A DNA stretch of 64,000 bases from Blepharisma stoltei ATCC 30299 (lineage: Eukaryota > Protista > Ciliophora): contig CBFDEM010000021.1 of NCBI GenBank assembly GCA_965603825.1, positions 558,001 through 622,000 of the forward strand. Reading direction: 5' to 3'. The translations under genes were made by a program, and so were the position numbers. The notes under the pieces are model-generated. The model was not told where the DNA came from, did not search any database, and was given only the letters and a program-made list of their open reading frames with translations. Below, piece after piece: positions 1 through 64,000 of the stretch (positions are counted from its first letter, which is position 1; every line of letters starts with the position of its first letter).

Positions 1-649
1 AAGGCATTTTGAAATAAGAAGGTCTTTTGCATTTGGCTCATTTTTCCCTCAAACTTTTCATTTTACTGCAGAGGGGATTATGATAATTAAAGGATCTCCT
101 ATTTTGAGGCATAAGGATAATCATCACCGTATGATGTATCCTACATTTATGGTAAATAGATTGGGTATTGATAATATAATTATTATTGAAGAAGTATCTA
201 CTTGTTCTGAAGATGTCCCAATTGGTACATGGGCAAAAATTAATCAGCAATGCCAATTAGTAAGTTTCAACCCATTATTTGGACCAAATGTATCAAATTG
301 AGGGATCAAGTTTCCTGACATGAGCGATATTTTTACTCATGATCAGAGATGAAGAGAAGTTTTCCAACAGCACAGGGTTAGTTGCAAAGAAACCAAACTG
401 ATTTTTACTAGTACTGAAAGAGCTATTACAGGAAAGGCATTAAGTGAAGCTGCAAAAGATTTAGGAGCTGAAGTAATCGGGAAAAGTGGACCATTTTCTG
501 TTCAAGTCTCACAGCATAGGCTATCTTACCACTCATCTAAGAAAATTTTATACTTGTGCTATGCTGAGCATGATCCTATTTCAGGGATAAAAGTAGGCAG
601 CCCACCAGTCGAGCATCAACTAGCCATTAAAGAATTAATTCTATTATAA
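1..649 (+). CDS. 3' part of a hypothetical protein (5' end outside window); 2 internal TGA read as Trp
   Basis: Frame open from position 2 to TAA 647-649 if TGA 299-301 and 350-352 are sense; no recognisable motif. Confidence 0.7.
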
Positions 650-661
650 GGTTAATTATAG

Positions 662-1733
662 TTATCTTAAAGATACGGGCAATGACTCATAGTTAATACT
701 ATTGCTTTCTGGCGACTTGGAGATTGATATTATCGAAGTGCAGGATTTTTTATGCATGCAGGTCTTTTCTAATTCATTGTAAGTCATTGTTGATTGAATA
801 TAAGAAGGTAAGGGGGACAAAGGATTTTTTTCTCTTGGTAAGTCATTTTTAAAGTCATGAGAAATTACTTTTTTCTCAATCAAATCATATTTCACGTTAC
901 AATTTGTTCTAATATCCAAAGTTTCATCAAATAAATCTTCTCTATCAGACATTCTATGAAAATCAATTTTTCTAGTAATTTTAGGCAATATTTTTTCTTT
1001 GTTCGGACTGTACTCAGGCAAATATTTTGGAATCCTAAACATCTTATCAAGATTTCTTTCAGAATATTTATTTAAGTCAGGAAATGACTGGCGTCTGAAT
1101 GGAAATTACTTATATTTGCTATTGAATGCAGGCGATAAGTTGCTGACAGTAAATCTTGCCTCATGTCCATTAACTACATCATAAAACGGCTTTCGAGCAG
1201 ATTGTTTACTGAAAGGCACCCCTGGATATTTTGATTTTTTATCTTCTTCCTCTTTTATTTCTTCTGTTTCTAAAATAGGGGAAGAAGATGAAAAGAATTT
1301 GTGATCTCTTTTGATAGGAGGAATTGTAAATGAAAAAGGAGTTTTTGTTACAAGACTATAGCTCGGTTCATAGCAGCCTGTAGCTGGGGTTTCATCTTTG
1401 CTGCCCTAATTTAAGTTTTACTTCGAAAATAGAATAATGCACCCTTTCTGGACTTTTAAAGGCTGCAGAAGGACTTTTCTTATGCTTTTTGTGGGTTCCT
1501 TGATTTGATGATTCCTAAGTGGAAGTTACTTTGAGTAGCTTTTCAAGCTCTTCAGCTACTATTTTTTTGGTATTGACAAAAGATAATGATGGGGCAGAAG
1601 AGGATTTAGACATATGTCTGTATTTTGGTTGGGGTTTATTTGATAATATTGCATCTCTTTCTTGAAGAATTTTGAATTTTTCTAGGCTGTGTTTGCCTGC
1701 TCGCGAAAATAGCTCATGATTTCCTCCTGACAT
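662..1733 (-). CDS. Hypothetical protein with an STPG/SHIPPO-like motif (TPATGCYEP); three micro-introns
   Basis: ATG 1733; removing introns 1515-1529, 1406-1421 and 1095-1109 joins ORFs 1515-1739 and 662-1042 into one frame ending TAA. Confidence 0.75.
1095..1109 (-). other. 15-nt spliceosomal intron GTAATTTCCATTCAG
   Basis: GT..AG, A at -6, removes an in-frame TAA. Confidence 0.85.
1406..1421 (-). other. 16-nt spliceosomal intron GTAAAACTTAAATTAG
   Basis: GT..AG, A at -6, restores frame. Confidence 0.8.
1515..1529 (-). other. 15-nt spliceosomal intron GTAACTTCCACTTAG
   Basis: GT..AG, A at -6, removes in-frame TAG. Confidence 0.85.
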
Positions 1734-2162
1734 TGTCAAAGATTGCTTCCAAATTATTGTAAAATAAAAATATAAACTTTAAAATCCTTAAAGAAATACT
1801 TTTAGGCAATTGATAATACTTTAAATTGGGAAAAATATTCTATTCTCTAACAAATTTTAAATTCTAATTAAAATTATTATCTAAAGTTTAAATTAAACGG
1901 CTTAATAATCAATAATTCGAAAATAAAATGTATAAGTGAGCTGTAACATTGATAAATAATGGAATTACTAATTTCAATCATAATAATCAATAATAAACTA
2001 TTAAATCAATGCTTTTAATAATTATGCATAGAGAACTTTTTGTTATGTCTAAAAAATGACTAATTAAAGTATTCAATATTTAAGATAATTTCTTCAACTC
2101 AATAAAATAAGGATCTATTCACTAAATCTATATTTTTTTAAAATTAATACCATTAATAAATA

Positions 2163-3425
2163 ATGCTATCCATAGCACTCATTTGCTTATGTGCTAATTT
2201 TATGGCAACAGCAGACTTTTATTGAGAAAGCGGTAAACCAAAACATTCTAACTCTGGCATTCAATTTTTAATTCCTTTAACAAACCAAGAAAACGTGATT
2301 TCTAGTTAGTTTGCCTATTTTACTAGTGTAAATTTAGGTACTCCTCCTCAAAGTTTTAATTTGAGCATAGATACAGCTGGCTATAGGATATTAGTGCCTG
2401 ACAAAGATTGTGAATCTTGCACAGATTTTACAAACTTCTTTATTCCATATGACTCAGATACCTACCAAGGTCCATTTCAAACTATAAGAGTCAACTTCAG
2501 TGAAGATGAGTATGTCATAGGCAATTTAAGCTCAGAAACAACTTCTTTAGGGTCTGAAACAATTGCAGTGGCTGAAGCTCAAAGCTTTTTATTAATTGAA
2601 GAAGATAATCAGGTAAAATTTGAAAAAGATGGCTTATTTGGATTAGGGTTTAACTTAGATGATGACACTCCTACCTACATACAGACACTAGCTTATCAAC
2701 AAGTAATAAAATCACCAATTTTTTCTTTGTTTTTAAGCAATATAAATAGAAAAAATCAGCCAGCATCAACTCTTATTATAGGAGGGACTGATGATAGATT
2801 CTCTGAAGGCTCATTCACATACTTGGAGTTAGCTGATTTTAGAGGCTACTGAGAAATAAATATTACTGAAATATCTGATCCAATTAGACCTATGCCAATA
2901 CGTGGCGAAACTGCAATTATTGACTCAAGGGCTGCGATGATTTGAGGGCCAAGTGCTTATATAGACCAGATTCTTTATTATTTTCAAGAAAAATTCGGCT
3001 GCACTGGTAAATATTTGCTTTGCAAATGCGATGGAGAAATTGATTATCCTGATATTACATTTACTTTAGAAGGTAATAAATATCCTGTATCATATAAATC
3101 TTATTTTCAATTTTTTAGCAATCAAACATGCATGCTGATGATCTATTCTCACAATTTAACTGTATGGATCCTAGGCGTTCCGTTTCTGAGGGAATATTAT
3201 AGCGCTTATGATATGGAAAATTTGCAGATTTATCTAGCACCTGCTTTAAAAGGGGACAATGAATCTGATTCAAAAAAGCGACTATGAGTGATTATTATTG
3301 TAGTAATTTTTGCATTATTTTCAATAGCTGCTGTAGGACTAGTTTCTTATTGCTTTTACAAGAAGAAAAGAAATCCTAAAAAGATGTTGTATAAGTCAAT
3401 TGCAATGAGCTGTGCAATGACATAG
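2163..3425 (+). CDS. Pepsin-family (A1) aspartic protease-like protein with signal peptide and C-terminal TM anchor; degenerate catalytic motifs
   Basis: YFTSVNLGTPPQSF, DGLFGLGF, GY(W), WILGVPFLREYYSAYD motifs; intron 2295-2309; TGA at 2223, 2850, 2943, 3285; TAG 3423-3425. Confidence 0.85.
2295..2309 (+). other. 15-nt spliceosomal intron GTGATTTCTAGTTAG
   Basis: GT..AG, A at -6, removes in-frame TAG just before the conserved YFTSVNLGTP. Confidence 0.85.
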
Positions 3426-3506
3426 CATTGCATGCAATTAAATATATTTAAATGAATTTAAAAAAATAATAAATTATACTTATAAGCATGTTTATCAATT
3501 AACAAA

Positions 3507-6377
3507 TTAAGAATCTTTTTCTTTAAAAAGTGCAGTTTCCAAAGACTCAATGCAAGTTTTTCTCCCGAGCAAATCAGTGATATACATTTCTTTCCCTTCA
3601 AACTTCAGTAAACTAAACAGCCAGTCCCATCCCCCTTGCTCTTCAAGTATTTCATCAAACTTCGTTTCCTGCCAGACTTTCGCATGGAGTTTACCTTGAG
3701 CATGCTTTGATAATTTTTTGACTGGATTGTTTTTATCCCTTAAATAAAATTCTCCGTCTATTGGAAACAAGCAGCCTTGCTCATTGCCTGTTTCCACGTC
3801 ATAAATAGTCGCTCTGACTCCAATAATAGTGAGCCCAACCCCTATTAAGCTTATAGTTACAGGATCTTGGTACCCTTTGTTGTCAATTAGGTACCTTTTT
3901 CCCATCACAGAAGTAATAGGAATAGTCATAATAGATTCATCATAGTCATCATGGTCTTCTTGGGGCTGGGTGTCCATATCAATGTTTCCTTCAAGTTTCA
4001 AGCTCTCTAGCACATAATAAGCTATAATTTTTCGCTCATAAATCTCTGTTTTATCAATTTTTATACCGAAATTCTGCATTATTTGTCTATAGGAATAAGT
4101 ATAATGGCACTCAAATTTTCTATGTCTTCCACTTGAGTTGATTTTAAATAAGTTTTTGGCTCGGATTTGCCAAGCTCGCTTATTCCTTATATCTTGAATG
4201 ATTCATAATGTTTTCTCCAAACTTTTTCCAGTTACTGTAGCACGAATCATTAGAAATGGGTCTTTTTCGCACAATTGATTGAAATCTAAGTTGACTCCAA
4301 ATTGGTCTTTAACGTAAAGCTCCATTTCAGTGAGAATTGGGTCTAACTGTTTCAGAAATTCCATGTCAAACGGACAAATAGAAGGGATAATTTTTACTCC
4401 TGGCCTCACTACAGAATCGCATTTTTTCAACAGTAAACCACTGGCAGCATCATCGAAAACCATATCAATCCTAATACATTTATCGCCATAATCCTCATCA
4501 GTTGCATTACTTAGCACCATTCTAACTGTGCTATTGGAAACATAATTCAAGCTTACTTTGCAAGAAGTCATCAAGAAGATCCTAGTCGATGCTCTTGGCA
4601 ACAGTCCAGCGCTCTGCCCCCAAATTTCGATTTTTTTTGAATTATCTGGAGCAGTTACCATCCTCATGAATGGCAGTAGATATCATTTCGCAAATTTTTC
4701 AAAAGAATCAATGAATTTCAAAGTCATCGAATAAGGCAGCACATCGCGTATACTTAGAAATGGGAGGATTTTTTGAAGATCCATGAGAGGAATTGATTCT
4801 GTTGCTACAATGGCAGTTGAGTCTGAAAGTGAGCTAGAAAGGGTCGCATATGGGACATTTTCTGATAATGAAAGGGAGCAGGCGTTTAAATAGGATTGGG
4901 AATTATATATGGCGACTTGGCCTATTTCACATTTTTCATGGATTGGGAAATAAGGCTGCTGAGGATTAAGTAGGAACGAGCCATCTGTTATAGCTGAATC
5001 TTTGGAAAAGTTATACTTCAGCAAATCTTTGCGGAAAGAAGGACGGATTGGGATACATGGAAGTAAAGCTCCTGGCAGCCTAATGATTTTTGTTTTCAAA
5101 ATTGGCTGGCTTTTAACAACTTGCGGCTTTGTAGTCTGCCTTTCAATTGGAGTTTGCTTCTGAAGCACAGGCTTATTTGGCTCAGCTGCTTTAAGTTCTG
5201 GCTTGCTCTCATTAGCTTTTGCAGCTTGTCTGTTGGCCTGTGGATGCTCAAACTCTGTATCACTTGATTTAAAAGAAATAATTGGCTGCTTTATCGCAAT
5301 ATCAGACTGCTCAAGATCAATATCCATCTGTCTATTCCCTCTTTGTCTAATTTGATAATCTTGTTGAGGAGACTGCTCTCTTTTTATTTTCAACTGTGAC
5401 TCTGGGTGGCTTAAAGGAGTTTGCTTTGGGATTTCCTTTTTCTCTTCAATCGACGTAGATCTAGGCTGATATTTGTAATTAGTGAAATCCAAACTAATTT
5501 CAGTGCTGGGATTTTTATCGAAACCTTCAGAGCTCGAGCTGACACCCGAAGACCTCCTAACGACTTTTAGCTCCTTCCGATGAGGAAACGCTAGCCGTTG
5601 GGTTATTGGGTTATTTTCTCCTAAAAACCTTAAAGAAAGCTTCGAAGCTTGGCTTGACAAGTCTTCTGCCTCTTTTAGTGATTTTCTGTCTCCATTGTTC
5701 CTAAGAGCGCTTATCATATTGATATACGCGACTATCAGCAGAGTCACGCTTTCAATAAACCTCAAATTCTTTAATAATTCTGCGTCGCTTTTGCTTCTGA
5801 CCAATTCCATAATTTTCGGCTCCATTAATTTTGCGGCTTCTTTCGCTGTATGGTAAGCTTCATGGTAAGCTCCAATTTCTGTCAAAACTGCTGCTTTATT
5901 GACTCTTGTGATCAAGCTTCCCGTTAAATCTTTACTCTTTCTCTCGACTACAGCTGCAGCTTCTATAAACCTGCAGGCGTCTTCAAATTCTCCTTGAGAA
6001 TGACAAGCATAAGCCAAATTTAAATTTGTGGTCGCCAAAATTCCCATTGTTTCGTTATCTTGAGGCAAGCTTGACAATAGAGTGATCCCACTTTCCAAAA
6101 TCATCTTTGCTGATCCCACATCGCCATCTCTTACGAGCTGGATTCCGAACTGATTTCCTATACTTGCAAGGGATCTTTTCATTTCTTGAGTCCTCTCGTT
6201 TGTATCCAGAAGGAACTTTGTGTCGACTGTCTCAGAAAAACTGATAAGGACTGTTATGATATCATCCACTTTTCCCTAAATCAATTTTACCTGCTTTTCG
6301 TAGATCCTGCACATTTCAAAGGCATGCTCCGCGCAGCAGATTTGGCTGGGGTTTAAAGGGTGGTAGTGTCTTTCCAT
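3507..6377 (-). CDS. Large TPR-containing hypothetical protein
   Basis: ORFs 4683-6269, 4203-4667 and 3507-4079 share one frame separated only by TGA; ATG 6377 linked via intron 6276-6290; TPR-like helices (ATTNLNLAYACHSQGEFEDA). Confidence 0.8.
6276..6290 (-). other. 15-nt spliceosomal intron GTAAAATTGATTTAG
   Basis: GT..AG, A at -6, removes in-frame TAG. Confidence 0.8.
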
Positions 6378-6395
6378 CTTAGCTATACGTTTATA

Positions 6396-8468
6396 ATGAA
6401 TTTTTTGACCATTTTCCATAGTAAAACACCATCTGCACCTCCGAAAGAAAAGAAAAAGCTCTCTAGCGCAATTCCTAAAACCGATGGTGACTTGTTTACT
6501 CTAAATACTTCCAAGCAGCCAATAATCACTCTTTTAAAGAGCCAAAGCGACGAAGACAAGCTTAAAGGACTCAAAGCTGTAGTTGCTATGATAATTACAC
6601 GAAAAGATCCAGCACCCTTTATGCCTTATATAGTGAACATGATAACAACTGATTTTAAGATGAAGAAGCTTGCTTATTATTACTTGATCAACTGCTGCCA
6701 CATATGCAGCAATGAAATTTTGATGTCAATCAATTCATTTCATAAAGACTTAATTGATCAGAGAGCACTGATCAGGGCTTCAGCGCTCAGAGCAATTTCA
6801 AGCTTAAAAATTGATGAAATCATGCCAATTATGCTGATGTCAGTACAAAGGACAGTAGCTGATTTTTCTGTATACGTGAGAAGAGCTTCTGCGTATGCGC
6901 TCATTAAGCTTGTCCATTGGGATGAAAATAATAAAGAAAATGTCATTGTGCTGCTTGGAAAGCTATTAGATGATGTAAATCCATTGATTCTTGGCCCTGC
7001 ATTTTATGCATTTAATTACATTTGTCCTGAAAGACTTGATTTAATTCATCCGAGATTCAGAAGAATTTGTAGAGAAATCGAGACAATTGAACCGATTTTC
7101 ATACCAAATCTGGTGCAGGTGCTGTTAAGATATGCAAGGTTTTATTTGGATAAAAAGTTTGTCAATGAAAATGAGAAAACAGACCAAGATTTCAAGCTAT
7201 GTTTAGACTCGCTAGCAGGGCTCTTGTATTTCGAGAATCCACCAGTTTTAATTGCAGCTGCTGAAGCGTTTTTGCTATTAGAATATGAAGCAAGATACCA
7301 AAATGTAGTTAACGCTCTATTAAGTTTTAAACATCAAGCCCATGATTCAGCATATTTAATGATTTCTTTGCTGGAAGAATATGCCAAAAAGGCACCAAAA
7401 TTGTTTAATCATTGCACAAGCTATTTTTTCTTGAATAATGGGGAACATAAAAACATAGCGCTGAAGAAGTTAAAAATTTTAGGATATATTGTATCTGAAA
7501 CAACAGTTTCTTCAATATTAAAAGAGCTAAATGTATATGCTCATAATGAATCTGAAGAGATATCTTCCACAAGCATATCAATAATAGGGAAAATTGTGGA
7601 GAAGAACCCATCATTCTCAGAGCCTTGCACTAAACATTTGGTTTTGCTATTAAAATCCCATTCTCCACTTATAACAGCTCAAGTCATTATTGTCCTGAGG
7701 AGGCTGATCACACAAAATCCATCAAAGCATAGGAAAATAATTGTCCACTGTGCAAGGATTGTAGAGCTGCTTCAAAACCCTATTGCTAAAGCTAGCGCAA
7801 TTTGAATCATTGGCAGGTATTATTCGATTATCCCAACCCTGGCTGCGGATTGCATTCGAAAACTTACACTAAACTTTACAAAAGAGCTTTCTCCAGTAAA
7901 GCACCAAATTATTAATTCTGCTGTCAAAATGTATACAGAAGCTCAATCCCCTATAAAAGACAGGCTTAGAGAAATTTTGTGTCATTTAATAGAGCTGGCT
8001 AGCTATGATTCCAGTTATGACTTAAGAGATAAGGCAAGGCTTCTTTCGATAATTTTTAAGGAAAGAGAAATTTCTTGCTTAGAAAGTAAAGAACTTTTTA
8101 AAAATAATGGGGATATGATTGCTGTAGATATTTCTGAATCTGCTTATTTTCCTGTTACAATTTCGTATCTTTTAGGGAAAAAAGTTAATGGGTATTCAAA
8201 GTATTGGGAAGATTTAACAAATAAAGAAAAATTGATTGAAACTATTAGCGAAGACTCATCTGGATTTAGAGATACAGAAACAATGCCGACTCTTAGGGTT
8301 GAATCTGCTAAGCATTACTCAAGTGATGACATTCCAAAAATTGGAGGAAGTGGGATGGCGGTAAGGGTCAAAATAAACAACCCGAACGATTTAGAAGAAT
8401 TCTTAGCCTCAAGTGAAGAAGAATATGAAGAAGGCTCTGATGAAGATGCTGAAGAAGATATTGAATAA
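6396..8468 (+). CDS. AP3B: AP-3 complex subunit beta (adaptin N-terminal domain)
   Basis: KKLAYYYL, LMSINSFHKDL, IRASALRAISS, YVRRASAYAL, SYDLRDKAR, acidic tail; TGA 7803-7805 at the conserved W of AI(W)IIG. Confidence 0.88.
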
Positions 8469-8479
8469 TCTAAAACCAC

Positions 8480-9811
8480 TTATTCTAACCCTAATGAATA
8501 AAACATCTTACCGAAGTCTTCAAAAGCTTCTATCAACTCTTTCTTCTGTGCAGTTGCCACATCTAATTTTTCCCTCAGCTTAAAAATTTCATTCGCCAAA
8601 ATATGCCTGTTTTCTTCAAATTCCTTACTTGAAAGCTCCAAATTCTTTTTGAGTTGCAATTTTTCTACTTCTAGTTGTTTTAGAGTTTGCTTTAAGAACG
8701 CTAAATCGCTGACTTTTTTTGTATAATTCATATCAAGATCATGAAGCCTTTTAACTAAGCTTCCTTTGATATCCAGTTGTGCATTTAAAGCGACCTCTAA
8801 ACTGTCCCTAGAATGTTCAGAACTTAGCAATTTAGCTTTGGTTTCTCTTATTTTTACAACAAAAAAATTTTTTAATTTTTCGATTTGCTATGTTGGTTTT
8901 ACCTTTGCATCAATAAGAAGCCTTGCACCTTCTAATAGCAGCCCAGCAAATGAAGTTTGCATGAAATTTATGTATTCTCCCATTTTCTGAGGGTTAGAAG
9001 CTAATAGAGCAGCTCCTTTGTTTAGTAGCATGACCGTTTTGTCAATCTGAAAAGTATTTGAAATAAGTTCTTCTACTGATGAAAACTTTTCTTGTTGGCC
9101 TTGGCTTGATGTCGCGATTTCGGTTTGCTTTTTTAAAGTAAGCAAAGTTTTAGTTGCGTTTAAGAGCTTTTCTTCAAATGGCTTCCCAATAACATATTCT
9201 TGGGCCACAAATCTGCGTGGACATTACTTTCCAATTAGCAATTTTATTTCTTCTTTGTCTTCAGGTGAAAAATAAATCTGTATAGGATCAATTGGGATAG
9301 GAATAACAGATGTTTGCTTTATAATGTCATTTGATATTTGATTCCAGATTGACCTATCTTTAGACAGCACAGAGTGAAATCTCTTGTTTATTTGCATTAA
9401 TGCACAAAACTCACTCGCTCCAAAATACAGCTTCAAGTTATCCCAAATCTTTTCTTTCGACACAACTTCGAAAAATTGATTATGATCAATCATCACTTTT
9501 TCAATTTCTTGCATTTCTTTTTGTTTTTGCTTTAAAACTTCTAACTCTGACCTCATTTCATCATTAATCTAGCTATTTTTTACTAATTCCAATTCTTCAG
9601 TCCTTTCTTGTAATTCTGAGTTCCTCTTCCTAATTTTATGAATGTAATCCAATATTTTCTTCGGAATTTTTTCTTGCTTGAGTTCGTCTTCAAGCTTGCT
9701 GATATATTTTTCCTTTTCTTCTAAATCGGTGCTTAATGTTTTAAGGATATGATCAGTGTCCGCAAAATATTTCAACTTTTCAATAACAGAAGGGATTACA
9801 TCGATGCTCAT
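8480..9811 (-). CDS. Coiled-coil protein with a central F-box-like motif; three micro-introns
   Basis: Four ORF pieces joined by introns 9569-9583, 9213-9227 and 8888-8902; ATG 9811 chosen from context; IWDNLKLYF..EFCALMQINKRFHSVL..IW resembles an F-box. Confidence 0.75.
8888..8902 (-). other. 15-nt spliceosomal intron GTAAAACCAACATAG
   Basis: GT..AG, A at -6, removes TAG. Confidence 0.85.
9213..9227 (-). other. 15-nt spliceosomal intron GTAATGTCCACGCAG
   Basis: GT..AG, A at -6, removes TAA. Confidence 0.85.
9569..9583 (-). other. 15-nt spliceosomal intron GTAAAAAATAGCTAG
   Basis: GT..AG, A at -6, removes TAG. Confidence 0.85.
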
Positions 9812-9896
9812 TATATTAATATGAAATTTGTTTATTTCTCTATTAGCTTCAACAAAAGAAAAACTTAGGCTTCTAATAAACAAAGATCACCATATT

Positions 9897-12278
9897 ATGG
9901 AAATAAGGCGCGTTAATGGTCTATCAGACGCACAGAATACAGAGCAAGCTTTTCCTAGTTTCGTTGGCTTCTCAACTATAGGCAGCAAACAGCCTGTGAA
10001 GATTTCTGAAGAAAGCTGAAAAAAGGCCCAATCCTTATTTGGTGATGAAGAAGAAAGCCAAGGAAATTTTTTGGGTTCAAACTTCCAATTTCAGAAATTT
10101 TCAGATCAAAATATAGAGAAAAATACACAATTTGAAGCTCCGGTAATGCAAGCTGTAGGCTTTGGGAATATGAATCAGCAAATGCCTATGTTTACTTCTG
10201 GGTCATTTAAAAATATCTCGATATCTGATGAAGCTTTAAAAAAAGCTCAAGCGATGTTTTCATTTGAAGACGAAAGCCAAAAGAAGCAAATGCCTATGTT
10301 TACTTCTGGGTCATCCAAAAATATCTCGATATCTGATGAAGCCTTAAAAAAAGCTCAAGCAATGTTTTCATTTGAAGACGAAAGCCAATATAATGGGAAC
10401 TTTGGAGGGTTTTCCAAGCCTAAATCGCAAAATTCTCAAAATACGATTAGAAATTGCATAGAAAACCAGCAGGATGAATCTTGGGATATCAGAAGTATAG
10501 GTTCTAACTCAACCAGAACTAGCGAAGCAGGAAACAAATTTAAGCCTGTTTCTTTAGCCTTTAAATCAGATCGCAGTCAAACTATTAGAACTAAGCTGTC
10601 TACTAATTTAAGACCAGGAAGAAAAGAATTCTCTGCAAACGGACTAATCCGACCCAAAACATCTTCTTTAAAAAGCCCATTTAGACCTCCAACTACTTCT
10701 CTAAAAATTAAGCAGCCATCCCCAGTCCACCAATCTAAACGTCCTCTCCTAAAAACTCCAGAAACAGTAGAAAAATCTTTCAGACCTTCAACTCTTTCCT
10801 TAAAAGAAATAAATAACTTCAAACCCCTCTCCAAATTTTACGATTCCTCCGGCATTGCAATTACTGCAGAATCCTCCTTTGGCTACCTTTTCCATTGCAA
10901 CTGTTTTAACACCATGATCTGCTCCTGCAATAAGTCTTCCAATACAAGCTGAGAAGATTTCTACGACAAGCTCGTTGACGATGGGTTTAAATGCTCCAAA
11001 GAATGGGTAAATCATCACTATAGATTTCTTGTATGAAAATATGCCTCATATGAGAGAAGACTCCCCAAGTATAAAGGTGCCTTTTGTGTGAAAAAAATCT
11101 ATGAAGGATTGAAAAGGAGATTTGAAGTAGAAATTAGTGGGGGGAGAAGAAGTATCATTAAGAAAATTATTGATGGGGATGAATTTGCAAATAAAAGGAT
11201 GATACTGTGTGTGGGAACAGTCAAGCGGGATGAAAATGTTATCAGTTTAGAGCTAACTGATGGGTGATACTCTTTATTTAGTGTGGTCACAAAAAGTGAT
11301 CCGATATTTAATTTGGTGGATAGTAAAAAAATATTTCAAGGACAGAAAGTCGAGATTTATGGAGCTGAAAAGAAAGAATCGTGCATCAAAATATCATATA
11401 ATAGCTTAAGGAGAGCTCCTTGATATGCAAAACTTGGACTTTGCAATTCTCAGTACCCGTTTCCTGTGAATGTTTTATCAATCAATGAAAGTGGGGGATT
11501 AATTTCACGAGTTATTGGGTATATACAGAAAATTTATCCATTTATCAGCCAGGAATTCAGAGAAGAAACCCCTGCTTCAGAAGGAAAGTCTGCAAAACTC
11601 AGAGCCTTTTTTGATATCAAAATCAAAGACGCATTAATTGACCACAACAAGACAAAAGGTAAAGGCTCTGCAATAATCACAATTTACAACTCTGCGCCTT
11701 CCTTATATGAAGACTTGCTCCCTGGCCAAAAGGTTTCCTTCATAAACTTGCAAGTGTCAAAGCTTAAGTCTCATGGAAAATTGCATTTAAATTTCATCAA
11801 AGGCTCCAGTGTGATCACAACCAAAGAATATAGAAAAGACTTGATAAAGAAGCCAAGACTTCTCTCAGTAGGAGAGAAAATAAACAAAGAAGGTGACATT
11901 GTCGGAATTTTATTAAAAACAGTCAAAACAAGATCAGATGAAATATATTCATTGATTATGGCGAACTCTAATATGCATTTAATGGTGCTAAATATCCATC
12001 ACCCTGGACAGTTTGGTAAACCATTGACAAAATTAGTTCCATCATATGAAGGAAATATGAAAATCATTGCAATGAAAAATGTGTATGCAGAAGGCTACAA
12101 TAGCTTTACTACAAGCATAAATAGTGAAATGGTTAAAGGAAGCTACACCAATCATATTGCTGAAGAGGCTGAAAAGCTATCTGCGCTATGAAAGACTAAA
12201 GAAAGAGAAACATTGTGATTAGTTCATAAAAAAGAATGCGACAAATTTGGATGTGTTTGCCATTGGAATTATAGTTAG
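9897..12278 (+). CDS. BRCA2: BRCA2 homologue (3 BRC repeats, helical domain, OB folds)
   Basis: BRC-like F.T/S.S.K...ISDEALKKAQ..F; WVNHHYRFLV(W)K, LELTDG(W)Y, NSLRRAP(W)YAKLG; 7 in-frame TGA (10017, 10950, 11034, 11265, 11421, 12189, 12216); TAG 12276-12278. Confidence 0.92.
10177..10388 (+). repeat. Near-perfect 108-nt tandem duplication encoding two BRC repeats
   Basis: 10177-10280 vs 10285-10388, 4 mismatches seen by eye. Confidence 0.95.
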
Positions 12279-12364
12279 GAATGTTTATATATTAATTCAA
12301 ATTATATATGAATAAAATAGTTAATTATGATTATGAGATCTACCTCATGGCCTATTTATCTGGT

Positions 12365-12622
12365 TTAAAGTGAAGAGTTTTTACAGTTTTCCATCATTTC
12401 TTTCAAGCTTTTGTTCTCCATTGTCAAAATCCTGTTTTCTCTTTCCAAGATTTCTACCTCCAAAATCATGTCTCTCAAAACGCTTTCTCTTTCTGCGTCT
12501 TTTACCATGATTTCCATCATCACAGCTTGCTCGACGTTTGCGACTTCTTGAAATTTATTCATTAGAATTTCTTTGGAGTTCTGGACGACTCTTTCTGCAT
12601 CCCATCCTGATCGATCGGTCAT
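12365..12622 (-). CDS. Small coiled-coil hypothetical protein (85 aa)
   Basis: ATG..TAA ORF with coding-like composition between AT-rich spacers. Confidence 0.65.
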   Translation of the reverse strand: MTDRSGWDAERVVQNSKEILMNKFQEVANVEQAVMMEIMVKDAERESVLRDMILEVEILERENRILTMENKSLKEMMENCKNSSL

Positions 12623-13070
12623 ATATTTTATTTAATTTGACCATTTTATATTTGATTCTTTCCTGGATTTCCTTCGCAAAAATACCTTCGTGGAGAAAAA
12701 TGACATTATGAGATAACTCATGGATTATTTTTTGATAATGAAGAAAACGCTGATTAATTGCAGATTTCACTTATTTGATTTATAATATAAAATAAGATTT
12801 ATATATAGCAACTTCATAGAGTGCAATATTTAAGTATTCATGATGTAAAAAAATTTAATAGAATTCGAAAAATAATAAAAAATTTATAAAATTAGGCGTT
12901 ACTGGTAGTTCTAAAACAATTGAATAATAATTTGAATTTCAATTTAATATTCTTCTAAACTAAAACCTATCAACAGGATAAATTCTTTATTTTGACTTAT
13001 ATTATCCAATTAAACAATTTACTGCACTATTATAAACTCAATTAAAAATTGTTGATAATAATTCTATTCC

Positions 13071-13907
13071 ATGAAAGCGTCTTCCTATTGGGAGCTTGCC
13101 CCTTCTTATCCCATGTCCCCGCTTATCAACCCAGCTGACCCTTTCAGGGACGAAGAATCCTTCCCAATTCCAAAAACAGAAACTCCCTATTCCTGGGCAA
13201 AGCGAGCTGAATATATAGAAAAGAATCTCGAAAAGGCTGAGTTTTACTATAAGATGGCTATCGCTAACGGAGAGCGCGTAGAAAGTGCTATAAAAGATCT
13301 CGCAGGTATTTTTCATCAGCAAGGAAAAACTAAATCCGCTTGTGATCTATTAATGGCTTACCGTCATTTGTATATGAACGATCTTGCACGATTTGATAAC
13401 TTATTATTAAGCTTGCAAAAGCAAATCAAGCCAACAGGGAATTCCTTGAATAAGTGCATCAAAATTTCTGGTCTGCCTTTGAACTCAAATCAAGAATCAG
13501 TTAAAGCACTGTTTGGAGATGGTTTCAGAATCAAGGGAATAGAGCTGACCGAGCAGCTCTGACAGGAAAAAATTGTAATGATTGCTATGATTTCGTTTTC
13601 CAGCCATTCTGCCGCCAGAAAAACTGTGGAGTCGTACAGGCATACAGAAGGATACTGCTTGGAGTGGGCAACACTTGAAGGAGAAGTTGTAGGGCCAATA
13701 AATATTAAAAAGAAAAACATGGAATTTTCTTATTTCGCTGGTGGAAAAGTAGACAACCAGCTTCAAGAAGGTGTATATGAGTACACTTATTTTCCTGAAA
13801 ATTCGTTCGCTGATAGTGAAGATTTAGTGGATGATTTACTTAGAACTTCTATACTATCATATATGGGAGAAGAATCCCAAATAGACTTATTGAAAAATCC
13901 CAAGTAA
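13071..13907 (+). CDS. TPR protein resembling plant MS5/TDM1/SDI1 N-terminus, followed by an RRM-like domain
   Basis: TPYSWAKRAEYIEKN..AIANGERVESAIKDLAGIFHQQG; CIKISGLP..IAMISFSSHSAA; TGA 13560-13562 read through. Confidence 0.75.
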
Positions 13908-14064
13908 GTGCAATGCCATTGGAATTTAATTAAGCATTATTTTCAAAATACTAGTTAGATAATATATTTCTAATAAAACCACAATAAGGTGGAAGTATTG
14001 ATTTTAATGAGTTAATACAGTTAAGCAGGGTATTTAATAAATTTTGAAATTAGAAAGCGGAAAA

Positions 14065-15681
14065 ATGGATTCATCCAAATTTGAAAATCGAAACAAAAAG
14101 TTCAAATCTAGCTTCGATATCGAAGACATTAGAAAACGCAGAGGAGAAGGTCTAATTGAGCTTCGAAAAAAAAAGCGAGATGACCATATTTCTAAAAAGA
14201 GAGCTCTTATATCAGAAAGTGGCAAATTAGCCCAAGAAGCGATAGTTCTTACAAACGAAACAGTTGTTTTTAAATATGAATGGGTTGATTCAGATCTAAT
14301 TGCAGCTGAACCAAGATTAATTTCCCCAGAAATTGCTCCAGAGTCCCGACTAGTAATTCTTTTAGAAATAATTTTGGGAATTGAGGATTGGACGATCCTT
14401 TTTAAATCAATTCAAACTTTAAGAAAAATTTTGTCAGATGAGACTCCACCTCCTTTGCTGATGATAACCAAATCAGGGGTGAGCCGCAAGCTTATAGACC
14501 TCATTTCTTATGATTTAATTGATCTTCAAATAGAGTGTGCATGGTGTCTATTGAATATTGCTTCAGGCTCTGGAGAAATCATTGAAATGATTGCTGCTGA
14601 TGGGGTTATAGAGGCTTTAATAGGATTAATGGGGAATTCTAATTACGATCTTGCAGATCTATGCATATGGACTCTTGGAAATATTGCTGGAGACTCAGTA
14701 AGGTCAAGAGATAAAATTATTGAAGCTGGGGGAATTAATAAGTTGTTGGAAATAATAAAAAATAGAGAAGGCATTGAAATCCAGCATTTATCCACACTTG
14801 TATGGACGATCAGTAATTTGTGCAGAGGTAAGCCCTCACCATCTCATGATTTAATGACAAAAGTCATAAAAATCATTCCGGATTTATTCGCAACGAATAA
14901 TGAAGATATTCTTTCAGATTCTTGCTGAATATTGTCATACATGTCTGATGGATACACAGAACACATAGAAGAATTAATTTCTTTAAATCTTCTTCCAGCA
15001 TTAGTCGAGCTTCTCTCCAATCCGATCGTAAAAATCCAAATCCCAGCATTAAGGACACTTGGAAACATTTTAACAGGAAATGACCAGCAGACTGAAAAGG
15101 TGATTCTTCTTGGACTTATTGATAAAATAGCTCCACTTTTAACATCAAAAAAAAGAAGCTTAAGGAAAGAAGCGCTGTGGGCTATCAGTAATGTAATGGC
15201 TGGAACTGATGAACAGATTAATATGGTCCTTTCTCATCCTTGCATGAAATTGGTAGTGGCTGCAGTTATGGATCCTGATATAGAAATCAAAAAAGAAGCA
15301 TTGTGGGCTATTTCTAACGCAAGCCATGCAAAAAATGTAGCATTGATTTTTAAAGTAGTTGAGCTAGGAGCAATGACGGCACTTTGCGAAATTTTAGATA
15401 TGCAGGAAGCCAAAATATTGCTTATTGCTCTGGAAGCGTTGAATAATATTTTGAGAGCTGGAAAAGACATGATAAACTTTAATAAATGTGGAGGAGTCAA
15501 CGAAATTGCATTAAAATTCGATGAAATGGACGGAGTATTAAAGCTAGAAAATTTGCAAACTCATCCGAATGTGAAGATTTATCAAAAAGTTGTCGCCATC
15601 ATGGATGAACATTATGGGCTTGAAGAAATTGATGAAAACACAAATAGTGAGCAGGCACCAATAATGTTTAGTATAGCATAA
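14065..15681 (+). CDS. KPNA: Importin subunit alpha
   Basis: IBB domain (RKRRGEGLIELRKKKRDDHISKKR), ARM repeats (WTLGNIAGD); TGA 14926-14928 at conserved W of DSC(W)ILSY. Confidence 0.95.
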
Positions 15682-15710
15682 TTATTCATCTTATTTAATT
15701 GGCATTTAAA

Positions 15711-16520
15711 ATGGGATGCTGCTCTACCAGAGATGTAAAAGAAATATAGTCTAAAGATAAATCCAAATTTGATATCGACCCAAAAGCTGAAGAAGAGTGC
15801 ATGGAAATAGAAAATACAGCAATGGGCTTGCCAAGTCTTATTAGTGAAGCTCGAGATATGGGCCTTCTTGACTTAGAAAATGAAAAAGACCCTAAGATTT
15901 GGGATCTTTGAACTTATTATTTAGAACTCAATGAAAATGCGCAGTGGGATCCTGTTTTATATGAGCCATGGCTTGATATTAAAAAGATTGATTCATCAAA
16001 ATACAATTCTGACTACCCAGTATCAAACGCAACTATCACATTTTCACATCAAATCCCTCTAAAAATACTTTTAGAGCAGCTTAACGTGCCTGAAGAAAGA
16101 ATGAAATGGGACAAACATTTCATTAGATTTGAAATAGTTGATGGAAAATTTATGAATAACTATGTAACATATCGGCAAATAGGAGCATTTGGGTATAAAG
16201 GAGATTTTCTAGATAGAAGAGTTGTCGCAATTTATAAAGACACAGTAGTTATTATATTTTATGCAGAAAATGACGAATTAAGGCCTCCCACTAAAGATTT
16301 TAATAGAGCTAAAAGCATTATTGGGATTCACGTAATTAAAGTTGGAAATGGAAAAACAGTCATTCAGCTTGTACAGCAATCTGACCTCAATAGCGCATTG
16401 GCAAGATTAGTTGCAAAATTAGGTCCAAAGAAAATGAAAGATTGATGCAAAGAGCTTGTAAAAAGAATAAACTCGGTCCATCCAAACTCAGCAATTCAAG
16501 AACAAACTTTGACAGTGTAA
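15711..16520 (+). CDS. START-domain lipid-binding protein with N-terminal MGCC acylation motif
   Basis: ATG 15711, intron 15735-15749, TGA 15909 and 16443; ERMKWDK and DFLDRR START-like motifs; TAA 16518-16520. Confidence 0.8.
15735..15749 (+). other. 15-nt spliceosomal intron GTAAAAGAAATATAG
   Basis: GT..AG, A at -6, removes TAG. Confidence 0.85.
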
Positions 16521-16554
16521 ACCTTGATAACTTAGGATTAGATTAATAATTTGT

Positions 16555-16767
16555 TTATTTTTTACCTTGCACAACCAGCACCCATTTGTATGTGCTCTTA
16601 TTTGGGTCATAATTGAGAAGTTTTTCTCGAGTCTGATATTCATGCAAGTGCATTAAGGCTCTGACATCACTAAGTCTTCATTTTTCATATCTTGACCAAA
16701 TCTTCAAATAAAATGACTTAAGTGCTTTGAATCTTGCGAGATCATTTGACCAAAATTTGTTTAACAT
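16555..16767 (-). CDS. Possible 70-aa microprotein (one TGA)
   Basis: ATG..TAA frame, visible only with UGA=Trp; no homology recognised. Confidence 0.3.
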
Positions 16768-16979
16768 GAGAATTTATTTATGAATTTTTATGGAATTACT
16801 TATATAACAAAGAATTATATTTCATAATGTGATAAGAATCCTATTTATGTTAGATAGTTCTATGGTGAATAGTTTTGAAATAATGCATATTAATAATACT
16901 TCACAAGATTGCATACCTTTTATATTTTAAAAGCATTATAAAAATGAGCTAACTAAATGAATGACTCCTAAATGTTTAT

Positions 16980-17948
16980 TTATTCTTTTTCATCTGCATC
17001 AGCACCAGCAACTGCCTCTTCAACTTCTTCATTAATAGTTGGGAAAGCATTATCGTGCAAATAGAAAGTTTCCATTGGATCATCCTTTGGCGGCTCCATA
17101 AGTTCAACTTCAGGATACTTGGCATTTGGATCAGGAACAAATGTTGGGAATGGCAATTTTCTATACTGCTTCTTCTTATCCTTAAAAGCATCGGTAATCC
17201 TCACAACTCCTCCAATATTTCCAGGTACAGAGCCTTTGATATAGATCAAATTTCTCGCTGAGTCAATTTTGTAGATTGTCAAATTCCAAATCGTCGTGTT
17301 CTTGTTACCTAGATGCCCTGGCATTTTTTTGCCCGGAAAAGTTCTAGACGGCCATTGCCTATTACCAGTTGATCCAATTTTTCTTGTTGATTTAGTATTA
17401 CCATGTGAAGTTGGCTGTCTATGGAAATGCCATCTCTTAATACCTCCTTGGAACCCTTTTCCCTTTGTAACTCCTTGAATATCGACAAGTTGCCCAGGTA
17501 AAAAATGTTTTGCCATGATTTCATAGCCAACAGGCAGAATACAATCGTCAGTCACTTTGGATTCGACAAGCTTTTTTTTAGGCCCAACGTCAGCTTTGAT
17601 ATAATGCCCAATCAAAGGCTTTGTTACTTTTTGAAGTGATCTCTCTCCGACTCCCAATTGAAGCGCATTGTATCCATCATTTCCTTTAGTTTTGATTTGA
17701 ACGACTTGGCAGTGGTCGACCAGCAGCACAGTAAGAGCATGACGAATTCCCCATTTGTCCCACTCATAAGTCATGCCTTGCTTTATAGCTAGCAGCCCTG
17801 TTCTTTTTGACAAGCTGCTGCCACCGAATTGAGCAATTTTGAACTGATCGTTAGTGACGATTGGAGGGAAATCAGGCTTTAAATCATAAAGAGACTTGGA
17901 TTCATGCTTAAAATAATACCCAAAGCAGCGTGAAATCCTGATTATCAT
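16980..17948 (-). CDS. MRPL3: Mitochondrial ribosomal protein L3 (uL3m)
   Basis: RTGLLAIKQGMT, GYNALQLG, TKGKGFQGGIKRW, GKKMPGHLG. Confidence 0.93.
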   Translation of the reverse strand: MIIRISRCFGYYFKHESKSLYDLKPDFPPIVTNDQFKIAQFGGSSLSKRTGLLAIKQGMTYEWDKWGIRHALTVLLVDHCQVVQIKTKGNDGYNALQLGVGERSLQKVTKPLIGHYIKADVGPKKKLVESKVTDDCILPVGYEIMAKHFLPGQLVDIQGVTKGKGFQGGIKRWHFHRQPTSHGNTKSTRKIGSTGNRQWPSRTFPGKKMPGHLGNKNTTIWNLTIYKIDSARNLIYIKGSVPGNIGGVVRITDAFKDKKKQYRKLPFPTFVPDPNAKYPEVELMEPPKDDPMETFYLHDNAFPTINEEVEEAVAGADADEKE

Positions 17949-17976
17949 AATTATATTAAGTAGAAATGATATTAAA

Positions 17977-18492
17977 ATGTCAAAATTACCACAAAAGACT
18001 GAATACTTAGAAGGAGTGGTGCTTCATGTGTATTCAAGAGAAATGGTGGAAAAATATAATCAATGAATGCAAAATCCTGAGCTTTTGAGGCTGACGAGTT
18101 CTGAAGCTTTATCGTTAGAAGAAGAATATGAAAATCAAAGATCATGGCTTGTGGACCCAAATAAGTATACATATGTGCTGTGCGATAAAGAGAGATTTAA
18201 TTCAGAAAGACCAGAGGAAAGCATGATTGGAGATATTAATTTGTTTATAACTGATGAAGGAGTTGCAGAAATCAACATAATGATTGCAGAAGAAACTTAT
18301 AGAAGAAGAGGGCTTGCAACTCAAGCTATAAGCTTTATGATTGAATTTGCAAGAAATTTAGGAATCAGGGATTTATATGCGAAGATCCTAGAAGATAATA
18401 TTGCATCTGCAAGAGTATTTCAAAAGCTTGGATTTGTTGAAGTAAATCGCATTCCTGATTTTGAAGAAATTCATTATTGCTTTCATCTTTAA
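17977..18492 (+). CDS. NAT9: GNAT acetyltransferase, NAT9 family
   Basis: YNQ(W)MQNPELLRLTSSEALSLEEEYENQRSW..D; MIGDINLF; EINIMIAE..RRRGLA; TGA 18064-18066. Confidence 0.9.
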
Positions 18493-18538
18493 GTAACACA
18501 TATTTTATAGCTTGTAAAATAACATATAAGAGTTTATT

Positions 18539-19543
18539 TTATACCCACATCTTATTTGAATTCAAATGGAAAGATTTCTTCTTTGGGACTGGGGCTGGCT
18601 TGTAAAAAGCTGGACCAGGAGGCTTCTTTTCAGTAGAAAACCAAGCACGTTCACTTTCACTCATGAAAACTGCTCCACTTACTGGGAGTTTCTCATCACT
18701 CTTTGCCATTGAGTAAGTTCCAGGCCCCGGCATGAAATCATTTTTCTTTCTTGGTCTCAACGGTTTCCCAAATCGATCCACCTCTCCTACTATAAACATT
18801 GGCGACGGCTTGATATTTGACATCCCTGTTTCTGCACTATACTCTCCAGGCCCTGGCATATCGTCAGTTATAATATCAGAATGAGGATCATATAAGTTTA
18901 TTTGATACCTCCTTGCCTGTACTGGCATTTTAAAAGCAGCTGTATTTTGAGCCGAGCTGCTTCTTATCATAGTACCTTCTACATTATACTGCCAAGGCGG
19001 TGGAGCATCTGAAGGGTTGGTAGGCTCCAATCTTTTTGTTTTACTTTTAAACGTCGATGTCATTCCCATTCTTTTGCCTTCAGGAGTTTTTGGATTATAC
19101 TGCCCAGGAGCTGGTGGGTCATATTTCGTTACTAAGGACTTTGATCTTCCTTCAATAAATACTGAGCTGACTGTTTTAATATCTCTTAGTTTATTTTCAT
19201 AAGACCCAGGTCCTGGAACTGCTGTGTTATATTGAAACTTTTTGAACCTTGGAGCTCTATTAATGAGTCCACCAAATCCTTTTTTACTCATAGAGGGGTT
19301 TAGTTCTTGCTCTGCAGCTACATATTGCCCAGGACCGGGGCCAAAATAAGACTTTGACATAAATCTGTCAGCTGATGCTCCAAATCCTCCTTTTTTGTTT
19401 ACTTGTGTCAAAACTTGTTCACTTTTTGCCGGAATTGATGGCTGAGTTAGCCTATTAAACGCGTCAACAATAGAACCTTTATAAACTTTCCCTGATACTT
19501 CTCTTCCAGCTTGGCGAAACGAGACAGTTGCGTCTTGGGCCAT
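18539..19543 (-). CDS. SHIPPO-1/ODF3/STPG-type PGPGxY repeat ciliary protein
   Basis: Multiple PGPG.Y repeats; start placed at MAQD (19543), upstream ATG 19582 possible. Confidence 0.85.
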   Translation of the reverse strand: MAQDATVSFRQAGREVSGKVYKGSIVDAFNRLTQPSIPAKSEQVLTQVNKKGGFGASADRFMSKSYFGPGPGQYVAAEQELNPSMSKKGFGGLINRAPRFKKFQYNTAVPGPGSYENKLRDIKTVSSVFIEGRSKSLVTKYDPPAPGQYNPKTPEGKRMGMTSTFKSKTKRLEPTNPSDAPPPWQYNVEGTMIRSSSAQNTAAFKMPVQARRYQINLYDPHSDIITDDMPGPGEYSAETGMSNIKPSPMFIVGEVDRFGKPLRPRKKNDFMPGPGTYSMAKSDEKLPVSGAVFMSESERAWFSTEKKPPGPAFYKPAPVPKKKSFHLNSNKMWV

Positions 19544-19602
19544 TTTGATATTATTAGTATAAAAGATGAATTTATGAGTCATTTTTAGAGAAATAAGCTT
19601 TC

Positions 19603-20646
19603 TTAAATAGCGGTGGCATTAATGATGCAATGTTTAGCAGATGGTGCAAGCGATGAAGACGTATTGCCTTTTCGTTTTTTAGTAGAAGGTGAAATACTAT
19701 CGAATCGGAACCCGGTTTCGTATAATAACTTTTCGATTTGTTCTTTTGTGCGGACTCTTCCGTTACCAGAAGCCATCATGTTCATATCAAGGATTACTCC
19801 CCATAGATCATGTTGGTCGTGCCTATCCATGACACAGTCAATTCACCTGAGCTGGGCTCCTGCATCCAGGACTTTTCTGCAGTTGTCGAGAATTTTTCGG
19901 CAGTCTCTGTCATTCCAGTCAATTAGTGTATTTTTGATCAAAATACAGTCATATCCTTTAGGAATGGTCTCAAAAAAGCTCCCAGCTGCCGAATCCAATC
20001 TCCCTTGTAAGCCGTTTTTTTCGATATTCTCATCAATTAATGCCTGACTCTCTGGTATGTCAAAAATGGTCCCTGAAATTGTGGGATAAGCGTGTGCCAG
20101 ATCGATCAGCAGTGTTCCGTCGCCTCCTCCTACATCCAGCACCCTCCAGAAATCATTTAGCTCCACGTCAATCCTATCTTTTCCATCGAAGTTCGTCCAC
20201 CCAGCCATTGCTTTCTGGTAAATTTCAAAAGGCTTTTGCCTTCGTTTTAGCCCTTCTACATATCTGCATCCAAACAAAAGTTCATGGGCTGACTTCTCCT
20301 GTGTTAACGATTCTGAAAAATTGCATAGGACTTCGCACTTGTAAGGCATAATACAATACTTGGCAATTGAGCTCAAAGACTCATCTAAAAGGGCAGCCGA
20401 GAGCTGGGAGTTTGACCATTGGCCGCTTTCTGAATCATAAGAAAAGAATCCAAACGCTTCAAGTGCGTGAAGAGTCCGTTCAAGTTTTTCTAGAACCGTT
20501 TGCGTCTTTACTGACAAATACTCTATCGATTTTGGCGATGTCAGAAGCTCAGGAAGCTTTAACTCCAAAGATGTGTAAAGCATTGCGGCTAGTTGTGGAC
20601 CCGCCAGTACTTGGAAGATACTTGAACGAATGGCTAGTGCGTCCAT
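19603..20646 (-). CDS. SAM-dependent O-methyltransferase (COMT/ASMT-type, Methyltransf_2)
   Basis: N-terminal dimerisation HTH, VLDVGGGDG, GSFF..IP..YD, DW.D..C..IL; TGA 19843-19845 read through. Confidence 0.88.
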
Positions 20647-21065
20647 TTTATTTAATTACGATTAAAAATCAGTAATGCAAATGAATGCATGCTGAGTCAA
20701 AGGTGAAGAAAAAGTAGCTACCAGTTTTTCTTTAAGTTTAGGGGCCGATAAGCAAATTTAAACTTCTCGGGCTTTAGTTCCTTTTTTTTTTGTGAGCTGA
20801 TCCAAATTTCATAAAATTTTATTTACCTTGAAACTTGACACCACGAGCCTCATCTCACGGTCAGAAGCAATTCTAAGCTTCCTCATCAGAGCTATCCCAT
20901 CAGACTTACAGAAATTACTTATTTTTCCTGAACTAGGCTCTTCCAGCCCTGTTGTTTATTTTTCGTCATTAATCCATAATTAAGCAATCCATAAAATCGA
21001 TATTTAAATGTTATTTTTAATATTAAACTTCCAAACTACTTTTTTCAATTTTAACTGCGTAATAA

Positions 21066-22823
21066 ATGGGTTGCTGCGGCTCAAGTATAGCAGTAACAGC
21101 GCAATACGGAAACAAACAGCTTAAGCTCAAAGAGACAAGCACAGATCTTTCAACGTTCCACACCCACATCATTAACGAGCTTCCCGAACTCACTTGCCAA
21201 GCTTTTTACCTCGAAACTAATGAGTCGAGTCCAACTAAAATCATTGATGATCAGGATTATAAAAGGGTCCTCCGAACTAAGCCAAACTCCAAACTCCGGA
21301 TCGTCAAAGCAAAGCCTTACTCATTTGCTTCAGAAATCTTGAATAAATTGTCTAAATCTGTATTCAAAATCAGGCAAAAAGAGCATGAACTGGTGGGGAC
21401 AGGATTTCTAATAAGTCCACGTTTAGCTATAACAACGACAGAGCCATTCCCTGATAGAAATTCGCTAAAGCTGTACTCGGCACTGTTTCAAGATATTGGC
21501 AATACAGAAATTGATTTTAAAACTGATGGTGCTTTTTTGACGATTCCAGAAGAGGAAGGGATAAAATTTTCGTTGATCGAGCTCAATCCTCAAGCACACC
21601 AGCTGGACTTTCTTAACAGCTTGACCCCAATTAAGCTGCAGCCTGAGTTTCATGCCAGCGAAGGGACAAAAGCTACAATTATGTATTATACAAGGAATTA
21701 TCCTGTTTTACAAGGAGATTCAGCAGAAATCAATGTGTTTGACCATAAATTCTTTTCCTACACAAAAGCACTTAAAGAAGGCTCTTCAGGGGCACCAGTG
21801 TTTAATGAAAAAGGCGAACTAATCGGGGTGTTTTCTTCATATAAGTCTGACAACTTGCCAGGCTCAGCATTGAATGTGAAATTCATCGTGGATTTTCTAG
21901 GAAGCTATTACAGCAACCCTGAAGATGAGATCATTTCACAAGCTATACAAGAAATATGAAGATACTCAGACCTCACATCTATAGTTGACCTGAACAATCC
22001 AGCCAACATTGATGGAGAAAATAACATGATGTTTTCAGACACCACGTGCTATTTGAATATTCCTAAACAAAACTTAATCATCTTTGGCCCTGAGTCATAC
22101 ACTGCAAAAATTGTGGAAGACTTACCACCATTAGGATCAGGGTCATCTGCAATTGCAACGTCAGCTGGAATTTTGATAACAGGGACAAACGGGACAGACT
22201 CTTTCAGAGAGACTTGATTATTTGATGGAATTGCGTTTAGAAAAGAAAAAGACATGATTAATGATCATATTTATCATTGCTCAGTTTTGTATAATGAAAA
22301 AGTGTACGTTATTTCAGGGAGATTGAACAATAAGGTTGAGGCTTATGACTTGAAGACTAATGATTGGATAAAAATTGGAAAACTGCCAAAGAAGAGGGAA
22401 ATGGCATCTGCAACTGTGATTTTGGACCAAATTTTTGTATTTGGAGGAATTAATGAAAAAATGAATTTTTCAAAAAAAATATTTTCCTGAAACGGAGCTG
22501 AATGAAAAATTTTAGAACAAAAAATACCAATAAGAGCTTGCGGGATTGGGGTGATCAATATATCACAAAGCCAAGTGCTACTGTTTGGAGGAAGCTGCCA
22601 AGAGAAGGGAATGGAAAAAAATGATAATAACTCAGCTTGGGAAATTGATGTTTCAAGTGGAAATATAGAAAGCTCTAGAGGAATTCCAAGGGCTCTTAAT
22701 TTTTCAAGCTACCAGGCAGCTTATACTGCTAAGGATGCAGTGATATTTTCGAACTCTGGGGAGCTTCTGAGATACGAGTATAGAAAGAAACGATTCTTTG
22801 ACGTTAGACCTGAGCCTAGTTAG
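21066..22823 (+). CDS. N-acylated PB1/ubiquitin-like + trypsin-like (pseudo)protease + Kelch-repeat protein
   Basis: MGCCGS; GTGFLISP; EGSSGAPVFNEKGELIG; Kelch VYVISG/IFVFGG/VLLFGG; TGA 21957, 22215, 22488, 22503 in one frame. Confidence 0.82.
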
Positions 22824-23107
22824 TTGTTGGGTTTTAAATTTTAATCTAGGTAGGTTAAAGTTGCAAATTTTAAGTTATAAGTAGCATTGAGCAACTTTTG
22901 ATATTATTTTCAATCATAATAGTCAATTTGGAAATTCTTATTTTACTTTAAATTATATTTTAAAGCTCTGGAGATTTTAAACGTTGGGAAAATATTATTA
23001 TTTTAGTCTTCTTTAATAGTTTGAATACTAATAAATTAGCTCAATCACAAATAAGTTTTGCTGTGACGGTAACTTTATACCATTATCATCTATTTCATAA
23101 TAAAATA

Positions 23108-24031
23108 ATGAGCTCAGATAAGTCACAAAAAATCAAAGAGCAGATTGAGTATTACGTATCTGACAATAATTTACGCCACGACAAAATTTTCCACGAGTTA
23201 ATAAGCTCTACACCTGATGGCTACATTCCATGGGAGAATATCTTCAAGTGCAAGAAAATAAAAGAGCTTGAAGTAGAAATTTCAGATATAGTAGCTGCTC
23301 TTAGATCTTCAAGCGAAGCTGAAGCTGACGAAAAGCTTGGAGTGAGGAGATCTGGAAACAGAGCTCTTCCACCTCTCCAAGCAGCCAAACAAAAAAAGGC
23401 TAAACTTCCTGAGCCAGTCACCGTGATTCTAGGCATTTCTTTACCAGAAGAAACTAAAACTACATGAAAAGACCTTAGGGATGCTTTCAGGGCAAAATTT
23501 GTTGACGTTGATGCTACCTATGTAAGGCTGAGTGGACATGAAGGACATATAGGTATTTCAGGGAAAACTCCGAGTGAAAGAGTCCACCAAATGGAAACAG
23601 AAGGATTTGACGTCAAAGGAGCCCATGCATCAGTCAAAAAACTTGAAGGAGACGATTTATTAGAGTTTTGGAAAGAAAATGGGTCGCATTTTGACCAATG
23701 CAACAACTCAAACAAGAAAAGAAAGATGGAGAAAACTAGAAAAGGGCTAAACATTGGTGGAAAGTATTTTGGATCGGTCGCCAAGCTTAAAGATTACTTA
23801 AAATCTTTGCTTAACTCCTCACCTGAAGGGAAACCAGTAGACCCTCAATACCACACTTTATTAGAAGCCCTTCTAAAGCTTCATCCAGAGTTTGAGTCCA
23901 AGTCTGTGGGACTTAAGACGTTTAGTGTCGACAAGCATCCAAGCCATCCTGAAAGCAAGTGCTTTTTCATTATAAGAGAAGATGGGTCCCAAGAAGATTT
24001 TAGCGTAACTAAATGCTTAGAGCAGCTTTAA
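23108..24031 (+). CDS. MLP1: Atypical La protein: La motif + single RRM + DUF3223/DeCL domain (Tetrahymena Mlp1-like)
   Basis: QIEYYVSDNNLRHD (LaM); LEGDDLLEFWK (RRM2-type helix); LLKLHPE..K..G..HP..SKCFFIIREDGSQEDFS..KC (DUF3223); TGA 23465-23467. Confidence 0.82.
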
Positions 24032-24259
24032 ATCATAATGCATTCTATTATTTTACTGATACATTCCATGTGCCAGATAAATTTTGCTACATGGAGATAA
24101 ATCACCAGATCTTCATGTGTCAAAATTTATTGGAGATAAATGCTATGTATTGTCATCTTTTATAAATGTATGAAAATAGAATATAACTGCATGAAAATAG
24201 GCTTCTTGAGGAAGTATTTTAATTTATGTAATATGCAAAATTTTAATTAGCGCTTTATA

Positions 24260-24697
24260 TTATAGACAAGGCTGAGACTGAGTTCTTCTCAGTATAGGCC
24301 TTGTGTTAGGACAAAATTTGATTACAGGAGTTACTATATCAAATGCATCTTGATGCAAAAATGCCGGCTCTGGTAAGCATTTTGCTCTGCATCCTTCATC
24401 GAAATCCAGACTTGGCTCATCGTGATAGCTATCTTGCATTTTCGATTTCAGCTGATTAATCTTCCTGCTTAACTTTTGTATTTCCTTTGTTGTTTCCAAA
24501 TTTCTTCTATTAAGTCTTCCATAGCAAACTGCAGCACGTTCCTTTAAATCTGTTTCCTCGAACATAAATTTCGTTTTTAGTCTTTTATTTTCTCGTTTCT
24601 TTTGAAATATTTCTTGAAACTGGGTCTTATCAATGCTTTCACATGTTGATCTTATAGAAATGCAAAGATCTTTCTGGTAAAAATTGTGTTTTTCCAT
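24260..24697 (-). CDS. Hypothetical protein (145 aa)
   Basis: Clean ATG..TAA ORF, short coiled coil. Confidence 0.65.
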   Translation of the reverse strand: MEKHNFYQKDLCISIRSTCESIDKTQFQEIFQKKRENKRLKTKFMFEETDLKERAAVCYGRLNRRNLETTKEIQKLSRKINQLKSKMQDSYHDEPSLDFDEGCRAKCLPEPAFLHQDAFDIVTPVIKFCPNTRPILRRTQSQPCL

Positions 24698-24813
24698 TTA
24701 TAAAGTTTAACATTATTTGGCTTCTAAACAGTTTTATAGCTTCAGGTAGCATTTAGTTAATAATAAATCTACCATTAATAACTGCATAAATAAATTAATT
24801 CCACTATTTTCTA

Positions 24814-27525
24814 ATGATTGAAGATGCACTATTTTCACAACTAGAGACGAGAGTTAGAAAACTGATTAAAGAGCTCATAGAACCTATAAACAATAGAGTA
24901 GCAAACCATAAAGATTATTTAAAAGAGATACAAAAGCATAATGAATTTACAAAAACTTATATAGAAGGACTGGAGAGCTCTATAAATAGTTTAAACCACA
25001 AAGTAGCATTAGTTGATGATTATTCAAAAAAGTTTATGGAGTTTGAAGCACAGCAGAAGCTGCTGGAAACTAAATTTATCAAAGAAAACGAAAATGTCTT
25101 AAATCACATTGATTTAAATTCAAAAAGACTAAGCCATGTAGAAGAAAAGTCAAACGTAAATTGCAGCCAAATTGAATTATTAAGAATTGACATAACTAAG
25201 TTTGCATCAGATTTAAAATCAGTCAGGCTTAGTGTCGATGAAAAGATGTTCGAATACAAAGAAATCAATAAAAAAGCGCAAAATGAATTCTACGAAAAAC
25301 TTGTCGAGCTCCAAAACAGAATCATTGGGGTAGAAATAAATTATAACCAACTAAGTAGAGATTTATGTGAGGTGGATGTCACTGCAAGAAAAGCTGAAAG
25401 AATCGCGGAACAAATAAAAGAAGGACACAAAACAATAGGAAGCTCAATAAATAAGATGAAATTGAGAAACAAAGAAAACATAATGAAAGTTCAAGAAAAT
25501 CTATCAATGAAATCACAAGAATTAGAAGTCAAAATCAATGAAATGAAAAATTACATTAAGGTCGACCATACAATCAGCCTGAATTTAGGGATGAATGAAA
25601 CTCTTTTTAGCATTATTATTGATCCAAGAATGAAGCGTAAATTAGCTGAATATGAACAGTCCTTTTATGAAAAGTGAGAAGCCTTGGGGGTTTCAGAAGA
25701 AGTTAAAGAAAAAATAATAAAATCTCAGCTGATCACTTCTCAAATATTAGGAACTCCAATACCTCCATCTATGGAAAACAGTAAAAAGGCAAAACTAAAA
25801 GATCAATCATCCGCCTCTAGCTTGGCATCTTCTGCAGCGAATACTCGAAAGGTACCCAGAAGAAACTATATATCTAAGAGAGGCACATTTCAAAGCATCG
25901 CAAAAGAAGAAAAGCAGGATAGCAATTCGAATAGGTCAATGGAGTCTAGCTATAATGAGAAGAAAATCGAGCAGGTGGGCCAAAGTTTAGAAGCTAAAGA
26001 AGAGATTGGCAAAGAAAAATACGATATAATCACTAAAATAAATGAAGCGAATAATGAAAATCAGTCAGAAATAAATTCCCCGGAGCCTATTGTAATACAG
26101 ATTCCTGAAATTGCTGAATTGAGTGCGATTGAAAAGCCTAAAACGCCTGAAGAAACATTTGGAAAAAGAGATAATATTTCAGCTATAATACAGGAGTCTA
26201 AAGCCCCATCTGTCTATGAACCAAAATCTCCGATTAATAGACCAAGATCACCAATTGCTCCAAAATCTCCTGTCCATGAAATAAAAGCCTTTAATGACTC
26301 ATCAGCTCTAAAACAAAGTGTCAAATCCCGAAGCCCAAGCAGAAAATCTTCGAATCACGATTTTGACTATCCAAGCCCAGACATAAAGCCCAATCTATAT
26401 TTAAGAACTTCCCATGATAGACTTGACATGTCAAGAAAAACTGATATTTCACCATCTATCGACTATATGTCATTTATCCAAGATCTTCAATCTAAAATAG
26501 ACGATATCATTGAGAACCAAGAAATTATGAGATCTCAAGCAGACGAAGTTCAAGACATTCAAGATGAAATCAGAGGTCAATTAGATGAAATTAGAGACCA
26601 TATCGGCGATTTAATTACACAATATGAAGAAACCAAATATACCATAGATGACGATAAAGAAGTACAAGAAAGCATTCTTGGGCAAATAGATGAATTGAGG
26701 GAATTCTTAGAAGAAATAAAAACTCTTCATGACCAATTATCTGAGTTGCAAAGTCAAAATTTTAAAACAGTCTCAGAAAAAATAAAATTTTTGGAAGAAG
26801 ACGAGAAAAATCAAGTTGAAAATATGAAAAAAGAATGCTATGAAATGACTCAAAATGTAAGCAATGGGTATAAGACTGTTGAGCTTCTGGTTATGCAAGC
26901 TTTGAACGAATGCAATGCTGTAATTAATCAAAGGAAAAGAGACCATTCAGACACAATTACAGAGCTTAAAAGCATGAAGAAAACTATAAATGAGTCGAAA
27001 TCAGAATTCCAAAGTTATATCGGCTCCATTTTATTTTTAAAAAATTCAATAGAAAGCTTATTTGAATATGCAAAAATAAATAATGCTTTACTCATGCAAG
27101 ACGAAACAGACAGGAAAGCAATTTCTTTATTAGGGATTAAAGAAAAAACAAAAAACCTCGATAGTAAGATAGGAAAAGCGCCAGTTGCAATAGATAAGCA
27201 ATGCTTATCATGTGCTGGGCAAGTAGCCTCAGTTGTAAGCGCATTCAAAATAGCTTGTCTTAATTACAGTTCTAATCCAGTGACTTATCGGAACAACTCG
27301 TTCGAGAGAAAAGAACTCATAGATCTGCAATTGAGACTAATTGAAAGCTCATTGGAAGGATACGATTCAAATAGGCAAGATGCTAGTATATCAAGATCAA
27401 TAACTCCGACTTTAATGATGCCAAGACAAAACTCAGCAAGCGCAGAAAGGCAGCTTTATAGATCGGTCTCACCGAGTCCCGAGTTTCCTCCTTTATCGAA
27501 GAAATCGATTGCTTCACTATTATAA
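24814..27525 (+). CDS. Large coiled-coil protein with C-terminal CLSC motif (DUF4795-like)
   Basis: ORFs 24814-25677 and 25684-27525 in frame across TGA 25675; KQCLSC motif. Confidence 0.8.
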
Positions 27526-27979
27526 TTTGAGTCTTTTAATTTCTTAATAAAGTTATTCAATGTAAACGTTAAAACATCTGATATGAACAAAACCGACTTA
27601 ACTGATAAGATAGTGACAGACTCTTTTGGCAAAAACAAAAAAGCAAAGCTATATAAATTCTAATATAGTCAGCCATATTAACTGGAAATTTGCTTGGCGA
27701 AGAAAATGGAAAGCTTGGAAATTCAGCATTTTTTATAAAAGTCTTGCTAATGGATTCAATGACGAGAGCCAAATAAAGCAAATATAAATTTTGTAAATAT
27801 AGATTGACTCTAATTTTTTACTAATTTAATTTATAGTCAAATAAATCAAGAATAAGCAATAATTATGATTTTCATTATAATTAAATAAAATCGAAAAGAG
27901 AAAAAATAGTTCAAAGCTATTCAGCTCATTAAAATTTATTCCCAAAAGACATTTCTGATGAAAGCATTATAATTAGTAA

Positions 27980-30900
27980 ATGGAAATAATTACTTCTCGT
28001 CCGCTCATTAAAGCGCAGAAGTTCGTAAGCAAAGAAGAATTAATTAAGCTAGTCGACATCTACATGGATAGGACTTTTGATGAGGACATACAAGTTATTG
28101 AGGAGACTGGAGGGATAAAGGAATTTGAGAACTTACTCATGGTGGAATTTTCTCAGGGCTTGAAATCTGATGAAGATCCCTCTGAAAGAATTTCTCATTT
28201 TGGGTCAAACAAGAAAACTGATAAAGAGCCACCATCTTTCTGGAAAATGTGTTGGCAAATTTTTAAAGATAAAATATTAATAACCCTCTCAGTGCTTGGG
28301 TTCATCAGCCTCGTTATTGGCGCCACTTTGGCTGAGCACCCCGAATATGGCTGGATTGAAGGTTTCAGTATTTTAGTGTCAGTGGTTGTTATTGTGTTAG
28401 TAACAGCAATAAACGACTATAAAAAAGAAAAGAAATTCTTCGAGCTTCAGAGCATTCATAAGAGTAGACAGCATTTTACCATACTTCGAGACGGAAGCTA
28501 TAAAACAATTCATCCTGATGAGATATTGGTTGGAGACATTTTGAAAATAGACCAAGGTTGCATTATTCCTGTTGATGGAGTTATTATAACTTCTCATCAC
28601 CTTCAGGTCAATGAAGCTTCTTTAACTGGCGAAAATGATAACTTACATAAAGCTTCCTATGAAAAATGCATCAAAAAAATAGAGGAATACTTAGAAAACA
28701 ATGTCCCAGGGCCAAACAGTAAGCACGATATTCCATCCCCGATTTGCATATCTGGAACTAATGTCGTAGAAGGAGCAGGTGAAATACTAGTCATTGCTGT
28801 TGGTGAAAATTCAAAAGAAGGAAGGATTAAAGGACTTAGCATAGGGGAAGACGAAATTTCTCCACTTAAAACAAAAATTGATAATCTCATTAGTAGAATT
28901 TCGAACGTAGCAATAGCAATTAGTTTTACTTCAGTGTTTGTGCTATATATTCGATTTTTTATTGAATTAGGAGTAGGAACAACAACATGGGATACAGATG
29001 ACGGAATTAGAACGTTAATTGAATTTGTGGTTGAGGGAATTATTATCCTTGTTGTCTCTATCCCTGAAGGGTTGCCTCTTACTGTCACTCTGACATTAGC
29101 TTATGCTGTCAAAAAAATGCAGCAGGATCACAATTTAGTAAAGAAAATCCGAGCTTGCGAAATCATGGGAGGGGCTGACACTATTTGTTCAGATAAGACA
29201 GGAACGTTAACCAAAAACGAAATGGAAGTCAAATCCTTTTCTATTAATGCCATTATTTATCAACGGTCTGAACTCAGTCAGCTATTTCAAAATCATGATG
29301 ACTATCTAGGCTTTTTTAAAGATGCAATATCACTTACCACGACTGCACGAATTGATGAAGATAAGAGAGAAATAGGATCAAAAACTGAACTAGCTATGAT
29401 AAAATTTCTTGATAGCTTAGGTATCACAGATTATCAATTTATCAGAGATTATTACAAAGGAAAAATCATCGCAAAAAACCCTTTCAGCTCTGTAAGAAAA
29501 AGAAGCAGCATTATTATTCAATATAATGAAGATATCAAAAGAATTTACGTTTTAGGAGCTTCTGAATATATCCTTTCATCGTGTACGCATACGCTTACGC
29601 CTCAAGCAACTATAAATAGAATTAGAAAAATTCAGAGAACCAAATCAAATAAGGATATAAACGAAATGGCCTCAGAGGGGCTAAGAACTATTGGCCTAGC
29701 ATTTAAAGATTTGAGTGAAAGCGAATTGGACCAAGTGATTAATATCAAAAACTATCATGCTTCTCTTGAAGAAACAGATTTAGTGCTTATAGGTGTCCTC
29801 GGGATCTATGATCCCCCTAGAGACGAAGTGCAAAAAGCTATTGAAGACTGTAAAGCAGCCAGTATTAAAGTTCGAATGGTAACAGGGGATAATAAGGACA
29901 CAGCGTTTTCTATTGCGAAATCTATAGGCATTGCGAATAAAAACAGCCTTGTGCTATCTGGAGAAGAGTTCAGAAAAGAAGTCGAAGGAATCGTTTGTGA
30001 GAAGCACCGTACTGAAATCTGTGAATGTCAAAACTCCAAAGGAAATGCCAGAATTGACGTTGTTGGAAATATTGAAAGGTTCAAAGAAATTATCGATAAC
30101 CTAGATGTCTTAGCAAGGTCTCAGCCAGAAGATAAGTACATCCTTGTCACAGGATTAAAACAATTAGGCCATGTTGTAGCTGTTACTGGAGATGGGACCA
30201 ATGATGCGCCTGCGCTAAAAAAAGCAAATATAGGGTTTGCAATGGGAATTTCTGGAACTGAGATGGCTCGAGAAGCAGCAGACATAATTCTTCTTGACGA
30301 TAACTTTAGTTCTATCGTTAAAGCTGTTCTTTGGGGAAGAAGCATTTATGAAAATATTCAAAGGTTCCTCCAGTTCCAACTGTCTGTTAACCTAACTGCT
30401 GTTGTTGTAGCAATTGTAGGTGTTGTTTCGATAAAGTCAACAGTTTTGACCGCAGTTCAATTGCTTTGGGTGAATTTAATCATGAACACATTTGCTTCCT
30501 TAGCTTTAGCAACAGAATCGCCATCTGAAAGCTTACTTACAAGAAAGCCAAATAGTCCTAAAGACTCTATTATTACAAATTTGATGTACAAGCATATTTT
30601 TGGCCAATCATTTTTGCAAATTTCGGTTATTCTCGCTATGGTTTTTGCTGGGGAATGGTTTTTACCAGAATATGGAAATACAAGCGATATGAGTGTTTTA
30701 GTAAACCCAGATGACTCAAGTATGGTAAGGTCTGGAAGACCTTATCACTTGGATGGCTCAAAAGACTATATTGATTTCTATGATGACCCAGATTATGGGC
30801 CTAGTCGGCATTTTACTTATATATTTAACATTTTTGTGCTGTTCCAGCTGTTTAATGAAATCAACTCTAGAAAACTAAGAGATGAATGGTGAATCTTTTC

Positions 30901-31132
30901 TAATATAAGGAAAAGTAAATTTTTTATCCCAATATGGCTATTCACATTTGTTGTTCAAGTTATAATGGTGGAATTTGGAAGCATTGCTATGAGCTGCCAT
31001 CAAGAAGGGTTAACTGTTGAGCAATGGTTTATTTGTGTTGCATGGGCTTCCTCTACTCTTGTTTGGAGATTTGTTTTGCTACTTATTCCCCCTTTTAATC
31101 TTAAAAGCAGGGTAGATGAGGAAAATGGATAA
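27980..31132 (+). CDS. P2B-type (PMCA-like) Ca2+-ATPase, copy 1 (1050 aa)
   Basis: IPEGLPL, DKTGTLT, MVTGDN, TGDGTNDAPAL; TGA 30890-30892 aligns to TGG in copy 2; TAA 31130-31132. Confidence 0.95.
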
Positions 31133-31310
31133 AAGTTCAAATATTAAATCGTGGCAGTTTTAGATTTTTTATTTAAAACTAATACGTAATTTATTTAATT
31201 TCTAAAACCCATCTATATCAACTAACTTTAATGAATATATGTAAAATTTAAGATACTTAGCCCCATCTTGATAAAATGATTCTCATATGGTAAAGCGTAA
31301 AATCAACCTA

Positions 31311-31952
31311 TTTACTGGAAAATCTTCGGTTGAAGTATTGCTAATTCCGAATTTTACTTTTCTATAATCTCTTTACTTTCATGAACTTTTAGAAATTTTA
31401 ATTGTATTTTAATATTGAGGGGTAAAAGAAGACCACAAGTTATTAGCAAGTGACAAAGTCCAGCTGGTTTCAAAGCTTGAAATTGATGAATCCTCTTTTC
31501 AGGATATTGCACATTTCATAAAACTCGTCAAGCTTTCTAGAATTTAAACTATTGTTATTTTACTCCTCATTTGATTTTAAGCTTTATCCTTTCACTGGTA
31601 ATGACACACAGCAAGTTCGCGCACCTTCAGTTGCTTGAATCCTAGTTGTAAAAAATGGCGAAGTCAATATAGTTCTTGTTTTATTCAATAAAATCGATGA
31701 AAACAACTTATTAAGCTATTTTATAGAAAATGACGTAAATATCATTCAGGCAATAGGAGAAATGATGTTTGGATTGCTAGAGATTATCAAACTTTGAAAA
31801 GAACTAGAGACAAGGCCCTTTAAACAAAAGAAGCTAGCTGAGGAAAATACAAATAGAGCAAACTGCACACTTGAAATAATGATAAAAGAAAGCTCCTTTA
31901 AAAATGCATTGAAATTGCTACTGAAGAAAATGTTAAAACACAGCCCATTTTG
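31311..31952 (+). pseudogene. Degenerate copy of the 5' part of the GAF-PDE gene (about 36961-37525)
   Basis: Colinear nucleotide similarity; TAC>TAG at 31538-31540, 1-nt deletion near 31885, 81-bp insertion. Confidence 0.92.
31342..31424. mobile_element. 81-bp TA-bounded insertion (IES-like)
   Basis: gtattgc-TA-[79 nt]-TA-aaagaagaccac versus gtattgc-TA-aaagaagaccac at 36992 in the intact gene; about 22% GC; in-frame TAA. Confidence 0.7.
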
Positions 31953-32100
31953 AAATTGCTGAATTGAGTGCGATTATGGAGCCTAAAATACCTGGAAAAT
32001 TTTTGTAAAAAGATATAATATTTCACCTATAATTCACGAGCCTAAAGCCCCGCCTGCCTATAAAAACCCCTCCAATTAGTAGACCAAGATCGCCTTTAGC
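31951..32100 (+). pseudogene. Degenerate internal fragment of the coiled-coil gene (about 26106-26260)
   Basis: tgaaattgctgaattgagtgcgatt identical at 26106 and 31951; similarity continues to agaccaagatc. Confidence 0.9.
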
Positions 32101-32363
32101 CAGTCATATTAACTGGAAATTTGCTTGGCGAAGAAAATGGAAAGCTTGAATAATTAACATTTTTTAAAGTCTCGCCAATACATCCAATAAGAGAACCAAA
32201 AATTGCAAATTATTATTTTATAAAATAGATTACTTATGATTTTTACTAATTAATTTCTAATTAAATAAAATAAAATCGAAAAGAGAAAAATAGTTTAAAG
32301 CTGTTAGCTCATTAAAATTTATTCAAAAAAAGACATTTCTGGTGAAAGGATTATAATTAGTAA
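32101..32363 (+). repeat. Duplicated upstream region of the PMCA genes (copy of about 27670-27979)
   Basis: catattaactggaaatttgcttggcgaagaaaatggaaagcttg shared; colinear up to the ATG. Confidence 0.9.
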
Positions 32364-35300
32364 ATGGAAACAATTACTTCTCGTCCGCTCATTAAAGCGC
32401 AGAAGTTTGTAAGCAAAGAAGAATTGATGAAGTTAGTCGACATCTACATGGATAGGACTTTTGACGAGGATATGCAAGTTATCGAAGATACTGGAGGGAT
32501 AAAAGAATTTGAGAGCTTACTGGGGGTAGAATTTTCTCAGGGCTTGAAATCTGATGAAGATCCCTCTGAAAGAATTTCTCACTTTGGGTCAAACAAGAAA
32601 ACTGATAAAGAGCCACCATCTTTCTGGAAAATGTGTTGGCAAATTTTTAAGGATAAAATATTAATAACCCTCTCAGTGCTTGGATTCATCAGCCTCGTTA
32701 TTGGCGCCACTCTGGCTGAGCATCCCGAATATGGCTGGATTGAAGGCTTCAGCATTTTAGTGTCAGTGGTTGTTATTGTGTTTGTAACAGCAATAAATGA
32801 CTATCAAAAAGAAAAGAAATTCTTCGAGCTTCAGAGCATTCATAAGGATAGACAGCATTTCACCATACTTCGAGATGGAAGCTATAAAACAATTCATCCT
32901 GATGAAATATTGGTTGGAGACATTTTGAAAATAGACCAAGGCTGTATTATTCCTGTTGACGGAATTATTATAGCTTCTCATCACCTTCAGGTCAATGAAG
33001 CTTCTTTAACTGGCGAAAATGATAACTTACATAAAGCTTCCTACGAAAAATGCATCAAAAAAATAGAGGAATACTTAGAAAACAATGTCCCAGGGCAAAG
33101 CAGTAAGCACGATATCCCATCACCAATTTGCATATCAGGAACTAATGTCGTAGAAGGAATAGGTGAAATGCTAGTCATTGCTGTTGGTGAAAATTCAAAA
33201 GAAGGAAGGATTAAAGGACTTAGTATAGGGGAAGACGAAAATACTCCGCTTAAGACAAAAATTGACAATCTCATGAATAAAGTTTCAAACTTAGCAATAG
33301 CAATTAGCTTTACTTCAGTTTTTATACTATATATCCGATTTTTTATTGAATTAGGAGTTGGAACAGCAGCATGGGATACAGATGATGGAATAAGAACGTT
33401 AATTGGATTTGTGGTTGAAGGAATCGTTATCCTTGTAGTTGCTATACCTGAAGGGTTGCCTCTTGCTGTCACTCTGACATTAGCTTATTCTGTCAAAAAA
33501 ATGCAGCAGGATCACAATTTAGTAAAGAAAATCCGGGCTTGCGAAATCATGGGAGGGGCTGACACTATTTGTTCAGATAAGACAGGAACGTTAACCAAAA
33601 ACGAAATGGAAGTCAAATCCTTCTCAATTAATTCTACTATTTATGAACGATCTGAGCTAAATCAGCTATTTCAAAATCATGATGACTATCTAGGCTTTTT
33701 TAAAGATGCAATATCACTTACCACGACTGCACGAATTGATGAAGATAAGAGAGAAATAGGATCAAAAACTGAACTAGCTATGATAAAACTTCTGAATAGC
33801 TTAGGTATCACAGATTATGAATATATCAGAGATTACTATAAAGGAAAAATCATTGCAAAAAACCCTTTCAGCTCTGTAAGAAAAAGAAGTAGCATAATTA
33901 TTCAATATAATGAAGATATCAAAAGAATTTACGTTTTGGGAGCTTCTGAATATATTCTTTCATCGTGTACGCATACGCTTACGCCTGAAGCAACTATAAA
34001 TAAGATTAAAAAAATTCAGAGAACCAAATCAAATAAGGATATAAACGAAATGGCCTCAGAAGGGCTAAGAACTATTGGCCTAGCATTTAAAGATTTGAGT
34101 GAAAGCGACTTGGACCAGGCAATTAATATCAAAAACTATCATGCTTCTCTTGAAGAAACAGATTTAGTGCTTATAGGCATATTTGGAATCTATGATCCCC
34201 CTAGAGACGAAGTGCAAAAAGCTATTGAAGACTGTAAAGCAGCCAGTATTAAAGTTCGAATGGTAACAGGGGACAATAAGGCCACAGCATTCTCTATTGC
34301 GAAATCTATAGGCATTGCTAATAAAAACAGCCTTGTGCTATCTGGAGAAGAGTTCAGAAAAGAAGTCGAAGGAATCGTTTGTGAGAAGCACCGTACTGAA
34401 ATCTGTGAATGCCAGAACACCAAAGGAAATGCTAGAACTGACGTTGTTGGAAATATTGAAAGGTTCAAAGAAATTATCGATAACCTAGATGTCTTAGCAA
34501 GGTCTCAGCCAGAAGACAAGTATATCCTTGTCACAGGATTAAAACAATTAGGCCATGTTGTAGCTGTAACAGGAGATGGGACCAATGATGCACCTGCGCT
34601 AAAAAAAGCAAATATAGGGTTTGCAATGGGAATTTCTGGAACTGAGATGGCTCGAGAAGCAGCAGACATAATTCTTCTTGACGATAACTTTAGTTCTATC
34701 GTTAAAGCTGTTCTTTGGGGAAGAAGCATTTATGAAAATATTCAAAGGTTCCTCCAGTTCCAACTGTCTGTTAACCTAACTGCTGTTACTGTTGCAATTG
34801 TAGGTGTTGTTTCGATAAAGTCAACAGTTTTGACCGCAGTTCAATTGCTTTGGGTGAATTTAATCATGAACACATTTGCTTCCTTAGCTTTAGCAACAGA
34901 ATCGCCGTCTGACAGCTTACTTACAAGAAAACCAAATAGTCCTAAATCCTCTATTATAACAAAGTTGATGTTAAAGCATATTTTTGGTCAATCATTTTTG
35001 CAAATTTCGATTATTCTCGTTATGGTGTTTGCTGGGGAATGGTTTTTACCAGAATATGGAAATACAAGTGATATGAGTGTTTTAGTAAACCCAGATGACT
35101 CAAGTATGGTAAGGTCTGGAAGACCTTATCACTTGGATGGCTCAAAAGACTATATTGATTTCTATGATGACCCAGATTATGGTCCTAGTCGGCATTTTAC
35201 TTATATATTTAACATTTTTGTGCTGTTCCAGCTGTTTAATGAAATCAACTCAAGAAAAATAAGAGACGAATGGTGGATCTTTTCGAATATAAAAAAGAGC

Positions 35301-35516
35301 AATTTTTTTATCCCAATATGGCTATTCACATTTATTGTTCAAGTTATAATGGTGGAATTTGGAAGCATTGCTATGAGCTGCCATCAAGAAGGTTTAACTG
35401 TTGAGCAATGGTTTATTTGTGTTGCATGGGCTTCCTCTACTCTTGCTTGGAGATTTGTTTTGTTGCTTATTCCTCCTTACAAAGTAAATGATCAAGTGAA
35501 CGAAGAAAGTAACTGA
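32364..35516 (+). CDS. P2B-type (PMCA-like) Ca2+-ATPase, copy 2 (1050 aa if TGA 35514 stops; extends to TAA 35594 if read as Trp)
   Basis: Colinear paralogue of 27980-31132 with the same motifs; 3' end ambiguous. Confidence 0.93.
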   Translation: METITSRPLIKAQKFVSKEELMKLVDIYMDRTFDEDMQVIEDTGGIKEFESLLGVEFSQGLKSDEDPSERISHFGSNKKTDKEPPSFWKMCWQIFKDKILITLSVLGFISLVIGATLAEHPEYGWIEGFSILVSVVVIVFVTAINDYQKEKKFFELQSIHKDRQHFTILRDGSYKTIHPDEILVGDILKIDQGCIIPVDGIIIASHHLQVNEASLTGENDNLHKASYEKCIKKIEEYLENNVPGQSSKHDIPSPICISGTNVVEGIGEMLVIAVGENSKEGRIKGLSIGEDENTPLKTKIDNLMNKVSNLAIAISFTSVFILYIRFFIELGVGTAAWDTDDGIRTLIGFVVEGIVILVVAIPEGLPLAVTLTLAYSVKKMQQDHNLVKKIRACEIMGGADTICSDKTGTLTKNEMEVKSFSINSTIYERSELNQLFQNHDDYLGFFKDAISLTTTARIDEDKREIGSKTELAMIKLLNSLGITDYEYIRDYYKGKIIAKNPFSSVRKRSSIIIQYNEDIKRIYVLGASEYILSSCTHTLTPEATINKIKKIQRTKSNKDINEMASEGLRTIGLAFKDLSESDLDQAINIKNYHASLEETDLVLIGIFGIYDPPRDEVQKAIEDCKAASIKVRMVTGDNKATAFSIAKSIGIANKNSLVLSGEEFRKEVEGIVCEKHRTEICECQNTKGNARTDVVGNIERFKEIIDNLDVLARSQPEDKYILVTGLKQLGHVVAVTGDGTNDAPALKKANIGFAMGISGTEMAREAADIILLDDNFSSIVKAVLWGRSIYENIQRFLQFQLSVNLTAVTVAIVGVVSIKSTVLTAVQLLWVNLIMNTFASLALATESPSDSLLTRKPNSPKSSIITKLMLKHIFGQSFLQISIILVMVFAGEWFLPEYGNTSDMSVLVNPDDSSMVRSGRPYHLDGSKDYIDFYDDPDYGPSRHFTYIFNIFVLFQLFNEINSRKIRDEWWIFSNIKKSNFFIPIWLFTFIVQVIMVEFGSIAMSCHQEGLTVEQWFICVAWASSTLAWRFVLLLIPPYKVNDQVNEESN

Positions 35517-36786
35517 GACTCATGATTTCACTGATCTTCTTGAGTAATAACTAAAAGTTGAAAAAAATTAAGAGTATTTAAATTAATTCCATAAGAAGAG
35601 AGATATTAATTCTCGCTTAATAAAGCTTGCTCAGTATCTTTTATCATTAAGCCTATAATTTTTACTGCTTGATGCATTTTCCCTAATTTTCTTATTGTGA
35701 GAGTCTTTTCCTTGCTCAAAGGGAATTCTTAAAATTTCTTTATCTAAAATGTTTTAATCCCATTAATTCTTTGAAAAAGCTTCATATAATTAATTTCGAT
35801 AGAGGTATATTTTCCTAAACGAATCTTTAGATTAATCACACAAGCCCATGATCTTGGGTTAAATCATAACTTCTCAATAGGTTTACACCTTCCGAGCTTC
35901 TTTCTATTAAGTATTGATCAAGAATTTTTAAAGAGTTCACAAAGCGACACAAATTTGGAATAGCTTGATATAAAAAATCTGTAGATTTTTCAAGTTGATA
36001 AAATTATAATGCTGCTTATAGGATGCATTTTCACTGCAGTGTATCATTTTTAGATATGGCATGATGATAATACACAAGACAAATTTACAAATTGATTGAT
36101 AGGTTTTTCTTGTTGGTTTAACATTGAGTTGCAAAGAACAAGAAGTGAAAAACATATTTTGGCCCCGCAGCCCTGGAACAAAGAACAAAGGCATCCAAAT
36201 ATTTATATCACTAGCATTGAAAAGATGCAATAGCTCAATACGCTTTATATATGGTGCTGATGAGCTTCCCGCACATTCTTTTATCGCCTTAATACTTTTT
36301 GGATCATTATGATCCTCGATAGCAATGCTGCCATTTCAATATAAGCAAATAATTTTTCTTCTAAAATCGAAGCATTCAGTCTTAGTTTTGTAATTCGACC
36401 TAGTAGTAATTTTTTCATATTCATCAGGTTTTTGAGTATTTCTTATTCATCTTAAAGTCATTTGATAAGGCTATTAGTTCTATGGATTGTTTCTAAACTT
36501 TGTTTTGTAAGTTTTCTTAAAGATTATTAATATGTGTAAACTGATTAATATACTATTAGCGATGCCAATATATTAAATTTAGAAAATGGAGCTATCTATC
36601 CAATTTAATTTTTTTAGCAACAATCTTATTTTTATAATAAGCAAAAGTTTCAATAACTGCTTTTTATAGCCAATATTTAGTTCAATATAGCTAAATTAAG
36701 GATAATTCCTATTCCACATTTTATCAAAATATGAAGTCATAATTTATTTCTTACATTTAGACAATAATATAATTTTTTATAATTTA

Positions 36787-39700
36787 ATGCAGCAAAATCA
36801 TGAAAGCGCATTTAACAGCTTTAGTTATTCCCAAATTAATTCCTCAGCAGGAATTCTTGATGCTCTTCTAAAATTTTCCAACATTCTCTCAGATTTGTTA
36901 AGAATTGAAAATCTATCGATAGAAACTCTTAAAGGAAAAATTATTTATATATGTAGGATACTTACTGGAGCATCTTGAGTTGAAGTATTGCTAAAAGAAG
37001 ACCACTATTTATTAGCAAGTGGCAAAGCCCAACCAGTCTCAAAGCTTGAAATTGATGAATCCTCTTTTCCAGGATATTGCGCATTGCATAAAACTCGCCA
37101 AGCTCTCTACAATTTAAACTCATCGTCATTTTACACCTCATTTGATTTTAAGCTTTATCCTTTCACTGCCAATGGCACACAGCAAGTCCCCGCATCTTCA
37201 GTTGCTTGCATCCCAATTGTAAAAAATGGCGAAGTCAATATAGTGCTTGTTTTATTCAATAAAATTGACGAAAACAACTCAATAAGCTATTTTACAGAAA
37301 ATGACATGAATATCATTCAGGCAATAGGAGAAATGATGCTTGGGCTACTAGATATTATCAACCATTGCAAAGAATTAGAGACAAAGTCCTTTAACCAAAA
37401 GAAATTAGCTGAGGAAAATACAAATATAACAAATTGCACACATAAAATGATGATAAGAAGAAAGCTCCTTTCAAAATGCATTGAAATTATTACTGAAGAA
37501 AATGTTATAACGCAGCCTATTTTAAAACTAATTGGAGAAGTCATGGAAAGTGATGGACTAATAGTACACTTATTAGAAAAAAGCAATTCTTTGACGCCTA
37601 TTGTTGTCAGTGGATTAAGCGATATTGCCTTTTCAACAAAAACATCTGAATACGTTGCACTGGTAATTAAAGAAATCCTGAATGTCAACGATCTTGCTGC
37701 TGAACCATTATGAGATAAAGATAAAAAGCTAAAGATGAGAAGTTTATTAGCATGTCCTATATTTGACAAGAATAATGAAGTCGTAGCTGTGATTGAATTC
37801 TTCAGAAAACATAAACCTTTTAGCTCAAGTGATGAAAGAATTGCAAAAGAATTATTAAAGGCGATTGAAAAAGTTCACCCAGAAAGGTTTATTGGGAGAA
37901 GCAACCCCAACTTATCAAAAGTTCAAGAGAGGGCGATTAATTCAAAATTAAAAGACATCCGCATATTTAGGTTTAATCAAGATGATTTTTTTAACTTCGC
38001 AAATATATTAGAAGAAATTCGAACAAGCCTGAGACAGCTGGTAAGTCATGAAGAGTCAAATATATACATTGCAGATCAAAAATGGGGATGCTTATGGACA
38101 AAGCAGTCAGAAGAATGCGACACTTTAACTCAACTTATGGAGCAAGATACTTTATTAGGCTATGTTTACCATATACAAAAGCCTGTAATACTACCAAATA
38201 ATGATATTCAGCTATCAGATAGTGCAAGATTCCATAATCAATTTGTTATTTGCGCTCCAATAATCAGTGACATTTCAGAGTACCCTGTAATTGGCATTTT
38301 ATTACTGACAAGAAATCATAAAGCCTTCACTGCTTCTGAAATATGGATTTTGAATATTTTTTGTACAAAAATCGCGAAAAATTTTGAAAATATTTATATT
38401 TATTCATCTGAGTCTAAAGCTATCATATCTGAAATGCCACCATCTCCTGATTTGTCACCTACTGAAAATTTTAGGAGAATGAATTCAAAATCTTATATAA
38501 AACTAAGGCAGGAATATGCCCAAGACTTTTCTTCTCCAACAGAAACACCAGAAGCCCCTCACAACATGAATGATTTATATAGCTTTTCCCATCTCCCTCC
38601 AAATAAAATCAATGAGCTAAAGATTTTATTGTCATCTATACAGTCTAACCCAGGCAATTCCCTATCTACCTTAGCCCATGGACTTCAAAAAATTATTCCT
38701 AGTCAAGGGAGTAAACTTTTACTGTTTGATCAGACTGAGCAATACTTAGTTGACGCTATTTCTGGAAGCTTAATGAAACCATCAGGACTTATCAATCAAT
38801 GCCTTGAAAAACGGCTGCCAATCATATTAAAATCAGATGCGTGAGCAAACAAGTGTTTTGATGATCATATTGATTGTCTTGGTATTGAGGATGAAATTGA
38901 TTCATTTTTAGCTGTTCCTGTTCAAAGTATAATGGATCACCCATTAGGAGTCCTCGCCTTTGTTAATGCTTCTACTAGTTTTGAAGAAGAAGATATCGCA
39001 ACTGCTAAATTTTTATCTTTAATAACCCGTGAATTTGCAATGGCGAAGGATGAATCTCTGAAAAATTATCAAAGTGTAGTAAAGATGGGTAGAAAGCATA
39101 AAATGCTGCAGCAATGATGCAAACAAGTGTTTTTTGTGGCAAACTCAGCCCAAAATAAAATGACGATTGCTAAAGATATTCTCCACAGTCTTTTCGAAGA
39201 AGAAAAAATTGACTCACTTATTAAATACGCATTAGAGATTATATGCGCTTTAACTAACGCTGAAGAAGCTGGGGTTGTTTATAAAGAAGGAAATACCTTT
39301 GTGGAACGTCTACTGGTAAAAGGGAAATACAAAAAGAGCACAGCAATAGAGGAAGAAGCCTGGGTAATGAAATCTCTTGATATAAGAAGAACTATATCAT
39401 TGAATACTCACATAAATAGAGAAAACATGATAATTGTCCCATATCTTCAAGAACAATGCGAAACTGTAATCGTAAAAGTCTGAAACAAAAAAGACGATAC
39501 ACTTTCGTACTATTGCAATTTCAGCAAAGATGATGAAATTATCATTTATAGCTTCGCTGATGCTATAAGTGAAGCTCTTAATATCTTTAATGATGAAAGC
39601 AAAATAGATTCATTAATGAAGCTTAAGCAGCTTATAAGAGACCACGCCTCAAATTTAAACACTTATTCCTTTATGAGCACTATAAGATGCGCGTTGAAAA

Positions 39701-41790
39701 AACTTTTAGATTGCGATAGGGCTAGCATTTTTGTTAGAGAAGGTAAAAACATGGTAATAAGGGCTCAAGGCCTTGATTTAGGAATTCCTGTAGGTTTAAG
39801 TATTCCCATCGGCAAAGGGATAATTGGAAATGTAGCTCAAACAGCAAAAATAGAAAATATTAAAGATGTATATGAAGATCCAAGGTTTAACCCAGAAGTT
39901 GATAGGTCAACTGGCTATAAAACATCAACAATGCTATGCATGCCTGTATTAGATCCTAAAGGCAAAGTAATTGCTGCCGTCCAAATGATCAATAAAAGGC
40001 AAGGATTTTTCGACAAAAGTGATGAACAAACTTTGGAAATTTTCTGCGAAATTATCTCGACTGTTTTAGAGAACTGGGATATCTTCCAACACCAAATTGA
40101 AGAAAGATCAAGATTTTTAAATGTTTTTAACAGCATAGGTAACTATATTTTGGTGCTTGACAAAGATGGAACACTTGAATACTGTAATAAAGCACTCGAA
40201 AATCTGTTTGGTGTTCCAGAAAAAATAGCGAAAAAATCTCATTATTCGAGTTGACTGAGAGATAATAGGCAACTCGTTCATGATATTACAGGAGTTTACC
40301 AAAAATTTTCTAAGCGTATTTACAGGTCATCTCAAAAGATTGCATCAGTTCTAAAGAAAAAAGTTAATAACCCGTCACCAGAACCACAAAATTTAATTAT
40401 GAACTACACCATTATTGAGTTGCAAGATTTCTTTAATTTAAACTCATTTGGAGTAATTCTTATATTTGAAGATGCAACTGCAATTGAAGAGTTAAATTCA
40501 AAATTCATGAAAATCCAAAACGAATTATCAGCGCTAAAAAATTCCGTTAATTCAGAAACCTCCCTTCAAAGATGCATTCAAAAATTAACCTTTATTGCCT
40601 CAGAAAACGATACAGATAACGAAACTTCAAACCAAATATTTGAAATAGTCAAAGTTTTAAAAGAAGGAAACTTAAATAGAGCAGTGGTTAGTTTTCCAGA
40701 AGATTTGGAAACTTTGAGAGCTGAAGTCAAGCAAGGACTGAAAGCTTATGTTGGGCTAGAAGAAAATAATAATGAAAACGTAAGATTATCTGTACCAGTT
40801 TCTCATCAAAGGCGAAAATATTCAGGAATATTAACAGTTGATATAGAAATGCTAAGAAATATAGACATTAATGTTTTTGAAATCGAGGACCATTTCCAAT
40901 TTGTATATGGAATGTATCAAGATTTTGATCTTATTAATCAATTTGATATCCCTCAAGATAAACTTGAAAATTTTGTAAGGGATGTAAAAGAGCATTATGA
41001 AATTTATATTAACCCATTTCATAACTTTTATCACGGACTAAACGTGCTGCATTCGATATATTTCCTATTGTCTTCTACCTCAGGAGCCTCATTTTTTGGC
41101 CCATTAGAAATATTTTCATTTTTCACAGCAGCACTATGCCATGATATTGAGCACCCAGGGAGAACAAATGCATTTGAAATGAATAGAGAGAGTCATTTAT
41201 CGGTTATTTATAATGATAAATCTGTATTAGAAAATCATCATGCAGCCACTGCATTCAGATTGCTCCAAATTGAAAAAAATAACATCATACAATCATTGGC
41301 ACCTGATTTCAGGAAAAGATTTAGGAAAGTTGTCATCGTTAGCATACTGGGGACTGATATGGCAAAGCACTTCCCAATGATATCAAATATGACCGCAAGG
41401 TTTAAAGATATACATGAAAATCCGCTGGGATCGAGAGACTCGGATCTTGATGATGTTGCAGAGTTTCTTTTGCATTGCTCAGACTTAGCGCATCAGTGTA
41501 AAAAGGCAGAAGTTTACCAAATGTGGTCACAAAAGTTGGCAGATGAATTCACAAGGCAATATGAAGAAGAGCTGAGACTGGGAATGCCACCTACAGAAAT
41601 ATTTAAGGATTTAGACAAGCCTGAAGTGTATTATAGCAATGAATTAGGATTTCTGAAATTTATGATTAAACCACTTTGGGAGTGCGCTAATTTATGGCTA
41701 AGTCCACATATTGACAAAATGATAGAGAATATGAATAACAACATTGAGTTTTATCAAAAGAAGAAAGAAGAGCATACCAAAAATAAATAA
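36787..41790 (+). CDS. Class I cyclic-nucleotide phosphodiesterase with multiple GAF domains and a PAS-like domain (1667 aa)
   Basis: Seven ORF pieces in one frame split by six TGA (36976, 37711, 38842, 39115, 39481, 40252); DVYEDPRFN.EVDRSTGYKT..MLCMP; FHNFYHG, HDIEHPG, LENHH, TDMAKH. Confidence 0.93.
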
Positions 41791-41996
41791 TTTAAATTGA
41801 TCAAACTTGAGAAGAAATTTTGTTCTATTTATTTTCCTTAATTAAATATTCTACTCCCCTAGTAAGTTCATTAATTATTCAATATTAAAATAGTAAATTG
41901 GTTAAAGCAAACAATAATTTGGAAATAGCATATCTTAATAAGTTCAAATTAAACAAATATTACTTGTCTCAAATATGGTCTTTATAATTTATTCGG

Positions 41997-42695
41997 ATGA
42001 ACGAGAGTGACGCAAGAGAACGTATTAGACAGATGATCTCCTTCGTCCAAGAAGAAGCCAAAGAAAAAGCCAGAGAGATTGAAAGCAAAACTGAGCACGA
42101 GTACAACCTAGCCAAAGCTAAACATCTCCACAACGCCAAAGAAAAACTCACAGCTGAGTACGAAAAGAAGTGGAAACAGCTAGAAGTTAAGAAAAGAATC
42201 AGCAAGAGTACAGCAATTAACGCAGCCCGTATGGAAATTATGACAACCAGAAACAACTGCATGAACCAGCTCCTTGAGGATACAAAACATTCTATCCTTC
42301 GAAATATCGCGAGCAACCCAAATCAGTATAAGGATTTCTTGAAAAGATTACTTGTTCAGAGCTTTATAAAAATGCTTGAAGCTGAAATCACACTTCAGTG
42401 CCGTCGTGAAGATTTAGCTTTAGTTGAACAAATTCTCCCTGAGTCAATTTCTACTTATTTGGATATGATTAATAGCCAGACATCTGGACATTACAGCTTG
42501 AATGTGACTATTGATAAAAACAATTTCTTGCCACCTGCGCCTGTAGCTGATTCGCATGCAGCAAGCTGCTGTGGAGGAGTTATTCTTACATCTCAGGGAG
42601 GGCTGATTAGATGCATCAATACAGTTGATGAAAGACTTGAGCTTGCTTTCAACAATACCGTCCCACTGCTTAGAAGGATAGTCTTTGGTAATTAA
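41997..42695 (+). CDS. ATP6V1E: V-type proton ATPase subunit E
   Basis: QMISFVQEEAKEKAREI, CRREDL.LV, GGVIL, NTVDERL. Confidence 0.95.
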   Translation: MNESDARERIRQMISFVQEEAKEKAREIESKTEHEYNLAKAKHLHNAKEKLTAEYEKKWKQLEVKKRISKSTAINAARMEIMTTRNNCMNQLLEDTKHSILRNIASNPNQYKDFLKRLLVQSFIKMLEAEITLQCRREDLALVEQILPESISTYLDMINSQTSGHYSLNVTIDKNNFLPPAPVADSHAASCCGGVILTSQGGLIRCINTVDERLELAFNNTVPLLRRIVFGN

Positions 42696-42857
42696 GTTAA
42701 GAAACCTATTAGTTAATAATTCATATATCATATAAAATTTTCATTCTTATAGAAATATTTTTATATATCTATTTATAATTACTGCTCTATTAATCATCTA
42801 TTTTATTCGAGATTTCTAACCTTTTTTGATTCATATATATTAAATAATAATTTTCTA

Positions 42858-45800
42858 ATGGATTTAGTAAGACGGGGAATCGCATCTCAAGAAGAATATG
42901 AAGCTGCCATCAGCCTGCTTCCTGAATCAATTAAAAAAGCATCTCTGAATGTCTGCAAAGACGTAGTTTCATTCATCAAAAAAATTATCAAGGATAAGCA
43001 TTCACCTCCAAAATCTAAATTATTAGCGATAAAATTGTTTCATACATGCATGATGGCTGGCAACGTCCATTTTCTCCAGTACTCTCAAAAAAAAATAATG
43101 AGCAGGTTAACAATTTTGGCTGCGCATAAGAAAAATAATCCTGATGAATCTCGAGGAGATGATCTGTGGGGAAGAGACAGCTTGTCATCTGAAGAAAATA
43201 GGAGGGCATCAAGAGAGTTTTTAATGAATTTATTGGTTTTTATCCAAACTTGAGCATCTCAGTATGGAAAAACGCCTGATGGGAAAATGAGCGCTTATTA
43301 TAAGGCTTATCAGAGTTTAAGACAAGATGGAGTTTCTTTCCCACAAAGAAATCTGGCTGCTAGTCCTATGCCGAGGCAAGCAGAAAACAATGCCCCAAGA
43401 CAATCAATGCAGAATTATCCATCACAAGCAAGACAGCCGCAGAGGTCAAATAGAAGATTGAGCACACAAAAGAAGACTGAAATTCAAAGCACATTAGAAA
43501 TACTTTCAGAAATGCTCAAAACAGATGGATGTGACCAAGATTTCTTAAATGAGATAACAGGATCATTAAAAGTCCAGAAAGGTGAAATAGAAAGAGAAAT
43601 TGCTATTGCTAGCAATTCGAATGATTCTGAGTATTTGCAAGAACTTATAATTATAAATGATAGGATTCAAGCAGCTTTGGAAAAGCACTCAGAAAGCCAA
43701 ATAATTGAAGTCCCTGATGATATGGAAGAGGGAATTTCCGTTTCAGTTCCAGCCATTTCTAAGCCAGCTAAAGATTCTATGAGAGATTCGGAAAAATTTC
43801 AATTCAGCTTTGACATGCCGGCCCAACAAGAATTTTCTGCAATGAATTTCGCAACCCACAACCCTAATAGTTCTGATTTATTATCCCCAGAGAAATTTAA
43901 ATCAGAAACCAGCATCAAACTTCCTAAATCACAGTCAAAAGAAGAAGGTGATAAAAGAGAAATTCTCTTACCTGCTAAAAAAGAAGAAAAAAAAGAAATT
44001 ATCCCACCAGCAAAAAAAGAAATAAAAGAAGTTGCTTCTCCAATTAAAAGAGAAAAAGAAATAAGGGAAGTTATTTCACCAGTTAAAAAAGAGGCAGAAA
44101 TTAATGCAGGATTAGTAATAGAAAATCAAAGCAATGGAAAAATAAAAGATTTAGAAAAAAGAAATGAGATTTTAGTCGAAGAAAACAAAAAATTACGTGA
44201 AATTAAGAGTGAGTTCAAAAAGGCAAAACAGGAAAATGAGTTTTTAAGAGAGGAAAACGAAGGCATGAAAGAGACTATTAAAATGATGCAAGAATCAATT
44301 GAAGAAATCAAAGATTTAAGAAAATCCAATAAATCCCTAAAAGCTGTGGTTAATGAATTTGAAGATTGAAAAAAAGAGAGAGAACAGCTGACCAGCGAAA
44401 ATAATAGGCTAAAAGAAGAAATCTCTGGCTTAGAAAAAGCTGTTGAAAGCACAGGAGACTTCAACGAAGAGAAGAAACAGTTAAATCAAGCTAACAAGCG
44501 CTTAAAAGATATAATAAAAGGACTTGAAGAAACAGGTAAACTAAAAGAAAGCCAGTTCAATGGAAAAATAAAAGAATTAGAAAAAATAAAGGAATCTCTC
44601 AATGAAGAATTATCCAATTTAAATGAAATTCCCGTGCTACTAAATAATTCAAAGCAGGAAAATGAAAAACTAAAAGTAGAAAATAATCAAATGAAGGAAA
44701 CTATTAAGATTATGCAAGAGTCAATAGAGGAAATCAAAGAATTAAGAAAAACAAATAAAAGTTTGAGTTTGAAGATAAGCGAGCTTGAGGAAATAATAAA
44801 AGCAAAGGAAAAAGTAGAAAGCGAAAATGAGGCATTAAGGGAAGAAATTGAAAGACTCGAGAAAATGGTTGAAAATAAAGAAGATATAAATGAAGAAAGA
44901 AAAGAATTGAAACAAGTTAACAAGCATTTAAAAGAAACTATAAGAGAGCTTGAAGGATCGATTAAATTAAAAGAAGAGCTGGCGAAAGAATACGATAATT
45001 TAGCAAATGAAAACGAAGAGTTGAAGAAAAATCTTCAATCTCAAAAAGAGCTTGAAAAGCGTATCAATATCATTTCAAACGAAAATGAAAAGTTGCAAAC
45101 AAGACTTCTTTCAAGCAGTGATAAAGAAAAGCAATTAGCAGATTTAATGAGCCAGAATAGAGCTTTATCTAATGATTTTGAAAAACTGAAAAAAGAGTAT
45201 AGCGAAATTCAAAATCAAAATTCTTCTTTAATGCAAAACCTATCAGAGCTACAACAAAGTTCAAAGGAATTAAAAGAGGTAAGCAAAGAAAATTCAAAGC
45301 TTAAAAGCATAATTAATGACTATGAAGGGAAATTAAAGGATAGAGAAGAGTTATTTGCTGAAAATCAAAATCTAAATGAAATGCTGAGATTGAGTGATGT
45401 GAAAGAAAAAGAATTTGAAAAAGTTTCATCAGAAAATCAAAAATTAAAGATGATCCTCCAAGTCAACGAAGGAAAAATATCTGAGCTGGTTTTGATCAAA
45501 AATGAAAATGAAAAGCTTAAGACTGCAGTCAAAAAGTATGAAGATCAGCTTACAAAAATTAATAAAAAATATGATGATATAAAAAATCAAAATCAAGAAT
45601 TTCAAGAGAAAACTTTAGAGTTGAGTGATTTGCAGAAAAAAATCGAAGAATTCAAGCAAAAAAAGAAAGAGTTTAAAGAAAATCATGAAAAGGTAGTAGA
45701 AACACTTCAAACAGAAATAATGGATCTTAGGAAAATTAATGAAATAAACGATGATAAATTACAAATTTTAGATTCACTTGTTTTTGAAAACAGCAATTTA

Positions 45801-47174
45801 AAGTCACAGCTTGAAGTAAAAGATGAGCAAGCAAAGAAGGTTCCTCAATTAGAATTAAAAATTCAAAAAATAAGTAGCGAACTAGAAGAAAAATCTAAAT
45901 CTTGGCAGATAGAAAGAAATGAGAGCCAAAGCTCTCTTGAAATAGCAATAAAAACGATTCAAGATAAAGACGCTTTGATTCAAAACCTTAAAGAAGTAAA
46001 TTTAAGTCTCCAAAAAGAAGTTCAAGCATTAAAAGCTTCACAAAGTTACGAAAAAGTGATAAGTCAAAGGGGACTGGAGTCTCCATCGTTGCCTGAAATA
46101 GGGAAACTTCAAAGGCAATTAGATTCACCACCTATACTTGAAAAAGAAAAAATTCCAAAAAAATTGGAGTCGCCATTATTAGCTGAAACAGGAAACGTTC
46201 AAAAACCAATGAAGTCGCCATCATTAGCTGAAATAGGGAAAATTCAAAAGCCTTTGGAGTCTCCATCGATATCTGAAATAAAAAGTTCTCATAAGCAAAC
46301 TGAATCAATGCACCAAGAAAAACTTCCTATATCTCCAGATGTTAGCGTTAAGCTTAATAGCTCAAATCCATTTGGATCTTCAAGCAGTTCTGAAGAGCTA
46401 GAAATATATAATTTGGAGTTGCCAAATGAGCAAGCTGAGCCTGACTCCATTGACAATAATGAGCTATGTAGGCTATGCAACTGCGTTGATAGAGGTGTGC
46501 TTTATGATGACGATAGAATTCAAATTGGCATTAAATTAATCAAGCAAGATGATATGATTGCTGGTATTATGTATTTCGGAAATAAATACACAGAAGCAAT
46601 CAGGGATTTAAGAACCGAAGTCATTTCATATCCCAATGAGGGCTTACATTTAACTATTGATAATGAGCAATCTGATCCAATTCAGCCTAAGGCCCAATGC
46701 TTTAAGCAGATCAAAGCAAAGATATCAGGCTTCACACATAAATCTCCTAAGCTAATTATCACTCTTCGGCAAGAGCAAATAAGAAATATATGTTTAAAGC
46801 TCCCTATCACAATTTTAAGGTTTTTTGAAGGGGTGAGTAATTTTGGAAATAAAGTCTGGATCGAATGGGAAAATTTGAAGTTTAACCAATGCGAATGCAT
46901 AACACAGCTTTATCAAATAAGATCCATATCAGAGCTGGCACATCATTTATCGTTTTGTGAAGCAATTAAGATATTTTCTAATCAAGAGATTCCTAATCTT
47001 CAGACCGGGCAATTATTAGGGAGCACACATAGAGATGAAAATGAAGCTTATATTTTAGTTTCGATATCTCCAGAAACTTTAAGTGTTGATCTGAAAATAA
47101 GATCCTCAAGTAAACCTTTAAGGGAAACGCTACTTTCAATTATTAGTGCACAGATTTCTGGAAAAGCAGGATAG
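42858..47174 (+). CDS. VHS/ENTH-like + GAT + long coiled coil + alpha-adaptin ear-like domain protein
   Basis: One frame across TGA 43251 and 44367; LQELIIINDRIQAALEKH (GAT); GVLYDDDRIQIGIK..YFGNK and LKLPITILRFFE (alpha-appendage-like). Confidence 0.8.
46074..46298 (+). repeat. Five 45-nt (15-aa) coding tandem repeats, L.SP.L.E.G..QK.
   Basis: Units start at 46074, 46119, 46164, 46209, 46254. Confidence 0.85.
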
Positions 47175-47370
47175 AATGAAATTATTAATACTAAATATGT
47201 GTGAAAATTTTGTAGTTGAAATATAATAGCTTTATTATTAAATAAGGGAAGTTTTCTTATTATTTATGAGTTTTTAGGCTTAATTATTACCTGAAAATAT
47301 ATAATTAATTAATATGTTATGCTCGCTAATTTAATGAAATAAAAGGATTCGTTAATTTTTAAATTAGAAC

Positions 47371-48897
47371 ATGTTAAAGTTACAGATAAGAAGAGGAGAA
47401 TACTCATGGAGTAGTCGCAGTGTCGGATGCTTTATATTTTTGGATAATCGTCTGCTCAACATTATCACATCATTTTCTGCTGATATCAAAAATAGCGCAA
47501 AACTACCTCGAGCAGGGTCTTTGAGGTTAACTTTTAAAGACATGAAAGATGACAAAATATTAGGAAGCGTCAATATTTTAATCGAGCTTTTACCTTTGAA
47601 TAAAGCTGTTTGGCTTCCAATATTTTCATCAGAATGCGATAGTCTAAATGAGCTTCCTTTAGTTGTTAATGATCCAAAAGTTCTCATATTTTGCGAAACA
47701 GAAGAAAAGCAAAGCATAGAGATAAATGACAACGCATTTAATAAATTTTCATATGAAGTAGAAGATATCCATGCAAAGTGCAAAGAAATCGAATTTGCGA
47801 ACTCAGAAAAAATTGATTCTGGAAAGAATTTTGAAAATGACCAACCAAAAAGAAAATATGAAGAAAGAGCAGATAATTTAATGAGCCAGCCAGACTTCTT
47901 CTCGAAAAAATATGAAGAGCTTGATTCCAGATGTAAGATTAGAGAAGCTTCGCTTTTAAAACTTCTTGAACAAAAAGAATTAGAGATTAAGGCTGCTAGC
48001 GTAGAAAACGCAAAACTTCAAATCTATTCAAAGAAGCTTGAAAATGAAAATAGGGACTTATCAGATAAAATCTCTAAGCTCGAGATGAATCCTAAAAGAG
48101 AGCAAATAAATATCTTACAGAATGAGCTTATTATACTAAAAGAACAATTAGCAAACGCTGAGAAATCTATTAAAGAATTAACAGAGGAGGTTAATTCTTT
48201 CAAGAAAAATAAAACTAGCTCTTCCTTAGTCCTAAGCACTGAAATTTCAGCACTAAAGCCGAGCAATAAAAGCCAAGAAATATTATCAAACAAAAAGAGC
48301 CAGGAATGCCAAAAAGAAAATATCCATTCATTTCCAAGTTTGAAAGCGAAAATTCTGAAATTGCATATTGAGAGCAACGAAAATAAAAAAGATGAAATTG
48401 AATCCCATCGTGATGAAGTGTCAATTGATTCACTGGTGAAAGAGATTTTATCAAAAACTGGCTACAAGGGCTCATGCTCGAAAGTTAGCAAAAATGAATA
48501 TTTATTTAATGGGCAAAAGTTGTATATGCAATTAAAAGAGAATCGTATATATGCAAAGACAGGAGCTATTTTAGCTCCGCTTGAAGAGCTATTACTATCA
48601 TCTAGATATTCAGTTATTAAGCGCAATTGGGATTCTTCAACTCCAAAGAATAATGCTTATTTCTCAAATCCTTCATCACGAGCACAAAGTCCAAGGGAAG
48701 AGTTTATTCGACCAGTTATGATTAATGAATGAGAAATTAAAACATCTAGGAAATCATCACCTCAGAATTCTTTTTGCATTTCTACAGTTAGTAGCAGACA
48801 TAAGATCAAAACGCCTAATCAATCGCCATTTAGACATCGAGATTCACTGAGAAATTCCAATAGTGTTGAGCGGACTCAGCCATTCAGATTTTTATAA
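47371..48897 (+). CDS. C2-like + coiled-coil + GAS2/GAR-like protein
   Basis: ILGSVNI...WLPI (C2-like); KVSKNEYLFNGQKLYMQL..RIYAKTG..PLEELL (GAR-like); TGA 48730 read through to TAA 48895-48897. Confidence 0.72.
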
Positions 48898-49107
48898 TTT
48901 TAAGATACATAAAAATAGATTAAAAATATGGAGGTATAATAGATTTAATTTATAACGGTTAAATTTGAATTTCTAAAGATAGTAATAGTTAGCATTAATT
49001 GTGACAATCAGGAAATATTTTTACTTATATCTATCGCATTAAAATTTGATACTTAGATTTTTATTCTTCCTCTTATCATAAATAACCTAATATCGTTAGG
49101 CTTTATA

Positions 49108-50454
49108 ATGGATAACAAAACAGTTAAATCTGAGTCAACTCCTCTTGTCAAGAAAGACCAGTCTGGCTTTGTTCAGCTAATGAAGTCATTTGCCCTTTTA
49201 AAAGACTCTCCGAGAGATTTATTTATAACAATCCCAATTATAATTCTCATGACAAGTACATACCAAACTTTGATGATAGTAAGCACTCTTTATATGATTG
49301 AAATATGAGATTTCAGTGATTTGCTAGCTGGTTTTATATTTGCTAGTTACGGAATAGTAGGAACTTTCTACTGCTTTGTAGTTGGAACAATCCCTGATTG
49401 ACTTGGTGTGAAAACTACATACATTTTGATTTCCTTGATGTGCCTAACTGGATATTTAATGCTAGTCTTTATCCCTCAACCAGTTATTCAAATTATAACC
49501 CTTCTATTTATAATCCTCTCTGCAAATTTAGCATTTCTTGCATGCCATAAATTGGCTATAGCAAAACTAACGACAATCCAAACTCGACCTGCAGGCTTTT
49601 CTCTATACAACGCATTAGTGCATGTTTCAGGGCTTATGTCTGGGATCTACACAGATTTAATCCTAAGTCTCAATGGAGAAAATAGGCTGAGTTTCCAATT
49701 GATTTTTGGAATATGCGCTTTATGCTTTTTATTGGCATTATTTTTAAGCTTGGCGCTATCAAGAACGAACTTGCATGAAGAAGAAATAAACAAAAAAAGC
49801 GAATCGCTAGTATCCATGCTCAAAGAAATTTATGTGCTTAAAAGATTTTGGAGGCTACTAACGTTAATTTTGCTAACTGTTATTATTAGGACTGCTTTTG
49901 TTCACTCAATGGCAACTTTGCCAATATATATGAATAGAGAAATGGGCTCAGATTCTCACTATGGCTACGTGTTTGCGATTGAGTCGATTTTCTTGATCAT
50001 ATTTTCGCTTACGATGACTTTTATAGTTTATTACATGTCTTTGTACTCAACATTAATTGTTGCAGGCACCATAAGCACAGCTGCTCCATTAGTTCTAGTT
50101 TTTGGTGCTAGCTATTGGACTGTTTTTACTTTTGCTATTTTAGCTGGGCTAGGAGAATCAATCTGCACTCCGAGAATGATTGAATATACAAAGCAAGTTG
50201 CGCTGCAGGGAAGAGAAGGAGTTTTCTTGTCACTAAATACAATTTCACTTGTCTTGAGCCTTACAGTTGCTGGATTTTCATCAGGGTGGTTTTTAGGCGA
50301 ATTTTGCCCAGATGATGGGGAAAGAGAATGCTGGGCGATGTGGTATTTGATATCAGGAATTTGTTTAGCTGGAACACTTTTGATGGTCTTTTTAAGAGAA
50401 TATATTGAGCAGCCTAAAGATGAGCTACAGCCGAATTGCTGTAATAGAGATTAA
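49108..50454 (+). CDS. Major facilitator superfamily transporter
   Basis: About 12 hydrophobic segments; motif A-like GTIPD(W)LGVK; TGA 49306 and 49399. Confidence 0.88.
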
Positions 50455-50512
50455 AATAATAATGATTTTTTTGCATGGTTAAATATCCGTTCAAATCTGG
50501 CTAAACATAAAT

Positions 50513-51559
50513 ATGGAAAGAGATACAGAGCACAAAGAAAATGAGGATGCAATGGATATTGACCCTCAGGAGTCTAATGTATCAAGCTCTCTACCATCCA
50601 CTCTGCCTATAGAAAACTCTAATGAATGGTCAACTCCATATGAGAATAAGCAAGGCCAAGAAAATATAGAATCGTCCTCAGAAAATCTTACATGGGAGGA
50701 AGTCCTGAGAAAGAAATTTGGTTACTATTACAATGATGATGGATGCTTAAGATCTGTTGAAGGTGATAATCCATTTAAATTCGTTGATCAAAAGCATTAT
50801 GAAGCCCTTGGAGATGTCATTGAAAAATACATACAAGAAAGACTTGTTTCCTATTATAATTTAGATGAAGTAAAAATCCCACTCCCAGAGCATGATCCAG
50901 GAACCAATAAATGCAATATTTTTGCAACCAAAGACTGGCGATCAAACGAAGATAAAGCTTTAATTTTGATACAAGGAGCTGGAGCTGTTCGGGCAGGGCA
51001 ATGGGCAAGATCAGTCTGCATCAATGATTCTTTAAAAACTGGGACAGTTTTTCCTTTCCTTGAAGAGGCAGCAAAAGACGGATACTCTGTGATTATTTTA
51101 AATCCAAATTATAACTATAATCCAGAAACCAAAGAGAGAATTCCATATAATGGAAGCTTAGAAGAGCATGGAAATTATGTCTGGGAAAATTTCATAAGGC
51201 TAAATCCTGCCAGAGAACTATATATTGTGGCTCATTCTTGCGGAGGAATTTCAACAATGTGCTTGCTGAAAAATTATTGGGAAGAATTCAGAGGAAGGGT
51301 AAAGGCAATTGCATTTACTGATTCAGTTCATGGTGGGATAGGAGCATTGAATGCTGAGCAAAAAGCATTTTTGGGTGAAGTTGGATGTGATTGGGTTGGA
51401 TCCAGCAATCCTAGAGATCATTTGGAAAAAACAGTGAGAAAGAGCTATAATGGAGTTACAAATTTATCATCTGGGCACCATAAGCATGAATATACAACTG
51501 GATCTGCTTTTCCCTCAATATTTCCATTTTTCAGAAATAAAGAGCAATTTATTCGCTAA
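50513..51559 (+). CDS. FAM172A: FAM172/Arb2-domain alpha/beta-hydrolase-fold protein
   Basis: YEALG, LILIQGAGAVRAGQWARS.CIN.SL, YVWENF, IVAHSCGG, IAFTDS. Confidence 0.9.
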   Translation: MERDTEHKENEDAMDIDPQESNVSSSLPSTLPIENSNEWSTPYENKQGQENIESSSENLTWEEVLRKKFGYYYNDDGCLRSVEGDNPFKFVDQKHYEALGDVIEKYIQERLVSYYNLDEVKIPLPEHDPGTNKCNIFATKDWRSNEDKALILIQGAGAVRAGQWARSVCINDSLKTGTVFPFLEEAAKDGYSVIILNPNYNYNPETKERIPYNGSLEEHGNYVWENFIRLNPARELYIVAHSCGGISTMCLLKNYWEEFRGRVKAIAFTDSVHGGIGALNAEQKAFLGEVGCDWVGSSNPRDHLEKTVRKSYNGVTNLSSGHHKHEYTTGSAFPSIFPFFRNKEQFIR

Positions 51560-51646
51560 TATAATTGGGTTTAATTATTTTGGCTAAAAAATAAAAAATT
51601 AAAGCTTTTATAGCAATATTTAACCTTAAATCTGAAAAATGCAAAG

Positions 51647-52349
51647 TTAATTAATTTTTGAAACAATATTTGAAATGCCTAGCAAGATGCCAAACACGTT
51701 TTCAAGTTTATGCAAAACTTCTTTATTTTCTGTATAGACAATGACATATCTATTATTCTGTGTGAATTCATCTAAATTTGTATTAGATGTCGACCTTACA
51801 TGCAATTTTCCTTTATCCAATGACACAAACTTTCCTCTTTTTGGGCTTACTGATCTTCTCTCTTTTTTTGATATTCTCCTCTTTCCAATAGTGAACTTAT
51901 AAAGTCCACATGCATTCGCTTTTTCACTAAATGAGATTTTACATAACAACTTTATTTATGATCTGAATTTCAATATTTATTAAAGGCTCTTCTTTGAGTG
52001 CTTGAGCTGCCTGACTCTTATAAATTGAGACATATTTCAAGCATATTTCGCATCATCGTGGATTTAGAGAGTCAAATAAAATTGCTTCACTAAATAGAGG
52101 AAGCAGTTTTGAAGTGTGAATTAAAATATCATAAGTAGAAATTAAACTTGAAACACATTCTGATGGATTTTGCTTTAGTGAGCCAACTGATCTCATTTTT
52201 AAATAGTTTGATTGGATTGAAAATGACGGAATCTCTTTTGACTCTGATTTTGAGATGTGAGAAGAATTTTGATGGCTTATTTCTGTATATACTGTAGGCA
52301 TCGTGGATTCAGAGGCTGAGGGCTCTTGAGATTTATTAAGATTCCCCAT
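51647..52349 (-). CDS. Hypothetical N-myristoylated, possibly PH-like protein
   Basis: TGA 52053 read through plus 16-nt intron 51927-51942 joins two ORFs. Confidence 0.72.
51927..51942 (-). other. 16-nt spliceosomal intron GTAAAATCTCATTTAG
   Basis: GT..AG, A at -6; supplies the exact frame shift needed. Confidence 0.82.
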
Positions 52350-52743
52350 ATATTTATTTCATTTTGACAGTTAACAAATTATAAAAGAAAGCTTTGATGA
52401 AAATTGTAATTATATTAAATTAAATTTAAGGCGAAGAATAGTATTAAAAGTACAAAAATTATTTTGCATTTATTTTGGTAAAACAGAAAATGAATAAAAA
52501 ATTAAAAAATAAACATATTAATAGTTAGACAAAGAAGATATAATTAATTTTCTTATAAAAGAAGGAGAATTTTTGAATTTTCTGTTAAATTATTTTTATT
52601 ATATATATTTTTGTTTAAACTATTATTTAAGCACATGAATTTATTCATATTACATTTCAGTGTGATGCTATAAATTGCTGCGATCATAATAAATCACTTT
52701 GAAGCGGTTTTACTTAAAAAATGCTTATTTGAAATTAAATAGA

Positions 52744-54612
52744 ATGGAGATGGATCAAACCCGAGTAAACGATAAAGTGCCAGAAATTTATCCAGAATTA
52801 CGAAGAAAAGATAAAAGACCCTTCTTCGGCGAAGTCACTCCTCAAGGTGAATTAATTTTGAGAGAATCAGGACTAATCTCAATTCCTTATCACATTCTTG
52901 GTGAAATATGAGAAGATGTAATGCACTTTGACGCAAGAGACAACGCTATCTCATCTTTAGAATACTTCCCTGTAAATAAGCTCAAAAACATTTTGACACT
53001 TGACCTAAGAAACAACAAAATTGAAATTTTGCCTGACTCTTTATGCTCTCTGTCAACATTATCCTGCCTTCACATAGATAAAAATTTACTTCCTGTACTT
53101 CCACAAGACATCGGAAAACTTATGAACCTCGAAACTCTAACAGTTGGCTGCAATCTTTTACCATTCGTTCCGAATTCTATCACAAGCCTCAGTAACTTAA
53201 AAACACTGATTTTAAGCGAAAACAAGCTTAAATATTTACCCCCAGATATTGGAGAACTGAATAGTTTACGGGTTTTATACCTCCATAAAAACTGGTTTTC
53301 AGAAATCCCACTATCTTTTCAATTGCTTGAAAACTTGAAAGAATTAAGCCTTGAATGGTTTCGGTACGCATCTCCTCCACTTCCAAGAATTTTAAAAGCG
53401 CATATAGGCGAAGCTATGATTGGGAGCTTGCGTACTTTATGCTCGAAATTATATACAAATAAAGAACGTGAATGTAATGTAATCACATTCCTGCATCATT
53501 TCAGCGAAGAGGAATTTGATATTAATCAAGTCGATGCTAAAAAGCGAAGCATCCTTCATATTGCAGCTGCTGAAGGCGATTGTGGAGTGATTAAAGGCTT
53601 AACTGAATCAGGAGTTGAAATTGATGTGCAAGATAAGGATGGATCGTCTCCGATTCTATTAGCAATCAAAGAAGACCATATAGAGTCTGTCAAAATTTTA
53701 CTCAATTCTGGAGCAGATGTTAACGAAGGAGGAGGGCCGTTAGGTAGTCCTTTGCATTTGGCTGCTTTTAAAGTAGATTCTTGGCTAGTCAGAGAACTTT
53801 TGAAACGGAAAGCTGACCCTAATTCTAAAGACTGTGAAGGAAACACTCCAATGCACATCATTCTAGGGGTTTTTAACAAAAACAAATATAAAAGCCAACT
53901 TATTGGAGATATGCTAATTGAGGCTGGAGCCCATCTTAACTCTTTAAACAATGAAAAATGGGCACCTATTCATCTGGCAGCTCGACGTGGCCAATCTGAT
54001 TCAATAAAATGAGTAATCCACCAAAACCAAATTTTAGCCAAAGCTGGCAGAGAAACTTTTGATATAAACTTGCAAGGCGGCTCGCACTATTGAACTCCAA
54101 TGCACTTGGCAGGACATGCAGGGCATTTTGAAATTGTTCAACTCTTAGTTGAAGCAGGAGCTCAGCTGTTCATTAGAAATTCAGATGGAAGAACTCCAAG
54201 GCAATCTTCAAAAGGAGACCTAGCACTGTTCAAATATCTAATAAGAGCTGAAAAAGCAGTTTTGAATAGACAGGTGCTACAAAGTTGGCAGTCTTTTGAT
54301 ATAAAGGAAGAACCGAAAAAGAAATGCGACAACCCTGTAAGCGAAGCTTTGAATCCTAATAATCAAATGTGGAAAAGGTATAATGCAATTTATGAGTTGA
54401 TGGAAAATAAAATGGTTGATGAATTATCAGAAATTGCTGAAAAAATCGACTGCACCGTTATCAAAGCTGAGGTTGTTTATTTATTAAGCCAGATTGGGAA
54501 TTCAAAGGTGACAAATTCGATATCTGTGCTTGCAGAAAGAGAAGGAGAGAGGCTAGCCTTTATAGAGTCAAATTATGCACTAGACACATTTAGATATGGG
54601 GGAGTGTTTTAG
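52744..54612 (+). CDS. Leucine-rich repeat + ankyrin repeat protein
   Basis: LxxLxLxxNxL repeats then LHIAA/PLHLAA/TPMHLA ankyrin repeats; TGA 52909, 54010, 54091. Confidence 0.9.
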
Positions 54613-54736
54613 AATTAAATTAATCTTGTTTTTAGTATGAAAATTTAAATGCATATAATAAAGAAATTTAATAATGATTATTAAATTTTATTCAGTCGAG
54701 AAATAAAATGAAGCACTTTCAAGTAATATATTAATT

Positions 54737-55606
54737 ATGCAAGAAAGCAATGACTCTTTAGTGCCTCTTCCAGTTGTTTGACAAAAACCGGGCAGAGAAA
54801 TATACGTAACAGGAGATTTCAATGATTTTTCACTTTTGCCCCTAAACGGGGAAACTGAAAAGTTTGCGATAATTTGGGTAAAACCTGGGAAAGTTCTTTA
54901 TCGATTTCGAGTTGATGGGATTTATATGATTGATCCAAATAAACCAATTAAACTGCTTGATGGTGCTGAGTTCAATCTTATAGAAGTTTCAAAACTTCCT
55001 CATGCAATTAGTGATATTCAAACATTATCATTAAGAGAGCTAAAAGACTTAGATATGAATCTTTGCCAAGGATCAAAAAGAGACCAACCGAATGCTGAAA
55101 TTAAGAACAGATTCGCCAGTAGCTTATTTCCGCCGAAAGGAAGTCCTTTGCCTTCAAAGAACAAATTTGGAAATAAATCTCTGAATAAAATTATAAAAAT
55201 TCAAGCATTCATTAGAGGAAAATTACAACATATGAAATTCAAAAAAATATTGGAAAAGACAAAAATTATTAAGAATTTTAAAGATTCTTCTACAAATACA
55301 GAACAAAATATTGTTATAGACCTTGAAAAAGAAAAATTAAAACTGCAAATTGAAAAATTAAAAAAAGAGAACGAGATGCTGTTAAAAGTTGCTCAAAAAT
55401 GAAAATATAAATATGAATCAGTAAAAGAAAGGCAAGAAAAGCCCATTGATAATATTAAGGTTAGAAGCCCCAAAAAAAATTTAACAATGCCATCAATTCC
55501 TTGGGTAAAAAGCACAACTCCAGATTCAAAATCTCAAAATCCTATAAATATCAGAGAATTTCCGAAAACTCAGAGCATTTCTTCAAAAAGAATAATTAAA
55601 TGATAA
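54737..55606 (+). CDS. AMPK-beta-type glycogen-binding (CBM48) + IQ motif + coiled-coil protein
   Basis: V(W)QKPGREIYVTGDFN, YRFRVDG..DP; IIKIQAFIRG; TGA 54779, 55400, 55601; TAA 55604-55606. Confidence 0.82.
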
Positions 55607-55633
55607 AATAGATTTTATTGATTAAGTTATAAA

Positions 55634-56377
55634 ATGAGCAATGAGGAGAACACAAATGAAGGCGATTTAGACTATGGGCGATCAAGAGAAGTGAGCATGT
55701 GGTCGAATTCTGATAGTTGTGTCGCAAGTAGATCAACCTCTACTGTCGATAGATCCTCATTTAATATTTATCCCAAAGTTAAACAAGACGTTGACCGTAC
55801 TGCTTATAAACAACAAAAATATTGCATTGTGTGTGAAACTCAAGTCGGAAAGCATGGAATCACAAAGGCAAAGAAGCTTTGTTGCAAATTCTGCTTTAAT
55901 GCTGTATGTGCAAATTGTTCTCCACTTACCTTAATGCATCCTGAAACTCATATTTTAGAAAGAGTCTGCATGACTTGTTTTTACGCTTCCATTGAAGATA
56001 AAATGAAAATAGCCGGAGAAAGCGATATTAAACAAAAAATTGAACAAGAAATTCAAGAAAAAAACATGATAATAGCGAGAAAAAAGCTCTGTGAAAATAA
56101 AATCTCAGATCTCGAAGACCTATTAAATGAGAAGTCAAAGCAAGAAAATGACTTAATTCGAGAAATCCAAAATTGCAAAAAGAAAATGACTTCAAAGATA
56201 GATGATGAAGAAAAGCTAAAAAAATTAAGTGAAACTGTTAAAGATGTAAGGGAAATTAATATCCTTGAAGAAATCCAGACGCTAGAAAGAGAAAATAGCG
56301 ACTTAAAAGAAAAAATTGAGAGAGCTGCAGCGTTTCAAGCTTCCCAAAGAAGTGGGGCCTGCTGTCTTATTCAATAA
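55634..56377 (+). CDS. FYVE-type zinc finger + coiled coil with C-terminal CaaX-like motif
   Basis: CIVC..CKFC..VCANCS..RVCMTC; ends CCLIQ. Confidence 0.85.
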   Translation: MSNEENTNEGDLDYGRSREVSMWSNSDSCVASRSTSTVDRSSFNIYPKVKQDVDRTAYKQQKYCIVCETQVGKHGITKAKKLCCKFCFNAVCANCSPLTLMHPETHILERVCMTCFYASIEDKMKIAGESDIKQKIEQEIQEKNMIIARKKLCENKISDLEDLLNEKSKQENDLIREIQNCKKKMTSKIDDEEKLKKLSETVKDVREINILEEIQTLERENSDLKEKIERAAAFQASQRSGACCLIQ

Positions 56378-56395
56378 TTAATTACTAAACATAAA

Positions 56396-57376
56396 ATGGA
56401 TGACTTTCAGTGTCCTCTCTGTTTGAAACTTCTTCTGAAGCCCGCAAGCATAACTTGCGGTCACACATTTTGCAAATCCTGCCTTATCCGATCTCTTACA
56501 GTTCAAAAGAAATGCCCAGTTTGTCGAGTAAATTATCCATTCCCAGCTCATGATCTGCCTGTAAACTTCTTAATCCAAAATCTAATCCAAAAACAATTCC
56601 CAGACGAACTGAAAGAAAGAAAGGCCGAAGAAGTCCAAGATGAAATTCCGCAGGCAATTGAATCTTTGCCAGTTCTTTTGATCAAAAACGTGACTTATTT
56701 TCCAAGTTCTATGGGAATTTTAGATATCTTTGAAAATCGATATATGACTATGCTTCAGAATGCAACGATGGGGAATCGAACTTTTGGCTTGCTATCAAAT
56801 TTCAAAGGTTCTTGGCTTGGAGCCCTGCTAGAAGTTGTTTCTGTTGAAAATGCTAGGCCAGGTGTTGCCCGTGTTCATGTATTATCAAAGAATAGGTTTA
56901 CAACAGATTATATATTTCCTCAGCAAGACACATCAAGGCGAATTAAAGTTGAAGAAATAGGGAAAAATGAATTTAAAAGTGACTTGCTCTACTGCTGCAG
57001 GCCAAAATTCATTGTAGATGAGTATGATGAGGTAGAAACAATAAGTCAAAATGAAGTTATTGCATTTACTGATGCTTGTGTAAATCTTCTTTCAATTGAC
57101 GAGCAAAGAGTTCTCCGAGAAACTTTTCACTCAAATAATGATAAAAGCTTTTATGTGCTTTCTTTATTAAGGCTCCCTCACAAAGACACAGTCCGGGCAT
57201 TTTTATCAATATCACAAAATGAGAGGTTTGAAATTTGCAAAAAACATATCGCAGATAAAAGAATTAGTAGGGCTCATTTAAAACTCCAAGACCACGGACC
57301 ATTTTCAGGGAACTTTGGGTTTTTACTCATAATCGTTGTGGTTTTGATCATTATTTTCTATGAGAGAATTAAGTAA
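56396..57376 (+). CDS. RING finger + LON substrate-binding domain protein (LONRF-like) with C-terminal TM
   Basis: CPLC..P....CGHTFC..CL..CPVCR; YFP....L.IFE.RY..M. Confidence 0.88.
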   Translation: MDDFQCPLCLKLLLKPASITCGHTFCKSCLIRSLTVQKKCPVCRVNYPFPAHDLPVNFLIQNLIQKQFPDELKERKAEEVQDEIPQAIESLPVLLIKNVTYFPSSMGILDIFENRYMTMLQNATMGNRTFGLLSNFKGSWLGALLEVVSVENARPGVARVHVLSKNRFTTDYIFPQQDTSRRIKVEEIGKNEFKSDLLYCCRPKFIVDEYDEVETISQNEVIAFTDACVNLLSIDEQRVLRETFHSNNDKSFYVLSLLRLPHKDTVRAFLSISQNERFEICKKHIADKRISRAHLKLQDHGPFSGNFGFLLIIVVVLIIIFYERIK

Positions 57377-57413
57377 AATAAATGGAAATATTAAATATAT
57401 CGATAATTAATAT

Positions 57414-58775
57414 CTATCTCAAGAACCCAGGCTTTTTCACATTACTGATGCGTGTTGAGTTTGGAGTAGTATGACGGACTGGACTTTTATCAAATATACT
57501 TAACCCTGCTTTCACCTTTTTAGTGTCTGGACTAGTAGAATTTGCTCTATTTTGTGCAGAAACTTTTTCTTTTGGAACAAAAGGACTTGTCACTGGAGAG
57601 TTTTGATTGGATTTTTTAGCGTTGACTAATCTTTCGGCTTGGCCTTTGTCTCCATGCATCATAATAAATTTATCTTCAGGCGACATAGGCGTTTTTTGTT
57701 CCTCATTATTACTGTCCCTTACGTTGAGTTTCTATATAAAATTTACTGAAATTCCTGTTGCTAATTCGTTTTCATTCCTGAGCTCGTCACCCCAAGAAAA
57801 TACTCTATCCTGCATGTCACACAAAAATTGCTGCTGAGGGCCCAGCACACTTCCAGGCCTGCAAAGTCTTATATACCCAATAAAATCTTCAGCCCTGAAC
57901 CTAAAATGTTTCATTGCATAAATTCCTATTAAAGTTCCAGTTCTTCCTAGTCCAGCTTTGCAATGCACAGCTAGCCCGCCAGGCTCTCTTTCAGCAATCC
58001 TCAAAAATTCAGTCAAAATTTCATTAGAGGGAACCGACCCATCAAGGAAATACAAATCATAGTGCCTAATTCCATTCCTTGTGAACCTCTCTGCCTCATA
58101 GGTTTTATTGTTCAATCTTACAACTGCCGTTATGCCAATTTGTTTAAATAAAGGGACATAATCTTCAGGAGTCCATACTCTGAATCCTTGCTGGTCTATT
58201 TGTGTAGGACTTGGACATGCAAACGCAAGCATCTTACCTGGAATGATCCAATTCCAGTCCCCATTTTCTACCTTTTCATAGAACTCGTAGTCCTTTACAT
58301 TAAAAGTTGCCATATCAAACCACCCTAGCTTTATGGCTTTTTCTAAGCCTCGCAAACAATTCAAAATGCTACATCTATAAGGACAATTTGTGCCACCAGC
58401 ATCCCTAAAACCTTCAAAAGGAGGGAGAGACGCAAATGGCTGCCACGCTTCATCTGCTGTTTTATTTAAAACTAGAATTTGAAAAGCGCCCATTAGATAT
58501 GCTGCATTTGCTCGCTTATTTGGGAGAAGTGACGTAAAATGATATATTTTGTAGGCACTATATGAGGGATTTCTCGTAAGCCTTTCGAGCTCTGTGCAAA
58601 ATTTGTAAGTCATTCCAATGTTTAAAGGGCCAAAGTCGAGGTAAAATGGCTGGTAAACCAATTCATTGTCGATACAAAAATAGTATGAGTTGGGTTGATT
58701 TCTGGGCGGGGCTCGATCGCTGATTCAGTATAACTTATTTGGAATTATCTCAATTGCGTTGTTTGGCCCACTCAT
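57414..58775 (-). CDS. CDC14: Dual-specificity phosphatase CDC14
   Basis: DFGPLN, RANAA.L.G, ENGDWNWI, HCKAGLGRTG, RPGSVLGPQQ; TGA 58725; intron 57732-57746. Confidence 0.95.
57732..57746 (-). other. 15-nt spliceosomal intron GTAAATTTTATATAG
   Basis: GT..AG, A at -6, removes TAG. Confidence 0.85.
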
Positions 58776-59904
58776 GATTTTATTTGTATTATTGATGGCT
58801 TTTTAGACTAAATATTAATTCTTCTTACCCGGAAATAGCAAAAGAATCTAACTAAATAAAATTGGCTTAAAATTATTAGAGAAGTCCATTATGAAACTAT
58901 TTAGATTGAAATTTAAGCGGATATCACAAGTTTAAGAGCCAAAATTTAATTTAGCTCTAAATAAGATTCTTAAATTTCATAGCGAAAGATCTTAAACGAA
59001 AGGAGGAGTGGCCATTTTCAACTTAATTTCGAGACTTGAATTATTAAAACCGAAATGGCTATATAAGAGTGGTAAAAAAGAGAATATTCTTGACCCTCAT
59101 GGAGATGCACAAATAGCGAGAGTGTTTTTCAGAGGCATATCGTTATCCCAATACATAGAAGCATTTTACAACAAAAATACTCTGATTCAGTACAATTCTG
59201 GGATATATCTTAGTTAAGGGATCCTACGAATTTCCCAGAAAAAAATATTTATCAAAAAAGCTAATTCAGTTTCAAAGCTTTCATTTATCAAAATTAATTT
59301 TAGATCATAATATATGTGAGAAAAAAAAATAGATTAGATTCATTCTTTCTTATTTGCCAAAATTCGAAAAATAAGAAATTAGAACAAACTTGGAAGAAAA
59401 TAAGAAAGAGGGAATGTGTTTCAGCCTTCATAAAATATTAAAATAAAAATTGCTTATGTGGAATATATGGCACTTACGATTGGTGAGAAAAAAATCTTGC
59501 TCAATATCCTGGGAGGAAATCAGCTGCTGAAAGTGTTGTGGGAATTCGCCTAACTGATTGTAGAGTAAAATATAAATTTGGTAATATTATTTAGACTTCA
59601 TATCATTAAAATGATCTAATTGCTTTTAAAGCAGCAGCATTAAAAAATTCTTTATATATTGCTTGCACCATAAAGATTGAAATTCTTCAGGATTTTAATA
59701 GCAGCATTATAATTCATAATTGTAAAATCAAAAAGAAATATAAAAGATTAATTTCTCAGCTTGAAAATATTTATTATTCGTAAAAGGAAGGCATAATTCA
59801 TCTATACTTATATTAAACTCATAGTAAAGTTTATCCAAATATAATTATAAATCTCACTATTGAATGAACTATTTATGTGATTTAAGCTTTTAAGTTGAAA
59901 TATT

Positions 59905-60180
59905 TTACGCTCTAGTTCTCGGCTTCTTTTTGGCTTTTCCTCTCTCTTCAAATCTGGTAAGAATTCTGGACATACTCAAAGAAAACTGCTTAACCTTATT
60001 AAACTCTGCTTCTACATCTTGCAATTGGTATATGTACGTCTTCGAGCTATTTGTGACTTTAACTTTTAGTACTCCTTTGGATGGGCTCAATTTAATTGAC
60101 CATCGTGCACTTCCTCCATCGGTACTAGCTAATTCCCAAGCTTTTACACAAAAGTCATCCCAATCTCTGAATTTCACCAT
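59905..60180 (-). CDS. SRP9: Signal recognition particle subunit SRP9
   Basis: WDDF...A..L....R..IK....G.L.VKVT pattern, 91 aa, basic tail. Confidence 0.78.
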   Translation of the reverse strand: MVKFRDWDDFCVKAWELASTDGGSARWSIKLSPSKGVLKVKVTNSSKTYIYQLQDVEAEFNKVKQFSLSMSRILTRFEERGKAKKKPRTRA

Positions 60181-60477
60181 TTTCCTTTATTAAAAGCTTC
60201 ACATTAAATTTTATTTCACTTTATCTTTGATGTAATCATTAAGCAATTTCATATTTTGCCTTAATATTTTATTCTTAAAACAACTATTTTTATTGAAATA
60301 AATATCTCAACGTGGCAATTTTTTTTTGAATTCACCATTTATAGTGTACCCTATTGCCAAAATTATCTTCTAAATATTCATAAATAATAAAGCATTAGCG
60401 AGTTTTTAAAATTTAATGGATCCGATTGCATCGGATAAGAGCAATAGGGATACTTAGATAACAATTATACAATAATA

Positions 60478-61872
60478 ATGTCTCAGCACAGTCAATTAGA
60501 TAACTATATCGTCTTACGTGGACTGGGAAAGGGAGCCACTGCAAAAGTCAAAGCAGTGCGTGACCCTGAAACTGGCCTCGTATACGCAGCAAAAATCTTG
60601 AAATTCCAGAATGAAGCTCTCACTGCCAGATTTCGAGAAGTCGTCCAAAATGAGATGCAAAGTCTCAACAGAATCAATCATCCTAACATCGTAAATCTAG
60701 TTCACGCCAATGAGAGCGGAGTCTATACAAGGAAAAATGGATCTAAATATAATTGCATGTATATGATAATAGAGCTTTGCCCGAACGGGGAGCTTTTTGA
60801 CGTCTTATTTCAATCAGGAAGATTTGATGAAAGGGTAGCCAGATTTTACTTTCATCAGCTGATCGAAGGACTTGAAGCTTGTCATCGGGCTGGTGTAACT
60901 CATAGAGATTTAAAGCCTGAAAATATATTATTTGATGAAAATTTTAACTTAAAAATTACAGATTTCGGATTCGCTTTTTCAATAGAAGGCAGAGATGGAT
61001 CTGGATTTTTGCATACACACTTGGGAACTGAAGGCTATATGGCTCCAGAAATCCATGCAAGGCAGCCATACAGTGGTGCATCTGTAGACGCTTTTGCATC
61101 TGGAATCATCTTATTCATCATGTATTCACAGAATCCACCATTCAGCAAGGCTGTTCCGACAGACCCATACTATAAGCTGCTATCAAATAGAGAAGAAAAG
61201 TTTTGGCAACTGCATTCAAGGAATAAGCCTTCAGGCCACTATTCTGCTGAATTTAAATCTTTGATCACAGACATGCTTGCTTTAGATCCAGCAAGAAGAC
61301 TGACTATTGAGCAAATTAAAGCTCATCCCTGGTATAATGGTCCTATTGCTTCAGCCCAAGAAGTGGGACAAGAGCTTAGAGCCAGACAACGGGGAATAAT
61401 TGAAGCTGCAGAAAGGGCTCAGGAGCAAAGACAAAAAGCATTTGGACAGAAATCAGGTATTGTATGTCAGGGAGGTAGATTCTATAGAGGTGAAGAAACA
61501 GATATAGGAGATCTTTCTTTATCTTTTTCAATACCTCAAGAAGAACTAATTGCTAAGCCTCTACCTGAAAATTTTCAAGCAGTTAACAAATTCTCACAGC
61601 TATTCACAGGGTTGTGCCCCCAAGATGTTATGACTATAATTTCGCTTTGCCTTTCAGATTATAATGCGGAGTGTGAGATTTCTCAGGATTGCTATAAAGT
61701 TGTAGCCAATGTGGTTACAGAAACTGATTTAGTTAACTTCAAAGTTAATATTTATGATGCTGGAAATTTCATGACTGCACTTTCGTTTGACTTACTGAGA
61801 GGCAGCAAATTTGATTTAATGAATATATACAGAAAAGTTGAAGAGAGAATACAAGAAGTTCAAAACTCTTAA
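60478..61872 (+). CDS. CAMK-group (SNF1/MARK-like) Ser/Thr kinase with KA1-like C-terminus
   Basis: LGKGATAKV, AAK, HRDLKPEN, DFG, GT..YMAPE. Confidence 0.95.
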   Translation: MSQHSQLDNYIVLRGLGKGATAKVKAVRDPETGLVYAAKILKFQNEALTARFREVVQNEMQSLNRINHPNIVNLVHANESGVYTRKNGSKYNCMYMIIELCPNGELFDVLFQSGRFDERVARFYFHQLIEGLEACHRAGVTHRDLKPENILFDENFNLKITDFGFAFSIEGRDGSGFLHTHLGTEGYMAPEIHARQPYSGASVDAFASGIILFIMYSQNPPFSKAVPTDPYYKLLSNREEKFWQLHSRNKPSGHYSAEFKSLITDMLALDPARRLTIEQIKAHPWYNGPIASAQEVGQELRARQRGIIEAAERAQEQRQKAFGQKSGIVCQGGRFYRGEETDIGDLSLSFSIPQEELIAKPLPENFQAVNKFSQLFTGLCPQDVMTIISLCLSDYNAECEISQDCYKVVANVVTETDLVNFKVNIYDAGNFMTALSFDLLRGSKFDLMNIYRKVEERIQEVQNS

Positions 61873-61886
61873 TTGAAAATTTAATA

Positions 61887-62576
61887 TTATACATTTCTGG
61901 AAATCTTACTTATTTTTTCTAAGAAACCGTCATTTTCAATCCTTAATTTTTCAATTCGATTTTCTATTTGAAAGATTTGCTTTTCAGCTTCATTGGATTC
62001 AATTTTAAATTGATCTCTTTCTTTCATTTGATATGATAACTCTTTCTTCATTTTCTTTGTGACACTAAGTAGCCCATTAATCGCTAAGTCTTCAGCTTCC
62101 ATCTGCAATTTGATATTTGTGCATTTTTCATATATTTCCTTCACTTCATTGTCTATATCTCTCACTTCTTTATCTAGAATACGGATTTCTCTGCCTATTC
62201 TTTCTCTGTCCTCCCCTATTTTTTCATTTGCTTTTCTGATTTTTGCGTTTTCATTGTGTAGTTTGTCGTGATTCTTTTTAATTTTGTTGGCATATGACGA
62301 GCTTAAATATAATTCTCTTTTAAGCTGGTCTGCAATGTCCTGCAAAACGTCTTTTTGCTCATTTAAAGTGGTAAGTTCTTCCATTAGGAGTTTTAGTTCG
62401 GCGGAGGATTGTTGTAGCTCTTCATGGTAGTCTGAATATTGAATTCTTTCTGTCAATCGTGAAGATCTGAGGCCAAGTGGTGTAGATGAACGACTGTGAA
62501 AACTGGGATGAGCCTGCCGTAAAGCTGATGAAGATCGAGGATATGGCTTTCGATTTGATAAAGGCGCTGAACGCAT
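61887..62576 (-). CDS. Coiled-coil hypothetical protein
   Basis: 229-aa ATG..TAA ORF. Confidence 0.75.
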   Translation of the reverse strand: MRSAPLSNRKPYPRSSSALRQAHPSFHSRSSTPLGLRSSRLTERIQYSDYHEELQQSSAELKLLMEELTTLNEQKDVLQDIADQLKRELYLSSSYANKIKKNHDKLHNENAKIRKANEKIGEDRERIGREIRILDKEVRDIDNEVKEIYEKCTNIKLQMEAEDLAINGLLSVTKKMKKELSYQMKERDQFKIESNEAEKQIFQIENRIEKLRIENDGFLEKISKISRNV

Positions 62577-62653
62577 ATTTAAATATCAAATAAATTCCTT
62601 TTAGTATAATTTAATGAAAACTGAGCTATATGCTTTACACAAATGAAAAGAGT

Positions 62654-63370
62654 TTAGAAGTATTTTGAGAGGTATTCCACCGATGGACTGTAAGCTGAAG
62701 GACCTGGAGATTGTGAATGAGGAATGTAATCAAGTTTCTTGTCTGTTGTATCGATTATTGCTCTTGGAGACTTTGATCGAGTAATTGCATTTTTCACTCT
62801 ATAAGCAGCTGGCCCAGGACTTCGTTGACGATTATCATGGAGATTTCTTTCAGCCTTGGCAAATGTTCCTCTTTGAATTTTTGGAGAATGATACCTAAAA
62901 TTAAAAAAGTCCGTTTTTGCATTGTCGCTTAAAGGACTTTGGTAAGTAATGACAGTCTCATCTCCCGAAGGGATGCTTTCTAATAATTTGCAAGAACTGC
63001 TTCCTATTGGTAATGTCTGTGCTTTTTGTGGAATTTCGATTTTTAGATTGATATCCTTAACTTTTCCTTCCAAACTTAAATTTCAATCTTCTTTACATGT
63101 TTTTGATATTTTATTTGGCCTTCTAGGTGCATTTTGTGATAATTCTAGTGATTTTCAAGCCTCATCTATGATTTGGCTGATGACGACTTTTAATGGCCCT
63201 TTGAGATTTACTGCTAATTTTTGATTCTTTTTATACTCAATCAATAGTAGGCTAGCTAGCCATTCATTAAATGTATCTAAATGTCCTGATGATAATAAAT
63301 AGTTTTTCATTTCTCGATATGATGAAGCTTTATCATAGTTTTCAAAATTTTTGCCGTAAGCACAGTTCAT
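62654..63370 (-). CDS. Protein with C-terminal SPGP.AY (SHIPPO/STPG-type) repeats
   Basis: ORFs 63155-63370 and 62654-63073 in frame across TGA 63155 and 63083. Confidence 0.78.
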
Positions 63371-63766
63371 TTAATTATAAGCAGAAGCCTAATTAATTAT
63401 AATCAAAAATTTAGAGCGTCTTTGATATATTTAATTGAATAGCCTTGGACTTAACGGTTCATAATAATCTTTATTTAAATTGGTCATCTCAAAGTATGTC
63501 AACATTCAAATTATTTGAATTGCAAAATAAAACTCTAAATATAAAGTAAAATAGCTCTGAGGGGTATATAAAATTAATCAATCATTCAAACTAATAATAA
63601 TATTGAAAGGTAAATTGATTTTAGCTAATAAAGATGGTGACTTATTGCATCTAAAAGAAAATTCGAAAATTTGCAAAATAAAGTCTCTTAAAAAATAATA
63701 AAACTGCTAAGTTATCACACTTTGAATAAAAAACTAAGAATATTCAATAAATTAAATAGCTATAAT

Positions 63767-64000
63767 ATGGACCGAAGCGATTCTTCAACAGCTGAAGAAG
63801 AATTATACATAATCTTAAAAGATGCCCTTACAAGTGAGAACAAGCAAATAATTGATTGCTACGACAAAGTGTTTTTGAGAAACTTACTAAACTCTTCACG
63901 CGAAAATTCTATGCATATGAACATTTCACATGAAGGCAGATATATATTTAAAGGATACCCTTCTGGGAACTATATCAAGCAGCTAGCAAAAGTTGTTGCT
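63767..64000 (+). CDS. 5' part of a hypothetical protein (runs out of window)
   Basis: ATG 63767 after AT-rich spacer, frame open to the end. Confidence 0.65.
   Translation, partial: MDRSDSSTAEEELYIILKDALTSENKQIIDCYDKVFLRNLLNSSRENSMHMNISHEGRYIFKGYPSGNYIKQLAKVVA

Follow-up and report, generated by a model that had tools for sequence, protein, structure and literature searches.

The question raised by this locus is how an 81-bp segment, bounded by TA and poor in G and C, came to stand in a dead copy of a gene while the live copy on the same chromosome carries a single TA at the corresponding position. A first-pass annotation had read the segment as a fossil IES, copied in the germline together with the gene, still excised from the copy that is needed and no longer excisable from the copy that is dead.

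The segment lies in a stretch of 64,000 nucleotides from Blepharisma stoltei ATCC 30299 (hereafter the window, whose numbering we use unless another contig is named). The window, which is positions 558,001–622,000 of contig 21, has 34% GC and belongs to an assembly of 41,464,486 bases in 64 contigs. Its long frames stay open only with TGA translated as an amino acid. These features match the published somatic (MAC) genome of this strain, which comprises 41 Mbp in 64 telomere-to-telomere sequences, with UGA translated as Trp and with introns of 15–16 bp.

The tandem duplication and its phosphodiesterase fragment

Comparison of the window with itself, combined with a reading of the junctions, identifies one tandem segmental duplication, about 5.8 kb long, within positions 26106–37527. 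The duplicated unit starts inside an upstream gene (26106), continues through a P-type cation ATPase gene and ends in a phosphodiesterase gene at codon 249 (37527). The two ATPase genes, copy A at 27980–31129 and copy B at 32364–35516, both on the forward strand, are 94.7% identical over the coding sequence without any indel. Their divergence at 4-fold sites is 0.105, i.e., neutral change since the duplication amounts to only about 5% per lineage. The duplication junction is found at about 31951–31955, where a fragment of the upstream gene (31951–32094, forward strand; the equivalent of 26106–26252, to which it is 81% identical) is joined to the phosphodiesterase fragment by a GAAA microhomology.

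The complete phosphodiesterase gene lies at 36787–41790 on the forward strand. Its coding sequence of about 1,670 codons is open with TGA as Trp and specifies a cyclic-nucleotide phosphodiesterase with multiple GAF domains, a PAS domain and a PDEase_I domain, which is the live gene that the first-pass annotation had proposed. The relic at 31309–31955 matches this gene on both sides of the insert. Its left homology arm (31309–31343, forward strand) is identical to 36958–36992 at 29 of 34 positions, corresponding to codons 58–69 or thereabouts of the live gene, and a match of this quality in phase with the right arm has a chance probability of about 1e-9 by a binomial estimate. Left of these roughly 34 bp the sequence is unrelated. 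The right arm (31423–31955, forward strand) extends over 533 bp with 88% identity to 36992–37527 and ends at the duplication junction.

The fragment had been called a pseudogene, and the details bear this out: it covers residues 58–249 only, since codons 1–57 are missing and the homology stops at residue 249, and it has suffered three 1-bp frameshifts and two in-frame stops. It differs from the live copy at 0.123 differences per site. The relic is non-functional from the moment of the duplication and has been drifting since. At a conserved SWVEVL motif, the Trp codon is TGA in both the live gene and a paralogue on contig 24, and TCG (Ser) in the relic.

The sequence immediately upstream of the relic is a 214-bp orphan block (31095–31308, no strand assigned) of about 23% GC, which is unique in the genome and does not align to the 1,479 bp that occupy the same place in the second copy (35479–36957). 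Its first 35 bases are the last codons and the stop of ATPase copy A, and neither the window nor the genome yielded a template for the block.

Other departures between the two copies are scattered over the duplicated unit. Identity between the ATPase genes falls abruptly from about 94% to about 50% over the last 12 codons (31094/35478 to 31129/35516); copy A terminates in FNLKSRVDEENG-TAA, and copy B has YKVNDQVNEESN-TGA, its frame continuing to a TAA at 35591. The second copy is without approximately 1,413 bp of upstream gene and spacer (26257–27669 versus 32094–32100), and at the junction of this deletion a TA repeat is missing and microhomology does not exceed 1 bp. The only other indel above 20 bp inside the aligned blocks is a non-coding one of 39 bp upstream of ATPase copy A (27844–27882), absent from copy B and with A-rich junctions. 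The interval from ATPase copy B to the live phosphodiesterase (35517–36786) measures about 1.27 kb, has 28% GC and contains no convincing open frame. This is long, given that the intergenic regions of this genome are described as short. A stretch of 41 bp within it is 90% identical to positions 246761–246802 of contig 1. Elsewhere in the window there are local tandem repeats with units of 104 bp (96% identity) and about 430 bp (68% identity), at 10177–10388 and 44116–44975 respectively. The window holds no other paralogue pairs for a survey of insert lengths.

Structure and polarity of the insert

The relic reads GTTGAAGTATTGC-TA (31342–31343), then 79 nt, then TA (31423–31424)-AAAGAAGACCAC, and the live gene reads GTTGAAGTATTGC-TA (36992–36993)-AAAGAAGACCAC, with a single TA in the same context. 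Together with both flanking TA copies the insert occupies 31342–31424 (no strand assigned). If 81 bp are taken out and one copy of the repeat is kept, the relic becomes identical to the live gene at 27 of 27 bases across the joint, so that the exact match claimed for an excision leaving one TA is indeed obtained. The description of the insert itself, TA-bounded, 81 bp long, of about 22% GC, present in the relic and absent from the live paralogue, also agrees with our reading, with one correction. The direct repeat is the 3-bp TAA (31342–31344 and 31423–31425) rather than TA alone, and four registers of excision are therefore equivalent. The empty site in the live gene is the TAA at 36992–36994 (forward strand), whose TA makes up positions 2–3 of the Leu69 codon CTA. 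A GC content as low as the 22% of the insert is seen in 1% of the 81-bp windows of the live coding sequence; non-coding DNA near the insert has 23–28%. The insert also contains an in-frame TAA.

How often would such a repeat arise by chance? When an 81-bp insertion is placed at random in the window, a TA-containing direct repeat results in 2.4% of 200,000 trials, a figure that is weakened by the fact that the indel was picked beforehand because it is TA-bounded. A repeat of at least 3 bp that includes TA results in 1.4% of the same number of trials with the sequence of this window.

The ends of the insert are TAATTCCGAA on the left and, on the other strand, TACCCCTCAA on the right. They form no terminal inverted repeat, as had been noted before; only an imperfect subterminal pair of 15 nt is present, at 73% identity. 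In the 41.5-Mb somatic genome the whole insert matches only itself, and each 24-nt end is unique within 3 mismatches. A search for a template of the 81 bp in the window, the orphan block, the 1.5 kb that only the live copy has and the paralogue locus on contig 24 gave no match above shuffled controls.

The direction of the change can be judged from more distant relatives. Nine paralogues, with protein identities from 28% to 65%, align without gaps across the SW(V/I)E(V/I)L motif that spans the site, which makes the insert-free state the ancestral one for the coding sequence and the 81 bp a derived addition. Judged by these alignments, the insert is the derived state and not the remainder of a deletion in the live copy, which the nine ungapped paralogues rule out. 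The idea that the 81 bp are ancestral gene sequence, coding or intron, since lost by the live copy, has in its favor that 81 is a multiple of 3. It is contradicted by all nine paralogues (9/9), and the in-frame TAA and the low GC content count against it as well. Nor is the insert an intron, because its registers begin with TA, AA, AT or TT, none of them has the form GT..AG, and introns in this genome measure 15–16 bp. We thus consider ancestral gene sequence extremely improbable.

The contig 24 paralogue is located at 416486–420202 of that contig, and the genome has at least nine further relatives of the N-terminal region of the GAF-PAS-phosphodiesterase. Some of these relatives have stops in frame, and additional dead copies may be among them.

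Possible origins of the insert

If the insert derives from an IES, it should resemble the known ones. For Blepharisma stoltei, Seah et al. (2023, PMC9942856) report 39,799 IESs. Their density is about one per kb, at which the presence of an IES in a fragment of 0.6 kb is not unlikely. Three quarters of these IESs are bounded by a TA-containing direct repeat, among which TAA/TTA is common, cryptic excision sites included (PMC9942856). The insert shares this property with the periodic TA-bound IESs, having a TA-containing terminal repeat of which one copy is found at the empty site, and a TA-containing repeat is expected for 2.4% of random insertions against about 75% of real IESs. Approximately one quarter of the IESs are short (65–115 bp) and mostly unique, with length peaks at 65, 72, 82, 92, 101 and 110 bp, and the 82-bp class comprises the 1,035 TA-bound IESs of 80–84 bp (Table S1, PMC9942856). 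The size fit proposed by the first-pass annotation is real in that 81 bp falls in the 80–84 bp class, but since the classes together span about 55% of the range 65–115 bp, the agreement carries little weight. Like the short IESs, the insert is single-copy, non-coding and intragenic.

Two properties set it apart. The published end consensus, TAT rrn ttt t (PMC9942856), is fitted by neither end of the insert, and as the consensus is weak, this lowers the case for an IES without excluding it. In addition, the insert is part of a MAC assembly, and under a strict genomic definition this speaks against its being an IES in this strain. IES retention is described as a continuum (Seah et al., 2023, PMC9942856). 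The cryptic IESs of the same species (Seah et al., 2023, Supporting Information) are likewise somatic segments bounded by TA or TAA and roughly one IES in length, although they are defined by rare deletions in somatic reads, whereas the insert is known here from assembly sequence.

Taken together, these comparisons suggest that the insert may be an unexcised germline-type spacer, one that belongs to the periodic TA-bound IESs and lies in a dead duplicate, a reading to which we give about an even chance. The sequence of events would be as follows. The tandem duplication copied the 3′ part of the upstream gene, the P-type ATPase gene and codons 1–249 of the phosphodiesterase, and would have left a truncated phosphodiesterase fragment without function from the start. 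A spacer would have been located in the germline copy of this fragment and would not, or mostly not, have been removed when the somatic genome was made. Most likely the spacer would already have been present in the germline copy of the ancestral gene, at the TA of codon 69, and would have been duplicated along with it. For the gene that is needed, either the germline would have lost the spacer precisely, or each sexual generation would have to excise it with precision. Because the relic is dead, there is no selection for excision there, and retention would not have been selected against. We infer all three of the less direct elements of this account, i.e., the germline derivation, the origin before the duplication, and the cause of retention. 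The full scenario, in which the insert was inherited from the germline copy and the live gene still has a partner IES, is one that we put forward only tentatively.

A cause of failed excision is not visible in the sequence, given that only about 5% of neutral change per lineage has accrued since the duplication and that the insert has kept its two TAs and a length on one of the peaks. Two candidates for the retention, which sequence alone does not distinguish, are a change at an end position that has not been recognized as important and maternal protection. The spacer could thus have become fixed in the soma through a small change at its ends, or through maternally inherited protection after retention in an old MAC. 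Maternally inherited protection following a first retention is known for some Paramecium IESs. The specific version in which a true IES exists in the germline of both copies and is retained in the dead one by such protection (of the small-RNA scanning type), with no reason in the sequence, seems to us quite improbable.

The observations made so far uphold much of the first-pass interpretation, namely the live phosphodiesterase, the dead fragment, the derived insert with its TA repeat and the 81-bp length, to which the single-copy state can be added. Against a clean reading as an IES stand the ends, which are off consensus, the lack of a visible sequence cause for lost excision, and the orphan block 34 bp to the left. 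This second breakpoint, so close to the insert, makes filler DNA of a compound rearrangement a serious rival. According to that explanation one or more events replaced the promoter and codons 1–57 of the relic by the 214-bp orphan sequence and also inserted the 81 bp, so that the TAA would reflect microhomology used in joining and the segment would never have been an IES. The orphan block (31095–31308) fits well, as it is unique, has a GC content of 23% much like that of the insert and cannot be aligned to the 1,479 bp it replaced, and an island of no more than about 34 bp of original sequence separates the two orphan pieces. The junction of the duplication used a short microhomology too, further indels, of 10–39 bp, are seen in non-coding DNA of the unit, and the ends of the insert depart from the IES consensus. 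Still, only 2.4% of random insertions would create a TA-containing repeat, and breakpoints at this locus do not in general carry TA, since the large deletion 26257–27669 was formed without a TA repeat. Templated filler would normally have a source, yet neither orphan piece has one in the window or the genome, and the 81 bp would coincide with an IES length class. On balance we regard a filler origin as doubtful.

A different process could have produced the TAA repeat directly: after the duplication, an element targeting TA or TAA, of the Tc1/mariner or Pogo type and for example a remnant of a germline BogoMITE, might have inserted into the dead fragment and then shrunk internally, so that the live gene would never have had it. 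TAA is the target-site duplication of Bogo and BogoMITE, members of the Pogo family, and the insert resembles them both in its TAA/TTA flanking repeat and in the run of C beside one repeat copy; at its right end, on the other strand, TTA-CCCCTC is a faint echo of their C-rich terminal repeat. The resemblance covers only 6 bases of the 30-bp repeat, however, and the left end shows none of it. BogoMITEs have C-rich terminal inverted repeats of about 30 bp and a length of about 390 bp, whereas the insert has no such repeat, is 81 bp long and is single-copy in the soma, its two ends included. There are no similar copies of the insert in the somatic genome, though the BogoMITE family is mostly germline-limited and most such copies would be invisible in this assembly. 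The terminal repeat itself is also absent from the somatic genome by a genome search, and hence offers no somatic copy for comparison. Finally, a reduction from about 390 to 81 bp that spared both copies of the target, within about 5% of neutral divergence, would be unlikely. A mobile element is thus an improbable source.

The insert in relation to IES conversion in Paramecium

Should the live gene have a matching IES in the germline, the locus would provide an excised and a retained member of one pair, about 90% identical and within 6 kb of each other on one chromosome. Comparison of the two members could reveal the bases or the epigenetic state on which the excision of short IESs in Blepharisma depends, and the pair would thereby serve as a natural experiment, in a heterotrich, on whether sequence or epigenetic information controls this excision. 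The locus would also add a further instance of germline-limited DNA turned somatic, in a lineage far from Paramecium. That route from germline to soma had been presented as a point of interest by the first-pass annotation, but it is not new: the conversion of IESs into MAC sequence is already described in Paramecium (PMC3464196, PMC8354472), and a single further case adds little to knowledge of the process as such.

In Paramecium, 64 groups of IESs are conserved in three of four paralogues, and in 6 cases the fourth IES was recruited into an exon (Arnaiz et al., 2012, PMC3464196). The same 64 groups include 23 deletions of the region, often marking the formation of a pseudogene (Arnaiz et al., 2012, PMC3464196), and according to Sellis et al. 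(2021, PMC8354472) one way in which an IES can be lost is to turn into MAC-destined sequence. The correspondence with these systems is not complete. For the Paramecium cases the demonstration drew on germline sequence from both paralogues, whereas the Blepharisma insert is known from the somatic assembly, and the route described by Sellis et al. is mutation of a TA (PMC8354472), whereas both TAs of the insert are intact. Blepharisma, moreover, is a heterotrich and far removed from Paramecium. With these differences, the arrangement at our locus would nevertheless be like the IES conversions of Paramecium (PMC3464196, PMC8354472): a putative former IES would have become somatic in one paralogue, the other paralogue is clean, and the change is associated with a pseudogene, as is often the case there.
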